A DNA stretch of 64,000 bases from a virus. Lineage: Duplodnaviria > Caudoviricetes. The DNA is taken from the IMG/VR virus record IMGVR_UViG_3300030376_006203, positions 1 through 64,000 of that record, one strand, 5' to 3'. Each line of letters opens with the position of its first letter. Positions within the stretch are counted from its first letter, which is position 1. The translations under genes and the position numbers were made by a program. Below, piece after piece: positions 1 to 64,000 of this stretch. Below the pieces are notes generated by a model. It was given only the letters and a program-made list of their open reading frames with translations, made no database searches and was not told the origin of the DNA.

Positions 1-7
1 ATGTATT

Positions 8-583
8 ATGAAAAAGAAACTTGTATTTGATTACTTTCCGTTATTGAGATCCAGTTATGACGCAAATGAATTGGTGACTGAAGGCATTTTAAAAGATGAA
101 TTAAATGTGTATTGGAACAAACACAATATATTCAAAGATATACAATCCAGTAAAGAAACTGCCGAGCACGGTTTTATCAAACGCACAGTAGATATTGAAC
201 TGCTAGATGAAAACAAATTATTATTAGACAACACTCAAACTTGGCACAACGAAGAAAGCATCAAGTTAAATGCTGAAATTAATTTGAACCGTAAAGAAAA
301 AGATGTATGGAATTTACAGTTCCTTTATAATCTAACCACTACAAACAATGATGATTATCAAAGTTTCAATGAAAAATTTGGCATATTAGATGAAATGTTT
401 CATTTTAAATTAAATGGAGAGGCACTGTTAGTGAATGAAAAAGTTGAAGGCGGTAGAAGAATTTTTGCTGAAAAAGAATTTTTATATACAGGTATGCATC
501 CAATAATGTTTGAACTTGAAGAATACGGCACAGGTCTCGCACCAGACAGTAGATTTATACAGATTGTGAGGTTTACAATATGA
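8..583 (+). CDS. hypothetical protein
   Basis: 191 aa ORF, ATGA overlap with next gene; no motif recognised. Confidence 0.6.
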   Translation: MKKKLVFDYFPLLRSSYDANELVTEGILKDELNVYWNKHNIFKDIQSSKETAEHGFIKRTVDIELLDENKLLLDNTQTWHNEESIKLNAEINLNRKEKDVWNLQFLYNLTTTNNDDYQSFNEKFGILDEMFHFKLNGEALLVNEKVEGGRRIFAEKEFLYTGMHPIMFELEEYGTGLAPDSRFIQIVRFTI

Positions 584-1134
584 AATTAGCAATCACTGGA
601 CACACATCACCAATGGGTAAAGAAGTGTATGAACACTATAAAAAAACACATGATTGTTTAGGCATAAGCAGAGCAACGGGATATGATTTAAACAAACAAG
701 AAGATCAAGACAGATTAGTATCAGAAGTATTGGCTAGAGACATATTTTTAAATATTGCTCATGTAGGAGCAATGCAGTCTACTCTATTGATAAAATTAAA
801 GCAACGTTGGTCACCTGAGGCTCCTCTTAAAAAAGTAATCACAGTTGGTTCTTTAGCAACCAAAGTTCCAAAAAAATTATTAGATCAAGTAGGAATAGAT
901 CAACAATATCTAAAAGACAAACATCATATAGATGCCGTTAATAATTCTTTAGCAAATGAAATGCCATTTGGTTCACAATTACAATTCAGTAATGTAAGAG
1001 TTTTAAACTTTGGCGAAAAGACTGGTGAACGAACTGGAGAGCCTACCTGTTCTGGAAAAGACATTATTCGTACAATTGATTATTTGATTGAAGAACCTAT
1101 GTATGTGTCTCAATTGGATGTTAGACGCTTTTAA
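580..1134 (+). CDS. short-chain dehydrogenase/reductase (SDR)-like protein
   Basis: N-terminal ITGHTSPMG Rossmann motif, ITVGS, YLKDK (YxxxK). Confidence 0.75.
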   Translation: MKLAITGHTSPMGKEVYEHYKKTHDCLGISRATGYDLNKQEDQDRLVSEVLARDIFLNIAHVGAMQSTLLIKLKQRWSPEAPLKKVITVGSLATKVPKKLLDQVGIDQQYLKDKHHIDAVNNSLANEMPFGSQLQFSNVRVLNFGEKTGERTGEPTCSGKDIIRTIDYLIEEPMYVSQLDVRRF

Positions 1135-1757
1135 AATATAAAATCTTTAAAAAGAACTAGTGCGTCCTCAAACTGTATGTGCTTATTATCCTCAATAGTC
1201 AGTAAATGATAACTTAAAGTCCAACGTGGCTCACTGGTATTAAAGTTGTGAGTTGAATGGAATTGTCCCACATTAAGTAAACTTGGATGTTTTATAACTG
1301 CTTCATGTACAACATCACAATCTTCTACTTCTGCATGATAAAATTTATCAACTGGAATGTCAACATCTATATCTTTAAAATATACTTCTTTGTGATATTG
1401 AGTGTTGTCTTGTTCAACTTGTATAAGTGATTCATCTTTTACTTTGTACCATCTCACAATGCTGTCTTGTGGTCCCCATGTAAAATTAATATTAGAAGAA
1501 TTGTCTAATGTAGGAGCGTCATTGTGCATTGGTAAACCACCGCCGTTAGGTCCATTATAAAATGCTTCACAAACATTTGAAGGTTTAAGTCCAAACTGCT
1601 TTAGCCAGTCAACAAACTTTTCATCCCAATGCTCTCTTGTAGCACACCATTCATGCCAGTTTTCGCCACGCATATTTTCAGGCTTTGCTTTGAAACAATC
1701 TGGAAACCTATGCTCAAACGGCAATTTTACATAACGGTGGTATATGTTTTTATTCAT
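1131..1757 (-). CDS. putative 2OG-Fe(II)/cupin-fold dioxygenase
   Basis: PMHND...FHST...R pattern (HxD..H triad); paralogue of next gene. Confidence 0.55.
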   Translation of the reverse strand: MNKNIYHRYVKLPFEHRFPDCFKAKPENMRGENWHEWCATREHWDEKFVDWLKQFGLKPSNVCEAFYNGPNGGGLPMHNDAPTLDNSSNINFTWGPQDSIVRWYKVKDESLIQVEQDNTQYHKEVYFKDIDVDIPVDKFYHAEVEDCDVVHEAVIKHPSLLNVGQFHSTHNFNTSEPRWTLSYHLLTIEDNKHIQFEDALVLFKDFIF

Positions 1758-2361
1758 ATGATACTTCCTTGAATATATTTAATGCTTGATCAAACTGTAA
1801 ATGTGTATAATCCTTATTAAGTAAAAAATAACACAATGACCAACGACCTTGTGTGGCATCAGGATTGTATGTAGAATGAAGTTGCCCAACGTTAATCAAA
1901 CTGGGTTGGTTAATAACTTTTTCACACACCATATCGCAATCTTGTTCACTTTCACAAATTAATTCACTGTGTTTGTTATTGTTATCAAAATGATCCACAA
2001 TGTCTGGATTGACAACTTCTGTAATGTGCGAACTGTCTGTGATATCTGTTTTAAATAATGATTCATCTTTTATCTTCCACCATCTTGTGGTACTGGTGTT
2101 AGGTCCCCACGTAAAGTTAATCTTTGTAGCATTAGTAATAGTGCTTGTATCATTGTGTATGTGCACCTTTCCTTTGTTAGGTGGTGTATAGATACCTTCA
2201 GTTACATTGGATACAATTACATCAAATGATTCAATCCAATCAATTACTGATTGATCTAGATCCTTTTTAGGAACAAATATAACTTCCGACTGAGATGGTT
2301 CATGTGAAAAGCAACTTGGCTTTCTATGTTCTACAGGGACTTTGACATAACGATGATACAT
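1750..2361 (-). CDS. putative 2OG-Fe(II)/cupin-fold dioxygenase (paralogue)
   Basis: IHND...LHST...R; shares YHRYVK, INFTWGP, PSLxNVGQxHST with 1131..1757. Confidence 0.55.
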   Translation of the reverse strand: MYHRYVKVPVEHRKPSCFSHEPSQSEVIFVPKKDLDQSVIDWIESFDVIVSNVTEGIYTPPNKGKVHIHNDTSTITNATKINFTWGPNTSTTRWWKIKDESLFKTDITDSSHITEVVNPDIVDHFDNNNKHSELICESEQDCDMVCEKVINQPSLINVGQLHSTYNPDATQGRWSLCYFLLNKDYTHLQFDQALNIFKEVSYE

Positions 2362-2362
2362 T

Positions 2363-3169
2363 TTAATAGTTAGACAAATGATCTATACCTATCTGCTTTC
2401 TGAACTTGTCTGTGAACACACAGTCAATTCGTAAGCCATATTCTTGTTCGTTGCTGACATCACCACCATGCCAATCTTGATCATTCCAAAATGCCGCATT
2501 GGCATTGATGTATGTTTTGTTTTTTGCTTCAGGATCCCATATGTAGAATCCTCTTTTTGTGCTGTATCTTATGTGTATGAATTCATTCTTGTGATCAGTG
2601 TATCCTTGATTGTCTCCATGTTTGCCATCAAGGTCTCTATGTTCAAATGGTTTGCCATCGTGTTCACAATGAAAGAATATCACTCTGCCTATGCTTTCTA
2701 TGATGCCCGTGTTTACTAATTCTTTTATCCAAGCAACAACTCCTGGAAAATATTTTGCTTCTTCTGTGATGTTACGTTCAGCATTTCTTTGATCCCAATC
2801 TCCTTCTTCCCAAAGGAAATAATAAATGTAAGGATCATTTGCTCCTAACACTGACTTTAAATATCTTGTGAATTGATTGCGTGTCTTGTAATCTTTTATA
2901 TTTGCGTACAAGTCGTCGCCATTTTTTCTGATTGGATCACTTTCTGGTAGTGCTTTATATTCTTCCAAAGCCATGTAAATTGGTTTCCAATTTAATTGGT
3001 AACTCATATCTTTTGGATCAAAACCTGGCGACATCCAAGTGCCTTCTTTGGCATATTCTCTTGCCAAAGCAAACCCTCTACATATTTCTGGATGTAAATT
3101 TTTAAATCCTTTTATGTCTATGTGTTCGTCTAAACCAATATATGGGCGACCGCCAATTCCTCTAATCAT
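2363..3169 (-). CDS. putative Fe(II) dioxygenase (HxD...H)
   Basis: EHRD...WHGG...LRID; ATG at 3169 chosen over TTG at 3172. Confidence 0.5.
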   Translation of the reverse strand: MIRGIGGRPYIGLDEHIDIKGFKNLHPEICRGFALAREYAKEGTWMSPGFDPKDMSYQLNWKPIYMALEEYKALPESDPIRKNGDDLYANIKDYKTRNQFTRYLKSVLGANDPYIYYFLWEEGDWDQRNAERNITEEAKYFPGVVAWIKELVNTGIIESIGRVIFFHCEHDGKPFEHRDLDGKHGDNQGYTDHKNEFIHIRYSTKRGFYIWDPEAKNKTYINANAAFWNDQDWHGGDVSNEQEYGLRIDCVFTDKFRKQIGIDHLSNY

Positions 3170-3174
3170 CAAAG

Positions 3175-3191
3175 TATTTACTGTTTAAATA
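3175..3191. promoter_or_regulatory. back-to-back divergent late-type promoters (TAAATAC on both strands)
   Basis: TATTTA at 3175-3180 (- strand TAAATA, 5 nt before ATG 3169) and TAAATA at 3186-3191 (10 nt before ATG 3202). Confidence 0.6.
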
Positions 3192-3201
3192 CAAGTATAT
3201 T

Positions 3202-3774
3202 ATGGCTTTTGAATTGGTACCATATTCGGATAAATTTGACCTAACAGAATTCTACGACACTGCCAAACAAAAAGGATTTGTCAACAACAGTTCTAAAAAA
3301 ATGTTGATAGACTCTTTGTCTAAAGAAGACAGATGGCAAGTTTGGTTATTGTGTTGGAAAGGAAAAGTTATTGGGTCAACTGCGGCTCATTCATTTCCTG
3401 AAATGGGTCCTGACAGTTATCGTATTGCTTGTAGAATTTGTACATTCACAGATGCTTTACCTAAAGAATATCAAATGGTGCGTACAAGAGATACTATCAG
3501 AAATCATCAAACAACAACACAACAATTTTTCCAACCAGCAGGTATAATGTGGGCAGGGTTTAATAAAAATTATTATGTAACGACCAATGAAAACGCAGAA
3601 GGCACACAAAGACTAGTTCATTCTATTGTGGCACCTACGTTGGAAAGTACCGGAGTTTATACAAAAATTACTGAAATGGATTACAGAGGTACACGTCAAA
3701 CTGTGTGGCGTGTGAATGCTGATATCTACTTTGAACAAATGAAACACGTCAAGGCGTGGCCCTTTATAAAATGA
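3202..3774 (+). CDS. GNAT-like acyltransferase-fold protein (tentative)
   Basis: WLLCWKGKVIGSTAAH..YRIACR strand pattern resembles GNAT; CoA-binding motif not clear. Confidence 0.35.
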   Translation: MAFELVPYSDKFDLTEFYDTAKQKGFVNNSSKKMLIDSLSKEDRWQVWLLCWKGKVIGSTAAHSFPEMGPDSYRIACRICTFTDALPKEYQMVRTRDTIRNHQTTTQQFFQPAGIMWAGFNKNYYVTTNENAEGTQRLVHSIVAPTLESTGVYTKITEMDYRGTRQTVWRVNADIYFEQMKHVKAWPFIK

Positions 3775-4448
3775 AATACTATTATAACAATGTACCTGGC
3801 AAAGGCTTATGTAGAAACAATTTAATCTACACCAGTCTTATTAATGAAGATAAGACAGAATTTTGTATGTGGTTCAACAATGATACGGACTATCACAAAG
3901 GACAAAATGAAGTGGTAGATCCTGCTTTAATGGATATGAAGTTTAGAAGAGAAAAGGACTTCTTATTATTATTAGATGTTGACCATAAAGAAATAATACC
4001 TAACATAACAAGAATTGATTCTGAAGAGAAAAAAATTTATTTTGAAATACAAGGAGATGATTTTTGGGAACAGAGCCATGGCAAAAAGTTTGATGATGTT
4101 GTGCCTAGATGGCAAGAAGAAATGTTGTATATGTTAGAAACACACAAAAAATTAGGCATCTACAAATACAGTCTACACCCTAGCAGTTATTGGGTAATTG
4201 ATGGTGAATTAAGAAATGTAAATTACTTTTTTGCGTATAGAGAAGATGAAACACCTATCACAGTGCAGGAGCATTTAAGCCATATATCCAAAGAGCGACA
4301 AAAAGAATTAATGCCTAAAATGAAAAAAATGAGAATTAAAGCCACTAAAAGTTATTCATTTCACAAGTTACAAATACTATGCCTAGAAAGTTTTAGAAAT
4401 GTTTATCCGGACAGTTTCATAGATAAGGCAATTTCCATTTATAAGTAA
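3771..4448 (+). CDS. kinase-like fold protein with degenerate catalytic motifs
   Basis: REKDFL..IPNI..IYFE..HKKLGIYKYSLHPSS..NYFF order mirrors RIO/Kdo kinases; ATG 3771 overlaps the upstream stop (ATAA/ATG junction region). Confidence 0.35.
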   Translation: MKYYYNNVPGKGLCRNNLIYTSLINEDKTEFCMWFNNDTDYHKGQNEVVDPALMDMKFRREKDFLLLLDVDHKEIIPNITRIDSEEKKIYFEIQGDDFWEQSHGKKFDDVVPRWQEEMLYMLETHKKLGIYKYSLHPSSYWVIDGELRNVNYFFAYREDETPITVQEHLSHISKERQKELMPKMKKMRIKATKSYSFHKLQILCLESFRNVYPDSFIDKAISIYK

Positions 4449-4452
4449 TACT

Positions 4453-5595
4453 ATGCAGGATACAAAAACAACCAGTCTATGTGAAATATGTTACCGTCAT
4501 TGCGAAGCAGAGCGAATTACAAAGCCTGATGGAATACATTTAATCAAACATTGTCCCGAGCATGGCACTAGTGATTATCTAGTGGAAGTTGATAAAGAAT
4601 TTTATGATAATTTAGTATATGATAAAACAGGATATTCTATACCGCAAGGTATAATGATAGAAGTAACTGATAAATGTAATTTAAATTGTCCACATTGTTA
4701 CCATCAACCTGATAACAAAACAGTTGATAAACCAATAGAACAAATACTATGGCAAATAGAAAACAGATTTAATCCAGATGCTGGTGCAGTAATTTTAGCA
4801 GGAGCAGAACCAACAGTGCGTAAAGACTTACCAGAACTTATAAAACAAATCAAACAATTACTTAAAAAACTAGGAAGACCAGAAGATGTGTGTATTCTTA
4901 CAAATGGTGTAAAACTTTCTGATAGGAAATGGGTAAAACAAATTGCTGACGCAGGCACAAACATGGTTATGATAGGAATGAATCATCACTCTTATCAAGG
5001 TATGAAAGTCCATCAAAAACAATTAAAAGGAATTGATAATTGTATTGCTGAAGGTGTATTTGTTTATTATGTTGGCTACACACTAGAACACGTGGATCAT
5101 ATGGAAGAAGTATTAGAAGAGATACAGGCTTTAGGAAACAAAGCATGGCAATACAGAATAAGAGCAGGATCAGACATTGGTAGATCACCAGATGAACCTC
5201 AATTCTTTTTGAGTAGGCACGTTGCTAAAATAAAAGAAATTTGCGATCGCAAAGGTTGGACTTGGGAAAAGAAACCTGCAGATGATAATTTATATCATTA
5301 CATGGTTAACATAAATGGAATACCACACAGAATTATACAATGGAGCGATCCTAAAACAATAGATATGGAACAATTACAGTGTGGTCCATGGTGCGACTTT
5401 GTGCCAGGCAAACCTGTGACTAATTTCCTACATCAAATTATGTTGCGTGATGCTGTGGTCAATGAAGGCAAAAGTTTACACGATACAGTGTCTACTCAAT
5501 ACACATTCCAACCAGAAAATGTAGATTATGAAATCACAGAATGGACTTGGAAAAGTTGGGACGAATCAAAAGTAAAACAAAAAAAATCTATTTAG
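4453..5595 (+). CDS. radical SAM protein with N-terminal CxxC...CxxHG extension
   Basis: CNLNCPHC (CxxxCxxC), GAEPT, LTNG; N-term TTSLCEIC...HCPEHG. Confidence 0.9.
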   Translation: MQDTKTTSLCEICYRHCEAERITKPDGIHLIKHCPEHGTSDYLVEVDKEFYDNLVYDKTGYSIPQGIMIEVTDKCNLNCPHCYHQPDNKTVDKPIEQILWQIENRFNPDAGAVILAGAEPTVRKDLPELIKQIKQLLKKLGRPEDVCILTNGVKLSDRKWVKQIADAGTNMVMIGMNHHSYQGMKVHQKQLKGIDNCIAEGVFVYYVGYTLEHVDHMEEVLEEIQALGNKAWQYRIRAGSDIGRSPDEPQFFLSRHVAKIKEICDRKGWTWEKKPADDNLYHYMVNINGIPHRIIQWSDPKTIDMEQLQCGPWCDFVPGKPVTNFLHQIMLRDAVVNEGKSLHDTVSTQYTFQPENVDYEITEWTWKSWDESKVKQKKSI

Positions 5596-6178
5596 GTTTA
5601 TAATTTAATTGTGTGGCATCAATTGTAACACTTTGAAAATACATTGTTTCACAAAATAACATCTTAATAATCCACTTGGAGAGTTCTTTAGGATCAATTT
5701 TATTGCCTTCTATGTACTCGCTGATTTGTGTATCTGTACATCCTAATATAACATTTAGTATATGTGGACCATACGTATTGATACGATTTTCTATTATTTT
5801 ATTTTGCTCTTTTTTGGCATTGCCATATTTTTCCATAAAGTCAGTTGCGTCCGATTCGTTGTAACAGGATTTAGAACTTAAATTTAAAATTTTTTTATCC
5901 TTATTACCTTCCCACGTTTGAATAATTGCTTTAAGTATTTCAGTTTGTCCGTCAAACTGTTCAGGTTCTGTCATTGGTAAATCGCCATCGGGCCAAGCAC
6001 AATTAATGAATACATCTGCTTGTTTGGATTCTTTTATTATAACTTCTCTTGCTTGTTTGGTGCTTATATCAAAGCCATTACTTCTTGAATAACCAACAAC
6101 GTTATGACCTTCCGCAACTAGGTCATCATATAAACACTTGCCTATGCCTTTTGTGTGTCCAGTTATTCGGACTATCAT
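5588..6178 (-). CDS. short-chain dehydrogenase/reductase (SDR)
   Basis: ITGHTKGIG, FINCA, LNLSS, YGNAK. Confidence 0.8.
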   Translation of the reverse strand: MIVRITGHTKGIGKCLYDDLVAEGHNVVGYSRSNGFDISTKQAREVIIKESKQADVFINCAWPDGDLPMTEPEQFDGQTEILKAIIQTWEGNKDKKILNLSSKSCYNESDATDFMEKYGNAKKEQNKIIENRINTYGPHILNVILGCTDTQISEYIEGNKIDPKELSKWIIKMLFCETMYFQSVTIDATQLNYKPK

Positions 6179-6182
6179 TGGA

Positions 6183-7283
6183 TTATATTAGGTTAGCCCA
6201 ACCGCCGTTTTCGTAACCTTGGAATTTGTTATCGTCTGAATTGTATATAACCATACCGTTTGCGGCTGAAAGAGCATTTCTTTCAGCAGTCGTTAATGAA
6301 CCAAACTGTACAAAGCCTGATGTTTTAACGTTACCGACAACATCTAATTTTTCTGTTGGAGTTAAAGTGTTTACACCTAAGTTACCGTCTTTGTTGATTG
6401 TAACTGTGTAATTTGTTACACCGTTATCTGGAGTTGTACCCATAACAATGTTTCCTGGAACAGCACCAGCACCGACAGTTGCTTGTGAATCAACACCTGC
6501 TACAATAAAACTTGATTGTGTGTATGCTGAACCATCATAACCATAATGTATGTAACCAAACAATGAATCATCTGCTACACTTACAGTTGGAGTTACAATT
6601 GAACCTCTTGATGCGTATGCTTCAATTGAGTTGAATGTGTTGGCATTACCGGCATCTGAATAAACTCTTAAAGCATTTCTGGCTGTGTGATCTGTGTTGT
6701 ATATTTCTAAACCAACACCTTGAACTGAACTGTTTGTACCTATTTGAATTCCATTACCTGATAAAAGATTAATAACACTGCCATCAAAGTCTAATACACT
6801 GTTTGAAATTCTGTCTGAAGCACCATCAATTCTTACTGAGTTGTCATCAGCATTTACAGTACCTTTGTGAGTACCTGTTGAATTACCTGTTAAATCACCT
6901 GTTACATTTCCTGTAACATTACCTGTTAGGTCGGCTGTAACTGTGCCTGAACCAACATTAACAACTACTGTGGAATCTCCACTTACAATGTTACCATTAA
7001 TTGATACTGCGTCTATGTGTGAAGCATCTATAGTTTGGAAAAAACCTGTTCTCCAATTAGCACTGCTTGTTCCTATATCTCTTGTGTTAGATGCATCTGG
7101 AGTAAAATCACTAGCCACTGATAGATATTGTGCTGATAGTGTTGTGTCTACCTGTACACCGCCTACAGTAGAACCGTCTCCTACGAATAATTTCTTTGTA
7201 TCTGTTGTGAATATAAGTTCACCTGCTAAAGGTGTTATTCCACCTCTCTCTGCGTCTGTTCCACGTCTTATTTGTAATGCCAT
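6183..7283 (-). CDS. tail fibre / virion structural protein
   Basis: N-term LQIRRGT..GELIFTTDTKKLFVGDG (Mtd_N/hyaluronidase-like anchor), GNVTG repeats, G/T/S/N-rich. Confidence 0.8.
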   Translation of the reverse strand: MALQIRRGTDAERGGITPLAGELIFTTDTKKLFVGDGSTVGGVQVDTTLSAQYLSVASDFTPDASNTRDIGTSSANWRTGFFQTIDASHIDAVSINGNIVSGDSTVVVNVGSGTVTADLTGNVTGNVTGDLTGNSTGTHKGTVNADDNSVRIDGASDRISNSVLDFDGSVINLLSGNGIQIGTNSSVQGVGLEIYNTDHTARNALRVYSDAGNANTFNSIEAYASRGSIVTPTVSVADDSLFGYIHYGYDGSAYTQSSFIVAGVDSQATVGAGAVPGNIVMGTTPDNGVTNYTVTINKDGNLGVNTLTPTEKLDVVGNVKTSGFVQFGSLTTAERNALSAANGMVIYNSDDNKFQGYENGGWANLI

Positions 7284-7314
7284 TTGTTATATGCTCCTAA
7301 CGTATAATATAGTG

Positions 7315-7320
7315 TATTTA
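7315..7320 (-). promoter_or_regulatory. late-type promoter TAAATA
   Basis: GAATAAATAC upstream of tail-fibre gene, followed by AGGAG SD. Confidence 0.55.
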
Positions 7321-7346
7321 TTCCGCTTTCAAGATTGACGGAGTTA

Positions 7347-7676
7347 CTATTTCCGCTTTTTTAGGAAGGTTTTTGTGCGTTTAGTAATATCTGCTTTTAC
7401 CTTGTTGGTATCTATCCTAAAATCGACGTTTTTGATACTATTTCCATAGTGTTCAAACAAATCCTTAATGCTTTTTTCTAGTTCTTTATTGGTCAATTTT
7501 TGACGGTTCTTTTTGACTCTGATTTCCCAATTCTTACCGTCCCTAAATTCAACCTTAATGGACAGCAAGTATTCAATTGGTATAGACTCTATTTTAAGGT
7601 CTTTGAATACTTCGGGCCAGTGTGCAACCACTTCCTTAGGCAACGTCTTTTTACGAAACTTAACCACTCCAGACAC
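7347..7676 (-). CDS. hypothetical basic protein
   Basis: 109 aa ORF in operon, no motif. Confidence 0.6.
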   Translation of the reverse strand: MSGVVKFRKKTLPKEVVAHWPEVFKDLKIESIPIEYLLSIKVEFRDGKNWEIRVKKNRQKLTNKELEKSIKDLFEHYGNSIKNVDFRIDTNKVKADITKRTKTFLKKRK

Positions 7677-7682
7677 TATGCT

Positions 7683-8246
7683 CTACTTAGACTTTTTCTT
7701 TGTTGGCGATAAATCTTCCGCTTCAGCACGTAATCTTTTCGCTTCTTTGTACATACGATCAGCATCACTTCTCAATTGAGCCGCTAATTGTTCGTCTGTT
7801 AAAGGTGCTTCTTTTGCCGCTGAAGATATATCTGATGAAGCAACAACTGTCGTTTCGTTATTACCTTTCACTGCTAAATCTTCTACTTTAACACCTTTTT
7901 GTTCAGCGATGATTTTGTTTAATTCATCTAACTGAATAGAAGTGCTTGGATTAGGAGTCATGTCAACAGAATCTGTTGATACTTTTCTCATAAATCCACC
8001 TGTATGAAATTTGTTTAACATGAACTGACTATCTGGAGCCATTGTTCTTTGTAAAACTTCATATAGTTCAAAAGACGTTTGTGCTTCATTGCTTTCAATT
8101 GTCTGCATTAAAGCATCATGATCTAATGGATCAAGTTTTGCTGTCTCTATTACTACTGCTGATTTAGAATCACCTGGTAGTGTTCTATATGGAACGACAA
8201 CTTTTGTTCCATCTTTTAATTTACCTACGTGTTTCATGTCGGCCAT
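7683..8246 (-). CDS. hypothetical protein with C-terminal coiled coil
   Basis: 187 aa ORF, TAATG coupling. Confidence 0.65.
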   Translation of the reverse strand: MADMKHVGKLKDGTKVVVPYRTLPGDSKSAVVIETAKLDPLDHDALMQTIESNEAQTSFELYEVLQRTMAPDSQFMLNKFHTGGFMRKVSTDSVDMTPNPSTSIQLDELNKIIAEQKGVKVEDLAVKGNNETTVVASSDISSAAKEAPLTDEQLAAQLRSDADRMYKEAKRLRAEAEDLSPTKKKSK

Positions 8247-8557
8247 TATTTTGCCTCCGCTGGTTTATCACCTTCTGGTGCTTTTGCTTGATTGGCATCT
8301 TTCTGAGATTGTTCAACAATCTTTAAAAATGCTTCTAGTTTATTATAAGTCGCACCCACCATTGCCATTTCATTGGCTTTGAATGCTCCTCTTTGACTTG
8401 CCACGTCCATAATTTGTTTAATGACGTTTAAGTCTTGAACAGTTAACTCTGCTCCAGCACCTGCTTGAGTCTTTGGTGCCGCACCTGCTCCATCTTTTCC
8501 AACAACTTGTTCAGGTGTCGGAGTAGTGGCAGTTTTTGTTTGGTTTGTATCTGTCAT
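8246..8557 (-). CDS. hypothetical protein
   Basis: 103 aa ORF, AAGGAG SD, TAAATA at 8591-8596. Confidence 0.7.
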   Translation of the reverse strand: MTDTNQTKTATTPTPEQVVGKDGAGAAPKTQAGAGAELTVQDLNVIKQIMDVASQRGAFKANEMAMVGATYNKLEAFLKIVEQSQKDANQAKAPEGDKPAEAK

Positions 8558-8593
8558 TTTAAAATGCTCCTTTATTATTGTATACAGAAGTAT

Positions 8594-8881
8594 TTAATGA
8601 CGTTTAATGAATGGGCAACTAAGATTGAATATTGACAGTTCTTTTGGATTTTCAAATCCTACCAAAATCATATTTTGAATTTTTCCGTTTACATCTACAT
8701 CAAGATGTTTACCAATATAAAATCTACCTTTTAAGTTTTCCAAAATCCATTTTTCTAATAGTTCTTCGTTATCATTCCAATCATAATTTAATTTTAGGAA
8801 TTCTAATCCGTGAGGTTTTTTGGTAAACTGTCTACAGTTAAAATAATTTAAAGGATTTACTTGATTATTTTTGGAAAACAT
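8594..8881 (-). CDS. hypothetical protein
   Basis: 95 aa ORF coupled to upstream gene. Confidence 0.6.
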   Translation of the reverse strand: MFSKNNQVNPLNYFNCRQFTKKPHGLEFLKLNYDWNDNEELLEKWILENLKGRFYIGKHLDVDVNGKIQNMILVGFENPKELSIFNLSCPFIKRH

Positions 8882-10137
8882 TATTCATAATGCACCGTAG
8901 TACCAAAAGGTGCCTCCATGTTCTTGTCGTGATGACCATTGATAACAAATACTGTATCACAATAATCTTCTTCACCCCAACCTTCCCATGTGTAACCATC
9001 AGTAAACATAATGAATTTCTTAGGGACAATATCATTCTCTTTCATGTATTCCCAATTAGCCTGAAAATCTGTACCACCGCCACCAGCCATTTTGTATGTG
9101 TCTATAGATTCTCCAGAAGCATTAAAGTCTTGTTCATTGTGTACATCAGTATCAAAGCACCAAATTTTAATATTGTAATCTTTGTATTGGTCCATAATAC
9201 TTTGTACTTCTCCTAAAAAATCTTCTACTTGTTCATTCATAATAGAACCTGAAGTATCAATAGCAATACAAATGTCTATTGTGTCTTCATAGTTTGTGCC
9301 TGGAAGTATTACACCAGAGTGCCAACCTTTTCTGCTAGGTCTTGCGAATGTGTAATCATTTTTAATAACACTCTGTATCTGTTGTTGTAACAATTCTCTC
9401 CAGTTCATTTTAGGTTCTGTGAACTCTTTAATAATTCTTTCAATCTCTGCAGGACAATTACCAGCACCTGCCGCCTGTGCCGCCGACATCATGCTTTCTT
9501 TAATTTCGTTTTTAATCTGTTCCATTTCTTCTTTAGAATATGTAGGACCTTTCTTTTTATTTTTGTTATCATCTTGGTCCCCACCACCACCTGTACTTTC
9601 ACCTTTTTCCCAGTCAATGTGTTCGTCTAATAGTTTACCTAGTTGCTCCATCTTTTCTTTACCTTTTTTGTAGATATCATCATACACTGCTTCTGAAGAC
9701 CAACCATCATATTTCCAATCTTGGAATATTTGTACTGCCTTTGGTTTCTCTCCAATGTTATCTCTAACCAAAGTATTGTTCACAATATAATCACAAGCAA
9801 TATTATGAAGTTGTGGATCTCTATCTTCACGTCTTGTCATGTGATCAAACACACAATGAAGTATTTCATGTGCTATAACAAATTCTATTTCTTTAGAAGT
9901 CATCTTACTAAAGAACTCTGTATTGAAATATAAATTTCTGCCATCTGTTGCGGCAGTAGGACACCATTCATCGCACTCTTTGATTTGTAATCTTGTAGCC
10001 ATATTACCAAAGAAAGGATGTCTTAATAACAATCCAACTCTAGCAACCACAATCTTGTCAATTACTTCTGCTCTTAATTGCTTTAACTCTTCTGGACTTA
10101 ATTCTTTTTTTTCTATCTCTAAAGTGTCTGTGTTCAT
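8881..10137 (-). CDS. metallopeptidase-like + VWA domain protein (DUF2201-like)
   Basis: TAATDG, HEILH (HExxH), DTSGS MIDAS, GGGGTDF, FTDGY. Confidence 0.85.
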   Translation of the reverse strand: MNTDTLEIEKKELSPEELKQLRAEVIDKIVVARVGLLLRHPFFGNMATRLQIKECDEWCPTAATDGRNLYFNTEFFSKMTSKEIEFVIAHEILHCVFDHMTRREDRDPQLHNIACDYIVNNTLVRDNIGEKPKAVQIFQDWKYDGWSSEAVYDDIYKKGKEKMEQLGKLLDEHIDWEKGESTGGGGDQDDNKNKKKGPTYSKEEMEQIKNEIKESMMSAAQAAGAGNCPAEIERIIKEFTEPKMNWRELLQQQIQSVIKNDYTFARPSRKGWHSGVILPGTNYEDTIDICIAIDTSGSIMNEQVEDFLGEVQSIMDQYKDYNIKIWCFDTDVHNEQDFNASGESIDTYKMAGGGGTDFQANWEYMKENDIVPKKFIMFTDGYTWEGWGEEDYCDTVFVINGHHDKNMEAPFGTTVHYE

Positions 10138-10143
10138 AATACT

Positions 10144-10172
10144 ATTATACTTTCTTTTGGTAAATTAGTCAA
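10144..10172 (-). promoter_or_regulatory. sigma70-like promoter, probably leaderless
   Basis: TTGACT-17-TATAAT, 6 nt before ATG 10137, no SD. Confidence 0.75.
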
Positions 10173-10183
10173 CTCTTTTTTGG

Positions 10184-10212
10184 TATAGGGCACCGGTAAA
10201 AAGTGCCCTATA
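10184..10212. repeat. 10-bp perfect inverted repeat (hairpin)
   Basis: TATAGGGCAC-9 nt-GTGCCCTATA between the ATPase and VWA genes. Confidence 0.7.
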
Positions 10213-10222
10213 TTCAACACTA

Positions 10223-11335
10223 TTATTTGATGCTTTGAGCGGCAGTAATATATTTGCCGTATTTTTCATGGAATTCATCAAAACATTTGACTGCATCAGG
10301 ATCAATCGGTAATTGATACTGAGTTAATGCCATCTTGATACCCATAACAACAAGTTCTGTATCGAAGTTGTCCATCATAAATCTAAGAAACTTATTAACT
10401 TTTTCGTTAAACTTCTTATCTTTCTTGTCATTTGCTTCTTTGAGTTCATAACATAGCGAAACCGTAAGCGAGTACATTGCTGATATTTCTTTCGATTTCA
10501 GTTCTGTTATTTTACCTTCAAGTATTTCTGAAGGATTAGGTAACTGTGAAGCCACCTTTCTATGAGCCATGAACTTAACCGCAAGTCCTTCGCCCACTGC
10601 ACCACTGACCAAATCGGTCACAGTGTTTTCATCTAAATCATCTGAAAGCAATTCGCTCACAAATGACCAAGATCTCGGAGTAGCAAACGACCTACTTGGT
10701 GATTTAGGATCAAAGTCGTATAGGTCTTTTTTGCTAAAAGTTAGATATCCAACAACGTCTTTGTTCACATTGTTAGCCACTGACCATTCAAACCAGTCTT
10801 CAAACTCTGGTTTCATTTCTAAGTGGATAAATCTGTTTGCCAACGGAGCAGGCATTCTATATACAACACCTTTGTCTGCCTCTCTGTTACCAGCCGCAAC
10901 AATAAGAACATTGTCTGGAAGTTCATATTGTCCTACTCTTCTGTTTAATATAAGTTGATATGCCGCCGCCTGTACTGAAGGTGCCGCAGAATTCATCTCA
11001 TCTAAAAACAATATCATATTCTTATGTTTTTTAGCCAATGCTGATGTAGGCAGTTCTGAAGGACTTGCCCAAGTCATATTGTTTTCTTTAGAATTGTAAT
11101 AAGGAATACCTTTAATATCTGTAGGCTCCCATAAACTTAATCTAATATCAATTACTTTGGCATTGATATCTTTACCAATTTGGTGAATAATATCTGATTT
11201 ACCAATACCTGGGCCACCCCATAAAAATATTGGTCTTTTAATTTTTAATGCGTGTAATATACTTGCCTTTGCTTTATTAGGCGAAAGTTGTCTAGTTGTA
11301 AGACCAGCATCTTGTGTTTTACTTTGTTTTACCAT
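10223..11335 (-). CDS. MoxR-like AAA+ ATPase
   Basis: Walker A GGPGIGKS, Walker B LFLDE, AAGN, LANRF. Confidence 0.9.
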   Translation of the reverse strand: MVKQSKTQDAGLTTRQLSPNKAKASILHALKIKRPIFLWGGPGIGKSDIIHQIGKDINAKVIDIRLSLWEPTDIKGIPYYNSKENNMTWASPSELPTSALAKKHKNMILFLDEMNSAAPSVQAAAYQLILNRRVGQYELPDNVLIVAAGNREADKGVVYRMPAPLANRFIHLEMKPEFEDWFEWSVANNVNKDVVGYLTFSKKDLYDFDPKSPSRSFATPRSWSFVSELLSDDLDENTVTDLVSGAVGEGLAVKFMAHRKVASQLPNPSEILEGKITELKSKEISAMYSLTVSLCYELKEANDKKDKKFNEKVNKFLRFMMDNFDTELVVMGIKMALTQYQLPIDPDAVKCFDEFHEKYGKYITAAQSIK

Positions 11336-11368
11336 TTGTACTCCTCGTTAAATTGTTGTTATGTATTA

Positions 11369-11397
11369 ATAATATATTCTTGTACCAAAAAAGTCAA
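11369..11397 (-). promoter_or_regulatory. sigma70-like promoter
   Basis: TTGACT-17-TATTAT upstream of ATPase, GAGGAG SD. Confidence 0.65.
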
Positions 11398-11454
11398 CCA
11401 GAAAGATTGGGCAAAAAAGTCAATGATTATGCGGGTCATTTGCCCTGTGGATAA

Positions 11455-11844
11455 TTATTCTGTGGATTCTAGTCTAGAAAGTGCTTTATTAAGTCCATAT
11501 TTTCGTATATCACCAGAAAATAGCATTAATTCCATTGCTTTCTTTTCATTGGTCACAATTACACCATCATCTGCTAGGTAGTATGGACAGTCAATATATT
11601 TGTCTAGAAATATTATAGTTTGAGTGGTAAGGTTGAAATCAACCGGGAAAGCCACATCATAAGTTTGAAGTTGTAATTTTTCTTTAATGAATGTTAATCC
11701 ATCATCAGTTAGACGTAAACCACCTGTACCTTTGTCCCTTGTGTTTTTCCACCACATAGGCATATATTCTTTTAGGGTGTTTTCGCTGATACCTATCTCA
11801 GCCTGCTTTAGGAATATTTTAGTGTAGGTTTCTTTCCAGTTCAT
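11455..11844 (-). CDS. hypothetical phage protein
   Basis: 129 aa ORF, ATGA overlap. Confidence 0.65.
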   Translation of the reverse strand: MNWKETYTKIFLKQAEIGISENTLKEYMPMWWKNTRDKGTGGLRLTDDGLTFIKEKLQLQTYDVAFPVDFNLTTQTIIFLDKYIDCPYYLADDGVIVTNEKKAMELMLFSGDIRKYGLNKALSRLESTE

Positions 11845-12131
11845 TGTTCACTGACAGTTTCACCCTGGGTCAATTTGACCACTGTGAAGTCTTCAGTGTT
11901 GAACATGGTGTTCATCTTTTTGGCTAGATTGAATGCGTGTCCAGGATTTGAAAACGATACTTTCTTGTATTTAGGACCCGGGTAGTTATTCAGCACATTT
12001 GCCGATTTTAAATTGAATGGTTTGTTTTTGTAAAACACTGCCCAGATGCCTTCAGCCGCCAGGACTTGTTCGCTCTTATAAGATTTGCGATCTGTGTGTT
12101 CTAGTAAAATAGTCGGTTTAGGTCTACTCAT
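11841..12131 (-). CDS. hypothetical phage protein
   Basis: 96 aa ORF; TAAATA at 12142-12147. Confidence 0.65.
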   Translation of the reverse strand: MSRPKPTILLEHTDRKSYKSEQVLAAEGIWAVFYKNKPFNLKSANVLNNYPGPKYKKVSFSNPGHAFNLAKKMNTMFNTEDFTVVKLTQGETVSEQ

Positions 12132-12163
12132 ATAATATGAGTATTTATCTATATTTGAAAGTA

Positions 12164-12403
12164 TTATAAGTTACCGCCGTCTACTTTAACTTCTATTGCT
12201 TCTGCTTCTGTGCTTGTTTTTTGCGTCATTAGACCCTCATAATCACCCGCTAGACGGGCCAATACTGTGGCTAGGCTATATGTGACTTGCTTGGCTGTAT
12301 TGATGTCTAAACGCACTTCTTTTTGGTTACTGAGATCAGCACCTTTAACTTGCTGAATGAATTGTTGTAGACTTGCTGTATTAATAGGTTCTTTTGTTGG
12401 CAT
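12164..12403 (-). CDS. hypothetical protein
   Basis: 79 aa ORF, GGAG SD. Confidence 0.55.
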   Translation of the reverse strand: MPTKEPINTASLQQFIQQVKGADLSNQKEVRLDINTAKQVTYSLATVLARLAGDYEGLMTQKTSTEAEAIEVKVDGGNL

Positions 12404-12878
12404 TGCTTAACTCCGTTTTCATTTCTAATGATGTTCTAAATGGGCCTTTAAAAGGATAACTGTCTAAAGTTAATAGTTTAGGACAATAACTTCTTACCCA
12501 ACCTTTTTCAAATTGGATAATGTAATATCCAGCACAATATAAACTTTTTGATTTTTTGCTTTTGTTAAACAAAGGCAATTTACGTTTTACATCAAACACC
12601 ATATTGAATGGTTTGAATTTGCTAGGATAATCGTAAACTGAATTATCTTCATTTTCTTTTTCTTCTTTTGGAGCACTTATTGATGAACCCCACATCCAAT
12701 CACCATTAAAGTTCTTCTGTAATTGTTGTTGGGTATCAAATATTCTAGTGCCATCTGAACAACTGAACATATATCTTCTGTCTTCTTGTCTACATATTGT
12801 TCCTACTTTTTCACCATTAGATTCTAATATCCAGAATCTATTTTCTAGTATTGGCTTGGCATAAAATTTAATTGTCAT
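12381..12878 (-). CDS. hypothetical phage protein
   Basis: 165 aa ORF, GGAGG SD, ATGA overlap. Confidence 0.65.
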   Translation of the reverse strand: MTIKFYAKPILENRFWILESNGEKVGTICRQEDRRYMFSCSDGTRIFDTQQQLQKNFNGDWMWGSSISAPKEEKENEDNSVYDYPSKFKPFNMVFDVKRKLPLFNKSKKSKSLYCAGYYIIQFEKGWVRSYCPKLLTLDSYPFKGPFRTSLEMKTELSNANKRTY

Positions 12879-13873
12879 GCTATTGCCTCCTCTTTTATTT
12901 TATATTTTGCATTTAATGGATCAGCATATGTTTGAGGATATTCTGCTATCTTCTGCATATCCCATTTAGCACAAAATTTTATTAGTTTTAATCCTACTTG
13001 TTCAATTGCCTTGCTTTTGACACTATTAATTGTTTCTTTTATACATTCTTTAATATCCTCAGGTTGTGCTGTCAAATCACATAGAGTAACATTTCTTTGA
13101 TAATCATCCATCACTCTATGTTCATCACCATTATGATCAACCCAACGTTGAAGCATCATATTATTCCAGTTGTATCCTTTTGAATTTCTATCTTCAAATG
13201 CTTCTTGTAAACCAACTTTCTTTTTAGTGCCTTTTGTACGCACACCTGGATATGCGGAAAATACATTATCAGCAGTATCGCCTCTCATACATTTTTCAAA
13301 TAGTAACCATTGTGGATTTGGAGCAGGTCTCTCTTCTTTAGTTTTCTTGTCTATTACTCTGTTACCTTTGTTGTCAAAGTATCCTTCGTGTGTAATTGTA
13401 GTTTCTGTAATACCGTTATACTGACATACATTAGGAGCAACCAATTGAGCAAAGTCTCCATCTGTGCTTATTATAAAATGATTATCATTAGGATGTGCTT
13501 GTATCCAACCCGCAATTAAATCATCTGCTTCTAGTCTAGGATGTTGTAAAGTTGTACAATTTGTTTTTGTTTCAATGAACTCTTTAAAGTTGTCAAATGT
13601 TTCCCAAAACACTTCGTCCTCTTCAACCTCTTTTTCTGTTCTAGCATCTCTGGCATTTTTTCTGTTTCTTTTGTAAGGTTCATAAAAGTCTTTACGCCAA
13701 CTTCTACCTTCCAAACAAAATACAACGTGATCTCCTTTGAAATCCTGCCATACTTTACGGATACTGTTTAATGTAATATGTAGAGCCATGCCTATCTTAG
13801 AATCCAAATCACTCTGTATTGCGTGTTTGGCTCTAAAAAATGTATTGGCTGTGTCTACAATTATGTAATTCAT
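12875..13873 (-). CDS. rnh: 5'-3' exonuclease / T4 RNase H-like (FEN/PIN fold)
   Basis: IVDTAN, SWRK..Y..YK.NR, EADD, STDGDFAQL, GDTADN..GV. Confidence 0.9.
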   Translation of the reverse strand: MNYIIVDTANTFFRAKHAIQSDLDSKIGMALHITLNSIRKVWQDFKGDHVVFCLEGRSWRKDFYEPYKRNRKNARDARTEKEVEEDEVFWETFDNFKEFIETKTNCTTLQHPRLEADDLIAGWIQAHPNDNHFIISTDGDFAQLVAPNVCQYNGITETTITHEGYFDNKGNRVIDKKTKEERPAPNPQWLLFEKCMRGDTADNVFSAYPGVRTKGTKKKVGLQEAFEDRNSKGYNWNNMMLQRWVDHNGDEHRVMDDYQRNVTLCDLTAQPEDIKECIKETINSVKSKAIEQVGLKLIKFCAKWDMQKIAEYPQTYADPLNAKYKIKEEAIA

Positions 13874-14103
13874 TATTCAATATCTGTTCTAACAATGTGC
13901 TTTCTTAATGCTCTTACAAGTTCTTCAATTTTATCTATGACACTAATCATATCTCTATCTGTGATATACTTTGATCTTTCTTTTAATTTGTCATATTCTT
14001 TGATTGATATCTGCACCATAGGACCATAATTGTCTTTGTGTCCCACACTCTCGTTCTCCATTGTGGCGTCTAGTGCTCTTTGCTTTTCGTCTGAGTCTGT
14101 CAT
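13873..14103 (-). CDS. hypothetical protein
   Basis: 76 aa ORF, AGGAG SD. Confidence 0.6.
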   Translation of the reverse strand: MTDSDEKQRALDATMENESVGHKDNYGPMVQISIKEYDKLKERSKYITDRDMISVIDKIEELVRALRKHIVRTDIE

Positions 14104-14111
14104 ATTATCTC

Positions 14112-14498
14112 CTAACTAATTTCTGACTTATCGTCACTTAAATTTTTTGTGTTGATGTATCCAGCACCTCTTGTTGGATCTAAACCTTCTTCTTGAAGAA
14201 TGTTTCTTGCTATTGTTCTAAACCAAGCATCAACAATTTGTTCATTTGATTCGCCTTTGTAGCCTGCATCTAATAGTTTTTCAATAAATTCATTATTCCA
14301 ATCCAATTCAAAAAACCCATTTCTTATATTTTCTTCATTTATTTTTGTGTCTAACACAGCAACCCAAGGTTCACCTTTTGCTGTTGCTTGTTCTTTTTCT
14401 TTCATCAGTGCGTCCAGTTTAGGATTTTTACTGATTTCTTCAGAAGTTGTTTCTTTCTTTTTCACAAACTTGTCTTTAACTTCCTTTATTTTTTTCAT
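14112..14498 (-). CDS. hypothetical phage protein
   Basis: ORF with GFFELDWN motif; start could be 14507 or 14498. Confidence 0.6.
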   Translation of the reverse strand: MKKIKEVKDKFVKKKETTSEEISKNPKLDALMKEKEQATAKGEPWVAVLDTKINEENIRNGFFELDWNNEFIEKLLDAGYKGESNEQIVDAWFRTIARNILQEEGLDPTRGAGYINTKNLSDDKSEIS

Positions 14499-14539
14499 TA
14501 TATCCATTGTCTGTTCTCCATTTTATTTTGTTTATTTCC

Positions 14540-15454
14540 TCAAGTCCCCCAGGCATTTCCGAATATGTCGACGTGTAGTCTTGGAGTGTATCTCCATCCT
14601 CTTGCCATTGCCAATTCTGCGACGTTTTTTGTGTTGAGTTTGTACTCTTCGGATCTTCCTCCCAATGGCATGATATAAACGGGAACGTCGATTCCCACTT
14701 GATTGTACTCGGCAACTGCCTTTGTAACTTCATCAACATCGGTTGAATCAGCAACCACAAATTTGAAATACATTTGAGAGTGAGGAATCCTATAATAAGA
14801 AAGAGCAATTTCAGGTTTGATAGCAGTGTGCCAAGGCTCACCTGATACGGAAAGTTTCGGAGAGCAACTCCAAGTGACTTCGAATCTGTCTTGTTTTCTG
14901 AGATAGTCTTCAAAATCCTTGTGTAAAGTCTGCGTTGTATTTGTTTCGAAAGTAACATTTTTCAAATCCTTCATTCTAGGATGTTCAAATAATTCTACAT
15001 AAAACCTCTGCCATCCCAACAAAGGTTCACCTCCAGTAAGTATAAAATGTACATCTTGTCCATTTGACATTGTCCACTTGCCTTCAGGAGTTAATGATAA
15101 CACATGATCCACCACTTCGTCAATCGTTTTATCCATCATATATTTTTTGAATTCTGGATAGATACTGGCATAAGTGTCGCAACCTGTGTGTATGATTGGC
15201 AAGTCTTCAAAAGTGTCTACCTTATCCAAAACACCATCATCTATCAGTGCTTTAACTTCCGGATTGTATTTGATTCCTTGTTTTAACTTCTCTGCTCTAT
15301 TAGGATGTCTTTCCAATCCAAAATTCATACATCTAAAATTACAACCAAATGTTCGCAAGAACACGGAAGGCACACCTACAAAACGTCCTTCACCTTGTAC
15401 AGAATAAAATGCTTCACTGTACCTTAATCTTTGATTGTGTAATTTAGTTACCAT
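14540..15454 (-). CDS. queE: 7-carboxy-7-deazaguanine synthase (radical SAM)
   Basis: EAFYSVQGEG..G.PSVFLRTFGCNFRC....CDT, TGGEP, ETN, SPKL, PRLH. Confidence 0.9.
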   Translation of the reverse strand: MVTKLHNQRLRYSEAFYSVQGEGRFVGVPSVFLRTFGCNFRCMNFGLERHPNRAEKLKQGIKYNPEVKALIDDGVLDKVDTFEDLPIIHTGCDTYASIYPEFKKYMMDKTIDEVVDHVLSLTPEGKWTMSNGQDVHFILTGGEPLLGWQRFYVELFEHPRMKDLKNVTFETNTTQTLHKDFEDYLRKQDRFEVTWSCSPKLSVSGEPWHTAIKPEIALSYYRIPHSQMYFKFVVADSTDVDEVTKAVAEYNQVGIDVPVYIMPLGGRSEEYKLNTKNVAELAMARGWRYTPRLHVDIFGNAWGT

Positions 15455-16121
15455 GACCTTTCATACTTAGACAGATATCATAAAACTCTTTTTTCAATGG
15501 AGCGTGTTTATCAAACGCACCTAGTAATATAGCAGTTGTCATATCTGATTCATGTTCTCTTACTCCTCTTTGTGTCATACAGTGATGTTCTGCTTTAATC
15601 AATACAGCCACATTTGGAGTTTTTGCGTATTTTTGTAATGCTTCAGCAATTTGAGTTGTCATCTCTTCTTGTATCTGAGGTCTTTCAGCAATGTGATGAA
15701 CTATTCTATTAAATTTAGATAATCCAATAACTTCTTTTTCAGGAAGAATACCAACCCAACATTTTCCTACAATATTCTGAAAATGGTGAGCACACGTTGA
15801 CTTAACACTTATCGGACCACTTGTATATAAACTTCTATATCCCATATTAGGAAAAGATGTTACTTTAGGTGGATTTACAAATCTACCAGCAAAGATTTCT
15901 TGAATATACATCTTTGCCACACGTCTTGCAGTCTCTTTTGTGTTGTGATCGTTTTCAGTATCAATTACTAGAGCATCTAGTACGCCTGAAAAAGAATCTT
16001 CAACTTCTTTTTGTAGTTCTTCTATTTCGCCTTTTTCGATATAATCAGCAATATTATCATTACTGTGAAATCGCACTTCTTTTTCCTTAAGCCTTTGCCT
16101 AATTTTTTCTGATGTTTTCAT
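15444..16121 (-). CDS. folE: GTP cyclohydrolase I
   Basis: STCAHH, GLSKFNR, RPQIQE, HHCMTQRGV. Confidence 0.95.
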   Translation of the reverse strand: MKTSEKIRQRLKEKEVRFHSNDNIADYIEKGEIEELQKEVEDSFSGVLDALVIDTENDHNTKETARRVAKMYIQEIFAGRFVNPPKVTSFPNMGYRSLYTSGPISVKSTCAHHFQNIVGKCWVGILPEKEVIGLSKFNRIVHHIAERPQIQEEMTTQIAEALQKYAKTPNVAVLIKAEHHCMTQRGVREHESDMTTAILLGAFDKHAPLKKEFYDICLSMKGHGN

Positions 16122-16124
16122 TCC

Positions 16125-16331
16125 TTACCTTTTAATATATTTTTCTAACACTTCAATTTGATCATGATATTGAGCAATAACAGCCAATTCTTTTTCTATT
16201 GCTTCTAATATATCAGGATGTTCACCAACGCCGACTGCTTTCTCCATATAGATCTCAACATTCGCCGCGTGTTTTTTGATATGACCTTTGGCGTGTTCTA
16301 TCAAAGCGTCATAAATCATTTGTCTAGCCAT
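16125..16331 (-). CDS. small hypothetical phage protein
   Basis: MARQMIYDAL..GVGEHPDI; AAGGAG SD supports start 16331. Confidence 0.7.
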   Translation of the reverse strand: MARQMIYDALIEHAKGHIKKHAANVEIYMEKAVGVGEHPDILEAIEKELAVIAQYHDQIEVLEKYIKR

Positions 16332-16350
16332 ACGTTTTCTCCTTTGTATA

Positions 16351-16379
16351 ATATTAACAAATTTTCTCCAATTTGTCAA
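16351..16379 (-). promoter_or_regulatory. sigma70-like promoter for small gene-folE-queE
   Basis: TTGACA-17-TAATAT. Confidence 0.55.
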
Positions 16380-16962
16380 TGATTTGTTTGAGTACAATTT
16401 GGTTTCCTTCTGGAGTGTAGTGGTTAATTACACCTCTATATTCGGACCAAATATCAGTTAAATCTAGTGTGTGTCTTTCACTAGCAAATTGGTTGCTGAT
16501 GCTAAAATTATCTACAGCCAAATACGGTATTGTAATAAATCGATTTATTTCTTCACGCACAATTTTATATAGGTCTTTTTGGTATTCATCATCGTAGTGA
16601 TGATAAAACCAATTTTTGGCAGTGCGTAATCTTGAATTGAACCAATCAAATTTGTTCGCAACGTCAGAATATATTAGATCACAGTCTTTGTGTAAACCTT
16701 GTTTGTGTACAGGATGTTTAGGTGTGTGTATTCTGCTTGGACTTGTATGACACACAATCACACAATCATAATTGTTAACCCAATAAGGATCATGAGCACT
16801 TAGGTTGTGTAATTGTTTAAGTATTTTGTATTCGCCGACTCCAGCCTGAGCCACATTGTTTACAGCATGGTTTTCAGCAAGTATAAGAGGCCAACCTATT
16901 CCTTCACCGTTGGGCCATTCACAACCAAAACTGTCGCCTGCTATTAGTATTCTTTTAGCCAT
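16354..16962 (-). CDS. SGNH/GDSL-like hydrolase
   Basis: IAGDSFG, N.AQAG, C-terminal NHY. Confidence 0.65.
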   Translation of the reverse strand: MAKRILIAGDSFGCEWPNGEGIGWPLILAENHAVNNVAQAGVGEYKILKQLHNLSAHDPYWVNNYDCVIVCHTSPSRIHTPKHPVHKQGLHKDCDLIYSDVANKFDWFNSRLRTAKNWFYHHYDDEYQKDLYKIVREEINRFITIPYLAVDNFSISNQFASERHTLDLTDIWSEYRGVINHYTPEGNQIVLKQIIDKLEKIC

Positions 16963-17762
16963 TTCAAATATTCTGTTGCTATCAGTTTATGATATTGATT
17001 GTTAAAATGTTCTTTGTCTTCAATAAAATAATCTTCTGCTTTATGTCCTAATGTATTTAGATGTTGTTCCACACTCTGATTGGCTCTTTTCAGGGTATCA
17101 ATCTTACCAAAATAATCTGTGTCTTTGGGCCATACCCCTCTGCTTCTAAAATTAAACACATACAACTTTGCGTTGTTTTGTGTACACATCTTATCCCACA
17201 TATACATATTTTTTAAAAATTCTCTTTTTTCTATCACAGTATTACATTCATAAAATAATTTTACAGACATATAAGAATCTTTTCTTAAGTCCGGAGACGT
17301 TAAACCATGTTCTGCAGAAAAACCAATGCTAGGTATTTTTTGATAATCTGTGCCCACAGGCTTTTGTAATATCTGCACAGTGTTCCCAGCAACAGGTTGA
17401 TCAGAATATTTTCTAATCTGTTCTGTAGATTCAGGATGTTCATATGTAAATGTATCCAATGGGTCTACTTCTTGTTTTAAATCAGGATCAAAACTTAATT
17501 CTACTCTGTTCAATGGAGCCAAACATATAAACACTTCATCTATATCATTGTATTTAGAAAACATATTAGCCAACCAAGTTGTGTACAGATTATTTGTTGC
17601 TCCTGGTTGTGCGTATATCACAATATTTTTATCATGTATTTCAGAATATTTTACTGCGTAATTGTTATCATTCCAGAATGTGAAACTGCCAGGACCTATT
17701 TTACCTTCTATAGTTTTATATCCTACTGTGTGGCTGTCGCCTATGAAAAGTGATCTGCTCAT
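16944..17762 (-). CDS. SGNH/GDSL-like hydrolase
   Basis: FIGDSHT, AQPG, C-terminal DKEHF (DxxH). Confidence 0.65.
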   Translation of the reverse strand: MSRSLFIGDSHTVGYKTIEGKIGPGSFTFWNDNNYAVKYSEIHDKNIVIYAQPGATNNLYTTWLANMFSKYNDIDEVFICLAPLNRVELSFDPDLKQEVDPLDTFTYEHPESTEQIRKYSDQPVAGNTVQILQKPVGTDYQKIPSIGFSAEHGLTSPDLRKDSYMSVKLFYECNTVIEKREFLKNMYMWDKMCTQNNAKLYVFNFRSRGVWPKDTDYFGKIDTLKRANQSVEQHLNTLGHKAEDYFIEDKEHFNNQYHKLIATEYLKWLKEY

Positions 17763-18325
17763 TGTTTTACCTTTAAATCAAAGTTTGCTATACAACGTGG
17801 ACCGTTTTTAGGTATTCCACCTCCATGCTTTATTTTACCATCAAAAATAATTGCTCTACCTTTTTTTGGCTCAACTGATTTTATAATTTTTCCATCATCA
17901 TTAAAAAACACTGTGTTACCATCTGCGTCATTAACAAAATAAATTACAACCATATGATCCACTTCTATATCTATGTGAGGTGCATAATGTTCTAAATCTG
18001 TTTGATGTGGCACTGTGATAAACACTCTTGCCAGCATAATATTTTGTAATATTAAATCATTCACGTTACACAAAGCCTGTGCGACCATTCCGAAATTGTC
18101 AAGGTGTTTACTGATTGATGTATGTGATTTAAGCAAATGTACAAAACTTAATGGCGGTTGATTTGTTTCTTTAGCGGTTGTTTCATATTTGCATTTAAAA
18201 TCCACACTTGGATCAATAAACTCTTCACTATTGCTTTTAATACCTAATGTGATTAACTCAAGATGATCCTGCAGGTAAGCAGGTATCAGATCGTCATAAA
18301 CTTTGATAAATGGTTCATTATTCAT
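17759..18325 (-). CDS. 2OG-Fe(II) oxygenase
   Basis: PHID, YFVNDADGNTVF, PKKGRAIIFDG..H..R. Confidence 0.8.
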   Translation of the reverse strand: MNNEPFIKVYDDLIPAYLQDHLELITLGIKSNSEEFIDPSVDFKCKYETTAKETNQPPLSFVHLLKSHTSISKHLDNFGMVAQALCNVNDLILQNIMLARVFITVPHQTDLEHYAPHIDIEVDHMVVIYFVNDADGNTVFFNDDGKIIKSVEPKKGRAIIFDGKIKHGGGIPKNGPRCIANFDLKVKQ

Positions 18326-18701
18326 TTTTTGTGTAATCTCCCTTGCCAGGAATTACGTTTCTTACACCGCCCTTAGGATTTTCACAGTCACCTTTTTTTC
18401 TAGGAATAAGATGAACGTGAGGATACATCACAGTTTGTCCTGCGGCTTCTCCAACATTTATTCCAATGTTATATCCGTCAACAACACCCTTGGCTACATT
18501 GTCATTGCCAATCTTTATTGCTAGTTCAACACATCTAATAATTCTTTCTTGTGTTGCTTCTTTAGGCACAATCAATGAATGACCTTCTGTAACAGGATAT
18601 CCGTCATTGTACCATACCATGTCTTTAAAATCATACACAACATCATTCCATGGTGCTCTACCGTCTTGCTGTGCTTTTTCTAATGTGTCTACTTTAATCA
18701 T
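18318..18701 (-). CDS. HIT family nucleotide hydrolase
   Basis: PVTEGHSLIVPK, AAGQTV..HVHLIPR; start moved to ATG 18701 (TAATG coupling). Confidence 0.9.
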   Translation of the reverse strand: MIKVDTLEKAQQDGRAPWNDVVYDFKDMVWYNDGYPVTEGHSLIVPKEATQERIIRCVELAIKIGNDNVAKGVVDGYNIGINVGEAAGQTVMYPHVHLIPRKKGDCENPKGGVRNVIPGKGDYTKNE

Positions 18702-19150
18702 TACCATTGTTCCCAAGGAAATACTATCCACTGTGGATTTTCCTCTTTGTTTATATTATAACACCAATAATCTAATGTGTCAAACTTGCTAGGTGTATTG
18801 TGTATTAATGCGGCTGTTTTTACTCTATCTTCTCCACCAAAATTTTCTCTGATGTATTTGAATGTGTTTCCTGAATCATTTATATCATCAATAATTAAAA
18901 TCTTTTTTTGAAAGGCATAGGCTTTTTCTAAATTACGCATATCTGGTTTTGCTTTGTGATCTCTCAGTCTAACATCTAACACTTCATGCGGAATATGTAA
19001 TCTATGACTCATATACACACCAGGTATACATCCACCTCTATTGATACCCATTACAACATCAGGCTCAAAGCCATCTTTACCCATTTGCTCACAAATTTTA
19101 TCCATAGCATTGCGGATTTGTATCATAGTGAAATAAACTTTATTGTCCAT
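18701..19150 (-). CDS. purine phosphoribosyltransferase (type I PRT, Gpt-like)
   Basis: GINRGG, ILIIDDINDSGNT PRPP motif, C-terminal WIVFPWE; start 19150. Confidence 0.9.
   Translation of the reverse strand: MDNKVYFTMIQIRNAMDKICEQMGKDGFEPDVVMGINRGGCIPGVYMSHRLHIPHEVLDVRLRDHKAKPDMRNLEKAYAFQKKILIIDDINDSGNTFKYIRENFGGEDRVKTAALIHNTPSKFDTLDYWCYNINKEENPQWIVFPWEQW
18755..18783 (-). promoter_or_regulatory. perfect sigma70 consensus inside PRT coding sequence
   Basis: TTGACA-17-TATAAT. Confidence 0.6.
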
Positions 19151-19539
19151 TAATAATTCTCCTCGTCTGGATTTTTTGACACGTAGTCTGCGTAACATAT
19201 TCTCCAAACATTTTTAAATTTTTGATATGCTATTTTTAATGAAGGATATTCCGCACACAATTCATCTATTTTTTCTAAACTAGGCACACTGTTTTCAAAT
19301 GGTTTTCTTATGTTGTAGTCTTCAAATGTAAAATTTTCCATTCCTTTACCAGCATCTTGCCTCATCATATCATTGATGTCCATCGTGTCAACTGTGCCTA
19401 AACTTGCTCCTGAAGGTGTGAGACCGTCTGTGGTATAACTTACTGTATAATCTTCTACTGGTGGTGCCCAACCTCCTGATATAGAATCTGTGTCTACACT
19501 CCAAATTTCTTTTTGTTTTTCATCTTTATTATCTGCCAT
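19150..19539 (-). CDS. hypothetical protein
   Basis: 129 aa ORF, GGAG SD. Confidence 0.6.
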   Translation of the reverse strand: MADNKDEKQKEIWSVDTDSISGGWAPPVEDYTVSYTTDGLTPSGASLGTVDTMDINDMMRQDAGKGMENFTFEDYNIRKPFENSVPSLEKIDELCAEYPSLKIAYQKFKNVWRICYADYVSKNPDEENY

Positions 19540-19930
19540 ACAAATTCATCTCCTGTTGAATATATCTGTTTAATTCATGATCATTTACATTTGATGGTAT
19601 TTCATTTTTGTAAAACAATCGATAACTGTCCGAACCATACTTGCCAATGCCATATAGATCAGTAGCATCAATACCGTCCCAACTTAAAAAGTCAACACTC
19701 ATATTTCGTAATCTTTTTGCTCTTACTTTGTTCATACCCAAAGGTTTAAGAATTTTTTCTTGTGTTGCTTTGCGTCCTCTTATAAAAGTAACAGCATCTG
19801 GATATTTTTTAAACAATTTAGGCAATACCGCTTTGACTTGTTTACGGTTAGTTTGATTCAAACAAATCACTCCAACCATATGTTGCCATTTGCTTTCAAC
19901 TTGTTGTTGAACCATCAAGTCGTCACGCAT
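19529..19930 (-). CDS. minimal HhH-GPD DNA glycosylase (MBD4-like)
   Basis: W..MV..ICLNQT, PLGM...RA..L, LYGIGKYGSDSY (MBD4-like HhH + Asp). Confidence 0.8.
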   Translation of the reverse strand: MRDDLMVQQQVESKWQHMVGVICLNQTNRKQVKAVLPKLFKKYPDAVTFIRGRKATQEKILKPLGMNKVRAKRLRNMSVDFLSWDGIDATDLYGIGKYGSDSYRLFYKNEIPSNVNDHELNRYIQQEMNLYGR

Positions 19931-20490
19931 TAGTATAACTCTTCTATTTTGTCACAAATTTTAAGTCGTTTTGCTTCTTTTGAAGATAACCATACGTCTT
20001 GTGGTGGAAGTAGTATTTCTCTTATCTGCTTTTCACTCATCCCAATACATTTTTTGTAGTGTTCAATCATTCTGTTTGTACTCAATTCAAACTCTTTCAC
20101 TCTTGCGTACAACTCATGTTCTTTACCAGCACTGCCCCAACTGTATTGGTGCGAAAGTATTGATGTGTTTGGTGTCAGTATTCTTTTACCTTTTTTTCCT
20201 GCTATAAAAATTAAAAATCCACAAGAAGCAATAAGTCCTAGTCCAACAGTTTTTATAGGTATACTACTTGCTTTCATTGTGTCTATTAAAGCAAAAGCGG
20301 CATGAACATCGCCACCTGGTGAATTGATTATTAATGTAAGTTGTGGTAATCTATTTTCTGCTAGGTTATGATTCATAATCCAAGTTAAACAGTTTCTACA
20401 AGATTCCATTGTAATTTCTTCCATCAAAACATAAACTCCGTTTGATGCTAGATGGTTTTGTGGTGCCGGTGATGTTCCTTTTTTAGCCAT
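19930..20490 (-). CDS. clpP: ClpP-like serine protease
   Basis: INSPGGDV, GLIASCG (Ser), ILSHQ (His), DVWLSSKEA. Confidence 0.9.
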   Translation of the reverse strand: MAKKGTSPAPQNHLASNGVYVLMEEITMESCRNCLTWIMNHNLAENRLPQLTLIINSPGGDVHAAFALIDTMKASSIPIKTVGLGLIASCGFLIFIAGKKGKRILTPNTSILSHQYSWGSAGKEHELYARVKEFELSTNRMIEHYKKCIGMSEKQIREILLPPQDVWLSSKEAKRLKICDKIEELY

Positions 20491-21559
20491 TTGATACTAC
20501 TCCATATAGTTTTTTACCTGAAAAGAATTGTTCTTTCAGTTTTGTTTTTTGTTTTAAAACAGCAGGAGCATATTTTTTATAGTTGTCCATATAGTCTTCT
20601 ATTTTAGCAATCAACTGTTTTTTATTTTTTCTATAACTTTCCATATTCTCTGTCCAATCGCTTGGGTATAAGAATTCATTCAAAGCCATTTCTTTGTAAC
20701 TTAATCTATCAGGCATCATAGGAATAACTCCTACAATGGCACCTTCATACCAACTGATACCAAGTGTTTCTTGTAAGTTAGCGGAAAACATTAATTTCGC
20801 TTGACCTAACAAGTTATGATATTCTATTTTACTTAAAGGTCTTTCTTGACACGTCACAAATTCATATTGTGGCAAACTGTTTTTTAAATCTTGAAATATA
20901 CCAGGTTGTTTTTCAGGAGCCAATCTGTGTGGAAATAAAATTACGTTTTTCTTTTCCATGTTTTGAAACATATCCAAAGTGCTTTCCATATACTCCATGG
21001 GCCAACCAACTCTGCAAACCTTGTTACCTTTTGAAGCATTTAAACCTACATACTGTTCTGCTTTTGTAAATGTTTCACAAAATAAGTCAATATGAAAGTC
21101 TGTAGCAAAAAAGTTATTATCAAACACATCAAACATTGCTTGTTCAGTGTTTCTTACCCAGTCAGCATTGCCAATCAATCTACCTAAGAAATCTTGTGGA
21201 TCATATGAACCGGCGTGCCACATACCACCTATTTTAATTTTTACTTTTAATAATTCTGCCATATACTTCAGTTGTAACACAGTTGGATTCCATGCATCTG
21301 TGTATAAGAAGTAATCACCATCTTTAACTTTGCCTTCACAAAACAATGTTCCTATCTGTTCCATTTGATTGGATTTGTAAACATTAGTACCACCAAAATT
21401 TAAAAATGCACCTGGAGTGGTTGCTTGTGGTGTGTCTCCACCACTGATAGTGACCACTTCATGATTGGTTGCTTTTTTAATCTGTCGAGGCAAGTGCGTC
21501 TTCCACTCTTTGGTGTATCTTGTATCAACTGCTTCTAAATCTACAATATAAATTGTCAT
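20483..21559 (-). CDS. GT-B fold glycosyltransferase (GT4-like)
   Basis: HRLAPEKQ and ETLGISWYE (Ex7E) motifs. Confidence 0.8.
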   Translation of the reverse strand: MTIYIVDLEAVDTRYTKEWKTHLPRQIKKATNHEVVTISGGDTPQATTPGAFLNFGGTNVYKSNQMEQIGTLFCEGKVKDGDYFLYTDAWNPTVLQLKYMAELLKVKIKIGGMWHAGSYDPQDFLGRLIGNADWVRNTEQAMFDVFDNNFFATDFHIDLFCETFTKAEQYVGLNASKGNKVCRVGWPMEYMESTLDMFQNMEKKNVILFPHRLAPEKQPGIFQDLKNSLPQYEFVTCQERPLSKIEYHNLLGQAKLMFSANLQETLGISWYEGAIVGVIPMMPDRLSYKEMALNEFLYPSDWTENMESYRKNKKQLIAKIEDYMDNYKKYAPAVLKQKTKLKEQFFSGKKLYGVVSNG

Positions 21560-21723
21560 TTGTTGTCCATGTTTAATACTACTGTGAGTCCTGCAAATGC
21601 CATGAAGGCTAGGAAATAGATATCACTCCATGTCTCATTCCCGCCATTTAGACCAGGCATAGGCATAGTGATACTATAACCTACCAAACACACAAAAGCA
21701 ATAATACCTGAAATATAACTCAA
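21556..21723 (-). CDS. 55 aa two-TM membrane protein (not in ORF track)
   Basis: TTG start after GGAG SD; MSYISGIIAFVCLVGYSITMPMPGLNGGNETWSDIYFLAFMAFAGLTVVLNMDNK; ATGA overlap with GT. Confidence 0.6.
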   Translation of the reverse strand: MSYISGIIAFVCLVGYSITMPMPGLNGGNETWSDIYFLAFMAFAGLTVVLNMDNK

Positions 21724-21726
21724 ATA

Positions 21727-22110
21727 TTACTCCTTATGGTAAATGATTTCACTCCCATTTTCACCATCCTCACTAACATTAATAATAACGTCTCTTCCTG
21801 GATATTTTTTACCAATTTCTTCAGCCAGGTCGTCACTCATCATTTCGCAAGATTTATAATCTAATTGTAAAGTCTTTTCAGCATACAATTTTTCTAACCA
21901 TCTTTTGAACTGAATAAATTCTATATCTCTATCGTTGTGAAATACTTCGATCTCTACTTTAAAATGAAATATATGTCTGTGAGGGTAGCCTAAAAAAGAC
22001 ACATCATATTCATCACCTGTTGCTAATTTTGGATCATCCAATGCCGCAGGATATTTGTGAATGCCTTCTTTTTTAAATGTTACCCATATAAATGTTTTAT
22101 GTTTATTCAT
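21727..22110 (-). CDS. QueD-paralogue T-fold protein (DpdL-like)
   Basis: EGIH, LGYPHRHIF (LxxxHRHxF instead of CxxxHGH), SCEM, VSEDGENG. Confidence 0.7.
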   Translation of the reverse strand: MNKHKTFIWVTFKKEGIHKYPAALDDPKLATGDEYDVSFLGYPHRHIFHFKVEIEVFHNDRDIEFIQFKRWLEKLYAEKTLQLDYKSCEMMSDDLAEEIGKKYPGRDVIINVSEDGENGSEIIYHKE

Positions 22111-22115
22111 AGTAT

Positions 22116-22144
22116 ATTATAGCAATTTTATTCGTCATTGTCAA
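22116..22144 (-). promoter_or_regulatory. sigma70-like promoter, probably leaderless
   Basis: TTGACA-17-TATAAT, 5 nt before ATG 22110. Confidence 0.75.
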
Positions 22145-22655
22145 CGTCAATTACTGTGTCTCCTACATATTCTTTCCAATCTGTATAGTGCATGGCATCT
22201 GTTATTTCTTTTAGGTTTCTACTCCAAACTCCTGTGTTTGAATGTCCCCAAGTCACATCATCTATCTTCAGTGTCGCATTTCCATTAATCTTATAGATGT
22301 TTGGAATTTTGGCACTTATCATTGGAATGAATTTTTTGCTACTCATTAAACCTGTGGCTGTAACTTGTTCCATGTACTCGATACCAAAATCAAGTGTTAT
22401 CCAAAAATCTTTATCTAATAAAGACTTCATCATGTCTACCCAAGGTTTTAAATCTTCTTCTTTATTAATCACAAAACTTTGACTTGTTCCAAAGTAAATG
22501 TGTTTCGCATTGTGTTCAGTTGCTAATTTGGCTATTTCATCTACGGGTCTAGTACCTACAACAAAAAGTGTTTGCCAACCTTTTGCCACTGTGTTTTCAA
22601 TTTCTGTACCTGTAAAATAGATAACCTGTTTTCTTTTCGCTGTGTCTAAAGCCAT
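22128..22655 (-). CDS. conserved hypothetical protein in deazaguanine cluster
   Basis: YFTGTEIE..TLFVVG..HIYFG..KIDD....NTGVW; start moved to ATG 22655. Confidence 0.7.
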   Translation of the reverse strand: MALDTAKRKQVIYFTGTEIENTVAKGWQTLFVVGTRPVDEIAKLATEHNAKHIYFGTSQSFVINKEEDLKPWVDMMKSLLDKDFWITLDFGIEYMEQVTATGLMSSKKFIPMISAKIPNIYKINGNATLKIDDVTWGHSNTGVWSRNLKEITDAMHYTDWKEYVGDTVIDVDNDE

Positions 22656-23548
22656 TCTATATATCCTCTGCTGTAACCTGGCATTCTTTGATTGCCTTCT
22701 TTGAAAGCATCTTGCCATTCTGTTTTTCTATCATATCCTTTGCTCCAAAATTTATCTACATTAAGAGCCTCTTTTTCAATCATGTTCACAGCCATCTTCA
22801 TACAACGTTGAAAGTTTTGTTGTCTAGGTGATGGAAATATCACTGTCACTGCGTTCCATAAAAGTTTGCTAAAAGACGTTGTAATTTTGCTTGTTTTTTC
22901 TGCTCCTATCACAAGTAATCCTTGTGGTTTAATTATATCTCTAGTAAACACTTCGTCTCTAGTATTCAAATCTATTACAATATCATAAGTTCCTTCAAAA
23001 TTATCTTTCAAGTTTTTACCCCAACGTTCTTTATTGTGATTGCCTATTACATCTATTTCAAAGAAATAATTGGCACTTAAATATTGATATACTACCCAAG
23101 AAAGAAAACCACTGCCTATTATAGCAATTCTTGATTCTTTATTATTACGTTTTTCAAACTGTTCTTCTTCCTGCATGACTACATTCAAACCACAAGCAAC
23201 TGGCTCTATGATGTATTTAGGGTCTGCTTCAGGAACACTTACATAAGTTCCTTTGTCAGCATTGTATTGGTCGGCATACGCAGGCTCGCCTCTTGTTGCT
23301 ACATAATCACCTACTTCTATATCTTTTACATCAGCACCTATTTCTAATACTTCACCTAAACCTTCATGTCCCTGCATATTCAATGGTAGTGGACCAAAGT
23401 CACCGTTCATCATGTCTATATCACTTCTACAAACACCTGTATAGATACTTTTTACTCTTATCTGATCAGACTTTATATCAGGCACTTCGAAGTCGCTTTC
23501 TTCGAATGTTCCATTGCCTTTAGTGTGTAATATTTTTACTTTTGTCAT
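22646..23548 (-). CDS. MDR-family (Zn alcohol/sugar dehydrogenase-like) oxidoreductase
   Basis: GVCRSD, GHEGLG, EPVAC, GSGFLS; no 4-Cys structural Zn loop. Confidence 0.85.
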   Translation of the reverse strand: MTKVKILHTKGNGTFEESDFEVPDIKSDQIRVKSIYTGVCRSDIDMMNGDFGPLPLNMQGHEGLGEVLEIGADVKDIEVGDYVATRGEPAYADQYNADKGTYVSVPEADPKYIIEPVACGLNVVMQEEEQFEKRNNKESRIAIIGSGFLSWVVYQYLSANYFFEIDVIGNHNKERWGKNLKDNFEGTYDIVIDLNTRDEVFTRDIIKPQGLLVIGAEKTSKITTSFSKLLWNAVTVIFPSPRQQNFQRCMKMAVNMIEKEALNVDKFWSKGYDRKTEWQDAFKEGNQRMPGYSRGYIEWL

Positions 23549-24431
23549 TAATTTTTTCCTGAATCCATAAATCTTGTTCTAGTTGATTATTCCAAAACAT
23601 ATCATCATCTAAATGTATCAAACAATCTTTAATCATATTTTCATATGCTTCTTCTGGACATAATCCTAATTCAATAGATTTTAAATGCGACTCGCCATTT
23701 TTATAAAAATGTACTGCGACATCATCCATCAAATTGCTTTTCCAGTTGGCATATAGTATATAGGTTTTTTCACCATCTGTCAATTCCATTACTGCCGAAT
23801 CGTCGACATCATACACTCCGTCTTTCTTTACTACACCATAATCAGTGCCGGTACAATCATTAAGATTCCATCTTTGTTCTAATCTATACTTCTGTGTTCT
23901 AAAATCATGAAATGTGTTTTTGTTTGCTGAAATCATTATGCTCATTAAGTGAGGCAAAAGGTCTCTACTTACTCCGCCAAATGCTTTGCTTTTATTTGTA
24001 AACCATGTTCCTGGTCCAGGAATTCTATTTTTGTTCACCCAATTAATCTGTATCATATCACTCGCTTCACAATTTTCTGCTATCTGTTTAATATTGCTTC
24101 TCCATTGATTGTTCTTTGTCATCATAAATCTTGTTGATTTATTTAGGTTCGTAAGCAATCGCCAATGATTAATTGTTTCAACTCCTGGCTTTTCTACAAA
24201 TACAATCTTTGTGTGATCCGCTACCTTAAGTGCAGTTTTGTAATGTAAATGATTTGGCACACAAATATGAGCCGTATCAAAAGGTGTATGTGCTTGAATG
24301 GCTGTTGTCAGTTCCGTAAAATCTGCTTTGGCATCAGGATTTATATCTACAGTAATAACTTCATGTCCCATCCTTTTAAGAATGTTCACGTACAACTGTC
24401 CGAAACCTAATCCAACAACCAAACTTTTCAT
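23520..24431 (-). CDS. Gfo/Idh/MocA family oxidoreductase
   Basis: VVGLGFG, PNHLH, VEKPG, GGVSRDLLPH. Confidence 0.85.
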   Translation of the reverse strand: MKSLVVGLGFGQLYVNILKRMGHEVITVDINPDAKADFTELTTAIQAHTPFDTAHICVPNHLHYKTALKVADHTKIVFVEKPGVETINHWRLLTNLNKSTRFMMTKNNQWRSNIKQIAENCEASDMIQINWVNKNRIPGPGTWFTNKSKAFGGVSRDLLPHLMSIMISANKNTFHDFRTQKYRLEQRWNLNDCTGTDYGVVKKDGVYDVDDSAVMELTDGEKTYILYANWKSNLMDDVAVHFYKNGESHLKSIELGLCPEEAYENMIKDCLIHLDDDMFWNNQLEQDLWIQEKINDKSKNITH

Positions 24432-24434
24432 AAC

Positions 24435-24623
24435 CTATAATGTTTCCTGCATTTTTTTCAACTGTGTTTTTAAAAACAGTTTCATTTTTTTGAATCTTAA
24501 CAGAAGTGCTTTTCCGTCCCATGACCTATCATAAGAACGTTCTGACTCCATTTGATCCACTTTGCCTTTGTACCAAAGGTATTCTTTTTCGATTGCTTTT
24601 ACCTTTTTGCTTTTTTTTGCCAT
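24435..24623 (-). CDS. small basic hypothetical protein
   Basis: MAKKSKK start after GAGGAGG SD. Confidence 0.6.
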   Translation of the reverse strand: MAKKSKKVKAIEKEYLWYKGKVDQMESERSYDRSWDGKALLLRFKKMKLFLKTQLKKMQETL

Positions 24624-24624
24624 A

Positions 24625-26103
24625 TTATGCCTCCTCAAATAAATTAGAAAACTGTGTACTTGCGTTCACAGTCTTTTTACCTGTTGCACCTCTAGTGCCA
24701 ATAATTGACATCCAGAATCTTGAAAACTCTTCTATAACCATGTTAGCCTCATCTCTACTGCTTGTGGCGAACACAGCATTTACAATATCTTTGAAAGCAA
24801 TTCTATCAAATTTTTCTTCAACTAGCATTTTAGGATTTAAACCTTCATCATATTTTCTATTTGCTTCTTGTACTGCTGAAATATGTGTCCAAACATTGTG
24901 TGCCATTTGTAGTGTATAACTGAATGAATCCCAAGAAGTTTTACCTTCGTTACCCATTTTGTTTAAATCACCAGGTTTGTAACAAGTAATATCTTTAAGC
25001 ATTAATCTTTTGCTGATAGCACTGTCCATAAAATTATCAAAGATGCCTTTTTCTAAAACAGCATCTCTAAACAATTTTGTTTCAGATGCGAAATCTTTAT
25101 TATCAACACTTGGTTGCATTCTATAAGTCCATTTCTTTTTGTCCTCTATCTCAATGTCAGTGTAAATTTGTCCATTGGCACTTGCTAAAAATGGCGAAGC
25201 ACAATCAAATGTTATCATAAAGTTTTCATTGTGATACTTTCTGATTGCTCTTTGAACATCTGTTAGTAGCACTGCCCACTCTAATTTACTTGTACCTAGG
25301 AAGTGCATCACATCATGTACGCCTTTTTCTAGTAATCCATCAAATCTTAATGCTACCAAACGTTTCAATGCCAAGTGTATATCACACATATTTTGACCAC
25401 CCATTGCCCAACCATTGAAGTGTGTGCTAGGAAATTGTTTAGGATCGCAATAGTGTTTCATTTGCGTGTACCAATCATCTGCTTGTTGAAAGTTTTCACC
25501 TTGTAGTACATTTAAAAATTTACAATTACCATTTCTGTTTTTCATAAAATAATCATTGTTAATTTTTGTACCATCAACTGCTTCTTGATATGAACTTATT
25601 TTACTTGCCGCCGCACCCGCAGGAGAACGAGATACCCAAGCAGGTATATCAAGTATCATACCATAGTCCATGTTGCCATCCATAAACGACAACACTTGTT
25701 CACGTTTCTTTTTTGCTTTAGGACAGTTAGGATCTTTCCAGTCACCTTCCCAAACACCTTTACCTATTTGGAAACCACCTGAGTCACCTAGTACCCAATT
25801 ATCTTTTCTATCTCTGTTTCTTATGATATCATCTCTTACAGAAAAGTGATCCATGTTTAAGTCGGCGTGTCCTGCCGAATACAAATGCCACTTGTAATAG
25901 AAATAAGTATCTTTGGAACTCATATAGTTCATACCTTCAACACCATGTTCAAAGTTTTGTGGAACTCTTTCAGGTTTGATGTAGTCTTCTTGATGTCTTG
26001 CTTTACCAAGATCCCTAGCATAAAAACTGCTCAAAGCAGGAAGAAAAGTTGCGTAGTCCTTCTGCTTTTCAGTTAGGTTGTCAGTAGGTATGTTTTGTGC
26101 CAT
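24625..26103 (-). CDS. dpdA: TGT-fold 7-deazaguanine DNA transglycosylase (DpdA-like)
   Basis: DSGGFQ, MILDIP, NVLQG, MHFLG, TFDCASP TGT motifs; no tRNA-TGT Zn-binding Cys cluster; context with folE/queE. Confidence 0.75.
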   Translation of the reverse strand: MAQNIPTDNLTEKQKDYATFLPALSSFYARDLGKARHQEDYIKPERVPQNFEHGVEGMNYMSSKDTYFYYKWHLYSAGHADLNMDHFSVRDDIIRNRDRKDNWVLGDSGGFQIGKGVWEGDWKDPNCPKAKKKREQVLSFMDGNMDYGMILDIPAWVSRSPAGAAASKISSYQEAVDGTKINNDYFMKNRNGNCKFLNVLQGENFQQADDWYTQMKHYCDPKQFPSTHFNGWAMGGQNMCDIHLALKRLVALRFDGLLEKGVHDVMHFLGTSKLEWAVLLTDVQRAIRKYHNENFMITFDCASPFLASANGQIYTDIEIEDKKKWTYRMQPSVDNKDFASETKLFRDAVLEKGIFDNFMDSAISKRLMLKDITCYKPGDLNKMGNEGKTSWDSFSYTLQMAHNVWTHISAVQEANRKYDEGLNPKMLVEEKFDRIAFKDIVNAVFATSSRDEANMVIEEFSRFWMSIIGTRGATGKKTVNASTQFSNLFEEA

Positions 26104-26106
26104 AAG

Positions 26107-26835
26107 TTACTTTGTTTGTGCTGGTAATATGTAATTGTATTCACCAATTCCACTATCAACAGTAATCTGCATTGCTCCTTGATCAGAAATACTCATTTTA
26201 GATTTTCCATCAAGACTTAAAATGCTTATCACTTGTTGTATCGGCCAACTCCAAGTATTTTTTAATTCACCTTTTACATCAGATTCAAATACAAATGAAC
26301 CTGCGTGTGAATTAGCATCACCAAAATAAAACACAAGATTGTTGTCTTCTGTTTTAACAGTAAACACAGTTTCTTCAACGTGTGCCGCCGCTTGTAGTTT
26401 TAATCTTTGTATTGCCGCCAATTTAGGTTCAAAGTCAATATCCCAATTAGATCCTTTGAATTTCACAGATTTTAATTTTTCATTAATAATTTCAGTACTC
26501 ATAAATCTGTAATCATTTTTAAAATCACCACCTTTGTTTTCAAAGTGAATATGTGTTGGAATAGTTTTGCCATTTCTTTCTGCTGACTTAACTTCTATTT
26601 TTGCTTCTTTTTGATACTCTGGACATTTTAAATGTAAAGCCAGTTTATCTAAATTAGGCATACCAAACACACCATCAAATTCATTTACTTTGTTGTTTGT
26701 GTTTGCGGAAAGAATTACTGATCTGTCTTCAGCCATACTTTCAATTTTTGTTTGTTCTTCATTGCTTACTTTTACAAGGCTAAGAAATCCTAGCGAATGT
26801 GTATGAGCAACGATGTCTTGTAAGATATCTTTCAT
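26107..26835 (-). CDS. DNA sliding clamp (gp45/PCNA-like)
   Basis: 242 aa two-domain beta/alpha pattern, C-term YNYILPAQ, adjacent to polB; no hard motif. Confidence 0.6.
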   Translation of the reverse strand: MKDILQDIVAHTHSLGFLSLVKVSNEEQTKIESMAEDRSVILSANTNNKVNEFDGVFGMPNLDKLALHLKCPEYQKEAKIEVKSAERNGKTIPTHIHFENKGGDFKNDYRFMSTEIINEKLKSVKFKGSNWDIDFEPKLAAIQRLKLQAAAHVEETVFTVKTEDNNLVFYFGDANSHAGSFVFESDVKGELKNTWSWPIQQVISILSLDGKSKMSISDQGAMQITVDSGIGEYNYILPAQTK

Positions 26836-26855
26836 ATTGTTCTCCTGTTTGTTAT

Positions 26856-26884
26856 ATTATATTTAGGTTTTGACGAAAAGTCAA
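26856..26884 (-). promoter_or_regulatory. sigma70-like promoter
   Basis: TTGACT-17-TATAAT, AGGAG SD; could drive clamp-dpdA-oxidoreductases. Confidence 0.75.
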
Positions 26885-26887
26885 TGT

Positions 26888-27436
26888 TTATTTGTTCCAT
26901 CTTGACTTTACTCCAAAATGTTTATAAGCCTTCTGCACACTTTTGGCTTGAAAATAACAATCAGCCAATGCGTTGTGTAGTGACATCTGTATGTCTTTTC
27001 TTGGATCTTTTGGTAACATATTGAATAGAGTTCGTGAATCTCTAATTTGCCAATAGTTCCAAGGTACTGGTTGTCCCATTTGGGCATACAAATTCTGTAG
27101 AATGGCGTAATCAAAAAGAGGTCCTTGACACCAAAGTTCATCTAGACCTACACACCATTTGTTAAGTTGTTTTACCATTTCATTCAAAGGCACTCTATCC
27201 TCATCTCCGAGTGCTTCATCTCTAATTTTTTCATCTTGTTTACCCCACCATTCTAAAGTGCCATCGTCTATATGACGACCAAGTTCACTCTGTTCATCTA
27301 CATTAACTCTAAGGTATAATCCAGTATGTGGTTCTTCATTTGAATATGGATCAAATTTTATAGCACCTAAAGTCAATACAGTGGCATCGGGTCTTGTGCT
27401 TAATGTTTCCAAGTCTATCATTCCATGTACAGCCAT
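26888..27436 (-). CDS. DEDDh 3'-5' exonuclease (DexA/Rv2179c-like)
   Basis: IDLETL, FD..IL, RDSRT, HNALAD. Confidence 0.85.
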   Translation of the reverse strand: MAVHGMIDLETLSTRPDATVLTLGAIKFDPYSNEEPHTGLYLRVNVDEQSELGRHIDDGTLEWWGKQDEKIRDEALGDEDRVPLNEMVKQLNKWCVGLDELWCQGPLFDYAILQNLYAQMGQPVPWNYWQIRDSRTLFNMLPKDPRKDIQMSLHNALADCYFQAKSVQKAYKHFGVKSRWNK

Positions 27437-30106
27437 CTATCCTCCAAAATCAAATAAGTTGTTGAATGTGTTATTACTTTCAGTTGACTTAATATCCCAA
27501 CCTAAAACACCTAACAAGTTGCCAAGTTTATTATCAATCACAGTGCTTTCCATAGTAGCATCATCAAATGGCAATTCTTTAAACCATTGTGGCAATCTTA
27601 ATTCATCTGTTGGATATGCCACACTTGTATATTCTAATGGATTCTTTTTAAGTTTACACACAATCACTTTCATGCCATCCATAATTTCTTGTGAGTACTT
27701 GTCACTGTTCATACGTTTTAGTGTGTTCCAATTGATACTTGCTCTCACGTGTCCAGGCATATTTGCTTTGCCTTGACGTGCTTCTTTTTTAGCATATTCG
27801 CCAATGTTGTTTGCTCTACGTGGAGAACCTTTCTCCCAGCCTGGTCTAGTTTTAAATTCATTTCTAAATTGTGTAATTTTATCCAGCACTTGTTCTTCTG
27901 TGTTGCCGGTCAATACCATAAGTAATAATTCAGATAAAAAGTCTTGAATGTATACTGGAGTATCTGATCGCTTCAGGTCAAGACCCATTGCTTTAATTTT
28001 TCCTGGTTTGTCATCTATATCCTGTCTATAACCTTCCAAGTCATATATCAATATGGCATAACGTTTTTTTGTAATAAACAAGCCTGATGTTGCCACACTT
28101 TCTCTACCTGCTTGAATTACTTCTGCTCTTGATTTCATACAATGAAATGCTTGTCCCATAAATTTTTTAAATGAATTGTTTACTTCACCTGCCACTTGAT
28201 CATACAATTTAACAACACTTTCTTTAGTCCAAGGAATTTTTCCTTCGTCTATTTCTTTTTTAAGAACTTCATATGCTGAAAAATATGCGGAATCTGTATC
28301 ACCATATATTATTGCTTTCCCAACATGGTTGTATTCACCTGTGATCACTTCATTAATTTTAGCCGCCATGTGTTTACTAATCTGTCTACCGGATAGTGTA
28401 GTTGATTGTCCAATACGTTTGTCAAAGAATCTACATCCTGGATTCAGAATAGCACCATACAAACTGTTCAAGTTAATCTTTTTAACAAGTTGTCTTTTAT
28501 CCCAAAATTCTATTTCAGCATCATTGTTGGCTTCTTTGGCTTTCTTTAACATTGCCTGCATTTCTTTTCTTTCTTTGTACCAACGAGCAAGTAGTCCTGG
28601 TATTACACCCTCAAATTCGCTTGTAAATATTGTTCCGTTGGCACTTATCATCATTGGATTATTACTTTCAAATATCATCTTGTAAATTTCAGCACCACTC
28701 ATCACATCTGTTTTACCATCTTCCCAGTCTACATTAATACTGATATCTTTTCTTTTTTCCATTACAGCATCATATTCTAATGATCCGAAATGATTTTCCC
28801 AAGCACCTGCGAATGATTTTTTCTGTAAAGTCATTTGTTCTTCGATATATTCATCTGTGTACGTTGGTCTTAATTGTCCCATTACACATTCAGGAGCCAT
28901 GTTCAAGGCTCTAATCACAGAAGGATATAGTGAATTAATATCCATTGATCCTATCCAACTATGTAATCCTTTTCTTGGATATGCCACATAAGCACCTGCG
29001 GCTGTGGTTGAAGTTTCATCTCTCTTTGGTCTATTAGGAACTTGTACTCCTCGCCTATGTGCTTCATTTATAATTGCTTGTTCTGTTACTGCGACTGCAC
29101 CTAGTGTTGTTTGAAGTAGTACAGTGTTTGCGTGTGCCAATTCATTTGATAATGCTATGAATCTTAATTTACGATCCAGTTTGTCTAACAATGCCACGTC
29201 TTGTCTATTGTATTCAACAAAAGTTCTAAAATCTTGATTATATAATTGATCTAAACTGCCTTCATATATGGTTTTCTTTTCACCGATTTCATGTTCACCA
29301 ATAGCATCTAATCTGTAACTGTGTCGTTCTTCATATGTGTATTTTCTATAAAGTTCTAATGAATCTAAATGCACTCTACCAACTAGATCATAAGTTTCTT
29401 GTTCACGACCAAATCTTTCAAATGTTCTTTTCTTCGGCATTTGTTTCCATAAGCACAGACGTCTTGTGTCATCTTTGCTCATTACTTTTTTAATTCTGTT
29501 AATGATGTATGGTAAGTCATAACCTTCTGAATTCCAACCTGATATAACATCAGCATCTTCAATAATATCTAAAAATGCTTTAAGCATATCTGCTTCATCT
29601 TTATACAAGTATAGATTGTCTATGCCTTTGGTTATTTCTTTTGCCTCCTCAATTCCCATTGTCTTAGGTGGCATAGCGAAAGTAACCATAGTGTCTAGCC
29701 ATTGTAACGAAACTGTGATTGCTGTGATAGGCATAAATGGATCACTAGGTTGGCTGAATCCTTTTTCAGGATCAAAGTCTGCTTCAATATCAAAGAAAGC
29801 AATGTTTAAATCCGGAGCATCTTTGTTTAAATAGTTTTCACTTAAACATTGAAAGATAGGATTTACGTCTGATTCGAATAATGTTTTGTTTCTATTGATT
29901 GCTAATTCTTTATGAAAATCTTTTGTATTTTTACAAACAATTCTGCTTAAAGGCTTTCCAGTTGTGCTTTTAAATTTGCCGCCTGGATCTTCATGATAAA
30001 ATGTATATTTGATTGGATATTCTTTGAACACTCTTTCTTTGTTTTGTCTTTCAACAACTCTTATGATATCTGAACTTCTATCAAAGTATCCATCTATGTA
30101 ACTCAT
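27437..30106 (-). CDS. polB: family B DNA polymerase (gp43-like)
   Basis: Exo DIE, GWNSEGYD, YNRQD; pol DINSLYPS, KINLNSLYG, YGDTDS, KKRY. Confidence 0.97.
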   Translation of the reverse strand: MSYIDGYFDRSSDIIRVVERQNKERVFKEYPIKYTFYHEDPGGKFKSTTGKPLSRIVCKNTKDFHKELAINRNKTLFESDVNPIFQCLSENYLNKDAPDLNIAFFDIEADFDPEKGFSQPSDPFMPITAITVSLQWLDTMVTFAMPPKTMGIEEAKEITKGIDNLYLYKDEADMLKAFLDIIEDADVISGWNSEGYDLPYIINRIKKVMSKDDTRRLCLWKQMPKKRTFERFGREQETYDLVGRVHLDSLELYRKYTYEERHSYRLDAIGEHEIGEKKTIYEGSLDQLYNQDFRTFVEYNRQDVALLDKLDRKLRFIALSNELAHANTVLLQTTLGAVAVTEQAIINEAHRRGVQVPNRPKRDETSTTAAGAYVAYPRKGLHSWIGSMDINSLYPSVIRALNMAPECVMGQLRPTYTDEYIEEQMTLQKKSFAGAWENHFGSLEYDAVMEKRKDISINVDWEDGKTDVMSGAEIYKMIFESNNPMMISANGTIFTSEFEGVIPGLLARWYKERKEMQAMLKKAKEANNDAEIEFWDKRQLVKKINLNSLYGAILNPGCRFFDKRIGQSTTLSGRQISKHMAAKINEVITGEYNHVGKAIIYGDTDSAYFSAYEVLKKEIDEGKIPWTKESVVKLYDQVAGEVNNSFKKFMGQAFHCMKSRAEVIQAGRESVATSGLFITKKRYAILIYDLEGYRQDIDDKPGKIKAMGLDLKRSDTPVYIQDFLSELLLMVLTGNTEEQVLDKITQFRNEFKTRPGWEKGSPRRANNIGEYAKKEARQGKANMPGHVRASINWNTLKRMNSDKYSQEIMDGMKVIVCKLKKNPLEYTSVAYPTDELRLPQWFKELPFDDATMESTVIDNKLGNLLGVLGWDIKSTESNNTFNNLFDFGG

Positions 30107-30116
30107 ATATTCTCCT

Positions 30117-30165
30117 TTTTGTCATTTGTGGCTGACAAAATACCAAAAATCAATTGTGGCTGATT
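30117..30165 (-). promoter_or_regulatory. tandem RNA hairpins with near-identical 8-nt loops abutting polB SD (putative translational operator)
   Basis: mRNA AAUCA-GCCACAAU-UGAUU and UUUUGUCA-GCCACAAA-UGACAAAA followed directly by AGGAG. Confidence 0.65.
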
Positions 30166-30170
30166 AAACC

Positions 30171-30410
30171 TTACTTTATATAATATAATAGTATACCTCC
30201 GAAACCCATTAAAGTCAACACCGTATTAGTGACAATGAGTGCCGGTTCTTTCCAAAGAAACGATACTATTAACCAAATTACTCCTCCCATTGCCAAAAGC
30301 AATGGACCTATAGGATATAATTCAGGAAAGCCTGCGTTTACAAAAGTGCCTATAATTAGAACTGACGTTGCGAGCCATTTTAATGTGTTGCCTGTTTTTA
30401 CTTGTTCCAT
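30171..30410 (-). CDS. small 3-TM membrane protein
   Basis: three hydrophobic segments, LKW..T, YPIG, W. Confidence 0.65.
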   Translation of the reverse strand: MEQVKTGNTLKWLATSVLIIGTFVNAGFPELYPIGPLLLAMGGVIWLIVSFLWKEPALIVTNTVLTLMGFGGILLYYIK

Positions 30411-30556
30411 ACTAATAATGTTTTGCCTATTACTTTTGATTTACACCCTTTGAACTTGTGTATATTATTTAGAAAAAATTCTTCAAGTGCAGAAAAACTT
30501 GGAAAGGTATATTTGTGCATCACACCTGCTCTTGAATTAAACTTAACGTGATTCAT
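30398..30556 (-). CDS. 52 aa hypothetical protein (not in ORF track)
   Basis: fills gap between guaC and membrane gene, overlapping both; [21 protein letters not shown]... Confidence 0.5.
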   Translation of the reverse strand: MNHVKFNSRAGVMHKYTFPSFSALEEFFLNNIHKFKGCKSKVIGKTLLVWNK

Positions 30557-31595
30557 ACTTGTCGAAAACTCTATTGATTACATTATTCACTCTTACAAAG
30601 TGAGCCGCTTTAGGCATATCTTTAATTCGTCTTGCCCCAATATAAGTGCAGGTGCTTCTTACTCCACCTAATATCTGTTCAACAGTATCTTTAACAGGTC
30701 CTTTATCATCTAGTGTAACTGTTTTGCCTTCCACGCCTCTGTATCCGTCTTTTCTTTGTCCATGTGTGTTTAATGCTGTTTGCGAAGCCATACCATAAAA
30801 TATTCTTTTGCCGTCTTGTAATTCTAATTCTGATTCATCATGTCCTGCTAACATTCCTCCTAGCATTACAAAATGTGCACCGCCACCTAATGCTTTAGCA
30901 ACGTCACCTGGTTGTGTACAACCTCCATCAGCAATTATATGTCCACCAACACCATTAGCGGCATCTGAACATTCCATTATTGCTGTGAACTGAGGCACAC
31001 CTACACCTGTTTGCGTTCTTGTGGTACACACACTACCTGGACCAATTCCAACTTTTACAATATCAGCACCTTTAATAATTAATTCTTCTGTCATGTTTGG
31101 AGTTACAACATTACCAGCAATTATCACTTTGTCTGGATATTCATCTCTAATTTTAGTAACAAAGTCTACAAATGATTCATGATAAGCATTCGCAACATCT
31201 ATTGTTATACAAGGTATATCAGGAAATGCTGACATCACTTGTTTTAATGTTTGATAATCTGTAGCGTCTTTGTTGAATATTGCTCCTGTGCCTACACAGG
31301 CAGAAACATATTTAAATTTTAATCCTGTGCCTGCCGCCTGTTTCCAATCATCTAGTGTATAATGCTTTCTAATTACTGTAAGCATTTTGTATTCTTGTAG
31401 CACTCTTGCCATTGAAAAAGTTCCAACACCATCCATATTAGATGCCACAATAGGAACATAAGTCAGTTCTTTACCACTGTTTCTAAATTTAAATTTTCTT
31501 AATATGTCTACGTCTCGTCTAGAACTTAATGTTGATCTTTTAGGTTGTAGCAATACGTCTGAATAATCTAAATGTATGTTATAATCAATTCTCAT
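30543..31595 (-). CDS. guaC: GMP reductase
   Basis: [50 protein letters not shown]. Confidence 0.93.
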
Positions 31596-31884
31596 TAAAA
31601 AAGTCCTTTAAGTTTACTGCTCTATCATCAACCCAAACATCATACACAGGTTTTTTCATATTGATTGAAGTGTACTTTACTCCCCAATCATTAAGTTGTT
31701 TGTTGGTAAGTTCTGTCCAATCTATTCCAGAATTACCACCTCTTGCTGTCCAATAATGGAGTTCGTGTCCTTCATCAAACAGTTTGTTCAACTTTGCAAT
31801 CCGTTCCATGTCGGGCTGACTTTGTTCGTAATTGCTATCTTTATTATAACAAATTGTATTATCGATGTCAACCATATACTTCAT
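31585..31884 (-). CDS. capless HAD phosphatase
   Basis: VDIDNTIC, WTARG, KP, VDDRA; start 31884. Confidence 0.8.
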   Translation of the reverse strand: MKYMVDIDNTICYNKDSNYEQSQPDMERIAKLNKLFDEGHELHYWTARGGNSGIDWTELTNKQLNDWGVKYTSINMKKPVYDVWVDDRAVNLKDFFNEN

Positions 31885-32180
31885 TACCAGATCCTCATTG
31901 CTATACCAAACCCAAGAATATTCATACAAAAGAAATAACTAACCAACATTGTGGGCCAGATTAATTTTCTTCTGTAAAAAGTGAATATGGCTAATACTGA
32001 ACCTATTATGAAAAATGGATATACTATTCTCATATCTGGGTCTGTGGCGTTTAGTGCCAAAGTCATACTAGCAATAATATTTACGACTGTGCTGATCATT
32101 TCTAACCAAAAGCATAATTTATCTTGCTGGTAAGATTCTTTGAAGTAACCGATTATTTTATTTGTCTCGGCCAACTGCAA
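31884..32180 (-). CDS. small 3-TM membrane protein
   Basis: three hydrophobic segments, YPFF; start uncertain. Confidence 0.6.
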   Translation of the reverse strand: MQLAETNKIIGYFKESYQQDKLCFWLEMISTVVNIIASMTLALNATDPDMRIVYPFFIIGSVLAIFTFYRRKLIWPTMLVSYFFCMNILGFGIAMRIW

Positions 32181-32418
32181 TAATTAAATTTTCTAATGAA
32201 TCAAAATCATCTGAATATTTGTGCCATTCACCTTTATGAGCAATTTTAATTGCTTTATTAATAAGTGCTGGTTTGATTTCTAATTCTTCTGCTACTGCTT
32301 TCACAGTGTCTTTTAATCCAGAGTTTAAATCTTCTACTTCAGAAAGTACGTTTGCACCTTCATCTATAATCCTCTTTAACTTTGCTTGTTCTTCTGGACC
32401 GTATGTTCTGCCTGCCAT
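32158..32418 (-). CDS. small dsDNA-binding protein (T4 DsbA/GapR-like)
   Basis: LK.II.E......LKD..KAVAEELEIKP..INKAIKI pattern. Confidence 0.6.
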   Translation of the reverse strand: MAGRTYGPEEQAKLKRIIDEGANVLSEVEDLNSGLKDTVKAVAEELEIKPALINKAIKIAHKGEWHKYSDDFDSLENLIIAVGRDK

Positions 32419-32429
32419 TTTATTCTCCT

Positions 32430-33023
32430 TTATATTTTACTATGGTCTATACCTGAGTAGTCTCCGTAACTTCCTGTTTCGTGTGCTACTTTCAGATAAT
32501 CAATCATGTTTTCTGGTGTTGATTCTACATATGGGTCGTCATCTGTGCCTTCATTGTTTATGCCAGGCTCTTGCCACCATTTTTCTACTACACCGTCATT
32601 TACAACTGCCATGTATCTCCAACTTCTATTTCCGAAGCCTAAATGGTTTTTACCTATAAGCATACCCATAAATCTTGTAAAGTTTCCAGAACCATCTGGA
32701 ATCATTTTTACGTTTTCAATATTCATTCTGTCTGCCCATGCGTTCATTACAAATGAATCATTTACTGACACACAATAAATTTCGTCTATTCCCATGCCTT
32801 TAATACTATTGTACTCTTTTTCGAAACCTGGAAGTTGTTGACTTGAACAAGTTGGAGTAAATGCTCCTGGTAAACTAAAAATTACTACTCTTTTACCTTT
32901 GAAATATGAATCAGTTGTTGCGTTATGCCATTCTCCACCTATAGCACAACCGTTGTCAGTTTCAACAGCGTCACCTGTTCTCACTCTGAATGTTACTTTT
33001 GGAATTTTAAATCCTTCTATCAT
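32430..33023 (-). CDS. peroxiredoxin (Prx5-like)
   Basis: SLPGAFTPTCS, SVNDSFVM, RSWRY. Confidence 0.93.
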   Translation of the reverse strand: MIEGFKIPKVTFRVRTGDAVETDNGCAIGGEWHNATTDSYFKGKRVVIFSLPGAFTPTCSSQQLPGFEKEYNSIKGMGIDEIYCVSVNDSFVMNAWADRMNIENVKMIPDGSGNFTRFMGMLIGKNHLGFGNRSWRYMAVVNDGVVEKWWQEPGINNEGTDDDPYVESTPENMIDYLKVAHETGSYGDYSGIDHSKI

Positions 33024-33059
33024 AAAATACTTTACCTTTTTTAAAAATTAATAATGCTT

Positions 33060-33088
33060 ATTGTACTTAATTTTTATGATAAAGTCAA
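33060..33088 (-). promoter_or_regulatory. sigma70-like promoter
   Basis: TTGACT-17-TACAAT. Confidence 0.7.
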
Positions 33089-33090
33089 GA

Positions 33091-33744
33091 CTATTTTTTG
33101 GCTGGACTGTCTTTTTCTTCGTAGAAGAAATCGTTTGTATCACCAAAAGTCACTGTGCTTTCGTTTTCACAGAAAAACTCTTTGGTGCTGACTTGGAAGT
33201 CTGGTCTTTTTAGTTCTGATGGAGTAAGTGATTGTTCATACCAAAGCATTCTATTGTTTGGTTGTGCGAAGTATTGACCATTTATTAGTCTACCAAAATT
33301 GTGTTGTTTGTGTTCGCTTGGTACTTCAGAAACTCCTGTATTCACAGTGTTTGGATCACCGTGACAGGCATCTATTGTGAAAAGATATTCACCTTTCATT
33401 CTACCACCGCCTTTAAGCATTATTTCAACATCACAATTCTTAAGCATTGATTTAGTCCACACTTGAATATTGCTACTGAAACTGTCCCATAGTTCTAGTG
33501 TACCGAGTGGTAATTGTTCTTCTTCTTTGATGTCTTTACGCCATACAAATGCGGATAAAGGAAACTTGTCGAAACAAGCACCATACTCTGGTAGGTATGC
33601 TTCGAACATTAATGCTCTACCTTGTACTGATTTTACAGCAAGAATCACTGCTTCTGCAAATTCGCCGTGGCCTCTTTCAAGGTCGTGTAAGTATTCTTTA
33701 CGAACCCAACATTTTGTATATGGAATATTTGCAACAAAATTCAA
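33091..33744 (-). CDS. conserved hypothetical marine phage protein
   Basis: TTG start after GGAGGAGG; VRKEYL.D...GHGEF, AQPNNR; TAAATA at 33774-33779. Confidence 0.7.
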   Translation of the reverse strand: MNFVANIPYTKCWVRKEYLHDLERGHGEFAEAVILAVKSVQGRALMFEAYLPEYGACFDKFPLSAFVWRKDIKEEEQLPLGTLELWDSFSSNIQVWTKSMLKNCDVEIMLKGGGRMKGEYLFTIDACHGDPNTVNTGVSEVPSEHKQHNFGRLINGQYFAQPNNRMLWYEQSLTPSELKRPDFQVSTKEFFCENESTVTFGDTNDFFYEEKDSPAKK

Positions 33745-33802
33745 GACACAACCTCCTCCTTGTTAATATAGTGTATTTATTTAAAATTGTATCTTGTGGT
33801 GA

Positions 33803-33940
33803 TTAAACTGTCTTGTGACTGTTTCTGATAGTCCATCCATAAAAGTTTACTTTACTGGCAACTTTCATGTAGAACCTTGTAATGTCCTTTTTGACTGGCA
33901 TCAAGTATGGTACATTTCTTTGTCTGTTTCTTTTGATCAT
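33803..33940 (-). CDS. 45 aa basic protein (not in ORF track)
   Basis: MIKRNRQRNVPYLMPVKK...; TAATG coupling to upstream gene. Confidence 0.45.
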   Translation of the reverse strand: MIKRNRQRNVPYLMPVKKDITRFYMKVASKVNFYGWTIRNSHKTV

Positions 33941-34344
33941 TATTTTTTCTTCTTTTTAGTGGCAACATTGATTGCTTTACCACGTCTATCTGGGTTTGGA
34001 TCTTTTCTACGTTTTCTACGAGCCGCAGATGCTCTGCCTTTTTTGCCTAATGCGTATGCTTTTTTGGCAGGTAAACATTTAGGCTTACCTTCTCCATCTG
34101 ATTTACCGCCACATGAACCTCTGATTTTACCACCAGGACCCATGCGGACCCATTTTTGTTTGAACCATTTTTTAAGATTTTCGTCTAAGGATTCGTCTAG
34201 TAGTATATCGTGACAGTTTACACAGAAGTCTATGTGTTCTCTTTTAACACAGTTGGGTACTCTTTTTCCGAACATGGTCTTCATGCCCTTCTTTTCGTAA
34301 CCTTTCCAACAACGTGTTCCTTCTAGGATTTCGTTTACCTTCAT
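33940..34344 (-). CDS. basic modular protein, putative internal head protein
   Basis: start MKVNEILE; modules CWKGY..PNCVK and LKKWF..KW..KPKCLP separated by LDE. Confidence 0.7.
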   Translation of the reverse strand: MKVNEILEGTRCWKGYEKKGMKTMFGKRVPNCVKREHIDFCVNCHDILLDESLDENLKKWFKQKWVRMGPGGKIRGSCGGKSDGEGKPKCLPAKKAYALGKKGRASAARRKRRKDPNPDRRGKAINVATKKKKK

Positions 34345-35156
34345 TACTTTTTCTTGCTGTTGCCCCAATTAGCCGCGCCTTTTTTACGACACTGTACTAG
34401 AGCACCAGAGGCGTATGCCGAAGGCCAAACTTTGTATCTTGCTTTTACTTTGTGATAGCAGGCATCTTGCTTCTCTGCTAATTTTTCGAATTCTTCTTCT
34501 GTGATTGGTTTACCAACAAAATCTTCTAGAACTGCTTCAGTCTTTTTTTTTGAAGATTCTTTTAATTTGTTTTGTAATTTATTTGATAATGATTCTTTGT
34601 AGTCTTCTGTTTTACAATCTGGATGACAATTACAATTTGGTGTGCAGTTTCCTCCACAAGCACAATTCTCATCACAATTACAAGCCATTGATTCTTTAAC
34701 TTGTTCAACTGCTGGTTGTACTGCTTCTGCTGACTCACTTGATGAAATCATTTCGTATTCCATATAGTGTTTTACAGAACTCAAGTAGTCTGCCGCTTTT
34801 GTAATCTTAGCCGCTACCCAACCTTCTAAGCCTTGTTCTTCTGAAACATTTTTTAACAATTCATGAAGTTTAATTGAATACTTTGCCGCTTTGTATAAAT
34901 CTGATCTTGCCATTTGTACTTCATGATCCATCTCGGCTTTTTGTGCCATTAATGCTAGATCTTCTTGTACAGATTCTTTTTTCTTTTTGTTGTGTTGATC
35001 TTTAATTTTTCCTATTTCTTCAGCACTTGCGCCTTTACCTGCCGCACTTTGAATTTTTTTCATACCATCTTTGCCGTATTTTTTAACACCGGCTTTGTAC
35101 ATAATTCCGCTTTCGTCTGTTTCTTGGTCTTTTTTAATTAAATCTGAATGTTTCAT
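34344..35156 (-). CDS. modular protein with Cys-rich segment, putative internal head protein
   Basis: xxE-separated modules, LEGWVAAKITKA, DACYHKVK..WPSAYASGALVQCRK; TAAATA at 35162-35167. Confidence 0.7.
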   Translation of the reverse strand: MKHSDLIKKDQETDESGIMYKAGVKKYGKDGMKKIQSAAGKGASAEEIGKIKDQHNKKKKESVQEDLALMAQKAEMDHEVQMARSDLYKAAKYSIKLHELLKNVSEEQGLEGWVAAKITKAADYLSSVKHYMEYEMISSSESAEAVQPAVEQVKESMACNCDENCACGGNCTPNCNCHPDCKTEDYKESLSNKLQNKLKESSKKKTEAVLEDFVGKPITEEEFEKLAEKQDACYHKVKARYKVWPSAYASGALVQCRKKGAANWGNSKKK

Positions 35157-35164
35157 AATAATAT

Positions 35165-35395
35165 TTATCTTTTAATTGGAGCACCAAATAATGATGTTCC
35201 TTTCATATCTAAAGCATTATCAGTTGGTTTCTGCATTTTTGCTTTTGGTGGTTTAGCAGAAGCACCTTTTTTGCCATAGGCATCACGTGCTTTTTTATCA
35301 CCTATCGCTATGTGTGGATTAGCCACTGTGGCTATATTGCCCGCCGATGTAGCGCCTGCTGAAGCAACTTCTGATATGATGTCTCTGATACGCAT
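35165..35395 (-). CDS. small putative internal head protein
   Basis: start MRIRDIISE. Confidence 0.6.
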   Translation of the reverse strand: MRIRDIISEVASAGATSAGNIATVANPHIAIGDKKARDAYGKKGASAKPPKAKMQKPTDNALDMKGTSLFGAPIKR

Positions 35396-35399
35396 AATG

Positions 35400-35582
35400 T
35401 TATTTACCACCTTTGTGTAGATTCTTCACACGTTTGGATGTGCTGTATTTGGCGTGAGGTACTTTGAGGTTCTTTTTGCCGTATATGTCGCCCACTTTGT
35501 GCGTGTATACAAGTTGGGCAGGATCCAAACCATAATGGTAGTCCACACGGGCCTCCACTATTTTGAAATCCTTATAACGCAT
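35400..35582 (-). CDS. small putative internal head protein
   Basis: start MRYKDFKIVE. Confidence 0.55.
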   Translation of the reverse strand: MRYKDFKIVEARVDYHYGLDPAQLVYTHKVGDIYGKKNLKVPHAKYSTSKRVKNLHKGGK

Positions 35583-35583
35583 A

Positions 35584-35676
35584 CTACTTGAACTTTGCTT
35601 TGATTTTGTCCACAAGCAAACTTACTTTAGAACAAGTGTACCAAGTTTTTAACTTTTTCTTTGCTTTTTTCCACAT
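35584..35676 (-). CDS. 30 aa Lys-rich peptide (not in ORF track)
   Basis: MWKKAKKKLKTWYTCSKVSLLVDKIKAKFK fills the gap exactly, 1 nt from both neighbours. Confidence 0.45.
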   Translation of the reverse strand: MWKKAKKKLKTWYTCSKVSLLVDKIKAKFK

Positions 35677-35677
35677 A

Positions 35678-35920
35678 TTACAATAAGTTTTTAAGGTTTA
35701 ATATACCGTTGTCAATAATTGCTCTTTCATCAAGACTACCACCGGCACCTACTTCGCCTTCACCTGATCTCAATGCGTCTAAGCCTTCTATGTATTTTTC
35801 TTCTGTGATATCACCAGCCTCAAATCTTGTTTTCAAAGACAATACTGAAGAAGCAGTCTCCTTAACCCAACCTGATCTAGAATCACGAGCATTCACTAAT
35901 CTATCTAAAAATTCAGCCAT
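35678..35920 (-). CDS. hypothetical protein
   Basis: start MAEFLDRL after AAGGA SD; TAAATA at 35944-35949. Confidence 0.6.
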   Translation of the reverse strand: MAEFLDRLVNARDSRSGWVKETASSVLSLKTRFEAGDITEEKYIEGLDALRSGEGEVGAGGSLDERAIIDNGILNLKNLL

Positions 35921-35946
35921 TTTGTTTCCTTTTTGTTTGTGTGTAT

Positions 35947-36261
35947 TTATGCTTTTTTGCGTCCTGACTTCATATTCGCACACCAGTGGTACATTTTGCC
36001 CTTTTCACCACCATGCTTCTTGGCTTTTGCCCTTAATGAAGTTACTGATCCTGAACAACTAGCACCTGCTTTTTTTACTCTACCTGGACGTGATTTTCCT
36101 TTTACTTTGCCATCAGCAAAGTTTTCGTTGGCTTTATTGTTACCAACATTCTTAAAACCATATCTATTGTTAGGGCCATATCCTTTTTTATGAATAAGTC
36201 CCATGGGTTTTGCCGTGTGAGGCATTACTCTATTGCGTTCTATAATATCTATTATCTTCAT
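35947..36261 (-). CDS. basic putative internal head protein
   Basis: start MKIIDIIE; ANE|NFADGK...WCANMKSG module. Confidence 0.65.
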   Translation of the reverse strand: MKIIDIIERNRVMPHTAKPMGLIHKKGYGPNNRYGFKNVGNNKANENFADGKVKGKSRPGRVKKAGASCSGSVTSLRAKAKKHGGEKGKMYHWCANMKSGRKKA

Positions 36262-36983
36262 CTCAGTCTAGGTGGACGACCTTTTTTGTCTATTTTAAAT
36301 CCAAATTTTGCCGCTTGTCTTTGTGTTTCGCCAGGCTTAACATCAGCGGTTGTATTTTGTTTTGTAATAATTCCAACACCTTCTTTTTTAGATTGTTGTT
36401 GTTTTGTGTAAGTTTCCAATGCTGATTTAACTTTGCTTAATGAATCTCTATTTGCTTGATACAATATACCAAATCCGCCAGCCTGTTGCCAACGTTGAAT
36501 ATTGATAGGTCTATCGTCAATTAAAATGTTTGGTACTTTTGTTTGCTTGTTTACAGCATACGATTCTTTTCTGCCAGTGATAATTGTTTCAGCAGGCTGT
36601 TCAATATTGTTACTAATCCAAACTTTTTTATATTTTGCTGAATTGGCATTATCGCCTCTTAATGGTGAAGAACAAATTGAAAAAGTTCCACCTGTAAAAT
36701 CTTTAACCATTTTTATTAATTGATCAGCAGATGGAAATTTAGGTAATGTTTCAAAGAAATTAGTTCCTGTAATTTTCTGTATAACCTCAGATTTTAAATC
36801 TTTAGTTCTATCAGAAGTAAGTTCCTTCCAGTGCTTTACACCGTACAGTTTTTCAAGACCACCGAAGAAGTCAGCCATCACTCCGTCCATGTCCAAATAT
36901 ACAATTGGTTTCTTTTCCATATCTTCATTATACAACTTTTTGTTGTATTTGTCAATATTGGATTCTAAGTCCAAAATACGCAT
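36258..36983 (-). CDS. 5'(3')-deoxyribonucleotidase (HAD) with N- and C-terminal appended modules
   Basis: YLDMDGVMADF, ICSSP, K, LIDDR. Confidence 0.85.
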   Translation of the reverse strand: MRILDLESNIDKYNKKLYNEDMEKKPIVYLDMDGVMADFFGGLEKLYGVKHWKELTSDRTKDLKSEVIQKITGTNFFETLPKFPSADQLIKMVKDFTGGTFSICSSPLRGDNANSAKYKKVWISNNIEQPAETIITGRKESYAVNKQTKVPNILIDDRPINIQRWQQAGGFGILYQANRDSLSKVKSALETYTKQQQSKKEGVGIITKQNTTADVKPGETQRQAAKFGFKIDKKGRPPRLR

Positions 36984-38992
36984 TAATTGAAACCTAAATG
37001 TGTGACTTCCGGATATTTTGATTTGATTTTTCTAGCAAGTTCATTGTGTAGTTTTACTTGCTGATTCATATAACCTTCAGGTTTACCACCTGAAATCATT
37101 GTAGGACCATCTGGATTTTTATCTACTGTTGTTGGTTCTTCTGGTGATGGTTTACCAATATTCTTTTTTAACCATTGTGTTGATACACCAATAAATTCGT
37201 CAATTGGTACAGCACTCATGTCTTCAAAGTCAGCAGGATAACCTAATGCTGATAAAAATTGTCGCATACTAGCATTACTCAAATAAGGAGTATCTAACTC
37301 TTTGTCTTTTGCCCATGCCATTGGAAATTCAAAAACAGTTGTTTTTTCTCCATCTAATTCTTTTTCAGTTTTAAAATAAGGGATCATTGAAGCACCTTCT
37401 TTAACTGAATCTTCATTATCAATAGAAGCCGCTACTGGTTCAGGTTGTTGTCCAATTTGCTGTGTTGGTTCTTGATCAGGACTTAAATTTACTTTACCAA
37501 GTTCAACAGCAACTTTATTTAAATTTCCTTTTAATGTGCCTGCTGATATTTTTGATCCTGGCGCAAACATTTTCTTCAAATCTCCTTGAGCATCCATTCT
37601 TTTAAATGCATCAGGATGTTTAGGCGCCACATATTTTCTTAGATATGCTACAACTAAATCTGCAGGATATCCTTGAGATACATCTGTTTGATTTAAACCT
37701 ACCACTGTGTTGATGTCTTTGAATAAAGTCTGCATCTGAACTTTTGCTTGATCATCTGCTTGTACTTTTGCCGCTGTTGCTGGATCATACAATGCTTTCA
37801 CTTGATCCGGAACAATTTTTCTACCTGCCGCTTTTAAAGTGTCTAACCAACCTTCATCTAAATAAGTTCCTTCGTTTACTGATTCGTTGCTTATGCCGTG
37901 TGATGCTAATACTATACTCATCGCATCTGCTAGTCCTACTTTTTCTTTCATGTTCATTTGTTTTATATCACTAGTGTCACCGTGATCATTAAAAACTTTT
38001 ATGTATGTGTCTATGTCTGCTGGATCAAATCCTGCTTTGTTTAAAATATCTTCACTTCTATAATCTAAGTCTTCAGTTGTTGGTTTATTCATTGTGATAG
38101 TAAACTTATCACCTTCAAAGTCTACATCTTTACCTGTAATTAATTTGTACATTTTAGCCAACAGTCTATTGTCGTACTCTGGTCTTCCGTGTCCTTTTTG
38201 CGGTTCTTTAATTTTGTCTGCTAACATTTGAACAAATGCTGATTTGTCTAAACGCATTTCACCTTCGTTAGTGTCTTGTGACATACCTTTATTTTTTCTG
38301 TTTACATAGTAGTCACTCATTTTGCCATAGCCATGTCTCCAAGCCATTTGACGCAATCTTGTGTCATCAAAATCTTTGAATCTGTCTGCTAGTTCTTTGT
38401 CTGACATATGAGCAAGTTTTTCTTTGTGTTTGATAATACTTGCTGGCATTCTTTCAGCAACTTTTGTTTGATGATCTTCCCAAAAATCTCCAGCCATGTC
38501 AATCACATTATTGTAAGTGTCAACAAATTCTTCCATGTCCATTGATTGTGCATCATCCGCCATGTGTTTGTATTGTTGTATGTCAACTATTCCATATAGT
38601 TTGTCAAAACTTTTAATATGTGGATAATGACCTTCTTCAATAGAATTTTCTGTTCTTAATGCTGATCTTTGAAATCCTTTTGCTAAAAATTCTTTTTCAC
38701 GTTCTGCTGGGATCATTATAGTCTTACCATCTTTGTGAACGTACAAAGTCTTGCCCATGGCACCCATTCTTTTCATATCGGTAGCCTGTACGCCATCTTC
38801 TGATTTTGGTAAGTTTTTATCTGCCCAGGCATCTAGAGCCGCTTTACGTTTCATGAAGTTTAATTTTCCAACTTGAGCATACTGTTTAGGATCTTTTTGT
38901 ATGTCCTGTAAGGCTTTCATCAATTCACGATAGTGTGCTTCGTCTCTTGGCTCTACGTATTTGAACTCTCTTAAAAAATCTATTAACTTCAT
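36983..38992 (-). CDS. large modular protein, putative internal head polyprotein
   Basis: start MKLIDFLRE; many xxE junctions (IEE, VAE, TNE, VNE, LDE, VKE). Confidence 0.65.
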   Translation of the reverse strand: MKLIDFLREFKYVEPRDEAHYRELMKALQDIQKDPKQYAQVGKLNFMKRKAALDAWADKNLPKSEDGVQATDMKRMGAMGKTLYVHKDGKTIMIPAEREKEFLAKGFQRSALRTENSIEEGHYPHIKSFDKLYGIVDIQQYKHMADDAQSMDMEEFVDTYNNVIDMAGDFWEDHQTKVAERMPASIIKHKEKLAHMSDKELADRFKDFDDTRLRQMAWRHGYGKMSDYYVNRKNKGMSQDTNEGEMRLDKSAFVQMLADKIKEPQKGHGRPEYDNRLLAKMYKLITGKDVDFEGDKFTITMNKPTTEDLDYRSEDILNKAGFDPADIDTYIKVFNDHGDTSDIKQMNMKEKVGLADAMSIVLASHGISNESVNEGTYLDEGWLDTLKAAGRKIVPDQVKALYDPATAAKVQADDQAKVQMQTLFKDINTVVGLNQTDVSQGYPADLVVAYLRKYVAPKHPDAFKRMDAQGDLKKMFAPGSKISAGTLKGNLNKVAVELGKVNLSPDQEPTQQIGQQPEPVAASIDNEDSVKEGASMIPYFKTEKELDGEKTTVFEFPMAWAKDKELDTPYLSNASMRQFLSALGYPADFEDMSAVPIDEFIGVSTQWLKKNIGKPSPEEPTTVDKNPDGPTMISGGKPEGYMNQQVKLHNELARKIKSKYPEVTHLGFN

Positions 38993-39198
38993 TTCTTTCT
39001 GCTCCTAAACTGTACTGGTCCTGTCATATATGGTTTAGAAAACCATAATTTAAACCAGTCAGGATCTCCTGGTTTTAAGCCTAATTTTCTTTCTTTTTTC
39101 TTTAAAGCGGTTGCCGTAGCACTAATATTTTCACCCATAGAATCTTCGTTGTATGGTTTATAGATGCCTGCCAAACGTTTTAAATCGTCTATGTTCAT
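38989..39198 (-). CDS. small hypothetical protein
   Basis: DDLKRLAGI, KPGDPDWFKLWF. Confidence 0.65.
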   Translation of the reverse strand: MNIDDLKRLAGIYKPYNEDSMGENISATATALKKKERKLGLKPGDPDWFKLWFSKPYMTGPVQFRSRKK

Positions 39199-39200
39199 AT

Positions 39201-39776
39201 TTATACTGTCACAGGATCTAATTGTAGTCCTGTTCTCACCTGGTTATACATTTCTTCTGCTGTTTTAGGGTCTATAGGGACAGCATTAATAAATGTTCTT
39301 TTGTCCCCACGTGCCGCTAAATCACGCATTTTTGAAGCACTCATGCCTTCTAATCCTTGTGCGTCAGGATCTCTTTCACCTGCACTTACTACTTTGATAG
39401 AATTAAAATTGTAATCTCTGCCATTGTACTTGTTTAATAATTCATTGAATTCATTTACTCTATCAGAACCTGCCACATATATTATATCTGTGTAACCCAT
39501 TTGTTCCAACTTCTGCATTGCTTGTACCCACGTTCTTACTGCTTTGTCTCCAACCTTAATCATTGGAAACATTTTTTGAGCAAAGGTTAATTTTTGTGAA
39601 AATGATAATGGATCTGTTTTTGCGTTTTGAGTATGCGTAATAAAGATAAAAGGATCACCAGGCTGTGCTTTGATAACTTCCCCAATTTTTTTATGTCCTG
39701 CTGTTGGTGGATTCATTCTGCCAAAGGCAAAAACAGCGGTTTTACTAGGTGCTTCTAAAATCTCCGTGATTAGCAT
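39201..39776 (-). CDS. HIGH-type nucleotidyltransferase (cytidyltransferase-like)
   Basis: FGRMNPPTAGH, DPLS, AGSDR, SAGERDPD, MSASKMR; start MLITEILE. Confidence 0.85.
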   Translation of the reverse strand: MLITEILEAPSKTAVFAFGRMNPPTAGHKKIGEVIKAQPGDPFIFITHTQNAKTDPLSFSQKLTFAQKMFPMIKVGDKAVRTWVQAMQKLEQMGYTDIIYVAGSDRVNEFNELLNKYNGRDYNFNSIKVVSAGERDPDAQGLEGMSASKMRDLAARGDKRTFINAVPIDPKTAEEMYNQVRTGLQLDPVTV

Positions 39777-40084
39777 TACTGCTCCTCATTTTCTTTTTCG
39801 GCATCCATCATTCTTTGCATTAACAAATTTTTATCTTCTGGAGTAATTTGATCTGCTATTTGTTTTGGAATTTTGTATTTCATGCAGTATTCTTTGATGC
39901 ATGAATCTATTAAAGGCATAACTGCTTCATTATCGCCAGTTTGTTTACACTTGTTCATTGTAGGATAATAATTTTTTCTGTAAAAATCATCATCATTCAT
40001 CATGTAGAAATAAACGTCATCCATTAGATCATAATCTAATTTAGGTTCTTTTTCTATATGATTAAATTCAGTTAGTCTTACCAT
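39776..40084 (-). CDS. hypothetical protein
   Basis: 102 aa ORF, start MVRLTEF. Confidence 0.6.
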   Translation of the reverse strand: MVRLTEFNHIEKEPKLDYDLMDDVYFYMMNDDDFYRKNYYPTMNKCKQTGDNEAVMPLIDSCIKEYCMKYKIPKQIADQITPEDKNLLMQRMMDAEKENEEQ

Positions 40085-40665
40085 TTTCTACAACTCCAAT
40101 ATCTTGCTTTTGTTCTAGGTCCTGGATTAGCACAGTTGTGTCTTGCTCTAAAACTTCTACGTCTAGCAGGATTAGATTTTTTAATTCTCATATTAGGATC
40201 ACCAAAGTTTACTTTTTTAATGTTTTTTGTTTTTGGATCTCTCACATACACTTTAAACTTTTTTACATCACCCTGCATTGGCTTGCCTAATTTTACTTTA
40301 CGTCCTCTGTATTCTGCTTCGTCTAATGAATCATCTTCATCAAACCACATATCACCATATGCTTCAAAAAAGTCATCACCTTCGTATGTTTCTTCACTTG
40401 GATCATTGTCACTTACTTCTAACACAAAGTCTTCAAGACCTTGTTCTTTGTAAAGTAATTCTATATCCTCTGCTAAATCATCTGATTCAACTTGTTCTAG
40501 TTGTCTGTGTAATTCAACAGTTAATACGTGCTGACCATCTACATTTTCGAAAGTCACATATTTCGTTTCATCTTCTAGTAAGCCAATTGTGCTTAAATTT
40601 ACTGCTGTGTTGATTTCATCCTCTGTAAAAGGAGTGTCTTTAATTATGTTAAAATAGTGATGCAT
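40078..40665 (-). CDS. acidic N-domain + basic C-terminal module
   Basis: LDE|AEYRGRKVKLGKP...VNFGDP...SFRARHNC...YWSCRKW. Confidence 0.7.
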   Translation of the reverse strand: MHHYFNIIKDTPFTEDEINTAVNLSTIGLLEDETKYVTFENVDGQHVLTVELHRQLEQVESDDLAEDIELLYKEQGLEDFVLEVSDNDPSEETYEGDDFFEAYGDMWFDEDDSLDEAEYRGRKVKLGKPMQGDVKKFKVYVRDPKTKNIKKVNFGDPNMRIKKSNPARRRSFRARHNCANPGPRTKARYWSCRKW

Positions 40666-40669
40666 AGTT

Positions 40670-41023
40670 TTAATGATTTAATAATATTGAGTTAATTGTT
40701 CCATCTGTGTAAGTTATATGTGCTCTTACCCACACAAAATTTCCTGTAAAGTTAAAAACAAAAGCACCATCTTTGCCTGCTGTTGTACTGTCATATGTAG
40801 TGCCATCTACATCAAACCAATCAGCATCTGCTGGAGTAGTTGCTAGTGTGCCTTGTATTTTAATTGTGCCTGCAACACCGTTAACATTCATTTGAACAGT
40901 GTGAAAACCATCAGATCTACCGTAGTATCCATCACCTTTAAACTTTTCACCCACAACTGTTTCAACCGTGCTATCGCCCGGATGCGTAGTTGCTGGTAGT
41001 ATTATTTCGCTTGTTGCTGGCAT
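40670..41023 (-). CDS. small beta-rich virion protein (putative)
   Basis: GDGYYG..DG.HTV, FTGNFVWVRA; TAAATA 7 nt before ATG (41031-41036). Confidence 0.55.
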   Translation of the reverse strand: MPATSEIILPATTHPGDSTVETVVGEKFKGDGYYGRSDGFHTVQMNVNGVAGTIKIQGTLATTPADADWFDVDGTTYDSTTAGKDGAFVFNFTGNFVWVRAHITYTDGTINSILLNH

Positions 41024-41057
41024 ATGTGTATATTTAGCCTATTGGGCGGTTTGATGT

Positions 41058-43307
41058 TTAGGCTTGTTTCTCAAGCAATTTAACACCGTCGCCTATGTCT
41101 AGTGCTAGTTTTTTATCTTTTACTGTGACCTTAACTACACCACCGTTTTTAAGCGATCCAAACAGTAGTTCTTTTGAAAGATCCTTTTTAATTTTGTTAT
41201 CAATCAATCTCTGCATAGGTCTAGCACCCATTTTGTCATCATAGCCATGCTCAACCAAATAGTCGATTGCTTCATCTGTAAGTTCTAAAGCAACATCTTT
41301 TTCTTTTAATTGTGTTTTTAAATCTAGCATAAATTTGCCCACAATTTTAATTAATACTTCTTTAGCAAGTTTTTTGAATACAACTGTGCCATCTAATCTA
41401 TTTCTAAATTCAGGAGCAAAGAAACGTTTCATATCTTTATCATCATATTCTACATCTTTAACTGCGTTGAAACCCATTACGTTTTTGTCTGCTTGATCGG
41501 CACCTAAATTAGTTGTTAGTATCAAACATATATTTTTAGCACTGGCTGTTTTACCATTGTTTCCTTGTATAGAACCTTCATCCATTATTTGTAATAATAT
41601 TTGTGAAACATCAGGGTGTGCTTTTTCTACTTCGTCTAATAGCAACACACAGTTTGGATATTCTTGTAATTTTGTAACTAACAGTCCTGTGTTTTCTTCA
41701 AACCCTACATAACCTGGAGGTGAGCCTATTAGTTTAGCCACTGCGTGTTTCTCTTGATATTCTGACATATCAAATCTTACAAGTTTAACACCTAATTGTT
41801 CTGCCAACTGTTTTGCTGTTTCAGTTTTACCACATCCTGTTGGACCCATAAACACAAATGAACCTATAGGTTTATTATCACGTTTCAAGCCTGCTTGAGC
41901 AACTAACACTTTATCAACAACCATATCTATTGCTTCATCTTGTCCGTAAACATTTGCTTTCATGTTTTTAGATAGATTTGCTAGGTTACTAGATTCTTTT
42001 TCAGCAATTGATTCTACAGGCATTTTAACCAATTTAGATAATTCATATTGAATAGATTCATCATTTACTGTTCTATCTGATTGCTTTTCTTTTAGATTAA
42101 ATCTAGAACAAGCCAAGTCTATCAAGTCAATTGCTTTATCAGGCAATTTTTTATCTGTTTGATATTTTATACTTAATTTTACTGCGGCTGTGATAGCATC
42201 ATCAGTAATTGTCGCATTATGAAAGTCTTCGTAATACTTTTTAAGTCCTTGTAAAATTTCTAGTGTTGTTTCTTTGTTTGGTTCATCTACAGTAATTCTA
42301 GCAAAACGTCTCATTAATGCTCTGTCTTTTTCAAAATACTTTCTGTATTCTTCCCAAGTTGTAGAAGCAACAACTTTAAGTTCACCTTTAGTCAACACAG
42401 GTTTCAATAAGTTTGCTAAATCATTGGCAGTGTTTCCACCACCGCCTGCACCTGCTCCTGATATATTGTGTGCTTCATCTATAAAGCAAATTGCTTTGCC
42501 TTTTTTCTTCAAACCATTAAGAACCATTTTGAATCTTTCTTCAAAATCACCTCTGTATTTAGAACCAGCCAACATTGCTCCAATATCTAAATTGTAAACT
42601 TCATATCCTTTTAAAAATTCAGGACAAGTTTCATTTACTATATTGAATGCTAAACCTTCTGCTATTGCTGTTTTACCTACGCCAGGATCACCAACAAGTA
42701 TCACATTGTTTTTCATTCTTCTTCCAATAGTAAGTGCTATTTGATTTAGTTCATCTATTCTGCCAATTACAGGATCTATTTTTTTCTTTTTAACTTCAGC
42801 ATTCAAATTAGATGTATATTTGTTTAATGCTCTTTTAGTTTCAGTTTGATCAACTTCATCTTCAAATATTTCTTCTATTTCACTATGTAGGTAGTCCATA
42901 AATTTTTCTTTATCAACTTTTGCTTGTACAAGGAAATAATATGCCCAACTTTTTGTTTCACTCATTAAACTTAAAAATACATCTGTTAAGTCTATATTTG
43001 TTCTACCACTGAATAAAACTTGCGTGAATGCTCTGTTTAGCACTCTTTCAACACTAATAGTTTTTTTAGGCTTGTATTTGGCAACTGATAATTTAATGCC
43101 ATCTAGTTTATGATCAAGATATGTAATCAGATGTGTTTTTAAATTATCCACATCAGTGCCGTAACCTTTTAATATATTACAGAATTTTTCATCTTCGCAC
43201 ATAGAAAACAGCATATGTTCAAGAGTAACATATTCGTGCTTGTATGACTTGGATAAATTTACTGCTCTATCAAATACACTTTGTAAAGCACCACTAGGTT
43301 CAACCAT
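41058..43307 (-). CDS. clpA: ATP-dependent Clp protease ATP-binding subunit ClpA
   Basis: N-domain HEYVTLEH, GDPGVGKT/FIDEAH, GPTGCGKT/LLDEVEK, MGF ClpP-docking loop, GARPM. Confidence 0.93.
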   Translation of the reverse strand: MVEPSGALQSVFDRAVNLSKSYKHEYVTLEHMLFSMCEDEKFCNILKGYGTDVDNLKTHLITYLDHKLDGIKLSVAKYKPKKTISVERVLNRAFTQVLFSGRTNIDLTDVFLSLMSETKSWAYYFLVQAKVDKEKFMDYLHSEIEEIFEDEVDQTETKRALNKYTSNLNAEVKKKKIDPVIGRIDELNQIALTIGRRMKNNVILVGDPGVGKTAIAEGLAFNIVNETCPEFLKGYEVYNLDIGAMLAGSKYRGDFEERFKMVLNGLKKKGKAICFIDEAHNISGAGAGGGGNTANDLANLLKPVLTKGELKVVASTTWEEYRKYFEKDRALMRRFARITVDEPNKETTLEILQGLKKYYEDFHNATITDDAITAAVKLSIKYQTDKKLPDKAIDLIDLACSRFNLKEKQSDRTVNDESIQYELSKLVKMPVESIAEKESSNLANLSKNMKANVYGQDEAIDMVVDKVLVAQAGLKRDNKPIGSFVFMGPTGCGKTETAKQLAEQLGVKLVRFDMSEYQEKHAVAKLIGSPPGYVGFEENTGLLVTKLQEYPNCVLLLDEVEKAHPDVSQILLQIMDEGSIQGNNGKTASAKNICLILTTNLGADQADKNVMGFNAVKDVEYDDKDMKRFFAPEFRNRLDGTVVFKKLAKEVLIKIVGKFMLDLKTQLKEKDVALELTDEAIDYLVEHGYDDKMGARPMQRLIDNKIKKDLSKELLFGSLKNGGVVKVTVKDKKLALDIGDGVKLLEKQA

Positions 43308-43791
43308 TTACAAATCCTTTTAATATTTTTTCTTGTTTCTTTTTTGCCATTTCCAAACGCATTTTTGAAACTCTTTGATCAAAGGTAATGCCTTGAAGAT
43401 GGTCGTATTCATGTAAAAATACTCTTGCATGAAAACCTTCTAACTTAATTATACATTCTTTTTGCTGTGTGTCAAGGTATTTTACGCCTATAATATCAGG
43501 TCTTTTTACTTTCATAAACAGTCCTGGAAAACTTAAACACCCTTCCATCATTTCAACTTTATTTGTGCTTACTTCTGTAATCATAGGATTAATTATTGTC
43601 ATAGGTTTGTCTTCACCCATAATAAAAATTTGGGCATCCAATCCTACTTGATTAGCCGCTAATCCTACACCTTCATATTTTTTCATTATATCAAACATTT
43701 CGGTAGAAATTTTTTCTGCGTCCATAGTATTGAAATCGAAATCCTTTACTTTCTTTTCTAAAAATTCATCAGGTGCTTTAATTAATTTCAT
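43300..43791 (-). CDS. def: peptide deformylase
   Basis: [21 protein letters not shown]. Confidence 0.95.
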
Positions 43792-44626
43792 TTTTAATCC
43801 TTGTTAATGTTTCTACCCATTCTGCCTTGCTTACTGACGGTATATCTGCTTGAATTGTCAAATATATATTTCCTCGTCTTCCGCCTCTTGTAGGCAAGCC
43901 TTGTTCACTAATACTTAATACAGTGCCAGGTTGTGTGCCTTTAGGAATTGATATTGCCAAATTTCTTCCTTCAAGTGTTGTGATTGTGTGTTTTGTTCCT
44001 AACATTAGGTCAAATACATTTACTCTTTCAATACAATGTAAGTTCACTCCATCTCTTGAATACTTTGCGTGAGGTCTAATTTTTACTCTAACAAGTAGAT
44101 CTCCTCTAGGTAAATGCTTTTGTAAATCATCTCCTAATGATGGAAATTTTATTGTGCTGTTGTTTGCTACTCCTTTTGGTAAACTTAAATTAACACTTTG
44201 CTCACGACCATTTGTCAGTCTATATGAAGCAACTAGTTCTTTGCCTTTTAAAACATCTTCCAACTCAATCTGTGCTTCTATTATGATGTCTCTATTTTTT
44301 CTTGGCTGTTGTTGTCTTCTTCCGAATGGACTTCCTCCTCCGAAAAATTGATTGAACACATCACCTATATCTTGTGGAAAGTCATCAGTTCTAAATTCAT
44401 ATGATCTATGTCCGCCTTGATTAGCATTTGGAGTCGAACCAAATCTATCATAATAGGATTTCTTTTGCGGATCTTTTAAAGTATCATATGCCTCATTTAA
44501 TTTTTGAAATTGAGCACTGTCGCCACCTTTATCAGGATGGTGTTTCATGGCTTGCTTTTTGTATGCTTTTTTAATTTCTGCCTCAGATGCGTTTCTATTC
44601 ACGCCTAATGTTTTATATAAATCCAT
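43778..44626 (-). CDS. dnaJ: DnaJ/CbpA-type co-chaperone (no Zn finger)
   Basis: J-domain HHPDK, G/F region, GDLLV C-terminal domain. Confidence 0.9.
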
Positions 44627-44677
44627 AGTGCTTATATAGTAATTCTTTTTATAATGTCAAGTGTATTTAATGTTTTG

Positions 44678-45565
44678 TTATTCATAGTCAAACAGTTTTT
44701 CAAAATTTGTATCTTCACAATGTTCTTTAATTCTTTTTTCAGCAATATCTACATAATGTTGATTGCTGTCAACACCTACAAAATTACGTTGTTCTTGAAT
44801 TGCTCCTATACCTGTTGATCCTGATCCCATGTATGGGTCTAGCACAATACCATTTTTAGGAGTGTATATTCTAACTAGATATCTCATTAAACTTATTGGC
44901 TTAGGTGTTGGGTGGTCATTGTACTCACCTCTTTCTTTACGTGTGGCTCTAGGAGCATAAAAATATTTTTGATGTTCTGGATTGTCAAGTACGCCTATTA
45001 TATTACTTGGATATCTACCTTTTGGATTAGCATCTTCTTTTTCAATCTGTGTACCTTTTGCTTTTTCTACTTCTGAACCAAATGCTCTACGTTTGCTACC
45101 ACCTTTAATCCATCCTTTGGGTGGAGCACCATCCCATGGTACTCTCGCATTGTCGACATCAATTTTGCCAGTAGTCCATTTTTCTTGATTCTTTTCAATT
45201 GATCCTTCTAAAGGTTTTTGTCCTACAAAGATAGGTTCATGAGCAGGTTTAAGTCTATTTGTTTTTGCCATCTTGGTTGTGACCATCCATACAATCATAT
45301 CCATAGGTCTGAATCCAGCCTCTTCAACATTCACAGCCATTCTATGATAAAATTCTGGAGCACAGAAACTTAAAACAAATGCTCCTGGTTTTAGTGTTCT
45401 ATAAACTTCACGCCAAGTATCAACAGGCGGAACATTATGATCCCAACCCACTCCAGCAATTTCCATTCCATAAGGCGGATCTGTAATACAAGAATCATAT
45501 GTGTTATCAGCAACTGTCTTCAAAAAGTCGCAATTATCTTTACAGAATAAATTGTATTTTTCCAT
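44678..45565 (-). CDS. DNA amino-methyltransferase (beta class, N6-A/N4-C)
   Basis: TDPPY, HPTPKP, DPYMGSGSTG. Confidence 0.9.
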   Translation of the reverse strand: MEKYNLFCKDNCDFLKTVADNTYDSCITDPPYGMEIAGVGWDHNVPPVDTWREVYRTLKPGAFVLSFCAPEFYHRMAVNVEEAGFRPMDMIVWMVTTKMAKTNRLKPAHEPIFVGQKPLEGSIEKNQEKWTTGKIDVDNARVPWDGAPPKGWIKGGSKRRAFGSEVEKAKGTQIEKEDANPKGRYPSNIIGVLDNPEHQKYFYAPRATRKERGEYNDHPTPKPISLMRYLVRIYTPKNGIVLDPYMGSGSTGIGAIQEQRNFVGVDSNQHYVDIAEKRIKEHCEDTNFEKLFDYE

Positions 45566-45571
45566 ACCTAT

Positions 45572-45600
45572 ATTATAAAGGAAATTGCCAAAAAAGTCAA
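45572..45600 (-). promoter_or_regulatory. sigma70-like promoter, probably leaderless
   Basis: TTGACT-17-TATAAT, 6 nt before ATG 45565. Confidence 0.75.
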
Positions 45601-45603
45601 TGA

Positions 45604-45945
45604 TTATTTTGGAATCTTTTTGCTAGACCCAGTGTACAAACCAAACCATGCCGCGCCGGCACCAACAACAATTGATATCAAACCTGATTGTTCCATTGTA
45701 GGACTTGGTAACGCCATATACCAAATTACGCATTTATAAAGCAAGATGATGTATGTTGTAATAAACACTCTTGGAAAAATTCTCCAACTGTCTACTGCTC
45801 TTGCTAGATGAATAAGTTTGGCGTAAGGATTAGGTCCTAGGTCTTTTACTGAAGTGTCTACTTCTAATTCGACTGATACTTTTTTCTTTGCTGTTTCTTT
45901 ATCTGCTGGTACTACCAGTTTATCTTCTTTTAATTGTTCAGCCAT
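45604..45945 (-). CDS. two-TM membrane protein, holin candidate
   Basis: DSWRIFPR then two TM helices; lies near lysis genes. Confidence 0.5.
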   Translation of the reverse strand: MAEQLKEDKLVVPADKETAKKKVSVELEVDTSVKDLGPNPYAKLIHLARAVDSWRIFPRVFITTYIILLYKCVIWYMALPSPTMEQSGLISIVVGAGAAWFGLYTGSSKKIPK

Positions 45946-46535
45946 TATTTTACTCCTGGAATTTTACTGTTTCTTTTTCTGTGACCATTCCAAGCAACAA
46001 AGCCACCAATTCTTAATGACCAGTATGCTAATCTATTCATTGTGTAGAAACCATTCACTATGATGTTGATGTCTCTGAAAATTTCATCTGCTCTTTTTTG
46101 TGTAAGTTCACCCATTGTATCTTTTTTATTTGCTTTCAACAATGTTTTATATTTGTAAGCATAGTCATGAACAAGTCCACCAATTAATAATACGCCTACT
46201 GGTGAAAAGAAAGTTCTTAAAAATTTAGGAATACTTGCTCCATCAAATTGGAATCCTGCTGGGATCACATATTCTTCACCATCTATATTGTATTTCCAAT
46301 CTTTTGTAAGTTCCCAATTTCTTGTAGATAGCAACCACATTACAATACCTTTCCAGAAACCTTTGCCTTTTGTTTTTATTGCTATAGGTTTAAGTTCTGG
46401 GAAGCCTTTAAAATTAAATTTTAAATTTGTTTTTGCTCTTTTGTCTGTAAAGTTTATAATTGCGGCAACAATTACCACAGCGATTAATACTGTCCATTGC
46501 CAAAATTTCATTGCTAGTGCTATAATAAATTCCAT
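45945..46535 (-). CDS. DUF1353-like protein with N-terminal TM
   Basis: IPAGFQFDGASIP, VHDYAY, ADEIF; TAAATA at 46560-46565. Confidence 0.75.
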   Translation of the reverse strand: MEFIIALAMKFWQWTVLIAVVIVAAIINFTDKRAKTNLKFNFKGFPELKPIAIKTKGKGFWKGIVMWLLSTRNWELTKDWKYNIDGEEYVIPAGFQFDGASIPKFLRTFFSPVGVLLIGGLVHDYAYKYKTLLKANKKDTMGELTQKRADEIFRDINIIVNGFYTMNRLAYWSLRIGGFVAWNGHRKRNSKIPGVK

Positions 46536-46566
46536 ATATCTCCTGTTTCTTTATAGTAGTATTTAT

Positions 46567-46776
46567 CTACTTTAAAATAATTGCTTTGATTGACTTTTCA
46601 CCCATGTATATCTCTGTCTCGGCTTCGCCTTTCCAACATTGATATTTTACACTGGCGCTGTATTGTCTCTCTGCTTGTCTTTTACCTCTTAGGCATTTTG
46701 CCATGTTTTCCTGAATACGGTGTTCTTTTATCTCACCATTCACAAACATTAATAAGGCTACAACTGATTCTATCAT
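46567..46776 (-). CDS. small secreted-type hypothetical protein
   Basis: VVALLM, CLRGKR.AER, QC. Confidence 0.6.
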   Translation of the reverse strand: MIESVVALLMFVNGEIKEHRIQENMAKCLRGKRQAERQYSASVKYQCWKGEAETEIYMGEKSIKAIILK

Positions 46777-46985
46777 ATGCTTTCTTTCCTTTCACAACCC
46801 ACTTCTAAATGTACAACTGTAAGATAACCATCTTCGTCAGTTAACATATCTCTAGTAGACTTTTCTTTTATCACAGCCGCTTGTTGACATTCCAATTTTG
46901 TTTCAAATGTTCTTGACGGATTTTCATACATAACATTACACTCCATCATTGTTACAGCACATATTATTGCGTACATCTGCCACAT
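46773..46985 (-). CDS. small Cys-containing hypothetical protein
   Basis: 70 aa, coupled on both sides. Confidence 0.55.
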   Translation of the reverse strand: MWQMYAIICAVTMMECNVMYENPSRTFETKLECQQAAVIKEKSTRDMLTDEDGYLTVVHLEVGCERKESI

Positions 46986-47437
46986 TAGTGTTTTCCATTC
47001 CCGTTCTGATACACAATCTCTCTGTCTGCATCTTTTAACTTCTCAATGTTTTCTTGTGCCTTTTCCATTTGTTTTGATAGGAACTCTATGTTAATTTTGT
47101 TGTTAGCCATGTCATCAAGATGCTGTTGCATTCTGTCCACGGTTTTATAAAGATCCTCAATCAACATGAACTGTTCTATGTCCTGTGAACTTTGACCTAA
47201 CTCACCTCTTGGATATTTGATTCTAAACTCTGTGTTTTGTTTCACTTCGTTGTGCAGTCTTTCATCTTCAGCCGTTACATCTTTTTCTATTAACACTGTT
47301 TGAGTTTCTAATTTGTTCAGTCTTTCAATGACACCAAAGTATGCCCATACTCCAAGCGCCACTGCTGACACAATGGCTATCAAGTTTTTCATTGGCATAC
47401 TGATTGCTGTTTGATCACTTATATCTAATCTTTTCAT
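46985..47437 (-). CDS. TM + coiled-coil protein
   Basis: N-terminal TM (LIAIVSAVALGVWAYF), heptad-rich tail. Confidence 0.65.
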   Translation of the reverse strand: MKRLDISDQTAISMPMKNLIAIVSAVALGVWAYFGVIERLNKLETQTVLIEKDVTAEDERLHNEVKQNTEFRIKYPRGELGQSSQDIEQFMLIEDLYKTVDRMQQHLDDMANNKINIEFLSKQMEKAQENIEKLKDADREIVYQNGNGKH

Positions 47438-47826
47438 TGTTCCGTTCCTTCTTCGTAATATTTTTTATATTCTTCCAACAAGTTGTTTGTTTCTTGTAAC
47501 TTTTGTCTTATTTGAGCAAAGTTTCTTGCTAGAACTTGGAAGTCCTTGTCTGTAATTCCAAACAACACAGGATCTATTCCTGCTTCTTCAAGTTTTTTGA
47601 ATACTTCCTCTGCATTCTCACTTGTGATGATGTGCCAGTAAATCTCTTCCATTTGTAATGGTGTTGGCATAGGAAAGTTTAATTTTTCTCTAGGCTGTTC
47701 TACAGAGAATATTTTAATTTTCTTTTCGCCACCTATACTGCATCCTGATAATAACATACATACCATCAATGGTACTGCTACTATCCATGCTAATCTATAA
47801 GTTTTATCTTTATTGGAATGGGACAT
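47434..47826 (-). CDS. lipoprotein, o-spanin (Rz1-like) candidate
   Basis: signal peptide with lipobox LLSGC; downstream of i-spanin candidate. Confidence 0.65.
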   Translation of the reverse strand: MSHSNKDKTYRLAWIVAVPLMVCMLLSGCSIGGEKKIKIFSVEQPREKLNFPMPTPLQMEEIYWHIITSENAEEVFKKLEEAGIDPVLFGITDKDFQVLARNFAQIRQKLQETNNLLEEYKKYYEEGTEQ

Positions 47827-48286
47827 AATTTGGATTTGCTAGTGCTGGGCACTCTGGGTTAATTTGTGATTTCAAAGTTGCTTTTAATTCTTCTTCCGTG
47901 TGTTCGGCACCTGATGCCAACTCTATACATCTTGCCGCATTCTTACCACCACCATTCACAATACGTTCAATGGCTTTGGTTCTTTCTAATGCTAGTTTGC
48001 CGATGTCTCTATTTTTCTTTGTAAATCTTTTATCTAAGTCTTGTAAATCTTTTTTGAATGTATTAATCAACACATTAAGTTTCTTATTGCTTTCCATTAT
48101 TGCTGTAAAGTCTTTTTTCTGTTGTTCCAACACCTTGTTCTGTTCTTCAACTGCTGATTCAAGTTTAATTTGATTGGCTTTTAGAGTGGCATTGTCTGCT
48201 CTTAATTTCATCACATAGATACCAGCACCTGCTATACCTGTGATTAGCAGAATTGTGATCATCATTTTTATTTGACCAAATATCAT
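47810..48286 (-). CDS. i-spanin (Rz-like) candidate
   Basis: N-terminal TM then long coiled coil and C-terminal Cys pair. Confidence 0.65.
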   Translation of the reverse strand: MIFGQIKMMITILLITGIAGAGIYVMKLRADNATLKANQIKLESAVEEQNKVLEQQKKDFTAIMESNKKLNVLINTFKKDLQDLDKRFTKKNRDIGKLALERTKAIERIVNGGGKNAARCIELASGAEHTEEELKATLKSQINPECPALANPNYVPFQ

Positions 48287-48444
48287 TCTGTTTCTAACTC
48301 TCCACTTCTGTTGTGTCTACACACTTCAATCTTATATTCTTCTGAACCTTCTGAAGCATACCTACGTTCTGTTCTATATAGGATTTTACCTTCATGGCTC
48401 TCATAGCCACAATTCAGACAATATGACTGTTTTTCCTGTTTCAT
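48283..48444 (-). CDS. 53 aa CxxC protein (not in ORF track)
   Basis: MKQEKQSYCLNCGYESHEG...VCRH; ATGA overlap; TAAATA at 48455-48460. Confidence 0.55.
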   Translation of the reverse strand: MKQEKQSYCLNCGYESHEGKILYRTERRYASEGSEEYKIEVCRHNRSGELETE

Positions 48445-48453
48445 AAACTACTA

Positions 48454-48963
48454 CTATTTATCAAAAGCCACATTGCCACTAATCACCAATCTTTGGTCAT
48501 CAATGTTGGGCATCGCTTCGTGAGGGAGGGCACCGGGAAAAATCACACATCTGCCCTTTTTTGGCTTTACTTTGTAATGATTGTGGTCAATGTATGGGTA
48601 GCCAAAATTATAAAATACTGTTTCTGCTGAATTTTCATTACAATCCACATAATAAACAAATGACCATTCATTTTTTAAAGGACTGTGAATGTGTACTCTG
48701 TGAGAGTGTCCTTCATTGTAGTGTTGAATCCATATATGTTTTAATCTGAAAGCCGTGTATCCATGCATTATTCCAACTTCTTTCCAAAAGTCTTTTACAG
48801 CAGGAACCAGCAATTTTGCTAATTGCTCTTGATTTTCTTCGAAAAAAGATGTGTGATGTTCTTTGACGTCTTGTAAATTTTTTTCTTTACAATAGTTTTC
48901 TAATGCTTCGTTTGGTTCTAAGTCTTCTATGTGAAATGCTGTGATAAATTGCTGAGTCTTCAT
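48454..48963 (-). CDS. 2OG-Fe(II) oxygenase
   Basis: WIQHY..HRVHIH, SFVYY, IFPGALPH, RLVISGN. Confidence 0.8.
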   Translation of the reverse strand: MKTQQFITAFHIEDLEPNEALENYCKEKNLQDVKEHHTSFFEENQEQLAKLLVPAVKDFWKEVGIMHGYTAFRLKHIWIQHYNEGHSHRVHIHSPLKNEWSFVYYVDCNENSAETVFYNFGYPYIDHNHYKVKPKKGRCVIFPGALPHEAMPNIDDQRLVISGNVAFDK

Positions 48964-49421
48964 TCTATTAAACCAGGCTTGTAAACTGTTTTGCCATTTT
49001 CTTTCATGGCTGTGAGACTTTGTTTTCTATTGCCCTCACCTATATAACTTACATGAACCCAACCTGAGTCAGGTATACCTGGAGTATAAAATTCTAATAT
49101 TAATTGATCGTAATCTAAATTATCTTCGATGAACTTTGCCACGTCATAGTTAGATGTGCCTGGACATTCAATATCTACTGCTTCACCTTTACAGTGTTGA
49201 GATCTTTCAGAACCACCAATTGCCTTGTTAAGTTCCGGGCCTCTGTATCCTGAATTGATTACTGTGACACCAAATTGATCTCTAACTTTCTGTACAACAT
49301 TTTCAAAAAGTGCAGTAGCCTTACCTAGATGCTCATCACCTGGCGTATTATCAATACCCATTCTGGTTGCTGTTTGGCTTTTTGTGTATTCTTGTAAAGT
49401 AAAATTTTTAGATAGTCTCAT
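48960..49421 (-). CDS. peptidase M15A endolysin
   Basis: LSKNFTL.E, SGYR, SQHCKGEAVD, WVHVS. Confidence 0.9.
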   Translation of the reverse strand: MRLSKNFTLQEYTKSQTATRMGIDNTPGDEHLGKATALFENVVQKVRDQFGVTVINSGYRGPELNKAIGGSERSQHCKGEAVDIECPGTSNYDVAKFIEDNLDYDQLILEFYTPGIPDSGWVHVSYIGEGNRKQSLTAMKENGKTVYKPGLIE

Positions 49422-50133
49422 ATTTTTTCTCCAGTATTACGCAGTGTCCTTTGTTTTCAAATACCAATTTTGTTCCGTATTTGGTAATGTTATAATCTCC
49501 TACGTACTTACTTAAGAAAATAATTTCCGGAAAGGCTTCAATTTGGATCGAGTCTTCAATGCTTTCAAGTATTTGTGTCTTGTAACCAACATTAACAAAT
49601 TCAAATACCAAAGTGTCTGCATACTTTTTGGTTAATATGACATTGTTACCTTCCATGAATACTTCATCTACGTAACTGTCAGCAAAGAAATTTTTGTAGT
49701 TTTCCATGTGCGTTTCATTAGTTTTAATATCATACGCACCTGGGTCTAAAGGTAAATGTTCGTTGATGCTGGATTCATCTGCTGTATGACTTCTAAAGTT
49801 CTTGTAATATCTAAAACGTAAATCTTCTTGATTGCTAATTTTTTTTACACCATCTAAAATTTCTAAGATTTGATTTGGCGATTTTTTAGAACGTTCTATT
49901 TCAACAAATACTCTGTACTTGCCATCAGATTGTTCTCCTGAAGTTTTATCTGCGTCTAGTACAAAATCATAACCTGTTTCAATAAACTTAACTAAATCTT
50001 TAGCAGGTTGATCACCTTTTACAGCAAAACTTAATGTCACTATGTCTGAGTCTTCACCCATTTTTGATTTGTAAGAATCAATTTCAAAAACGTTGTCGAT
50101 TGTGTATTCTAAATCGTGCTGTCTTAAACCCAT
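49408..50133 (-). CDS. conserved hypothetical phage protein
   Basis: IDSYKSKMG.D, FIETGY.FVLDAD, VFVEIER. Confidence 0.65.
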   Translation of the reverse strand: MGLRQHDLEYTIDNVFEIDSYKSKMGEDSDIVTLSFAVKGDQPAKDLVKFIETGYDFVLDADKTSGEQSDGKYRVFVEIERSKKSPNQILEILDGVKKISNQEDLRFRYYKNFRSHTADESSINEHLPLDPGAYDIKTNETHMENYKNFFADSYVDEVFMEGNNVILTKKYADTLVFEFVNVGYKTQILESIEDSIQIEAFPEIIFLSKYVGDYNITKYGTKLVFENKGHCVILEKKYETI

Positions 50134-50645
50134 TATAAACCTTCCGGCGCTATTTCATCTGAGGCTTCAACTGCCTGACTGCCATCAACTATTTCAGCAT
50201 TAGCAGGTTCTTTGTTGTATTCTTGTTCTATTTCGTAACCACTGTAAATTGTTCTAATCAAATCTTTAGGCATTCTTATAGTTACTAACCAAATTGGCAT
50301 TTGGTCTAATTTTCCTTTTTTAGTGCCTGGTCTAAAATCATCTGATTGTAAAACTCTTCTTGGGTACACATAAACATCTTTTTTGTAGAATACTTTACAT
50401 CCATAATCAGTAAGTCTTTTACCGCCTTCAGGATCTGGCATTTTATCTCTAGGCCACATAAACGTTGCTGTAACAAAATGTCTTAATATTTCAGGTCCGT
50501 CTGCTAATTCGCCATCCATCCAGTTATCATACACATATAGATTTAATTCATCTAATACACGTTCAAAATCCTTTAAAATAGTGAATGCTGTGTCGTTATC
50601 GTACACATTTTCTATAGTTTTAATGACGTCTTTTATGTCTTGCAT
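50133..50645 (-). CDS. conserved hypothetical phage protein
   Basis: DFERVLDE, NWMDGEL..GP, MPDPEG; TAAATA at 50666-50671. Confidence 0.65.
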   Translation of the reverse strand: MQDIKDVIKTIENVYDNDTAFTILKDFERVLDELNLYVYDNWMDGELADGPEILRHFVTATFMWPRDKMPDPEGGKRLTDYGCKVFYKKDVYVYPRRVLQSDDFRPGTKKGKLDQMPIWLVTIRMPKDLIRTIYSGYEIEQEYNKEPANAEIVDGSQAVEASDEIAPEGL

Positions 50646-50770
50646 TGCTAGATACCTTTTTTATGTATTTATCATAAGGACAAACTTATGTGAGCATTTA
50701 TGTCTCCATCATTGTGCCGTAAATATTAGTATGCAAACAAATATTTTGCTTAATAAACAAAGGAGTGCTA

Positions 50771-51484
50771 ATGGGTAAAAAAACGTCCAGAAAGCGCCAG
50801 AACAGGACAAACGTCCTACCAATCAAACGATACCTTCCAGAAAAACCACAAGATGTTAAGATAGTTCCTAGAAACGTGAATCAGGAGTCTTATCTTCTTA
50901 AGTTGCTCAACCCAAACAAAGACATTGTGTTTGGTGTAGGACCAGCAGGTACTGGAAAGACTTTGATTGCTGTTCAGGTTGCTATCAAAATGTTCAAAGA
51001 AAAACAAGTCAATAAGATAGTGGTTACACGTCCAGTCGTAAGTGTGGACGAAGATATAGGTTTCCTTCCAGGTAATTTAGAAGAAAAAATGGCTCCTTGG
51101 ACCATACCTATATTTGATGTATTCAAATTATATTTTACAACAGCAGATATACAAAATATGTTGTATGAAGGTGTAATTGAAATATCACCGTTGGCTTTTA
51201 TGCGAGGAAGGACTTTTCATAATTGTTACATAGTGGCAGATGAAATGCAGAACGCCTCTGCAAACCAAATGAAGATGTTATTAACGAGGATCGGAAGTCG
51301 AAGCAAACTAGCAGTAACTGGAGATCTCGCTCAGACAGATAGACCAAATGACAATGGCTTGTCTGACTTCATTGGGAAACTGAATCGGAGATCAAGTGAC
51401 TTGATAGGTTTAGTTAACTTTGGAAAAACTGACGTACAAAGGCACGAAGCAGTCAAAGAAGTATTAGATATTTACGGAGACTGA
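50771..51484 (+). CDS. phoH: PhoH-like ATPase
   Basis: GPAGTGKT, GFLPG, FMRGRT, DEMQN, GDLAQ; AGGAG SD supports ATG 50771; TAAATA at 50720-50725. Confidence 0.95.
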   Translation: MGKKTSRKRQNRTNVLPIKRYLPEKPQDVKIVPRNVNQESYLLKLLNPNKDIVFGVGPAGTGKTLIAVQVAIKMFKEKQVNKIVVTRPVVSVDEDIGFLPGNLEEKMAPWTIPIFDVFKLYFTTADIQNMLYEGVIEISPLAFMRGRTFHNCYIVADEMQNASANQMKMLLTRIGSRSKLAVTGDLAQTDRPNDNGLSDFIGKLNRRSSDLIGLVNFGKTDVQRHEAVKEVLDIYGD

Positions 51485-51810
51485 TTTATAGTAACATCTT
51501 GATTTCTACGTATAATGTGGAAACCAAATGCTGTACAACTTATTCCACTGGTTTCGCCAGGTTGAAGTCCGTCTAGGTAAATCATAAAATCTTTATCCAT
51601 CTGATTTCTTTTTATAACACCTAGGTCACCACCGTTGGCTTTACCACTTGGACAATCGCTGAACATTTTTGCGGCTTGTTCAAAGGTTAATTCTTTGTCT
51701 AATAATTTTTTTTGAATATCAGCAATTAAAAATAATGCTTCTTCTCTAGACACATTACGTTGACTTCTTGTTGCGTCTTCATGTGCTATTAATATGTGAC
51801 TACATCTCAT
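51472..51810 (-). CDS. parvulin-type peptidyl-prolyl isomerase
   Basis: SHILI, FSDCPS..GGDLG, FGFHII. Confidence 0.9.
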   Translation of the reverse strand: MRCSHILIAHEDATRSQRNVSREEALFLIADIQKKLLDKELTFEQAAKMFSDCPSGKANGGDLGVIKRNQMDKDFMIYLDGLQPGETSGISCTAFGFHIIRRNQDVTINQSP

Positions 51811-52468
51811 TTTTTAAATACTTCCAACTATTTGGAAACTCCTTGTTACAAATATTATGTATTTGATTTGCGATATGCCTTGTTTCTTCTTGAGTATCTT
51901 TAGCACATCTTAAATTACACACTCTAGCAAAAGCATACAAAGTACCAGACCATATCCATTCAGTCATCATACTTTGTGGCAGTACCATACGTGCTTGTTC
52001 TGGTGCTATACCTTTTCCTATTAAAGAATTATATATTATTTTACACTGTTCCATGGTCATATCTAATCTATGTTTTTCGTTTGAATCAATAGAAACTGTA
52101 CCATCGGAACCTTGTTTAGAATTTTGTGGTCTACCTCTCCATTCTTTTGGTTCATATAATTCAGGTTCGTAATCTACATAACGTCTACTAATCTCATTCC
52201 ATACTAAACCTACTTGATGTTTTACTAATTGTCTAGCAACAAATATTGGAGCCTTTATTCTAAATTGTAAACTAGCATGAGCAAATGGTGACCAGTGATT
52301 ATGTTTTGCTAGATACTTAATAAGTTTTTCGTCCTTTTCAGAAAGTGCTCCTTCAGTTGGACCTGCTGGAGTAATACTTTCCCATTCTGATTCTTTGCTG
52401 TAAGAAACTCTAGCGGCATTAACCACAGATAAGTCACTGCCCATTTTGTCTACAAGTTCTACTTTCAT
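51800..52468 (-). CDS. thyX: flavin-dependent thymidylate synthase
   Basis: NAARVSY, HWSPF, QLVKHQ..NEISRRY, EQARMVLP, LR. Confidence 0.93.
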   Translation of the reverse strand: MKVELVDKMGSDLSVVNAARVSYSKESEWESITPAGPTEGALSEKDEKLIKYLAKHNHWSPFAHASLQFRIKAPIFVARQLVKHQVGLVWNEISRRYVDYEPELYEPKEWRGRPQNSKQGSDGTVSIDSNEKHRLDMTMEQCKIIYNSLIGKGIAPEQARMVLPQSMMTEWIWSGTLYAFARVCNLRCAKDTQEETRHIANQIHNICNKEFPNSWKYLKNEM

Positions 52469-53145
52469 TGTCTTATTGCCTCCCTTAATTTTGATTTAGG
52501 AATATCTACCATACGTTTATCACACACTTTAGTTATAATACAAACATCACAGTCAGGATTTCTTGAAACGCATTGTTTCTTTGCGTGTGTTATCAGCCAC
52601 ATATGAGCACCATATTTGTATTTTGATGGCGTAGTATCATTGACTGTAATAGATGCTTTGCCTTCATCTAAACTGTCTGCCCAACCCAGTCTCCATAACA
52701 ATCTAAACACATGAGTATCTACTGCTATGTGCGGTTCACCAAATACAAAACGCATTACAATATCAGAACTTTTTCTACCAACTCCAGGTAAGGTCATAAG
52801 TTCTTTTTGTGTTTGTGGAACCTTGCCATTAAATTTTTCTAGAAGCATTTTGCTTGTGGCAAGTATATTCTTTGATTTTGCGTTATGTAATCCTGCTGGT
52901 CTTATTGCTTCTATTATTTCTTCTCTTGAAAGTTTAATCATGTCTTCAGGTGTATCAGCAAGACTAAACAATTGATTACAAGCGATTGCTGTTCGTTTAT
53001 CCTGACTTTGTGCTGACAGCATCACTCCTATTAAACTTGTATATGCTTTGCTGTAAATTTTTGATTTAGGTTTTTTGTTAGAATAGTAATGATATTTAGA
53101 AGCAAGTTTTTCGTATATGTAATCTATTTCGAATGCTGATTTCAT
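52465..53145 (-). CDS. nth: endonuclease III (HhH-GPD, 4Fe-4S)
   Basis: [19 protein letters not shown]-x6-CxxC-x5-C. Confidence 0.92.
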
Positions 53146-53465
53146 TTGCCCTTAAAATATTTTTCAAGTTTGTTTGCTTCGCCTGAATGTTTTTCATAAC
53201 CTGGCATTGGTTCTTTTTGTGTATCTAAAACTGTCCATGCTTCTGACCATTTTTTATTAAATTCAACCCAACCTTCTCCTTCTGGATCTGAATCAGGCTT
53301 TATAGCGTCTTCTGGACATTCAGGTTCACATACTCCACAATCAATACATTCGTCCGGGTTGATAACAAGCATATTTTCTCCCTCATAGAAGCAATCTACA
53401 GGGCATACTGACACACAGGTAGTATGTTTACACATCAAACACTTGTCGTTAACAACATAAGTCAT
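53142..53465 (-). CDS. fdxA: 7Fe ferredoxin (FdxA type)
   Basis: MTYVV..C..CK...[30 protein letters not shown]. Confidence 0.92.
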
Positions 53466-53473
53466 ATTGTTAT

Positions 53474-54388
53474 TTAGATATTTTGTAATTTAATCATTGT
53501 TGCCGCAAGATTGATCTCAGGATCAGCCACTAATGTGTGATCAACAAGTCCTTGTTTGACTACAAGTATTGCTTTTTCTTGTCTTGCTTCATCACCAAAC
53601 AATGAAATATTATCATACAACCATTTGTAGATATCTTCTATTTCATCTGGACGTGCTTGAGAACATACAAGTTTTCTTGCTTCTGTGATCTTGCCTTGCT
53701 TAAACAATTCTGTCATTTCAAGTTTATAGTCTGCTTCAGACTTATCTGATTTTGCTGGAGCAACCAACGTACCATCTTGCGAATTCATTTGAACTGTGTT
53801 GATACATTTTCTTAAATCAGGATATGTTGCTTTTACATAAGTGTCTAGTATATCTAAATCAGGAGTAACGCCTTCATCCATTAATATTTTTGCCACCCTT
53901 GTTGTAAATTCTGTTTGATCAATACGTTCAATATGAAAACCTTGACATCTTGAATGTAGTGCTGGAATAATTCTATTAGGATAGTTACAAGTCAATATGA
54001 ATCTGCTTGTTGTATGATACTCTTCCATCACACCACGTAGTGCCGCTTGGGCATTTGGCGATAGATAATCTGCCTCATCTAACAACACAATCTTAAAATC
54101 TCCAAATGGAATCATTTGTACAAAATTTATAATTGTGTTTCTTATATCATCTACTGAATTTGTTCTACTTGCGTTGATTTCCAGTATGTCCAAATCATTA
54201 ATTTCTAATTCATTGAACAATACTTTTGCCAATGTTGTTTTACCTATACCTGCGTTACCACTGAATAGCAAGTGCGGAATAGTTTTTTCTTTAATCCAAG
54301 ATTCAACTTGTTTACGTTGATGATCATCTCTAAAAACATATTCACTTACAGTCTTAGGACGATATTTTTCTACCCAAAGTTCTTTCAT
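53474..54388 (-). CDS. clamp loader subunit (gp44/RFC small subunit-like)
   Basis: [26 protein letters not shown]. Confidence 0.93.
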
Positions 54389-54492
54389 AATACCACCGTT
54401 AAAATAATTAATATTAATCCCACTGCCCCAAGGAAATATCCTGGTGCGTGTAATAATGGAATGCGTTCAATAAAAAGAAAAAGTTTTTTCAT
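54385..54492 (-). CDS. 35 aa single-TM peptide (not in ORF track)
   Basis: [35 protein letters not shown]; ATGA overlap with clamp loader. Confidence 0.5.
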   Translation of the reverse strand: MKKLFLFIERIPLLHAPGYFLGAVGLILIILTVVL

Positions 54493-54525
54493 ACCATTGG
54501 TACCCAATACATTATTGCGACTATT

Positions 54526-54554
54526 ATTATACTTGTTATTGCTATTGCTGTCAA
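54526..54554 (-). promoter_or_regulatory. sigma70-like promoter
   Basis: TTGACA-17-TATAAT upstream of the clamp loader-fdxA-nth-thyX run. Confidence 0.75.
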
Positions 54555-54578
54555 GAGTGGACCCATTATTTTTTCCTT

Positions 54579-54896
54579 TTAGTTGTTGTCGTTAAAGTCA
54601 TCATATAAACTATATTTGGCAGTAAGTTCTTCTCCTGCCTTAATTGGTTTACACGTCATTAAATATTTTACAGGCAATTGATGCCAAAATCCTTTTACAT
54701 TTTTACAATTAGGTTCGTCAGAATGATTATAAAATGCTCCTAAGGCAGTTCTAATCGCTCCATGTGGAAAGTTTTTATTTAGAATGTGAACAATACCTAG
54801 TATGACATCAGCCTCAAAGTCTTTGGTTGCGAACACACCTAATCCCTGCACATTAGACTCTTTAATTGTAATCCCATCAGGCAACGGTTTATACAC
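54579..54896 (-). CDS. SET-domain protein (lysine methyltransferase fold)
   Basis: GLGVFAT, YNHSDEPNC, IKAGEELTAKY; GTG start at 54896 after AGGAG. Confidence 0.85.
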   Translation of the reverse strand: MYKPLPDGITIKESNVQGLGVFATKDFEADVILGIVHILNKNFPHGAIRTALGAFYNHSDEPNCKNVKGFWHQLPVKYLMTCKPIKAGEELTAKYSLYDDFNDNN

Positions 54897-54898
54897 TA

Positions 54899-55066
54899 TT
54901 AATCTCTCCTCATATATTCTTGACCCATACCACTCATAATCAATAATATATAAAGCACGGGCCATCCCCATCCTGTGATAGTTCCTGTCAAATGCAGTGT
55001 CATTAACACAATACCAGTGACCCCGGTTGTGTTTAATCCTTTAGATTGTATTACTGGAAGTTTCAT
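54899..55066 (-). CDS. 55 aa two-TM membrane protein (not in ORF track)
   Basis: MKLPVIQSKGLNTTGVTGIVLMTLHLTGTITGWGWPVLYILLIMSGMGQEYMRRD. Confidence 0.6.
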   Translation of the reverse strand: MKLPVIQSKGLNTTGVTGIVLMTLHLTGTITGWGWPVLYILLIMSGMGQEYMRRD

Positions 55067-55072
55067 TCTTAC

Positions 55073-55101
55073 AGTATATGCGGTATACTGTGATTTGTCA
55101 A
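55073..55101 (-). promoter_or_regulatory. sigma70-like promoter, probably leaderless
   Basis: TTGACA-17-TATACT, 6 nt before ATG 55066. Confidence 0.7.
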
Positions 55102-55104
55102 GTG

Positions 55105-55485
55105 TTAATCAGCCAAATGTACTTGTTCGTTGTCAACTCTTCTGGACAACACATCTTTTGGTTTTTCTTTGGAAGTTCCTAAAACGGATTCTGCTTCAAC
55201 AATACGGACAACTGTTTTGACATCGTTGTCATCCTGCATTGTTATACCTCGGCTCCATCTACCATGTTCAACCAAAATCCAATCACCAATTTCGTAATCG
55301 TCATCATTCTTGTGACCTTTGGCAATTACCCTTCCCCATCTTGGGTGGATACCTCTTGTTTGACCATCATCAGATGAAATTATAATTCCGCCAGCGGTTT
55401 TTTGCTCGCCGAATTCCATATCGGTAACAAGTACTCTGTTATGGATTGGAGTGAGTGTGCCTTTGTAGATGCTATACGCGGACAT
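55105..55485 (-). CDS. groES: co-chaperonin GroES-like
   Basis: PIHNRVLV, KTAGGII, GRVIAKG, IGDWIL. Confidence 0.85.
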   Translation of the reverse strand: MSAYSIYKGTLTPIHNRVLVTDMEFGEQKTAGGIIISSDDGQTRGIHPRWGRVIAKGHKNDDDYEIGDWILVEHGRWSRGITMQDDNDVKTVVRIVEAESVLGTSKEKPKDVLSRRVDNEQVHLAD

Positions 55486-55835
55486 TACTGTTCTTTTTTA
55501 ACAAAATTTCCGTCTGCGTCTTCAACCCAATCTTCTTTAGAAGTTTCTTCTGCTGGTGCTTCAGCAACTGGTTCTTCTACAACTGGTTGTTCCACAGGCT
55601 GTTCAGTTTTTTCTTTATGAGCAACTGTTCCAGGATGATCTCTATAATAATCTGCTAAAACGTCTTCTCTTTTCTTAACAATTTTACCACCTGGTCCTAA
55701 TTCATCACCTCTAGCATTTACTTTGGCATTGCCAACTGCTGGAGTTAATTCATTTCTTTTTCTCAAAAGATCCATGTCTACGGTTTTACCCTGCATAGTC
55801 TTATAAACTTTTTTGCCTGTTTGTTTTACTGCCAT
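55485..55835 (-). CDS. conserved hypothetical protein
   Basis: AVGNAKVNARGDELGPGG; AGGAG SD; TAAATA at 55859-55864. Confidence 0.7.
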   Translation of the reverse strand: MAVKQTGKKVYKTMQGKTVDMDLLRKRNELTPAVGNAKVNARGDELGPGGKIVKKREDVLADYYRDHPGTVAHKEKTEQPVEQPVVEEPVAEAPAEETSKEDWVEDADGNFVKKEQ

Positions 55836-55861
55836 TTTCTATTCTCCTATTATATGTGTAT

Positions 55862-56383
55862 TTATCTAATGAATTCCTTCCAGTCTAGTCGATACTGGAT
55901 CGAATCAATTTTATGGATGCCTAGTAGATACAATACATAACTTGCTACCGAACTGCCTCTGCCTACACCCCACACAATCTTGTTTTCTTTCATAAATGTT
56001 ACCAAAAAGTGTAAAAACTTCAGCAAATTCAAATGTCCTAGTTCTTTGAACTTGCCTAATTCTTCAGCAACTCTTTGTTTTGCTTCTGGAGTATCAGGAC
56101 ATTGAGTATCCAAAAATTTTTCTATGTCAAACTGTTTGTAACTGTTTGGCATGAACCATTCTGATTGTAAAAGATTATCAAAATCATTTAGACCGATATC
56201 TAATGGCTCATAAAATTTTAATTGTTGCCCATCACCTGTTTCTTTTATAGACTGATTAAATTGTTCAGACTCTGAATTTTTTTCTACATATACTTTAAAC
56301 AGTGTATCCAATTTGCCTTTGTATATAAGATCCATACAATCCTCAATACCATACTTAGGCAAACCTAAAGCGTCAATTTTCAT
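55862..56383 (-). CDS. DNA polymerase III alpha (DnaE)-like fragment
   Basis: RV.EEL..F, IVWGVGRGSSVASYVLYLLGIH.ID; stops before the catalytic PDxD. Confidence 0.8.
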   Translation of the reverse strand: MKIDALGLPKYGIEDCMDLIYKGKLDTLFKVYVEKNSESEQFNQSIKETGDGQQLKFYEPLDIGLNDFDNLLQSEWFMPNSYKQFDIEKFLDTQCPDTPEAKQRVAEELGKFKELGHLNLLKFLHFLVTFMKENKIVWGVGRGSSVASYVLYLLGIHKIDSIQYRLDWKEFIR

Positions 56384-56389
56384 AAGTGT

Positions 56390-56418
56390 ATTATATGTGA
56401 ATTATATCAAAAAGTCAA
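56390..56418 (-). promoter_or_regulatory. sigma70-like promoter, probably leaderless
   Basis: TTGACT-17-TATAAT, 6 nt before ATG 56383. Confidence 0.75.
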
Positions 56419-56421
56419 TGA

Positions 56422-56655
56422 TTAATCTACTTTGATCAAATCGTCGATGTCTGTGCCAGAATTTTTGGATATTTCTTGTTGTTCTTTGTACCAACGCATT
56501 TTAAGTTCTTCTGTGTAATCCATAATGAACATATTGATTTGGTTTCGTACTTGTGGATTTGTTGCTCTTAAATATTTGGTACGCAACTCTGTGAGTTTAT
56601 TTTCTAATTCTTGAGTTGGAATGTCTTTGTAGTCTTTGCCCAATGGGTGAAACAT
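56422..56655 (-). CDS. small coiled-coil hypothetical protein
   Basis: MFHPL, ELENKLTELRTKY. Confidence 0.6.
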   Translation of the reverse strand: MFHPLGKDYKDIPTQELENKLTELRTKYLRATNPQVRNQINMFIMDYTEELKMRWYKEQQEISKNSGTDIDDLIKVD

Positions 56656-56661
56656 AAAATA

Positions 56662-57216
56662 TTAACTGAATTGACCAATATATCTGGCAAATACAGTTGC
56701 TCCGTTATCGTAAGTATAAAATTCAACTACCAAAGGATTTGTTGTACTATCAACTGTGAATGGTGTTGGAAAGCCTGTTGCTGTTTTTATTGTTCCACCA
56801 TTAGTGGCCCAAGTAACAGTTCTATCTCCACCTGCTTTAACAACTTGAACAACTACACTTTCTAAAGCATTTGCTTGATTACTCCAATCAGCCAATGTCA
56901 ATGTTACGTTTGCTCCAACAACAATAGTTTGAAAATTACCATTTGATAAACTTATATTTTGGCTTGTTGATACTGTTCCAGCGTCATGGCTTTTTGTAAA
57001 GTTTCCTTTGAATAAAGCACCATTTACTTCATTGCCGGCGAAGTTATTATCGCTGTTTAGTTTTGCTGTGTTTGTTTCTAATGCTGTAATTTCTGTTTTT
57101 GCTGTGGCAAAATTTGTTTTAATTGTAGAAAAATTATCTCTAAAACCTTGGCTGTTGTTGTCCTGTCCTGCGACTGGATATGTTGCGTCTATGCTTGTTG
57201 AATCTATTGTGCTCAT
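56662..57216 (-). CDS. virion structural protein (tail/baseplate region)
   Basis: IDATYPVAGQDNNSQGFRDNF N-term, coiled coil, beta-rich C-term; TAAATA at 57235-57240. Confidence 0.6.
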   Translation of the reverse strand: MSTIDSTSIDATYPVAGQDNNSQGFRDNFSTIKTNFATAKTEITALETNTAKLNSDNNFAGNEVNGALFKGNFTKSHDAGTVSTSQNISLSNGNFQTIVVGANVTLTLADWSNQANALESVVVQVVKAGGDRTVTWATNGGTIKTATGFPTPFTVDSTTNPLVVEFYTYDNGATVFARYIGQFS

Positions 57217-57242
57217 ATTTTTATGTCCTACTCATATTTATC

Positions 57243-60200
57243 TTATACATTATAATGATAGTTAGGAAAGAGTATGTATTGGTCGGCACTATTGCCCTCT
57301 GTTCCTTCTACCACGTATCTATCAATTTCAAAATTTATATTTTTGATATCAAATCCACTGTTTTTGACTGCTAGGGCAATGCTTTGGCTAGTTCCTGGCT
57401 TACAATAACATAATGGCACTGCTGTTGTGTAACCTAATGCTGTGTTGCTGTCTTGTGCAGTACGCATCCAAAGAGGTAAAAGACCTCCTTCAGTAACTCC
57501 TAGTGCTTTGATATTATCTCTCATGTTAGAAATATTGCTTATGTATCTTAACTCATCATCACTCATACTTGCTTTTAATAAATCACTATCGACTTTTATA
57601 ACAGAATTCTTTGGTCTGAATCTAAAAGGATCACCATTGATTTGTTCTACTGTTCCAACCACTAAATCAGGACCTGACTGCATATCTATTTTTAATTCTC
57701 CATTAGGCACATCTACTAATAATCTACCAGTCCTAGCAAATATTTCTAAACTTGTTCCTACACCTGAAACAGATAAAGATGAATTTGCTTGAGCAAAAAT
57801 AGTGTAAGCAGAACCTCCCACATTTAATTTTGTTGAATCATCTGTAACTTCTATTTGTGTTTGATTTATTTTAATTGTACTTTGTGGTTTTATCTTTAAT
57901 GATTTCCTAGTATCATTTTTATTTAAATCTCTTACATCAATTATATCAGCATAAACTAATTCATAAGCAATGTCGTTCGTGCCAGGGTATTTGGCTACTG
58001 CTGTTTTAATATCTCCAAAATTAAATTTACATCTTTTGTGATTTTTAGATACTGCTGTAACATAGTTGGCAACAGATTTCTTTTCAATTCCTGAATAAAC
58101 TAACATCTTCATGTTTTTCTGTAATCCAAACATAGGATCATTTGGTCTATAAATTTTATCTATAGCAAAAATATTTGTGTTACTGATAAAGTCTTTAAAA
58201 TAACTTCTTTGTGAGGATTTAAGTAAAGGTTGTGCGTATAAATCTGTAAAAGTTTTTGTAACATTTGTATCAATAGCCAGTGTAAATGTTCTTTCAACAC
58301 TGCTAAATCCAAATCTATCTTGTGCTCTTACAGTAAATGAATAACTTTCATCCACAGTTGTAGTTCCACCGTCTAAAGTTAATAGGTTATTATCAAAAGA
58401 AGTAATACCTGGTAAACTGTTTTCGCTGTACAATCTAACATTGCCAACTATTTCTCCATCCAATGATAAACTCAATCCTGGAGGAAGTGTGCCACCTGTT
58501 AAAAGATATTTCATTTTGGCATCTGCGACTGTGCTGGTTGCTTCTAATTTTAAATGACTTGTTAGATTTGCTTTTAATGTGCCTAATGAAGTTGCAGTTG
58601 TCCATGTAATTGTGCTGTCAACTTCTCCTAATACTTTGACTGTGAAAGTTTTTGTTGCTGTAGGTTCAGTATCTGTACTGTTTAACAAAAAGTTTTTAGA
58701 TTCAGGTATATCTTTGAATGCCGCAATACTGATATTTTGTTCGTTTACAAAACTATCCACAAGAGGAATATTCAATACAAGTTTTTCCATTGCTGTGGCA
58801 TTGGCTATACCTTGTAGTGCAGGTTCACCTTCTGCTAATAATGATTGTATATCTGAAATTTCATATTCACTAGAACCAATTCTTAATGTTCTCCCTTTAT
58901 ATTTGTCTTTAGATATTCTGTTGTAAACAAATATTTCATTGTTTGCTCTTGTTATAGGAAGTTGTGCTCCGGTTCTTTTCAATTCAATAGGATCATAAAC
59001 AGTGCCAGTATAAACTTTTAAATCATTGGCAGTTAAATTTCTGTTCAAAGTTAACAAATCATAATCTTGATCTGTGCCATCTACACCTAACACTGTGTAT
59101 TCTTCACTGTTGATTGTAATTTTTTCTCCAACTAAACTTTCTAAATCGTCTAATCCATCTGCTTGTCCCACAGGTAACTTTTGAATTTTTAATTTGTCCC
59201 CGCCTTGTTGTTGATCTTCATAAGGAGTAATAACCACAGTAACAAGGTCACTACCTATATTGGCTCTGACAGCACTTACTGTGAATTTATATTCTTTGCT
59301 CACAGCAGGTTGGTAAGGAACTCTGCCTGCTATTTCTCCAGTCAAAGCATCCAGTGTCATTCCTGGCGGAATAATTGATTCTGAATTATCGTTATTTGTA
59401 TTTTCAAGTATGTAACTGACTTTTCCAGGCACTGTGTTTGGATCATACAGTTCTAAAAATATTGTAACGTAGTTGTTGGCTCTTTTAAAACCTAAGTCAG
59501 ATGGTGTTAACCATTGCGGAGTTCTTAAAAATGTGCCATCTGATGTGAATACACCCGTACCCACCTGCATGATAGTATTGTCTGCTCTTAAGAAATCATC
59601 ACCTACAACAAATATTTTGAATTCTCTACTTATTGTGGAATCTCCATCAGTTACATTAACTGTAAAATTATAATAACGATTTAATTTTCGTTGATTTCTA
59701 TTCTGTACTTGCTGATTGTACAAGTCTGAAAACTCTTGTACATCAAAATAAAAACTTTTATTAGCAATTGATCCTTGTAATCCAAAATCAAATGGAGCCG
59801 ATGCGTAGTCATTTGAATCATAATATCCTGTGCTAGATAAAATGTCTAGTGCTAATATAGGATCTACTACTCCTGAAATTTTTCCAGTTGAACTTAATGA
59901 CAATCCAGGAGGTAATTCACCTCCACCTTCTGGAATGTAAAATTCTAATGTTGTATTTGCACTCAAATCAGCATCTTCAGCCTCTAATTGAAAATCTACA
60001 AATGAACTATCTAAAATGAATAGTTGTGAATCTTGTCCAATTGGAAGTGTACCTGCTGGAGTGATCCAAGTAGGTGCGTCTGGACCTTCGATATTTACTG
60101 TGAATGTTCTATCTTGAATTCTAGTATCATGCTTGGCTCTTAAACAAAATTCATATTGAGTAGAACGTGAAACTTGAAATGGTGTTCCTATTAAATTAGA

Positions 60201-60347
60201 ACCTTCTAATCTTAATCCAGGAGGTATTGTGCCTGCTATTGTGGTAATTGTGTCTGCTCCTGAAACTGGTAATGTGATTGTTGTTGGTACTCTTTCTTGA
60301 TATGTACCTAAATTAAATCCCGTCTGAACTGTCCATAAATCATGCAT
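57243..60347 (-). CDS. large baseplate wedge-like protein with Ig-like (LPPGL) repeats
   Basis: repeated G.LPPGL.L...G.I.G motifs; structural context; TAAATA 8 nt before ATG (60356-60361). Confidence 0.65.
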   Translation of the reverse strand: MHDLWTVQTGFNLGTYQERVPTTITLPVSGADTITTIAGTIPPGLRLEGSNLIGTPFQVSRSTQYEFCLRAKHDTRIQDRTFTVNIEGPDAPTWITPAGTLPIGQDSQLFILDSSFVDFQLEAEDADLSANTTLEFYIPEGGGELPPGLSLSSTGKISGVVDPILALDILSSTGYYDSNDYASAPFDFGLQGSIANKSFYFDVQEFSDLYNQQVQNRNQRKLNRYYNFTVNVTDGDSTISREFKIFVVGDDFLRADNTIMQVGTGVFTSDGTFLRTPQWLTPSDLGFKRANNYVTIFLELYDPNTVPGKVSYILENTNNDNSESIIPPGMTLDALTGEIAGRVPYQPAVSKEYKFTVSAVRANIGSDLVTVVITPYEDQQQGGDKLKIQKLPVGQADGLDDLESLVGEKITINSEEYTVLGVDGTDQDYDLLTLNRNLTANDLKVYTGTVYDPIELKRTGAQLPITRANNEIFVYNRISKDKYKGRTLRIGSSEYEISDIQSLLAEGEPALQGIANATAMEKLVLNIPLVDSFVNEQNISIAAFKDIPESKNFLLNSTDTEPTATKTFTVKVLGEVDSTITWTTATSLGTLKANLTSHLKLEATSTVADAKMKYLLTGGTLPPGLSLSLDGEIVGNVRLYSENSLPGITSFDNNLLTLDGGTTTVDESYSFTVRAQDRFGFSSVERTFTLAIDTNVTKTFTDLYAQPLLKSSQRSYFKDFISNTNIFAIDKIYRPNDPMFGLQKNMKMLVYSGIEKKSVANYVTAVSKNHKRCKFNFGDIKTAVAKYPGTNDIAYELVYADIIDVRDLNKNDTRKSLKIKPQSTIKINQTQIEVTDDSTKLNVGGSAYTIFAQANSSLSVSGVGTSLEIFARTGRLLVDVPNGELKIDMQSGPDLVVGTVEQINGDPFRFRPKNSVIKVDSDLLKASMSDDELRYISNISNMRDNIKALGVTEGGLLPLWMRTAQDSNTALGYTTAVPLCYCKPGTSQSIALAVKNSGFDIKNINFEIDRYVVEGTEGNSADQYILFPNYHYNV

Positions 60348-60377
60348 GATATAGGTATTTATCGAGTTTTAAAATGC

Positions 60378-61055
60378 TTAGATAGAACCAAAGTCAATAC
60401 CAGTTGCTGTAGGCGACGCTATTGTGCCCATATTCACTGGATTGAATGATTCAAGCCACTGTAACAAGTTGTTTACAGGGTTTTGTACACCACCAAAGTC
60501 AAAACCAACTAGACTGTCTAAGTCATCAATGTCCACACCTTTTACTAAACCATTAAAATTGTTACCTGTAATTGTGCCAACGTTGATCATATTGTTACCA
60601 TCAGCGTCAAGTGTTGCTGATAGAGTTGGTGAAGTTTCATTTGCTAGTGCTGAATTAATTGTTATATTTTGTCCTGATCCTGATGTTGTTGTACCACCTG
60701 TACCATTAACAGTAATTTGACCTTGTGATCCTATTGGATTCAAAGAACCTACATCAGTTGTGAATAAAATACTGACTATACCTGAAGATGTAATTGTAAT
60801 TTGATTATTGTCAGCACTTAAAACAACATTAGGTCCTGCTTTTAAATTTTTGAAAACTAAATTATCGTTTGATTTTTCAGCAAACACACCTTTTGTTGTA
60901 CCATCATCTGCTAGTCTGTTTGATGCTGTTGTGTTTTCTGCCTGACGAGCATCTAATTCGGTGAAGTTGTTGTTAACCTTTACAAAGGCTTCTCTCAGAT
61001 CATCACCTGTGCCGTCGTTTGCTAGTGTTCCTATGTTGATTGTGCTAATTGCCAT
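60378..61055 (-). CDS. baseplate/tail-fibre connector (gp9/gp10-like N-terminus)
   Basis: INIGTLANDGTGDDLREAFVKVNNNFTEL; TAAATA 5 nt before ATG (61061-61066). Confidence 0.8.
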   Translation of the reverse strand: MAISTINIGTLANDGTGDDLREAFVKVNNNFTELDARQAENTTASNRLADDGTTKGVFAEKSNDNLVFKNLKAGPNVVLSADNNQITITSSGIVSILFTTDVGSLNPIGSQGQITVNGTGGTTTSGSGQNITINSALANETSPTLSATLDADGNNMINVGTITGNNFNGLVKGVDIDDLDSLVGFDFGGVQNPVNNLLQWLESFNPVNMGTIASPTATGIDFGSI

Positions 61056-61063
61056 ACTAATAT

Positions 61064-62740
61064 TTATCCTATGTTAAAAGGCTTTTGTCCGTGCATCGGA
61101 AAGTATGCTACCCTATTTGGACTGCCATGTATAGTTGTATTTGTTGTGTAATCATCAGTGTTGCCTGTATCATTAAGATTAGCAACAGCATTTGATTCAA
61201 AATATGTTTTAACCTGTCCAGGTGTCCATTGCGGTTGTGCTTGAAGTAAACAACCAATCATGCCACACATTTGTGGAGCCGCCATTGATGTTCCTGAATA
61301 TTTGGCTTGTCTATAAGATGAATTAGCAAAGTATGTTGAGCCTTGATTATTTGGTTGAGCACTAATAATATATCTTCCTGCTGTGTAAATGTTTACACCT
61401 GGACCTGATTGACTGAATGTAGTTTTCTTATCTTTGTATCCCAGTTCAGTGAATACATCACTGTTTTCCAATGCACCAACCATAAATCCTTCATTTAAAT
61501 CTCCTGCCGGATTATCCTCAGTTGCATTTGGACCACTCAAAGTGTTTCCACCTTCATTTACTGATGGCGAACCTCCTCTGTGATAGTATAGATAATATGT
61601 TGACGCACCAACACCGATAGTGATATAGTTGTCGTAATCAACACCACCTGGTATATCCATTTTCATTGAATCATTTCCTGCGGCACAACACACATGAATT
61701 CCATTGTTGATCAATGTTTCTACATCAGCATCATTAGAAGCAAATTTTCTTGGAAACCCATATGTAGATGAACCTTGAAATTCTCCTATCAAGCCACGAT
61801 TTTGTAGTGCGGCATATGTTGTATCTGTGTGAGCAGTGCCTCTGTATCTTCCACCAGTAATAGGATATCCTGTTCCACCTTCTTGAAATTGAACTTCATT
61901 AGGAGTAACACCTGTATTAATATACCAAACATATCCAAAACTCATATTAACCACTGTGGGTTTACCTGTATAAGCGGCGTCATTCACATCATTCTTTTTG
62001 TTGTGCCAACCTATCAATGCGTCTACGGTGTTATCCCAAGATATGCTGTTTCCTGAATTAGCATAAAGAGTAATATTATAAATGTCTGAATTTTTACACC
62101 AACCGAATGTTTTACCAGCCATTGTGCCAATACAGTGTGTGCCATGACCATTTGTGTCTGTGTAAAAATTAGCAGGTTGTGAAAAACCAACTCCGCTGAT
62201 TGCTGACCAATCAACTTGTTTTAATCTTGTTGTTCCGTTAACATCTTCCCATTCTGGGTGACCAACTTGAATTCCTGTGTCCACAATAACTTGATCCACA
62301 TTTGTACCGTCTAGAACATAATCATAAGTTCCACCTGGATCGCCTGTGCCACCAGCAAAAGTGTTTGTCAAATTTATGTGTCTTAATAGACCCCAATTGT
62401 CTTGACTACCTGATGAAGTTGATGTACGGTTAAAATTTCCATCTTGAAAAGCAAAAGGTTTTATATCAGGTATTTCATCTACTGCTTGTACTGATATTAT
62501 TCTTGAATCATTTCTTAATCTCATTGCTTCGCTTAAAGAAAGATTGTAATGTGTATTTCTTGGATTGATTGCTCTTTCTTTAACAACGTCACACTGTCTA
62601 TCAGGAATAATACTTGAATCTACTGCGTCATTAGTAGATGTGTCATTGATCAGTTCATTGTGAACTGTGCGCCAATCAACATCTTTTTTAACTGTGACTA
62701 TATATTCTCTAATTTGATTTAAATCTGTACCTATCATCAA
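61064..62740 (-). CDS. subtilisin-like S8 serine protease
   Basis: IVDTG (Asp), HGTHCIG (His), AAGN (oxyanion), GTSMAAP (Ser). Confidence 0.92.
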   Translation of the reverse strand: MMIGTDLNQIREYIVTVKKDVDWRTVHNELINDTSTNDAVDSSIIPDRQCDVVKERAINPRNTHYNLSLSEAMRLRNDSRIISVQAVDEIPDIKPFAFQDGNFNRTSTSSGSQDNWGLLRHINLTNTFAGGTGDPGGTYDYVLDGTNVDQVIVDTGIQVGHPEWEDVNGTTRLKQVDWSAISGVGFSQPANFYTDTNGHGTHCIGTMAGKTFGWCKNSDIYNITLYANSGNSISWDNTVDALIGWHNKKNDVNDAAYTGKPTVVNMSFGYVWYINTGVTPNEVQFQEGGTGYPITGGRYRGTAHTDTTYAALQNRGLIGEFQGSSTYGFPRKFASNDADVETLINNGIHVCCAAGNDSMKMDIPGGVDYDNYITIGVGASTYYLYYHRGGSPSVNEGGNTLSGPNATEDNPAGDLNEGFMVGALENSDVFTELGYKDKKTTFSQSGPGVNIYTAGRYIISAQPNNQGSTYFANSSYRQAKYSGTSMAAPQMCGMIGCLLQAQPQWTPGQVKTYFESNAVANLNDTGNTDDYTTNTTIHGSPNRVAYFPMHGQKPFNIG

Positions 62741-62743
62741 TCA

Positions 62744-64000
62744 TTACGAGACAATGGATCTATCACTGACTCTTCTCCAATTTGAACCATCATAGAATGC
62801 CGGTATAGCGCCGCTTGTTTCGTCAGTACAATACACCATACTTCCAGCGGATGCCACGAAAGTGTTTAATTCTGATACTGTTTTAGATAGTAATCTAAAT
62901 GGCACATCTGATTTTACTTCTCCTGCTCCACTTGCCGCATCTAATGTGATTGTTGTAGGTGAAGTGATTGAATAAGTTCCAACTAAATTGCTTGGAGGAG
63001 CGATACTACTTGCTTCAATGTTTGTTACTGATAAAGTATCTGTGCCACTGTTATATGTGAATGCTGAATCTCCACCAAATGCACCATTATTGTTAAACTG
63101 CACTTGAGTGTTTGCTCCGCCTGGAGTTCCGCCACCACCGCCACCACCTGTGTAACTGATAGTGATTAATCCATTATTAATAGTTGTTGATATATCTGTA
63201 CCACCTTGGAAAGTAAGTTCATCAACTGCCGAAGCCGCCATGTATGGAGTGCCTGAATCAGCATTAATAGTTTCGAATAAATTTTGATTTGTGGCTGGAT
63301 TTGTATTTGTTATTGTTAATATGTTTCCAGCAATTGCAGTTTGTATTCCAGATAAAGGATCACCATTGATTGTAAATGTATCAGTGGCACTTGATGCTGT
63401 GGCACTGCCTGTTTCTGCATCGATAGTTGAGAATAAATTTTGTGTTGAACCTGAAGAATTAATTGTAACAGATTTTCCTGTATTGTCTGTTGTTAATGTT
63501 GTGTTTGTGCCTGCCACAAAAGTTAATACACCATTTACTGAAGCAGTGGTTACATCTGTTTGTCCTGAAACTCTAACAGTGTTGAAAATATTTTGATCTA
63601 CATTTGGTGAAGTGTTTGTTACTGTGACAGATTTGCTTGTATTATTCATTCCAAATGATACACCGCCGCCACTTACAAAATTTAATGTTGTTGAATCACT
63701 GTTTGCTTGAATTGTTGTGTCGTCATCTGGCGAAGCCACTGAACTGAATAAGTTTTGATCAACATTTGGTGCTGAGTTTGTGATAGTTACTTGATCACCT
63801 GAAGCATCACCTGTGACAGTAATACCTGTGCCAGCCGCAAATGATAGAGTGTCTGTTGTTGTGTCTGCGGAAATTGTTACGCCACCTGCTAATACATTCT
63901 GGAAAATATTTTGATCAACATTTGGATTGCTGTTGGTGATTGTGATTAAATCATTTGAAGCAGTCATTGTGATACCATTTCCTGTTTGGAAATTTAATGT
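62744..64000 (-). CDS. tail fibre protein, 5'-truncated by window edge
   Basis: frame open to 64000; ~52 aa repeats ending ITITNxxPNVDQNxF; GGANTQVQFNNNGAFGGD motif. Confidence 0.8.
   Translation of the reverse strand, partial: TLNFQTGNGITMTASNDLITITNSNPNVDQNIFQNVLAGGVTISADTTTDTLSFAAGTGITVTGDASGDQVTITNSAPNVDQNLFSSVASPDDDTTIQANSDSTTLNFVSGGGVSFGMNNTSKSVTVTNTSPNVDQNIFNTVRVSGQTDVTTASVNGVLTFVAGTNTTLTTDNTGKSVTINSSGSTQNLFSTIDAETGSATASSATDTFTINGDPLSGIQTAIAGNILTITNTNPATNQNLFETINADSGTPYMAASAVDELTFQGGTDISTTINNGLITISYTGGGGGGGTPGGANTQVQFNNNGAFGGDSAFTYNSGTDTLSVTNIEASSIAPPSNLVGTYSITSPTTITLDAASGAGEVKSDVPFRLLSKTVSELNTFVASAGSMVYCTDETSGAIPAFYDGSNWRRVSDRSIVS

Follow-up and report, generated by a model that had tools for sequence, protein, structure and literature searches.

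Twin Mini-Pseudoknots in the Leader of the DNA Polymerase Gene of Uncultured Jumbo Phages: Structure, Distribution and Possible Role as a Translational Operator

Introduction

Autogenous control of a replicative DNA polymerase at the level of its own mRNA is known experimentally only from the T4-type coliphages, where it is exerted via a plain hairpin. [quoted passage not shown] The window analysed here, a 64-kb stretch of DNA belonging to an IMG/VR record of 148 kb, for which a completeness of 41% is estimated, contains a gene for a polymerase of the same gp43 type, and the short leader of this gene contains two hairpins with near-identical loops. The question raised by this locus is whether the two hairpins form a regulatory structure, at which level, DNA or RNA, such a structure would operate, and which factor, if any, would recognize it. 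As detailed below, the element represents a different RNA architecture located at the same regulatory position as the T4 operator, and it occurs in hundreds of uncultured aquatic jumbo phages.

The polB Locus and Its Transcript

The polB gene (window positions 27437..30106, minus strand) encodes an 889-aa family-B DNA polymerase of the T4 gp43 type, with Pfam matches to DNA_pol_B (2.3e-32) and to the exonuclease domain (1.3e-24), and shares 26% identity over 700 residues with T4 gp43 itself (E 4e-54). The closest cultured relatives of this PolB belong to jumbo phages (Phosso, Vibrio 2.275.O, and the 121Q and Rak2-like groups), with an identity of at most 50%. Upstream of polB, an ORF of 79 aa with a weak DUF6552 match (30171..30410, minus strand) terminates with a TAA stop codon (30173-30171) immediately 5' of the element, which occupies the whole intergenic gap of 64 nt (30170-30107, minus strand) comprised between this stop and the polB start. 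The Shine-Dalgarno sequence and the start codon (30104..30116, minus strand) consist of AGGAG at 30116-30112, a 5-nt spacer, and the polB AUG at 30106-30104. Depending on the lineage, the gene located upstream of the element changes; the element itself stays with polB. The neighbourhood of polB on the minus strand also contains a gene of the IMPDH/GMP-reductase family, two ORFs upstream (window 30543-31595), and a gene for an Rv2179c-like 3'-5' exoribonuclease directly downstream (window 26888-27436).

A sigma-70-like promoter is predicted on the minus strand at 30190..30218, with a -35 box TTGACT (30218-30213) and a -10 box TATACT (30195-30190) separated by a 17-nt spacer. It shows 10 of the 12 possible consensus matches in a consensus scan, sits inside the 3' end of the upstream ORF and ends 19 nt before the first GG of the element, the predicted transcription start being located about 11-13 nt before the first structured unit. 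Marine relatives possess TTGACA-17-TATAAT or TATACT at the same distance, which matches the consensus perfectly or nearly so, and in other lineages a TGnTATAAT motif occurs 5-9 nt before the GG. Judging from these consensus matches, the two structured units described below would constitute the very 5' terminus of an early polB transcript. An intrinsic terminator of the upstream gene was also considered for the same region and discarded, no terminator-like site being found and the stems being A/U-rich without any consistent U-run.

The Mini-Pseudoknot Scaffold

Read on the minus strand, the leader corresponds to GGU-UU-AAUCA[GCCACAAU]UGAUU-UUU-GGU-A-UUUUGUCA[GCCACAAA]UGACAAAA-AGGAG-AAUAU-AUG. 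A previous sequence-only reading of the window had located two hairpins with near-identical 8-nt loops within these 64 nt, and re-reading the minus strand confirms both hairpins at the same coordinates, with the loops GCCACAAU in the first (unit A) and GCCACAAA in the second (unit B). The position of the second hairpin at the AGGAG Shine-Dalgarno sequence is equally correct, unit B ending 1 nt before it; among relatives, the Shine-Dalgarno sequence begins 0-4 nt past the 3' strand of unit B. The two stems had been described as different, which is accurate for their lengths, 5 bp in A and 8 bp in B, but they have in common the three loop-closing pairs UCA/UGA.

On the evidence of covariation in both helices of both units, each unit is an H-type pseudoknot of ~25 nt (about 24-26 nt). 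Pseudoknot A (30148..30170, minus strand) consists successively of the 5' strand of the helix S1, GGU (30170-30168), the loop L1, UU (30167-30166), the 5' strand of the hairpin stem S2, AAUCA (30165-30161), the 3' strand of S1, GCC (30160-30158), the loop L3, ACAAU (30157-30153), and the 3' strand of S2, UGAUU (30152-30148). A UUU linker (30145..30147, minus strand), the length of which varies from 2 to 6 nt among relatives, joins it to pseudoknot B (30117..30144, minus strand). The latter is similarly composed of the 5' strand of S1, GGU (30144-30142), a single-nucleotide L1, A (30141), the 5' strand of S2, UUUUGUCA (30140-30133), the 3' strand of S1, GCC (30132-30130), L3, ACAAA (30129-30125), and the 3' strand of S2, UGACAAAA (30124-30117). 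The core of the unit B stem kept in relatives is UGUCA, and L1 becomes AUUU if only the 5 conserved pairs form.

As deduced from the aligned leaders, the general unit is 5'-GGY, 1-4 nt, a stem strand of 4-8 nt, GCC, NNAAR and the complementary stem strand, in which GGY pairs with GCC. The resulting S1 helix of 3 bp is marginal by itself. The GCC triplet directly abuts the 5' strand of the hairpin stem, which allows coaxial stacking of the two helices. The A-rich 5-nt remainder of the loop would cross the 3-bp S1 helix, and its conserved AA bases may play an A-minor role.

Conservation and Covariation of the Stems

Folded as a single sequence, the leader yields a minimum-free-energy structure that lacks hairpin 1, and a z-score of -0.05 versus shuffled sequences. 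The structural evidence comes from a comparison with some 200 related contigs of IMG/VR. When this database was searched with PolB, 80 loci were retrieved, with 99-70% identity, and both hairpins are kept in almost all of them with differing stems, e.g., UGUCA/UGACA, UGUGA/UCACA, UGCGA/UCGCA, UGCAA/UUGCA and UGUCU/AGACA, among others. The loop consensus in the PolB-retrieved loci is GCCAYAAN for the first hairpin and GCCNNAAR for the second.

Both hairpins are independently predicted by RNAalifold on a MAFFT alignment, in which 90.4% of the cells assigned to pairs are effectively paired, versus 15-41% in slid controls, and compensatory changes occur at 8 of the 10 pairs. A further 87 distinct leaders are 93% paired. 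Covariation affects all five stem pairs of unit A, and the stem of unit B is paired to 98.6-100%, again with compensatory changes. Some of these alignments were fitted to the model, or contain sequences that were pattern-retrieved with parts of unit B fixed; the PolB-retrieved counts are free of both biases. Across clades, only the AA of the loop is kept as sequence beyond the GCC helix strand.

The covariation analysis in related phages which the sequence-only reading had put forward as a check thus shows that both stems covary and that the element is conserved in relatives. The accompanying proposal, that selection acts on the structure as well as on the loop sequence, stands for the structure, and has to be modified for the loop: its GCC is a helix strand which pairs with the upstream GGY and covaries with it.

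Evidence for the Pseudoknot Pairing

An invariant GG(U/C) triplet occurs 1-4 nt 5' of each stem, and is complementary to the GCC that opens the loop. Considered overall, the covariation states of S1 comprise GGY/GCC, AGY/GCU, AGU/ACU, GUC/GAC and GGA/UCC. In unit A, the rare variants are compensated, e.g., AGU associated with GCU in L118 and L167, and GGA associated with UCC in the L017 lineage, with a single uncompensated exception, a terminal U-U in L192. A one-sided test consisted in scanning IMG/VR for unit-B loops starting with GCU and not GCC, the upstream bases being left free. All 15 polB-linked matches to such loops exhibit AGU or AGC upstream, as compared with 0 of the 5 chance matches. 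These 15 polB-linked matches correspond to a sister clade, the PolB of which is about 60-64% identical.

An RNA-unbiased set of 104 distinct leaders, retrieved by the PolB protein alone, gives the same picture. For unit B, a compatible triplet occurs in 72 of the 72 real hairpins and none is discordant, the observed states being GGU/GCC (38 leaders), GGC/GCC (1), AGU/GCU (27), AGC/GCU (4) and AGU/ACU (2). Since a permutation across states does not discriminate, with 49% of the permuted pairs compatible when G.U is allowed and several offsets are tried, the strict association between position X1 of the triplet and the loop base was relied on instead: a G at X1 goes with a loop C in 39/39 leaders, and an A at X1 goes with a loop U in 33/33. 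For unit A, the same set contains GGY/GCC in 29 parsed leaders and in four additional leaders with a bulged stem which were read by eye, together with GUC/GAC (19), AGU/ACU (6), GGA/UCC (1) and a few degenerate cases; AGU/GCU in this unit comes from the pattern-retrieved leaders. The pairing state of unit A has changed at least 9 times on the PolB tree, and the two AGU/GCU lineages are not sisters. The commonest third pair of S1 is U.G; as this pair would correspond to A.C on the opposite strand, the fold is assigned to the sense RNA of polB.

An alternative pseudoknot, in which the Shine-Dalgarno sequence pairs with the CC of the loop, was rejected; it needs a zero-length L1, and shows no covariation with the loop changes of the sister clade.

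Copy Number and Distribution

The exact 14-mer TCAGCCACAAWTGA occurs only at the two sites of the leader in the 148-kb genome. A covariance model built for the two hairpins gives a single match in the same genome, with 83.8 bits, the next one reaching 17.6. With the same model, each of 100 loci yields exactly one match, as does each of the 18 pattern loci that remained; five large relatives, among which are the complete genomes of 400 kb and 372 kb, likewise contain one match each. When single units (GGY, stem, GCCNNAAN, stem) were searched for, the own genome and the complete genome of 400 kb each yielded the two polB units and nothing else, 0.3 and 0.8 matches, respectively, being expected from shuffles. 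A genome-wide repeat or a regulon was consequently rejected, the 14-mer, the covariance model and the single-unit search all matching the polB leader only, in the 148-kb genome and in the complete relative of 400 kb.

Another hairpin with a GCCACAAU loop, AGAUU[GCCACAAU]GGUUU, with G.U pairs, was noticed inside the 3' part of the polB coding region (window 27581-27598, minus strand); devoid of any upstream GGY, it is probably due to chance. Outside the window, the record contains a tmRNA with the tag peptide ADAELVAA (record 103170-103542, minus strand; ARAGORN), and a look-alike hairpin at record position 103188 was discarded, since it is a tmRNA arm read on the reverse strand. Six tRNA genes (Thr, Gly, Cys, Glu, Asp and Gln; ARAGORN) are clustered near the contig end, at record 145800-148000.

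A pattern scan for the second hairpin detected at least 120 further contigs. Among the 78 matches read in detail, 72 lie directly before polB, 2 before a polB cut by the contig end, and the remaining 4 before a Cys-rich ORF of 57-66 aa which overlaps the polB start. With respect to the cultured phages, the element is absent from the polB leaders of Phosso, Vibrio phage 2.275.O, 121Q and XbC2, the PolB of which are 44-50% identical, and two of these four leaders possess plain terminator hairpins; the T4 gene 43 leader is also devoid of it.

Within the uncultured phages, the lineages without any element (L047 and L048/L056/L063) and those which possess only the unit proximal to the Shine-Dalgarno sequence (L042 and L044) form one clade. 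This clade is nested inside the element-bearing phages, which indicates that the losses are secondary and that the Shine-Dalgarno-proximal unit is the one which disappears last. In the polB leader of this clade (L042:768-853, L047:2921-3006 and L056:2921-3006), repeated (A)AUAGCA(R) words were observed instead, which may represent a replacement signal. In the sister clade, about one third of the leaders lack the element.

The linker of the sister clade is itself conserved, as CAUGUAGAGU (e.g., L284, L295 and L304), ~30-40 nt before the polB start, and the AGU it contains corresponds to the unit-B triplet. The spacer GGUAUUUG was also envisaged as a promoter or as a triple-helix strand; conserved in the main clade only and variable in the sister clade, it is not essential.

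Comparison with Known Regulatory RNAs

The operator of T4 gene 43 is a single hairpin of 16-18 nt with a ~5-bp stem, an 8-nt loop and a -UAAC-/-UAAA- core, of which the 3' AC/AA matter for binding, and there is no evidence of a pseudoknot in it (PMC3014915). Both this operator and the element occur in the leader of a gp43-type polymerase gene, after the promoter and before or overlapping the RBS, and both combine a ~5-bp stem with an 8-nt loop and a single target per genome. As read here, the T4 gene 43 leader comprises a -10 box followed by the hairpin with a 5-bp stem and an 8-nt loop, and then the Shine-Dalgarno sequence, i.e., the same order as in the element. A loose A(U/C)AA likeness can also be recognized among the loops of T4, AAUAACUC, of RB49, -UAAA-, and of the element, GCCAYAAN. 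Unlike the gene 43 operator, however, the element consists of two units, its loops are GCCAYAAN and GCCNNAAR as opposed to AAUAACUC, and half of each loop is engaged in a helix. No complementary triplet occurs 1-5 nt upstream of the stem in the T4 leader, whereas the element possesses a covarying one, and the hairpin is separated from the Shine-Dalgarno sequence by ~9 nt in T4, whereas the element abuts it. By its position and presumed logic, the element is thus comparable to the operator of T4 gene 43, without being a member of the same family, and homology between the two is not shown.

A second point of comparison is offered by gene 32 of T4, T2 and RB69, another gene of the T4-type replication module, the leader of which similarly carries at its 5' end a compact H-type pseudoknot with coaxial stems. 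The gene 32 pseudoknot serves the autogenous translational control by gp32 (PMC3014915); it is located ~67 nt upstream of the AUG, and nucleates the cooperative binding of gp32 along an unstructured A+U-rich tract extending to the RBS. The polB element differs from it in having two pseudoknots set against the Shine-Dalgarno sequence (0-4 nt), no A+U tract, and polB instead of ssb as the regulated gene.

The tandem arrangement of near-identical units before a Shine-Dalgarno sequence also recalls the guanidine-II (mini-ykkC) and tandem preQ1-I riboswitches, in which two small structured units similarly follow each other directly upstream of the Shine-Dalgarno sequence. Contrary to these riboswitches, the element conserves no ligand-pocket sequence, its partner triplet lies upstream of the hairpin, and its Shine-Dalgarno sequence is uninvolved in the fold; in addition, the ACGR loops of guanidine-II are self-complementary whereas the loops of the element are not. 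Among the families of Rfam 15, which comprise the pseudoknot riboswitches preQ1-I/II/III, SAM-II/V and guanidine-II/III, none reaches its gathering threshold on the leader, the best being preQ1-II with 19.4 bits versus 47 (E 0.97), a score driven by the AAAGGAG..AUG tail. A full-text search of the published literature found no description of the element.

Possible Function and Alternative Readings

That the element plays a cis-regulatory role at the level of translation is quite probable, in view of its structure and location. The more complete statement, according to which it is a translational operator for polB with PolB as the most likely factor, has in our opinion about an even chance of being correct. 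The binding of a factor to the compact fold beside the Shine-Dalgarno sequence would block the access of the 30S subunit and thereby limit the synthesis of the polymerase, and the likeliest factor would be free PolB, by autogenous repression as in the case of gp43 from T4, RB69 and RB49. No conserved pairing involves the Shine-Dalgarno sequence, so that repression needs either a bound factor or steric hindrance. With exactly one target in a genome of 400 kb, the regulator is better accounted for by autogenous control than by a general repressor, and the near-absence of sequence conservation beyond the loop AA fits a shape-reading protein better than a small-molecule pocket.

The identification of PolB itself as the ligand, which relies on the analogy with T4 and on the one-target distribution, remains tentative, and slightly below an even chance. 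Some T4-related gp43 proteins do not autoregulate (PMC3014915). When the PolB residues are compared with the loss of the element, K712R and E853A alone differ in both loss lineages, and these changes are conservative and not above background. The tandem operator proposed from the first reading of the sequence accordingly stands as a real, tandem, structure-selected element that abuts the Shine-Dalgarno sequence and is specific to the gp43-type polymerase gene, with the reservation that its loops are not simply a sequence recognized by a protein.

Other readings of the element have to be weighed against this one. A signal operating at the level of DNA (for example a palindrome recognized by a protein, a promoter, a terminator or an origin) would dispense with any RNA structure, the stems being DNA inverted repeats and the spacer GGTATTTG being conserved in the main clade. 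The way the positions covary and the asymmetry between the strands leave practically no room for it: the half-sites covary, whereas the asymmetric centre does not change, the G.U and U.G pairs, including the U.G of the pseudoknot, work on the sense strand only, and the G to A change in GGT goes exactly with the C to U change in the loop, which no promoter model predicts. Moreover, nothing terminator-like occurs at the site, and the sister clade does not keep the spacer. At the RNA level, most positions covary freely and shape alone is kept, which would suit a module acting without any ligand, either as a 5' shield of the early polB transcript against 5'-end-dependent decay, or by fixing a low or optimal rate of initiation through crowding of the Shine-Dalgarno sequence; the promoter-like site, which puts the transcript start just upstream and the pseudoknots at the extreme 5' end, points in the same direction. 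However, a plain hairpin would do for 5' protection, and yet the tertiary pairing and the loop AA are maintained in two units down to about 60% PolB identity. The element is found on no other early gene in the complete relatives, and some lineages have lost it secondarily without any similar replacement, all of which makes this explanation unlikely.

It is likewise rather unlikely that the twin pseudoknots serve as an operator for a trans-acting protein other than PolB, whether an RNA-binding regulator of the phage or a protein of the host (S1, for instance, or a different ribosomal protein). A conserved compact fold located at the Shine-Dalgarno sequence would suit any protein repressor or activator, and no residue signature in PolB follows the loss of the element. 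General phage repressors such as RegA have many targets, though, as opposed to exactly one per genome for the element, and the upstream neighbour varies with the lineage, leaving no conserved adjacent regulator gene. A search for the RegA family gave no match in the own genome, of which 41% is available, nor in the control genomes. A tandem riboswitch, in which each mini-pseudoknot would bind a small molecule (a metabolite of the nucleotide pool or a metal ion) and the ligand-stabilised fold would tune the translation of polB, agrees with the one-gene distribution expected of a cis sensor, and riboswitches commonly fold as H-type pseudoknots with an A-rich loop. It is nevertheless quite improbable: the leader has no Rfam match, the units are only about 24-26 nt long, nearly all positions covary or vary so that no conserved pocket remains beyond the AA, and there is neither a conserved alternative pairing acting as expression platform nor any sequestration of the Shine-Dalgarno sequence. 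Such a riboswitch would represent a new class of very small tandem aptamers, sensing a small molecule or ion linked to DNA synthesis and coupling the output of the polymerase to the supply of precursors without a protein repressor, a view to which we attach the same low probability.

If PolB does bind to the twin pseudoknots, self-limitation of the polymerase would appear as a solution which recurs, either by re-invention or by heavy remodelling, and the element would offer a compact model for the recognition of an RNA shape by a family-B polymerase. Failing such binding, the element is to be regarded as an orphan among cis-regulatory RNAs. Either way, it qualifies as a clear candidate for inclusion in Rfam as a new family, and is small enough for NMR or crystallography.

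The Cys-rich ORF (CxxC...CxxxCxC) comprised between the leader and polB in L111 (4643-4816, minus strand), L104, L112 and L128 was also envisaged as a candidate regulator and set aside, since it matches no family in Pfam or PHROG and was not detected in the own genome. A similar Cys-rich ORF was observed in the sister-clade loci L280-L282, L289, L290, L298 and L302, and in both clades it is preceded by the element. Its overlap with the polB start in L104, L111, L112 and L128 suggests that this ORF is probably translationally coupled to and co-regulated with polB.

What the first reader, a model, noticed from the sequence alone, without database searches (positions are those of the whole stretch)
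33940..40665. Cluster of proteins with a shared capsid-targeting-like N-terminus and xxE-delimited modules: candidate packaged polyprotein cargo system
Seen: neighbouring genes begin MKVNEILE, MKHSDLIK, MRIRDIISE, MRYKDFKIVE, MKIIDIIE, MRILDLE, MKLIDFLRE, MLITEILE and MVRLTEF, roughly M-[KR]-h-x-[DE]-h-h-(x)-E. Inside these proteins, unrelated short and often K/R-rich modules begin right after LDE, VQE, VKE, LAE, ANE, IEE, VAE, TNE or VNE (e.g. LDE|NLKKWF, LAE|KQDACYH, ANE|NFADGK, LDE|AEYRGRK, LDE|GWLDTLK, VKE|GASMIPY). Late-type TAAATA boxes occur in the region. Established: T4 internal proteins carry an N-terminal capsid targeting sequence (MKTYQEFIAE) and are cut after Glu by the gp21 prohead protease. 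Inference: this 7 kb locus encodes a library of polyproteins packaged into the head, cut into many small peptides and possibly injected as DNA-condensing, anti-defence or host-takeover effectors, with modules shuffling between genes.
Basis: partly seen in the sequence, partly recalled or inferred. Interest (0 to 1): 0.85.

Follow-up and report, generated by a model that had tools for sequence, protein, structure and literature searches.

The report
Capsid-addressed cargo polyproteins of marine phage
A marine jumbo phage has a late-gene cluster whose proteins begin with a T4-like "load me into the capsid" tag and are built from exchangeable modules joined at head-protease cutting motifs; this probably explains how enzymes and small basic proteins get into phage heads, but it has not been measured for this phage.

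Summary
On the minus strand, 33940-40665 holds 12 co-oriented genes. A strict N-terminal pattern (M, K/R, hydrophobic, x, D/E, two hydrophobics, optional x, E) hits 4 of 13 locus genes against 2 of 217 elsewhere in the 148-kb contig (p=9e-5), and none of 1036 internal Met sites.

The tag resembles the T4 capsid targeting sequence. It sits on unrelated proteins: a nucleotidase, an NMNAT-like nucleotidyltransferase and small basic modules.

Homologues show that modules are cassettes bounded by hydrophobic-x-Glu:
- One module has Glu before it in 151 of 151 cases (65 contexts), another in 90 of 90.
- In relatives an internal junction is replaced by a gene start carrying the tag.
- A g8 module turns up inside g2 of a near-identical strain, again after L-D-E.

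The mature modules are strongly basic and the linkers acidic.

Homologues are mass-spectrometry-confirmed virion proteins in cyanophage S-SCSM1. All four relatives tested encode a gp21-type (S77) protease that cuts after Glu.

Not shown: cleavage, packaging or injection in this phage. The partial contig also lacks the protease gene.

Verdict: a new variant of the T4 internal-protein system. The scan noted similar systems on other DNA.

The parts
33940..34344 (-). g1, 134 aa: 8-residue tag, then a basic Cys-pair hairpin module (aa 9-36), an acidic linker, and an 79-aa basic module after L-D-E (aa 56-134, nt 33943-34179)
   Evidence: Net charges are +7, -6 and +25.
34344..35156 (-). g2, 270 aa: weak tag, acidic helical body, Cys-rich stretch, and a C-terminal DUF5872-like basic module (aa 229-270, nt 34347-34472)
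   Evidence: A near-identical strain carries an extra g8-type module inserted after L-D-E.
35165..35395 (-). g3, 76 aa: 9-residue tag followed by a Glu-free basic protein. Its only hydrophobic-x-Glu site is the end of the tag.
35400..35582 (-). g4, 60 aa: 10-residue tag followed by a Glu-free basic protein. It is conserved in related contigs, although some gene callers miss it.
35678..35920 (-). g5, 80 aa, acidic, no tag, own TAAATA box upstream
35947..36261 (-). g6, 104 aa: tag followed by two basic modules. The second (aa 48-104, nt 35950-36120) starts after A-N-E. In relative L018 the tag is fused directly to that module.
36258..36983 (-). g7, 241 aa: tag-like extension of about 24 aa, an NT5C-type 5'(3')-deoxyribonucleotidase domain, and a basic tail
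   Evidence: In relatives the tag's Glu is replaced by Asp.
36983..38992 (-). g8, 669 aa: tag followed by a chain of at least 8 cassettes. The last is a 137-aa folded module after V-K-E (aa 533-669, nt 36986-37396).
38989..39198 (-). g9, 69 aa: different N-terminal motif (D-L-K-R-L-A-G-I type) followed by a basic module
   Evidence: The same motif serves as an internal linker in relatives.
39201..39776 (-). g10, 191 aa: 8-residue tag placed directly before the first strand of an NMNAT/cytidylyltransferase-like fold
39776..40084 (-). g11, 102 aa, acidic, weak tag
40078..40665 (-). g12, 195 aa: untagged acidic pro-region (net charge -32), then a basic 79-aa module after L-D-E (aa 117-195, nt 40081-40317)
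40670..41023 (-). 117-aa gene heading the run. It matches a PHROG annotated as virion structural protein.
41031..41036 (-). TAAATA late-type box 7 nt upstream of the first gene of the run. Genes from here down to g6 abut or overlap.
35944..35949 (-). TAAATA box upstream of g5
35401..35406 (-). TAAATA box upstream of g3
35162..35167 (-). TAAATA box upstream of g2

Best explanation
The locus is a hypervariable set of late genes for internal head (cargo) proteins of a marine T4-related jumbo phage.

Proposed mechanism:
1. Each precursor carries an 8-10-residue amphipathic N-terminal address that works like the T4 capsid targeting sequence and brings it into the prohead core.
2. A gp21-type (Peptidase S77) prohead protease then cuts after Glu of a hydrophobic-x-Glu motif. 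It cuts at the end of the tag and at every module junction.
3. The acidic tags, linkers and pro-regions leave the head.
4. The basic mini-domains (net +7 to +25) and the tagged enzymes (NMNAT-like nucleotidyltransferase, nucleotidase) stay with the DNA and presumably enter the host with it.

Because each module is a self-contained product flanked by cut sites, modules can be inserted, deleted, permuted or split into separate genes without loss of function. This would explain the cassette-like variation.

Shown here: tag enrichment, the junction rule, cassette exchange, the charge pattern and late-type promoters. Inferred: targeting, cleavage, retention and ejection.
For: Tag:
- It is enriched in the locus and absent at internal Met sites.
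- Its spacing of hydrophobic positions and terminal Glu matches the T4 CTS. In T4, residues 4 and 7 target and residues 8 and 10 direct processing (PMC9026906).
- It sits on unrelated folds: NT5C and a nucleotidyltransferase in the window; Fe/Mn SOD and DUF6267 elsewhere in the contig.
- It is kept in g10 homologues at 57-66% identity and in the Syn9, P-SSM2 and Melnitz enzymes. The Rak2-like phage Munch homologue lacks it and starts at the first strand. The tag is therefore an add-on and not part of the fold.

Junction rule:
- g1 module: P1 is Glu in 151 of 151 cases and P3 is L/V/I/M in 140 of 151, over 65 upstream contexts.
- g8 C-terminal module: P1 is Glu in 90 of 90 and P3 is hydrophobic in 90 of 90, with P2 variable. 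Of these, 33 lie directly behind 21 different N-terminal tags.
- g12 module: it follows L/V/I-x-E in three independent contexts.
- All 8 indel or permutation borders in the g8 orthologue alignment have Glu at P1.
- L018 splits g8 at the V-K-E junction into a gene that begins with a tag.
- Strain L013 has a g8 module inserted in g2 after L-D-E, and a new module between the g1 tag and module A.
- Siphophage Kolga encodes two of the modules as stand-alone genes that begin at the module start.
- AF2 gives pLDDT below 50 for the tag and for pre-junction residues. A confident fold begins right after the junction.

Charge: the modules are basic and the linkers acidic.

Virion evidence in relatives:
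- S-SCSM1 ORF29 (g1 and g2 modules) and ORF91 (38% identical to g10, with a T4-like tag) are annotated virion proteins in the record; the paper lists 45 MS-detected virion proteins and names ORF91.
- NMNAT-like proteins are reported in four cyanophage virion proteomes.

Protease:
- S77 proteases are present in 121Q, Vibrio phage 2.275.O, HTVC008M and S-SCSM1.
- Enzymes of this family all cut after Glu.
- In the Vibrio phage, an 80-aa gene between portal and protease starts with the same tag.

Promoters: the locus shares late-type boxes with tail-fibre genes.
Against: - There are no proteomic or biochemical data for this phage.
- No S77 protease or gp23-type capsid gene is found on the 148-kb contig. 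CheckV estimates the contig at 41% complete, so this is inconclusive.
- About half of the g8 junctions have K, R, T or Q rather than a hydrophobic residue at P3.
- AF2 places the L-D-E-N junction of g1 at the start of a helix, so the motif could be partly structural.
- A regex scan of HTVC008M found no canonical tag, although that phage has the protease and the modules.
- In S-SCSM1 only two genes carry the tag and only one of them is annotated as a virion protein.
- Glu depletion relative to Asp in the mature modules is only weak (11 against 19, p=0.08).
- SOD, nucleotidase and NMNAT-like enzymes are also ordinary cytoplasmic auxiliary genes.
Confidence: 0.68

Rival explanations
1. The proteins are processed polyproteins, but the cutting and the action take place in the infected cytoplasm and not in the capsid. 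The tag would then be a protease-docking or propeptide element, and the products would be ordinary intracellular auxiliary proteins.
For: - The junction rule argues for cleavage but does not say where it happens.
- SOD, nucleotidase and NMNAT-like enzymes are typical cytoplasmic functions.
- No virion data exist for this phage.
Against: - Homologues are found in purified virions.
- The tag matches a sequence shown in T4 to be sufficient for encapsidation.
- The same tag heads a gene in the prohead-core slot of a relative.
- The known Glu-specific phage proteases of this kind act inside proheads.
Confidence: 0.12
2. There is no cleavage. These are ordinary multi-domain proteins whose domains are joined by a conserved acidic linker. 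The N-terminal motif would be a short amphipathic helix with another role, such as oligomerisation, chaperone or ClpA recognition, or translation-initiation bias.
For: - AF2 puts the g1 junction at a helix start.
- A ClpA-like ATPase, DnaJ and peptide deformylase lie next to the locus.
- AT-rich second codons are common in this genome.
Against: - P1 is Glu and never Asp in 241 of 241 cases, while P2 varies freely.
- The same rule holds for at least five unrelated module types.
- N-terminal tags and internal junctions are interchangeable.
- Stand-alone genes in Kolga begin at the module start.
- Cyanophages without the ClpA gene use the same tags.
Confidence: 0.12
3. The shared N-terminus is a leader recognised by a modifying or exporting enzyme. 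Candidates are a RiPP-type or radical-SAM maturase, or a double-glycine leader for the contig's type I secretion-like genes.
For:
- The contig encodes TolC-, HlyD- and ABC-like genes according to other notes.
- An ORF at 4654-5595 has a Cys motif that looks radical-SAM-like (not tested).
Against: - The tags are 8-10 residues long, degenerate, and end in Glu. They have no Gly-Gly.
- Identical junction motifs occur inside proteins.
- Cyanophages and Melnitz, which share the tags, were not seen with those genes nearby.
- No maturase is adjacent to the locus.
Confidence: 0.03

Closest known systems
Phage T4 internal proteins IPI, IPII, IPIII and Alt, with the capsid targeting sequence and gp21 processing
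   Same: - A roughly 10-residue N-terminal address with spaced hydrophobic positions, ending in Glu.
- Cutting after hydrophobic-x-Glu.
- Small, highly basic mature proteins plus at least one packaged enzyme.
- A hypervariable locus.
   Different: - Many more cargo types, including an NMNAT-like enzyme, a nucleotidase, and SOD and DUF6267 elsewhere in the contig.
- Multi-module precursors with a cut motif at every junction.
- The tag is one residue shorter.
- The host phage is a marine relative of Rak2/121Q-type jumbo phages.
- Nothing has been tested experimentally.
T4 prohead core proteins gp22, gp67 and gp68, which gp21 cuts into several fragments
   Same: One precursor is cut at several Glu sites inside the prohead, and the acidic fragments leave.
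   Different: In T4 the fragments are scaffold debris. Here the pieces are conserved, folded or basic modules that also exist as independent genes.
Inner-body and ejection proteins of phiKZ, 201phi2-1 and SPN3US
   Same: Many head-internal proteins are matured by an S77-related protease that cuts after Glu. Their propeptides hold several cut sites.
   Different: Those proteases prefer Ser, Ala or Gly at P3. Here P3 is Ile, Val or Leu, as in T4. There is no sequence relation among the cargo.
Virion-associated NMNAT/cytidylyltransferase-like proteins and kinases of cyanomyoviruses (S-SCSM1, S-CBWM1, S-SZBM1, S-CREM2)
   Same: g10 is 38% identical to the S-SCSM1 virion enzyme. Homologues of the g2 module are fused to kinase domains that carry the same tag.
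   Different: The papers report the proteins in virions but, in the passages I read, give no loading signal or processing rule.
Polyvalent proteins of phages and conjugative elements (Iyer et al. 2017; recalled from my own knowledge, not read here)
   Same: Mosaic proteins of exchangeable modules, thought to be delivered with the DNA.
   Different: Those are very large, dominated by enzymatic anti-defence domains, and often carry their own peptidase or a MuF domain. Here the modules are mostly tiny basic domains and the processing motif is that of the head protease.

Membership tests
T4-type CTS-directed internal head proteins | N-terminal address of about 10 residues with spaced hydrophobic positions and a terminal Glu | tested here: met
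   compared with the T4 sequence and mutational data
T4-type CTS-directed internal head proteins | The address is portable, being found on unrelated proteins and not part of their folds | tested here: met
   It sits on NT5C, a nucleotidyltransferase, SOD, DUF6267 and basic modules. The Munch homologue lacks it. The tag is disordered in AF2.
T4-type CTS-directed internal head proteins | The same phage encodes a gp21-type (Peptidase S77) prohead protease | tested here: inconclusive
   None is found on the 148-kb contig, which is estimated 41% complete. It is present in all four relatives tested.
T4-type CTS-directed internal head proteins | Cleavage after Glu of a hydrophobic-x-Glu motif | not testable with these tools
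   The comparative signature is consistent: Glu at P1 in 241 of 241 cases and an L/V/I/M/F residue at P3 in 230 of 241.
T4-type CTS-directed internal head proteins | The protein is present inside the virion | not testable with these tools
   Homologues S-SCSM1 ORF29 and ORF91 are annotated virion proteins in the record; ORF91 is named in the paper's MS proteome.
T4-type CTS-directed internal head proteins | Small, highly basic mature products | tested here: met
   Net charge is +7 to +25 for modules of 28-79 aa.
T4-type CTS-directed internal head proteins | A hypervariable locus among close relatives | tested here: met
   g8 has 551-844 aa or is split. g2 has 229-392 aa. Genes are gained and lost.
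phiKZ/SPN3US-type inner-body proteins | Cut motif with Ser, Ala or Gly at P3 | tested here: not met
   P3 is Ile, Val, Leu, Met or Phe in 230 of 241 junctions.
Polyvalent proteins | Very large protein with several enzymatic conflict domains and its own peptidase or MuF domain | tested here: not met
   No such Pfam or PHROG domain is found in g1-g12. The largest protein has 669 aa.
Pfam DUF5872 / DUF6321 | Score above the family's gathering threshold | tested here: inconclusive
   The window's proteins give no hit. Relatives of the g2 module score 14-20 bits against a cut-off of 27.5. A DUF6321 module passes in relative P0124 only.
Double-glycine or RiPP-type leader peptides | A leader ending in Gly-Gly (or a comparable site) next to a dedicated maturase or exporter | tested here: not met
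   The tags end in Glu and no maturase is adjacent.

The most novel reading that the evidence does not exclude
A shared 'cargo code' runs through marine T4-related phages: cyanomyoviruses, SAR11 and OM43 myophages, and Rak2-like marine jumbo phages. An 8-10-residue address plus hydrophobic-x-Glu junctions would let any module be loaded into the head and released there. Modules include tiny basic DNA-binding domains such as DUF5872 and DUF6321, NMNAT-like enzymes, kinases, a nucleotidase, SOD and a ligase-like enzyme.

Thousands of mosaic 'hypothetical proteins' in ocean viromes would then be head-cargo polyproteins, with modules traded as cassettes. This would also explain why metabolic enzymes keep turning up in cyanophage virion proteomes.
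Probability: 0.45. Interest if true: 0.8.

Novelty: new variant of a known kind. Interest (0 to 1): 0.62.

Why it matters
It would turn a large class of unannotated mosaic proteins into a predictable category. One module alone occurs in at least 2392 clusters at 50% identity, and another in at least 8000 proteins.

It offers a sequence rule for predicting which phage proteins travel in the capsid, and so act first in the host. It explains published but unexplained virion-proteome hits (NMNAT-like enzymes, kinases). It also gives a ready-made, testable address and cut-site system in ecologically dominant ocean phages.

A simple re-search of existing virion mass-spectrometry data could test it, because the rule predicts the exact neo-N-termini.

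Tried and rejected
- PF03420 and PF07068 searches of the contig, and tblastn with four relatives' proteases, found no head protease or gp23-type capsid gene. The contig is partial, so this says little.
- The longer ENA contig of the same phage could not be searched whole.
- A tag-versus-virion table for S-SCSM1 was too small to test: two tagged genes, one annotated as a virion protein.
- The S-SCSM1 supplement holds no peptide-level data.
- The AF2 model of g1 was only moderate (pLDDT 66) and Foldseek gave nothing.
- The confident model of the g8 C-terminal module (pLDDT 83) had no match by Foldseek or VIA-align (best Z 5.0, within noise), so no function could be read from the fold.
- Glu-versus-Asp depletion in the mature modules was only weak.
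- The regex scan found no canonical tag in HTVC008M.
- tblastn of g1 against phage records was blunted by the low-complexity filter.
- The Pfam OAR hit in g6 is probably a low-complexity artefact.
- Literature searches for a prior description of the tag or the modules in marine phages found none in the held library.
- I considered and rejected three readings for the reasons given under rivals: a translation-initiation bias, a ClpA degron, and a secretion or RiPP leader.
- I ran no complex prediction, because the binding partner (scaffold or capsid protein) of this phage is not in hand.


Full report
WHAT THE DNA IS
The window is the first 64 kb of a 148,056-bp linear IMG/VR viral contig with about 35% G+C. 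CheckV estimates it at 41% complete. Its family-B DNA polymerase is closest (44-50% identity) to those of Rak2/121Q-type jumbo myoviruses, Vibrio phage 2.275.O and Sinorhizobium phage Phosso. Many small genes are shared with T4-like cyanophages and pelagiphage HTVC008M. Near-identical contigs are common in ocean metagenomes.

THE OBSERVATION
On the minus strand, 33940-40665 holds twelve co-oriented, mostly abutting genes, here called g1 to g12. Independent gene calls on sister contigs agree with these starts.

I called 230 genes on the contig and tested two patterns:
- The strict pattern is M, K/R, hydrophobic, x, D/E, hydrophobic, hydrophobic or Thr, optional x, E. It hits 4 of 13 locus genes and 2 of 217 others (Fisher p=8.8e-5).
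- A looser pattern hits 6 of 13 against 6 of 217 (p=7e-6).
- Neither pattern matches any of 1036 internal Met positions.

The outside hits are themselves clustered at contig 115.3-120 kb. Single cases sit on an Fe/Mn superoxide dismutase (contig 75,464-76,018) and on a small basic protein (135,218-135,454). The tags of g2 and g11 are weak. g5, g9 and g12 have none.

THE TAG IS A PORTABLE ADD-ON
It precedes unrelated folds:
- an NT5C-type nucleotidase (g7);
- an NMNAT/cytidylyltransferase-like enzyme (g10), where it sits directly before the first strand and the nucleotide-binding motif;
- SOD and a DUF6267 ligase-like protein elsewhere in the contig;
- several tiny basic proteins.

Homologues of g10 at 57-66% identity keep an equivalent 8-9-residue extension ending in Glu. 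So do the cytidylyltransferases of Syn9, P-SSM2 and Methylophilales phage Melnitz. The homologue in the Rak2-like Salmonella phage Munch lacks the extension and begins at the first strand. AlphaFold2 leaves the g1 tag at pLDDT below 50.

The spacing fits the T4 capsid targeting sequence with a one-residue shift. In T4, residues 4 and 7 direct targeting and residues 8 and 10 direct processing, and Asp at position 10 blocks cutting (PMC8442874, PMC9026906).

THE JUNCTION RULE
This is the strongest result.

The basic C-terminal module of g1 occurs in at least 2392 clusters at 50% identity. Among the 150 best hits it appears 151 times in 65 different upstream contexts. The residue two before its first Leu is Glu in 151 of 151 cases. 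Two positions further upstream stands Leu, Val, Ile or Met in 140 of 151. Where the module opens a protein, an 8-9-residue tag takes the place of the internal linker.

The C-terminal folded module of g8 shows the same pattern:
- Glu is at P1 in 90 of 90 cases.
- A hydrophobic residue is at P3 in 90 of 90.
- P2 varies freely.
- 33 copies lie directly behind 21 different N-terminal tags, and 57 lie behind internal linkers in 12 contexts.

The g12 module follows L/V/I-x-E in g12, in HTVC008M gp131 and in cytidylyltransferase fusions.

The DUF5872-like module of g2 occurs in at least 8000 proteins, some fused to kinase or GTPase domains that carry the tag. Here the conserved block extends upstream of the quoted L-A-E site, so that one boundary is not exact.

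CASSETTE EXCHANGE IN ORTHOLOGOUS LOCI
Nine related IMG/VR contigs keep the locus in synteny.
- g8 has 551, 627, 669, 782 or 844 residues.
- Its pieces are present, absent or permuted, and all eight borders have Glu at P1.
- In L018, g8 is split. The last module is a separate gene whose tag ends exactly where g8 has its V-K-E junction.
- In L018, the g6 tag is fused directly to the second module of g6.
- In a nearly identical strain (L013), a module otherwise found in g8 is inserted in g2 right after L-D-E. A new module also lies between the g1 tag and its first module, with the junction recreated.
- In siphophage Kolga, which is not T4-like, two of the modules are stand-alone genes that begin at the module start, next to a head-morphogenesis gene.
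- AlphaFold2 models the g8 C-terminal module confidently (pLDDT 83, pTM 0.76). The nine residues before the junction are disordered.

CHARGE AND EXPRESSION
The putative mature small modules have net charges of +7 to +25. The tags, linkers and the g12 pro-region (-32) are acidic. This is the pattern of T4's basic internal proteins with discarded acidic fragments.

A GATAAATA-type box lies 5-35 nt upstream of tail-fibre genes. It also precedes the first gene of this run, g5, g3, g2, the tagged SOD and several genes of the second cluster. This is consistent with late co-expression. TAAATA as such is not enriched in the locus.

LINK TO VIRIONS AND TO A PROTEASE
In cyanophage S-SCSM1, whose virion proteome was determined by mass spectrometry (PMC9602691):
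- ORF29 strings together the g1 and g2 modules, and its GenBank record annotates it as a virion protein.
- ORF91 is an NMNAT-like enzyme 38% identical to g10. It begins with a T4-like tag and is a virion protein.
- ORF91 lies in a run of five virion-protein genes.

NMNAT-like enzymes and kinases are reported in the virions of four cyanomyoviruses (PMC10665884).

A gp21-type Peptidase S77 gene is present in 121Q, Vibrio phage 2.275.O, HTVC008M and S-SCSM1. Characterised members of this protease family all cut after Glu (PMC5694885).

In the Vibrio phage, the 80-residue gene between portal and protease starts with the same tag. This is the slot of T4's prohead core proteins. Its capsid protein also has several hydrophobic-x-Glu sites in its N-terminal region.

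The present contig has no protease or capsid gene. For a 41% fragment this is inconclusive.

READING
The most economical explanation is a T4-type internal-protein system enlarged into modular precursors. An address brings them into the prohead core. The head protease removes the tag and separates the modules. Basic modules and tagged enzymes remain with the DNA.

I put this at about 0.68. The remainder is divided between three alternatives:
- cleavage without encapsidation;
- uncleaved multi-domain proteins with a conserved linker;
- a leader for some other enzyme.

Points against the main reading:
- There are no data on this phage.
- P3 is non-hydrophobic at about half of the g8 junctions.
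- The helix-start position of the g1 junction in the model means the motif could be partly structural.
- HTVC008M has no canonical tags.
- The Glu-versus-Asp bias in the mature modules is weak.

What the cargo does is unknown. The folds gave no match. DNA charge neutralisation by the basic modules and early metabolic or counter-defence action by the enzymes are guesses.

NOVELTY
The T4 capsid targeting sequence, the hypervariable internal-protein genes and Glu-specific head proteases are textbook. A review already suggested that the address lets T4-like phages load varied proteins.

I did not find the following in the held literature:
- the cassette architecture with a cut motif at every module border;
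- its extent across ocean phage proteins;
- its use as the likely loading route of the virion-associated enzymes seen in cyanophage proteomes.

Earlier notes of this scan describe similar tag-and-junction systems on other phage DNA. They are unverified AI notes and I did not count them as evidence.

Noticed in passing
Contig 115,300-120,000 (outside the window; L003:11300-16000): A second cluster of tagged genes lies next to a 396-aa acidic protein. It includes three small basic proteins, a 124-aa protein and a DUF6267 ligase-like enzyme. PHROG 455 joins that enzyme's family to the g10 nucleotidyltransferase family in one profile.
   Followed up: partly
Contig 75,464-76,018 (L004:11464-12018): An Fe/Mn superoxide dismutase carries the same N-terminal tag and its own GATAAATA box, which makes it a candidate capsid-packaged SOD.
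   Followed up: partly
Window 35165-35395 (g3): The stretch just after the g3 tag resembles the N-terminal region of the Vibrio phage 2.275.O major capsid protein, just after one of that protein's hydrophobic-x-Glu sites. It looks as if g3 copies the capsid protein's maturation junction.
   Followed up: no
Window 38989-39198 (g9); also L017 and P0427-type relatives: A second recurrent motif of the type (D/E)-L-x-R-(L/I)-x-K-L-A-G-(L/I) opens g9. In relatives it serves as an internal linker followed by G-E and a module. It may be another address or linker class.
   Followed up: no
Window 36986-37396 (g8 C-terminal module): This module gives a confident AF2 fold (pLDDT 83) with no clear relative in the PDB by Foldseek or VIA-align. 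It is conserved and often a stand-alone tagged gene.
   Followed up: yes
Whole contig: TAAATA is strongly strand-biased (81 on the minus strand, 28 on the plus strand). It lies within 60 nt upstream of 48 of 230 genes, including tail-fibre genes, and is probably the late promoter core of this phage.
   Followed up: partly
Window 41058-44626, and contig 139,546-143,197: The phage encodes a full chaperone set. A ClpA/B-like ATPase, peptide deformylase and DnaJ lie right next to the cargo locus. GroEL-like and DnaK-like genes lie near the contig end.
   Followed up: no
L059 (Pelagibacter phage Kolga gp56, gp57): Two of the basic modules exist as separate 79-aa and 32-aa genes beside the head-morphogenesis gene of a siphovirus.
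   Followed up: yes
Window 4654-5595: This ORF starts with a Cys-x3-Cys-x2-Cys-like motif suggestive of a radical-SAM enzyme. I did not examine it.
   Followed up: no
L028 and L029 (prohead proteases of S-SCSM1 and HTVC008M): The proteases themselves begin with a tag-like N-terminus (M-K-L-I, then acidic and hydrophobic residues). This recalls the suggestion in the T4 literature that gp21 is targeted by its own propeptide.
   Followed up: no
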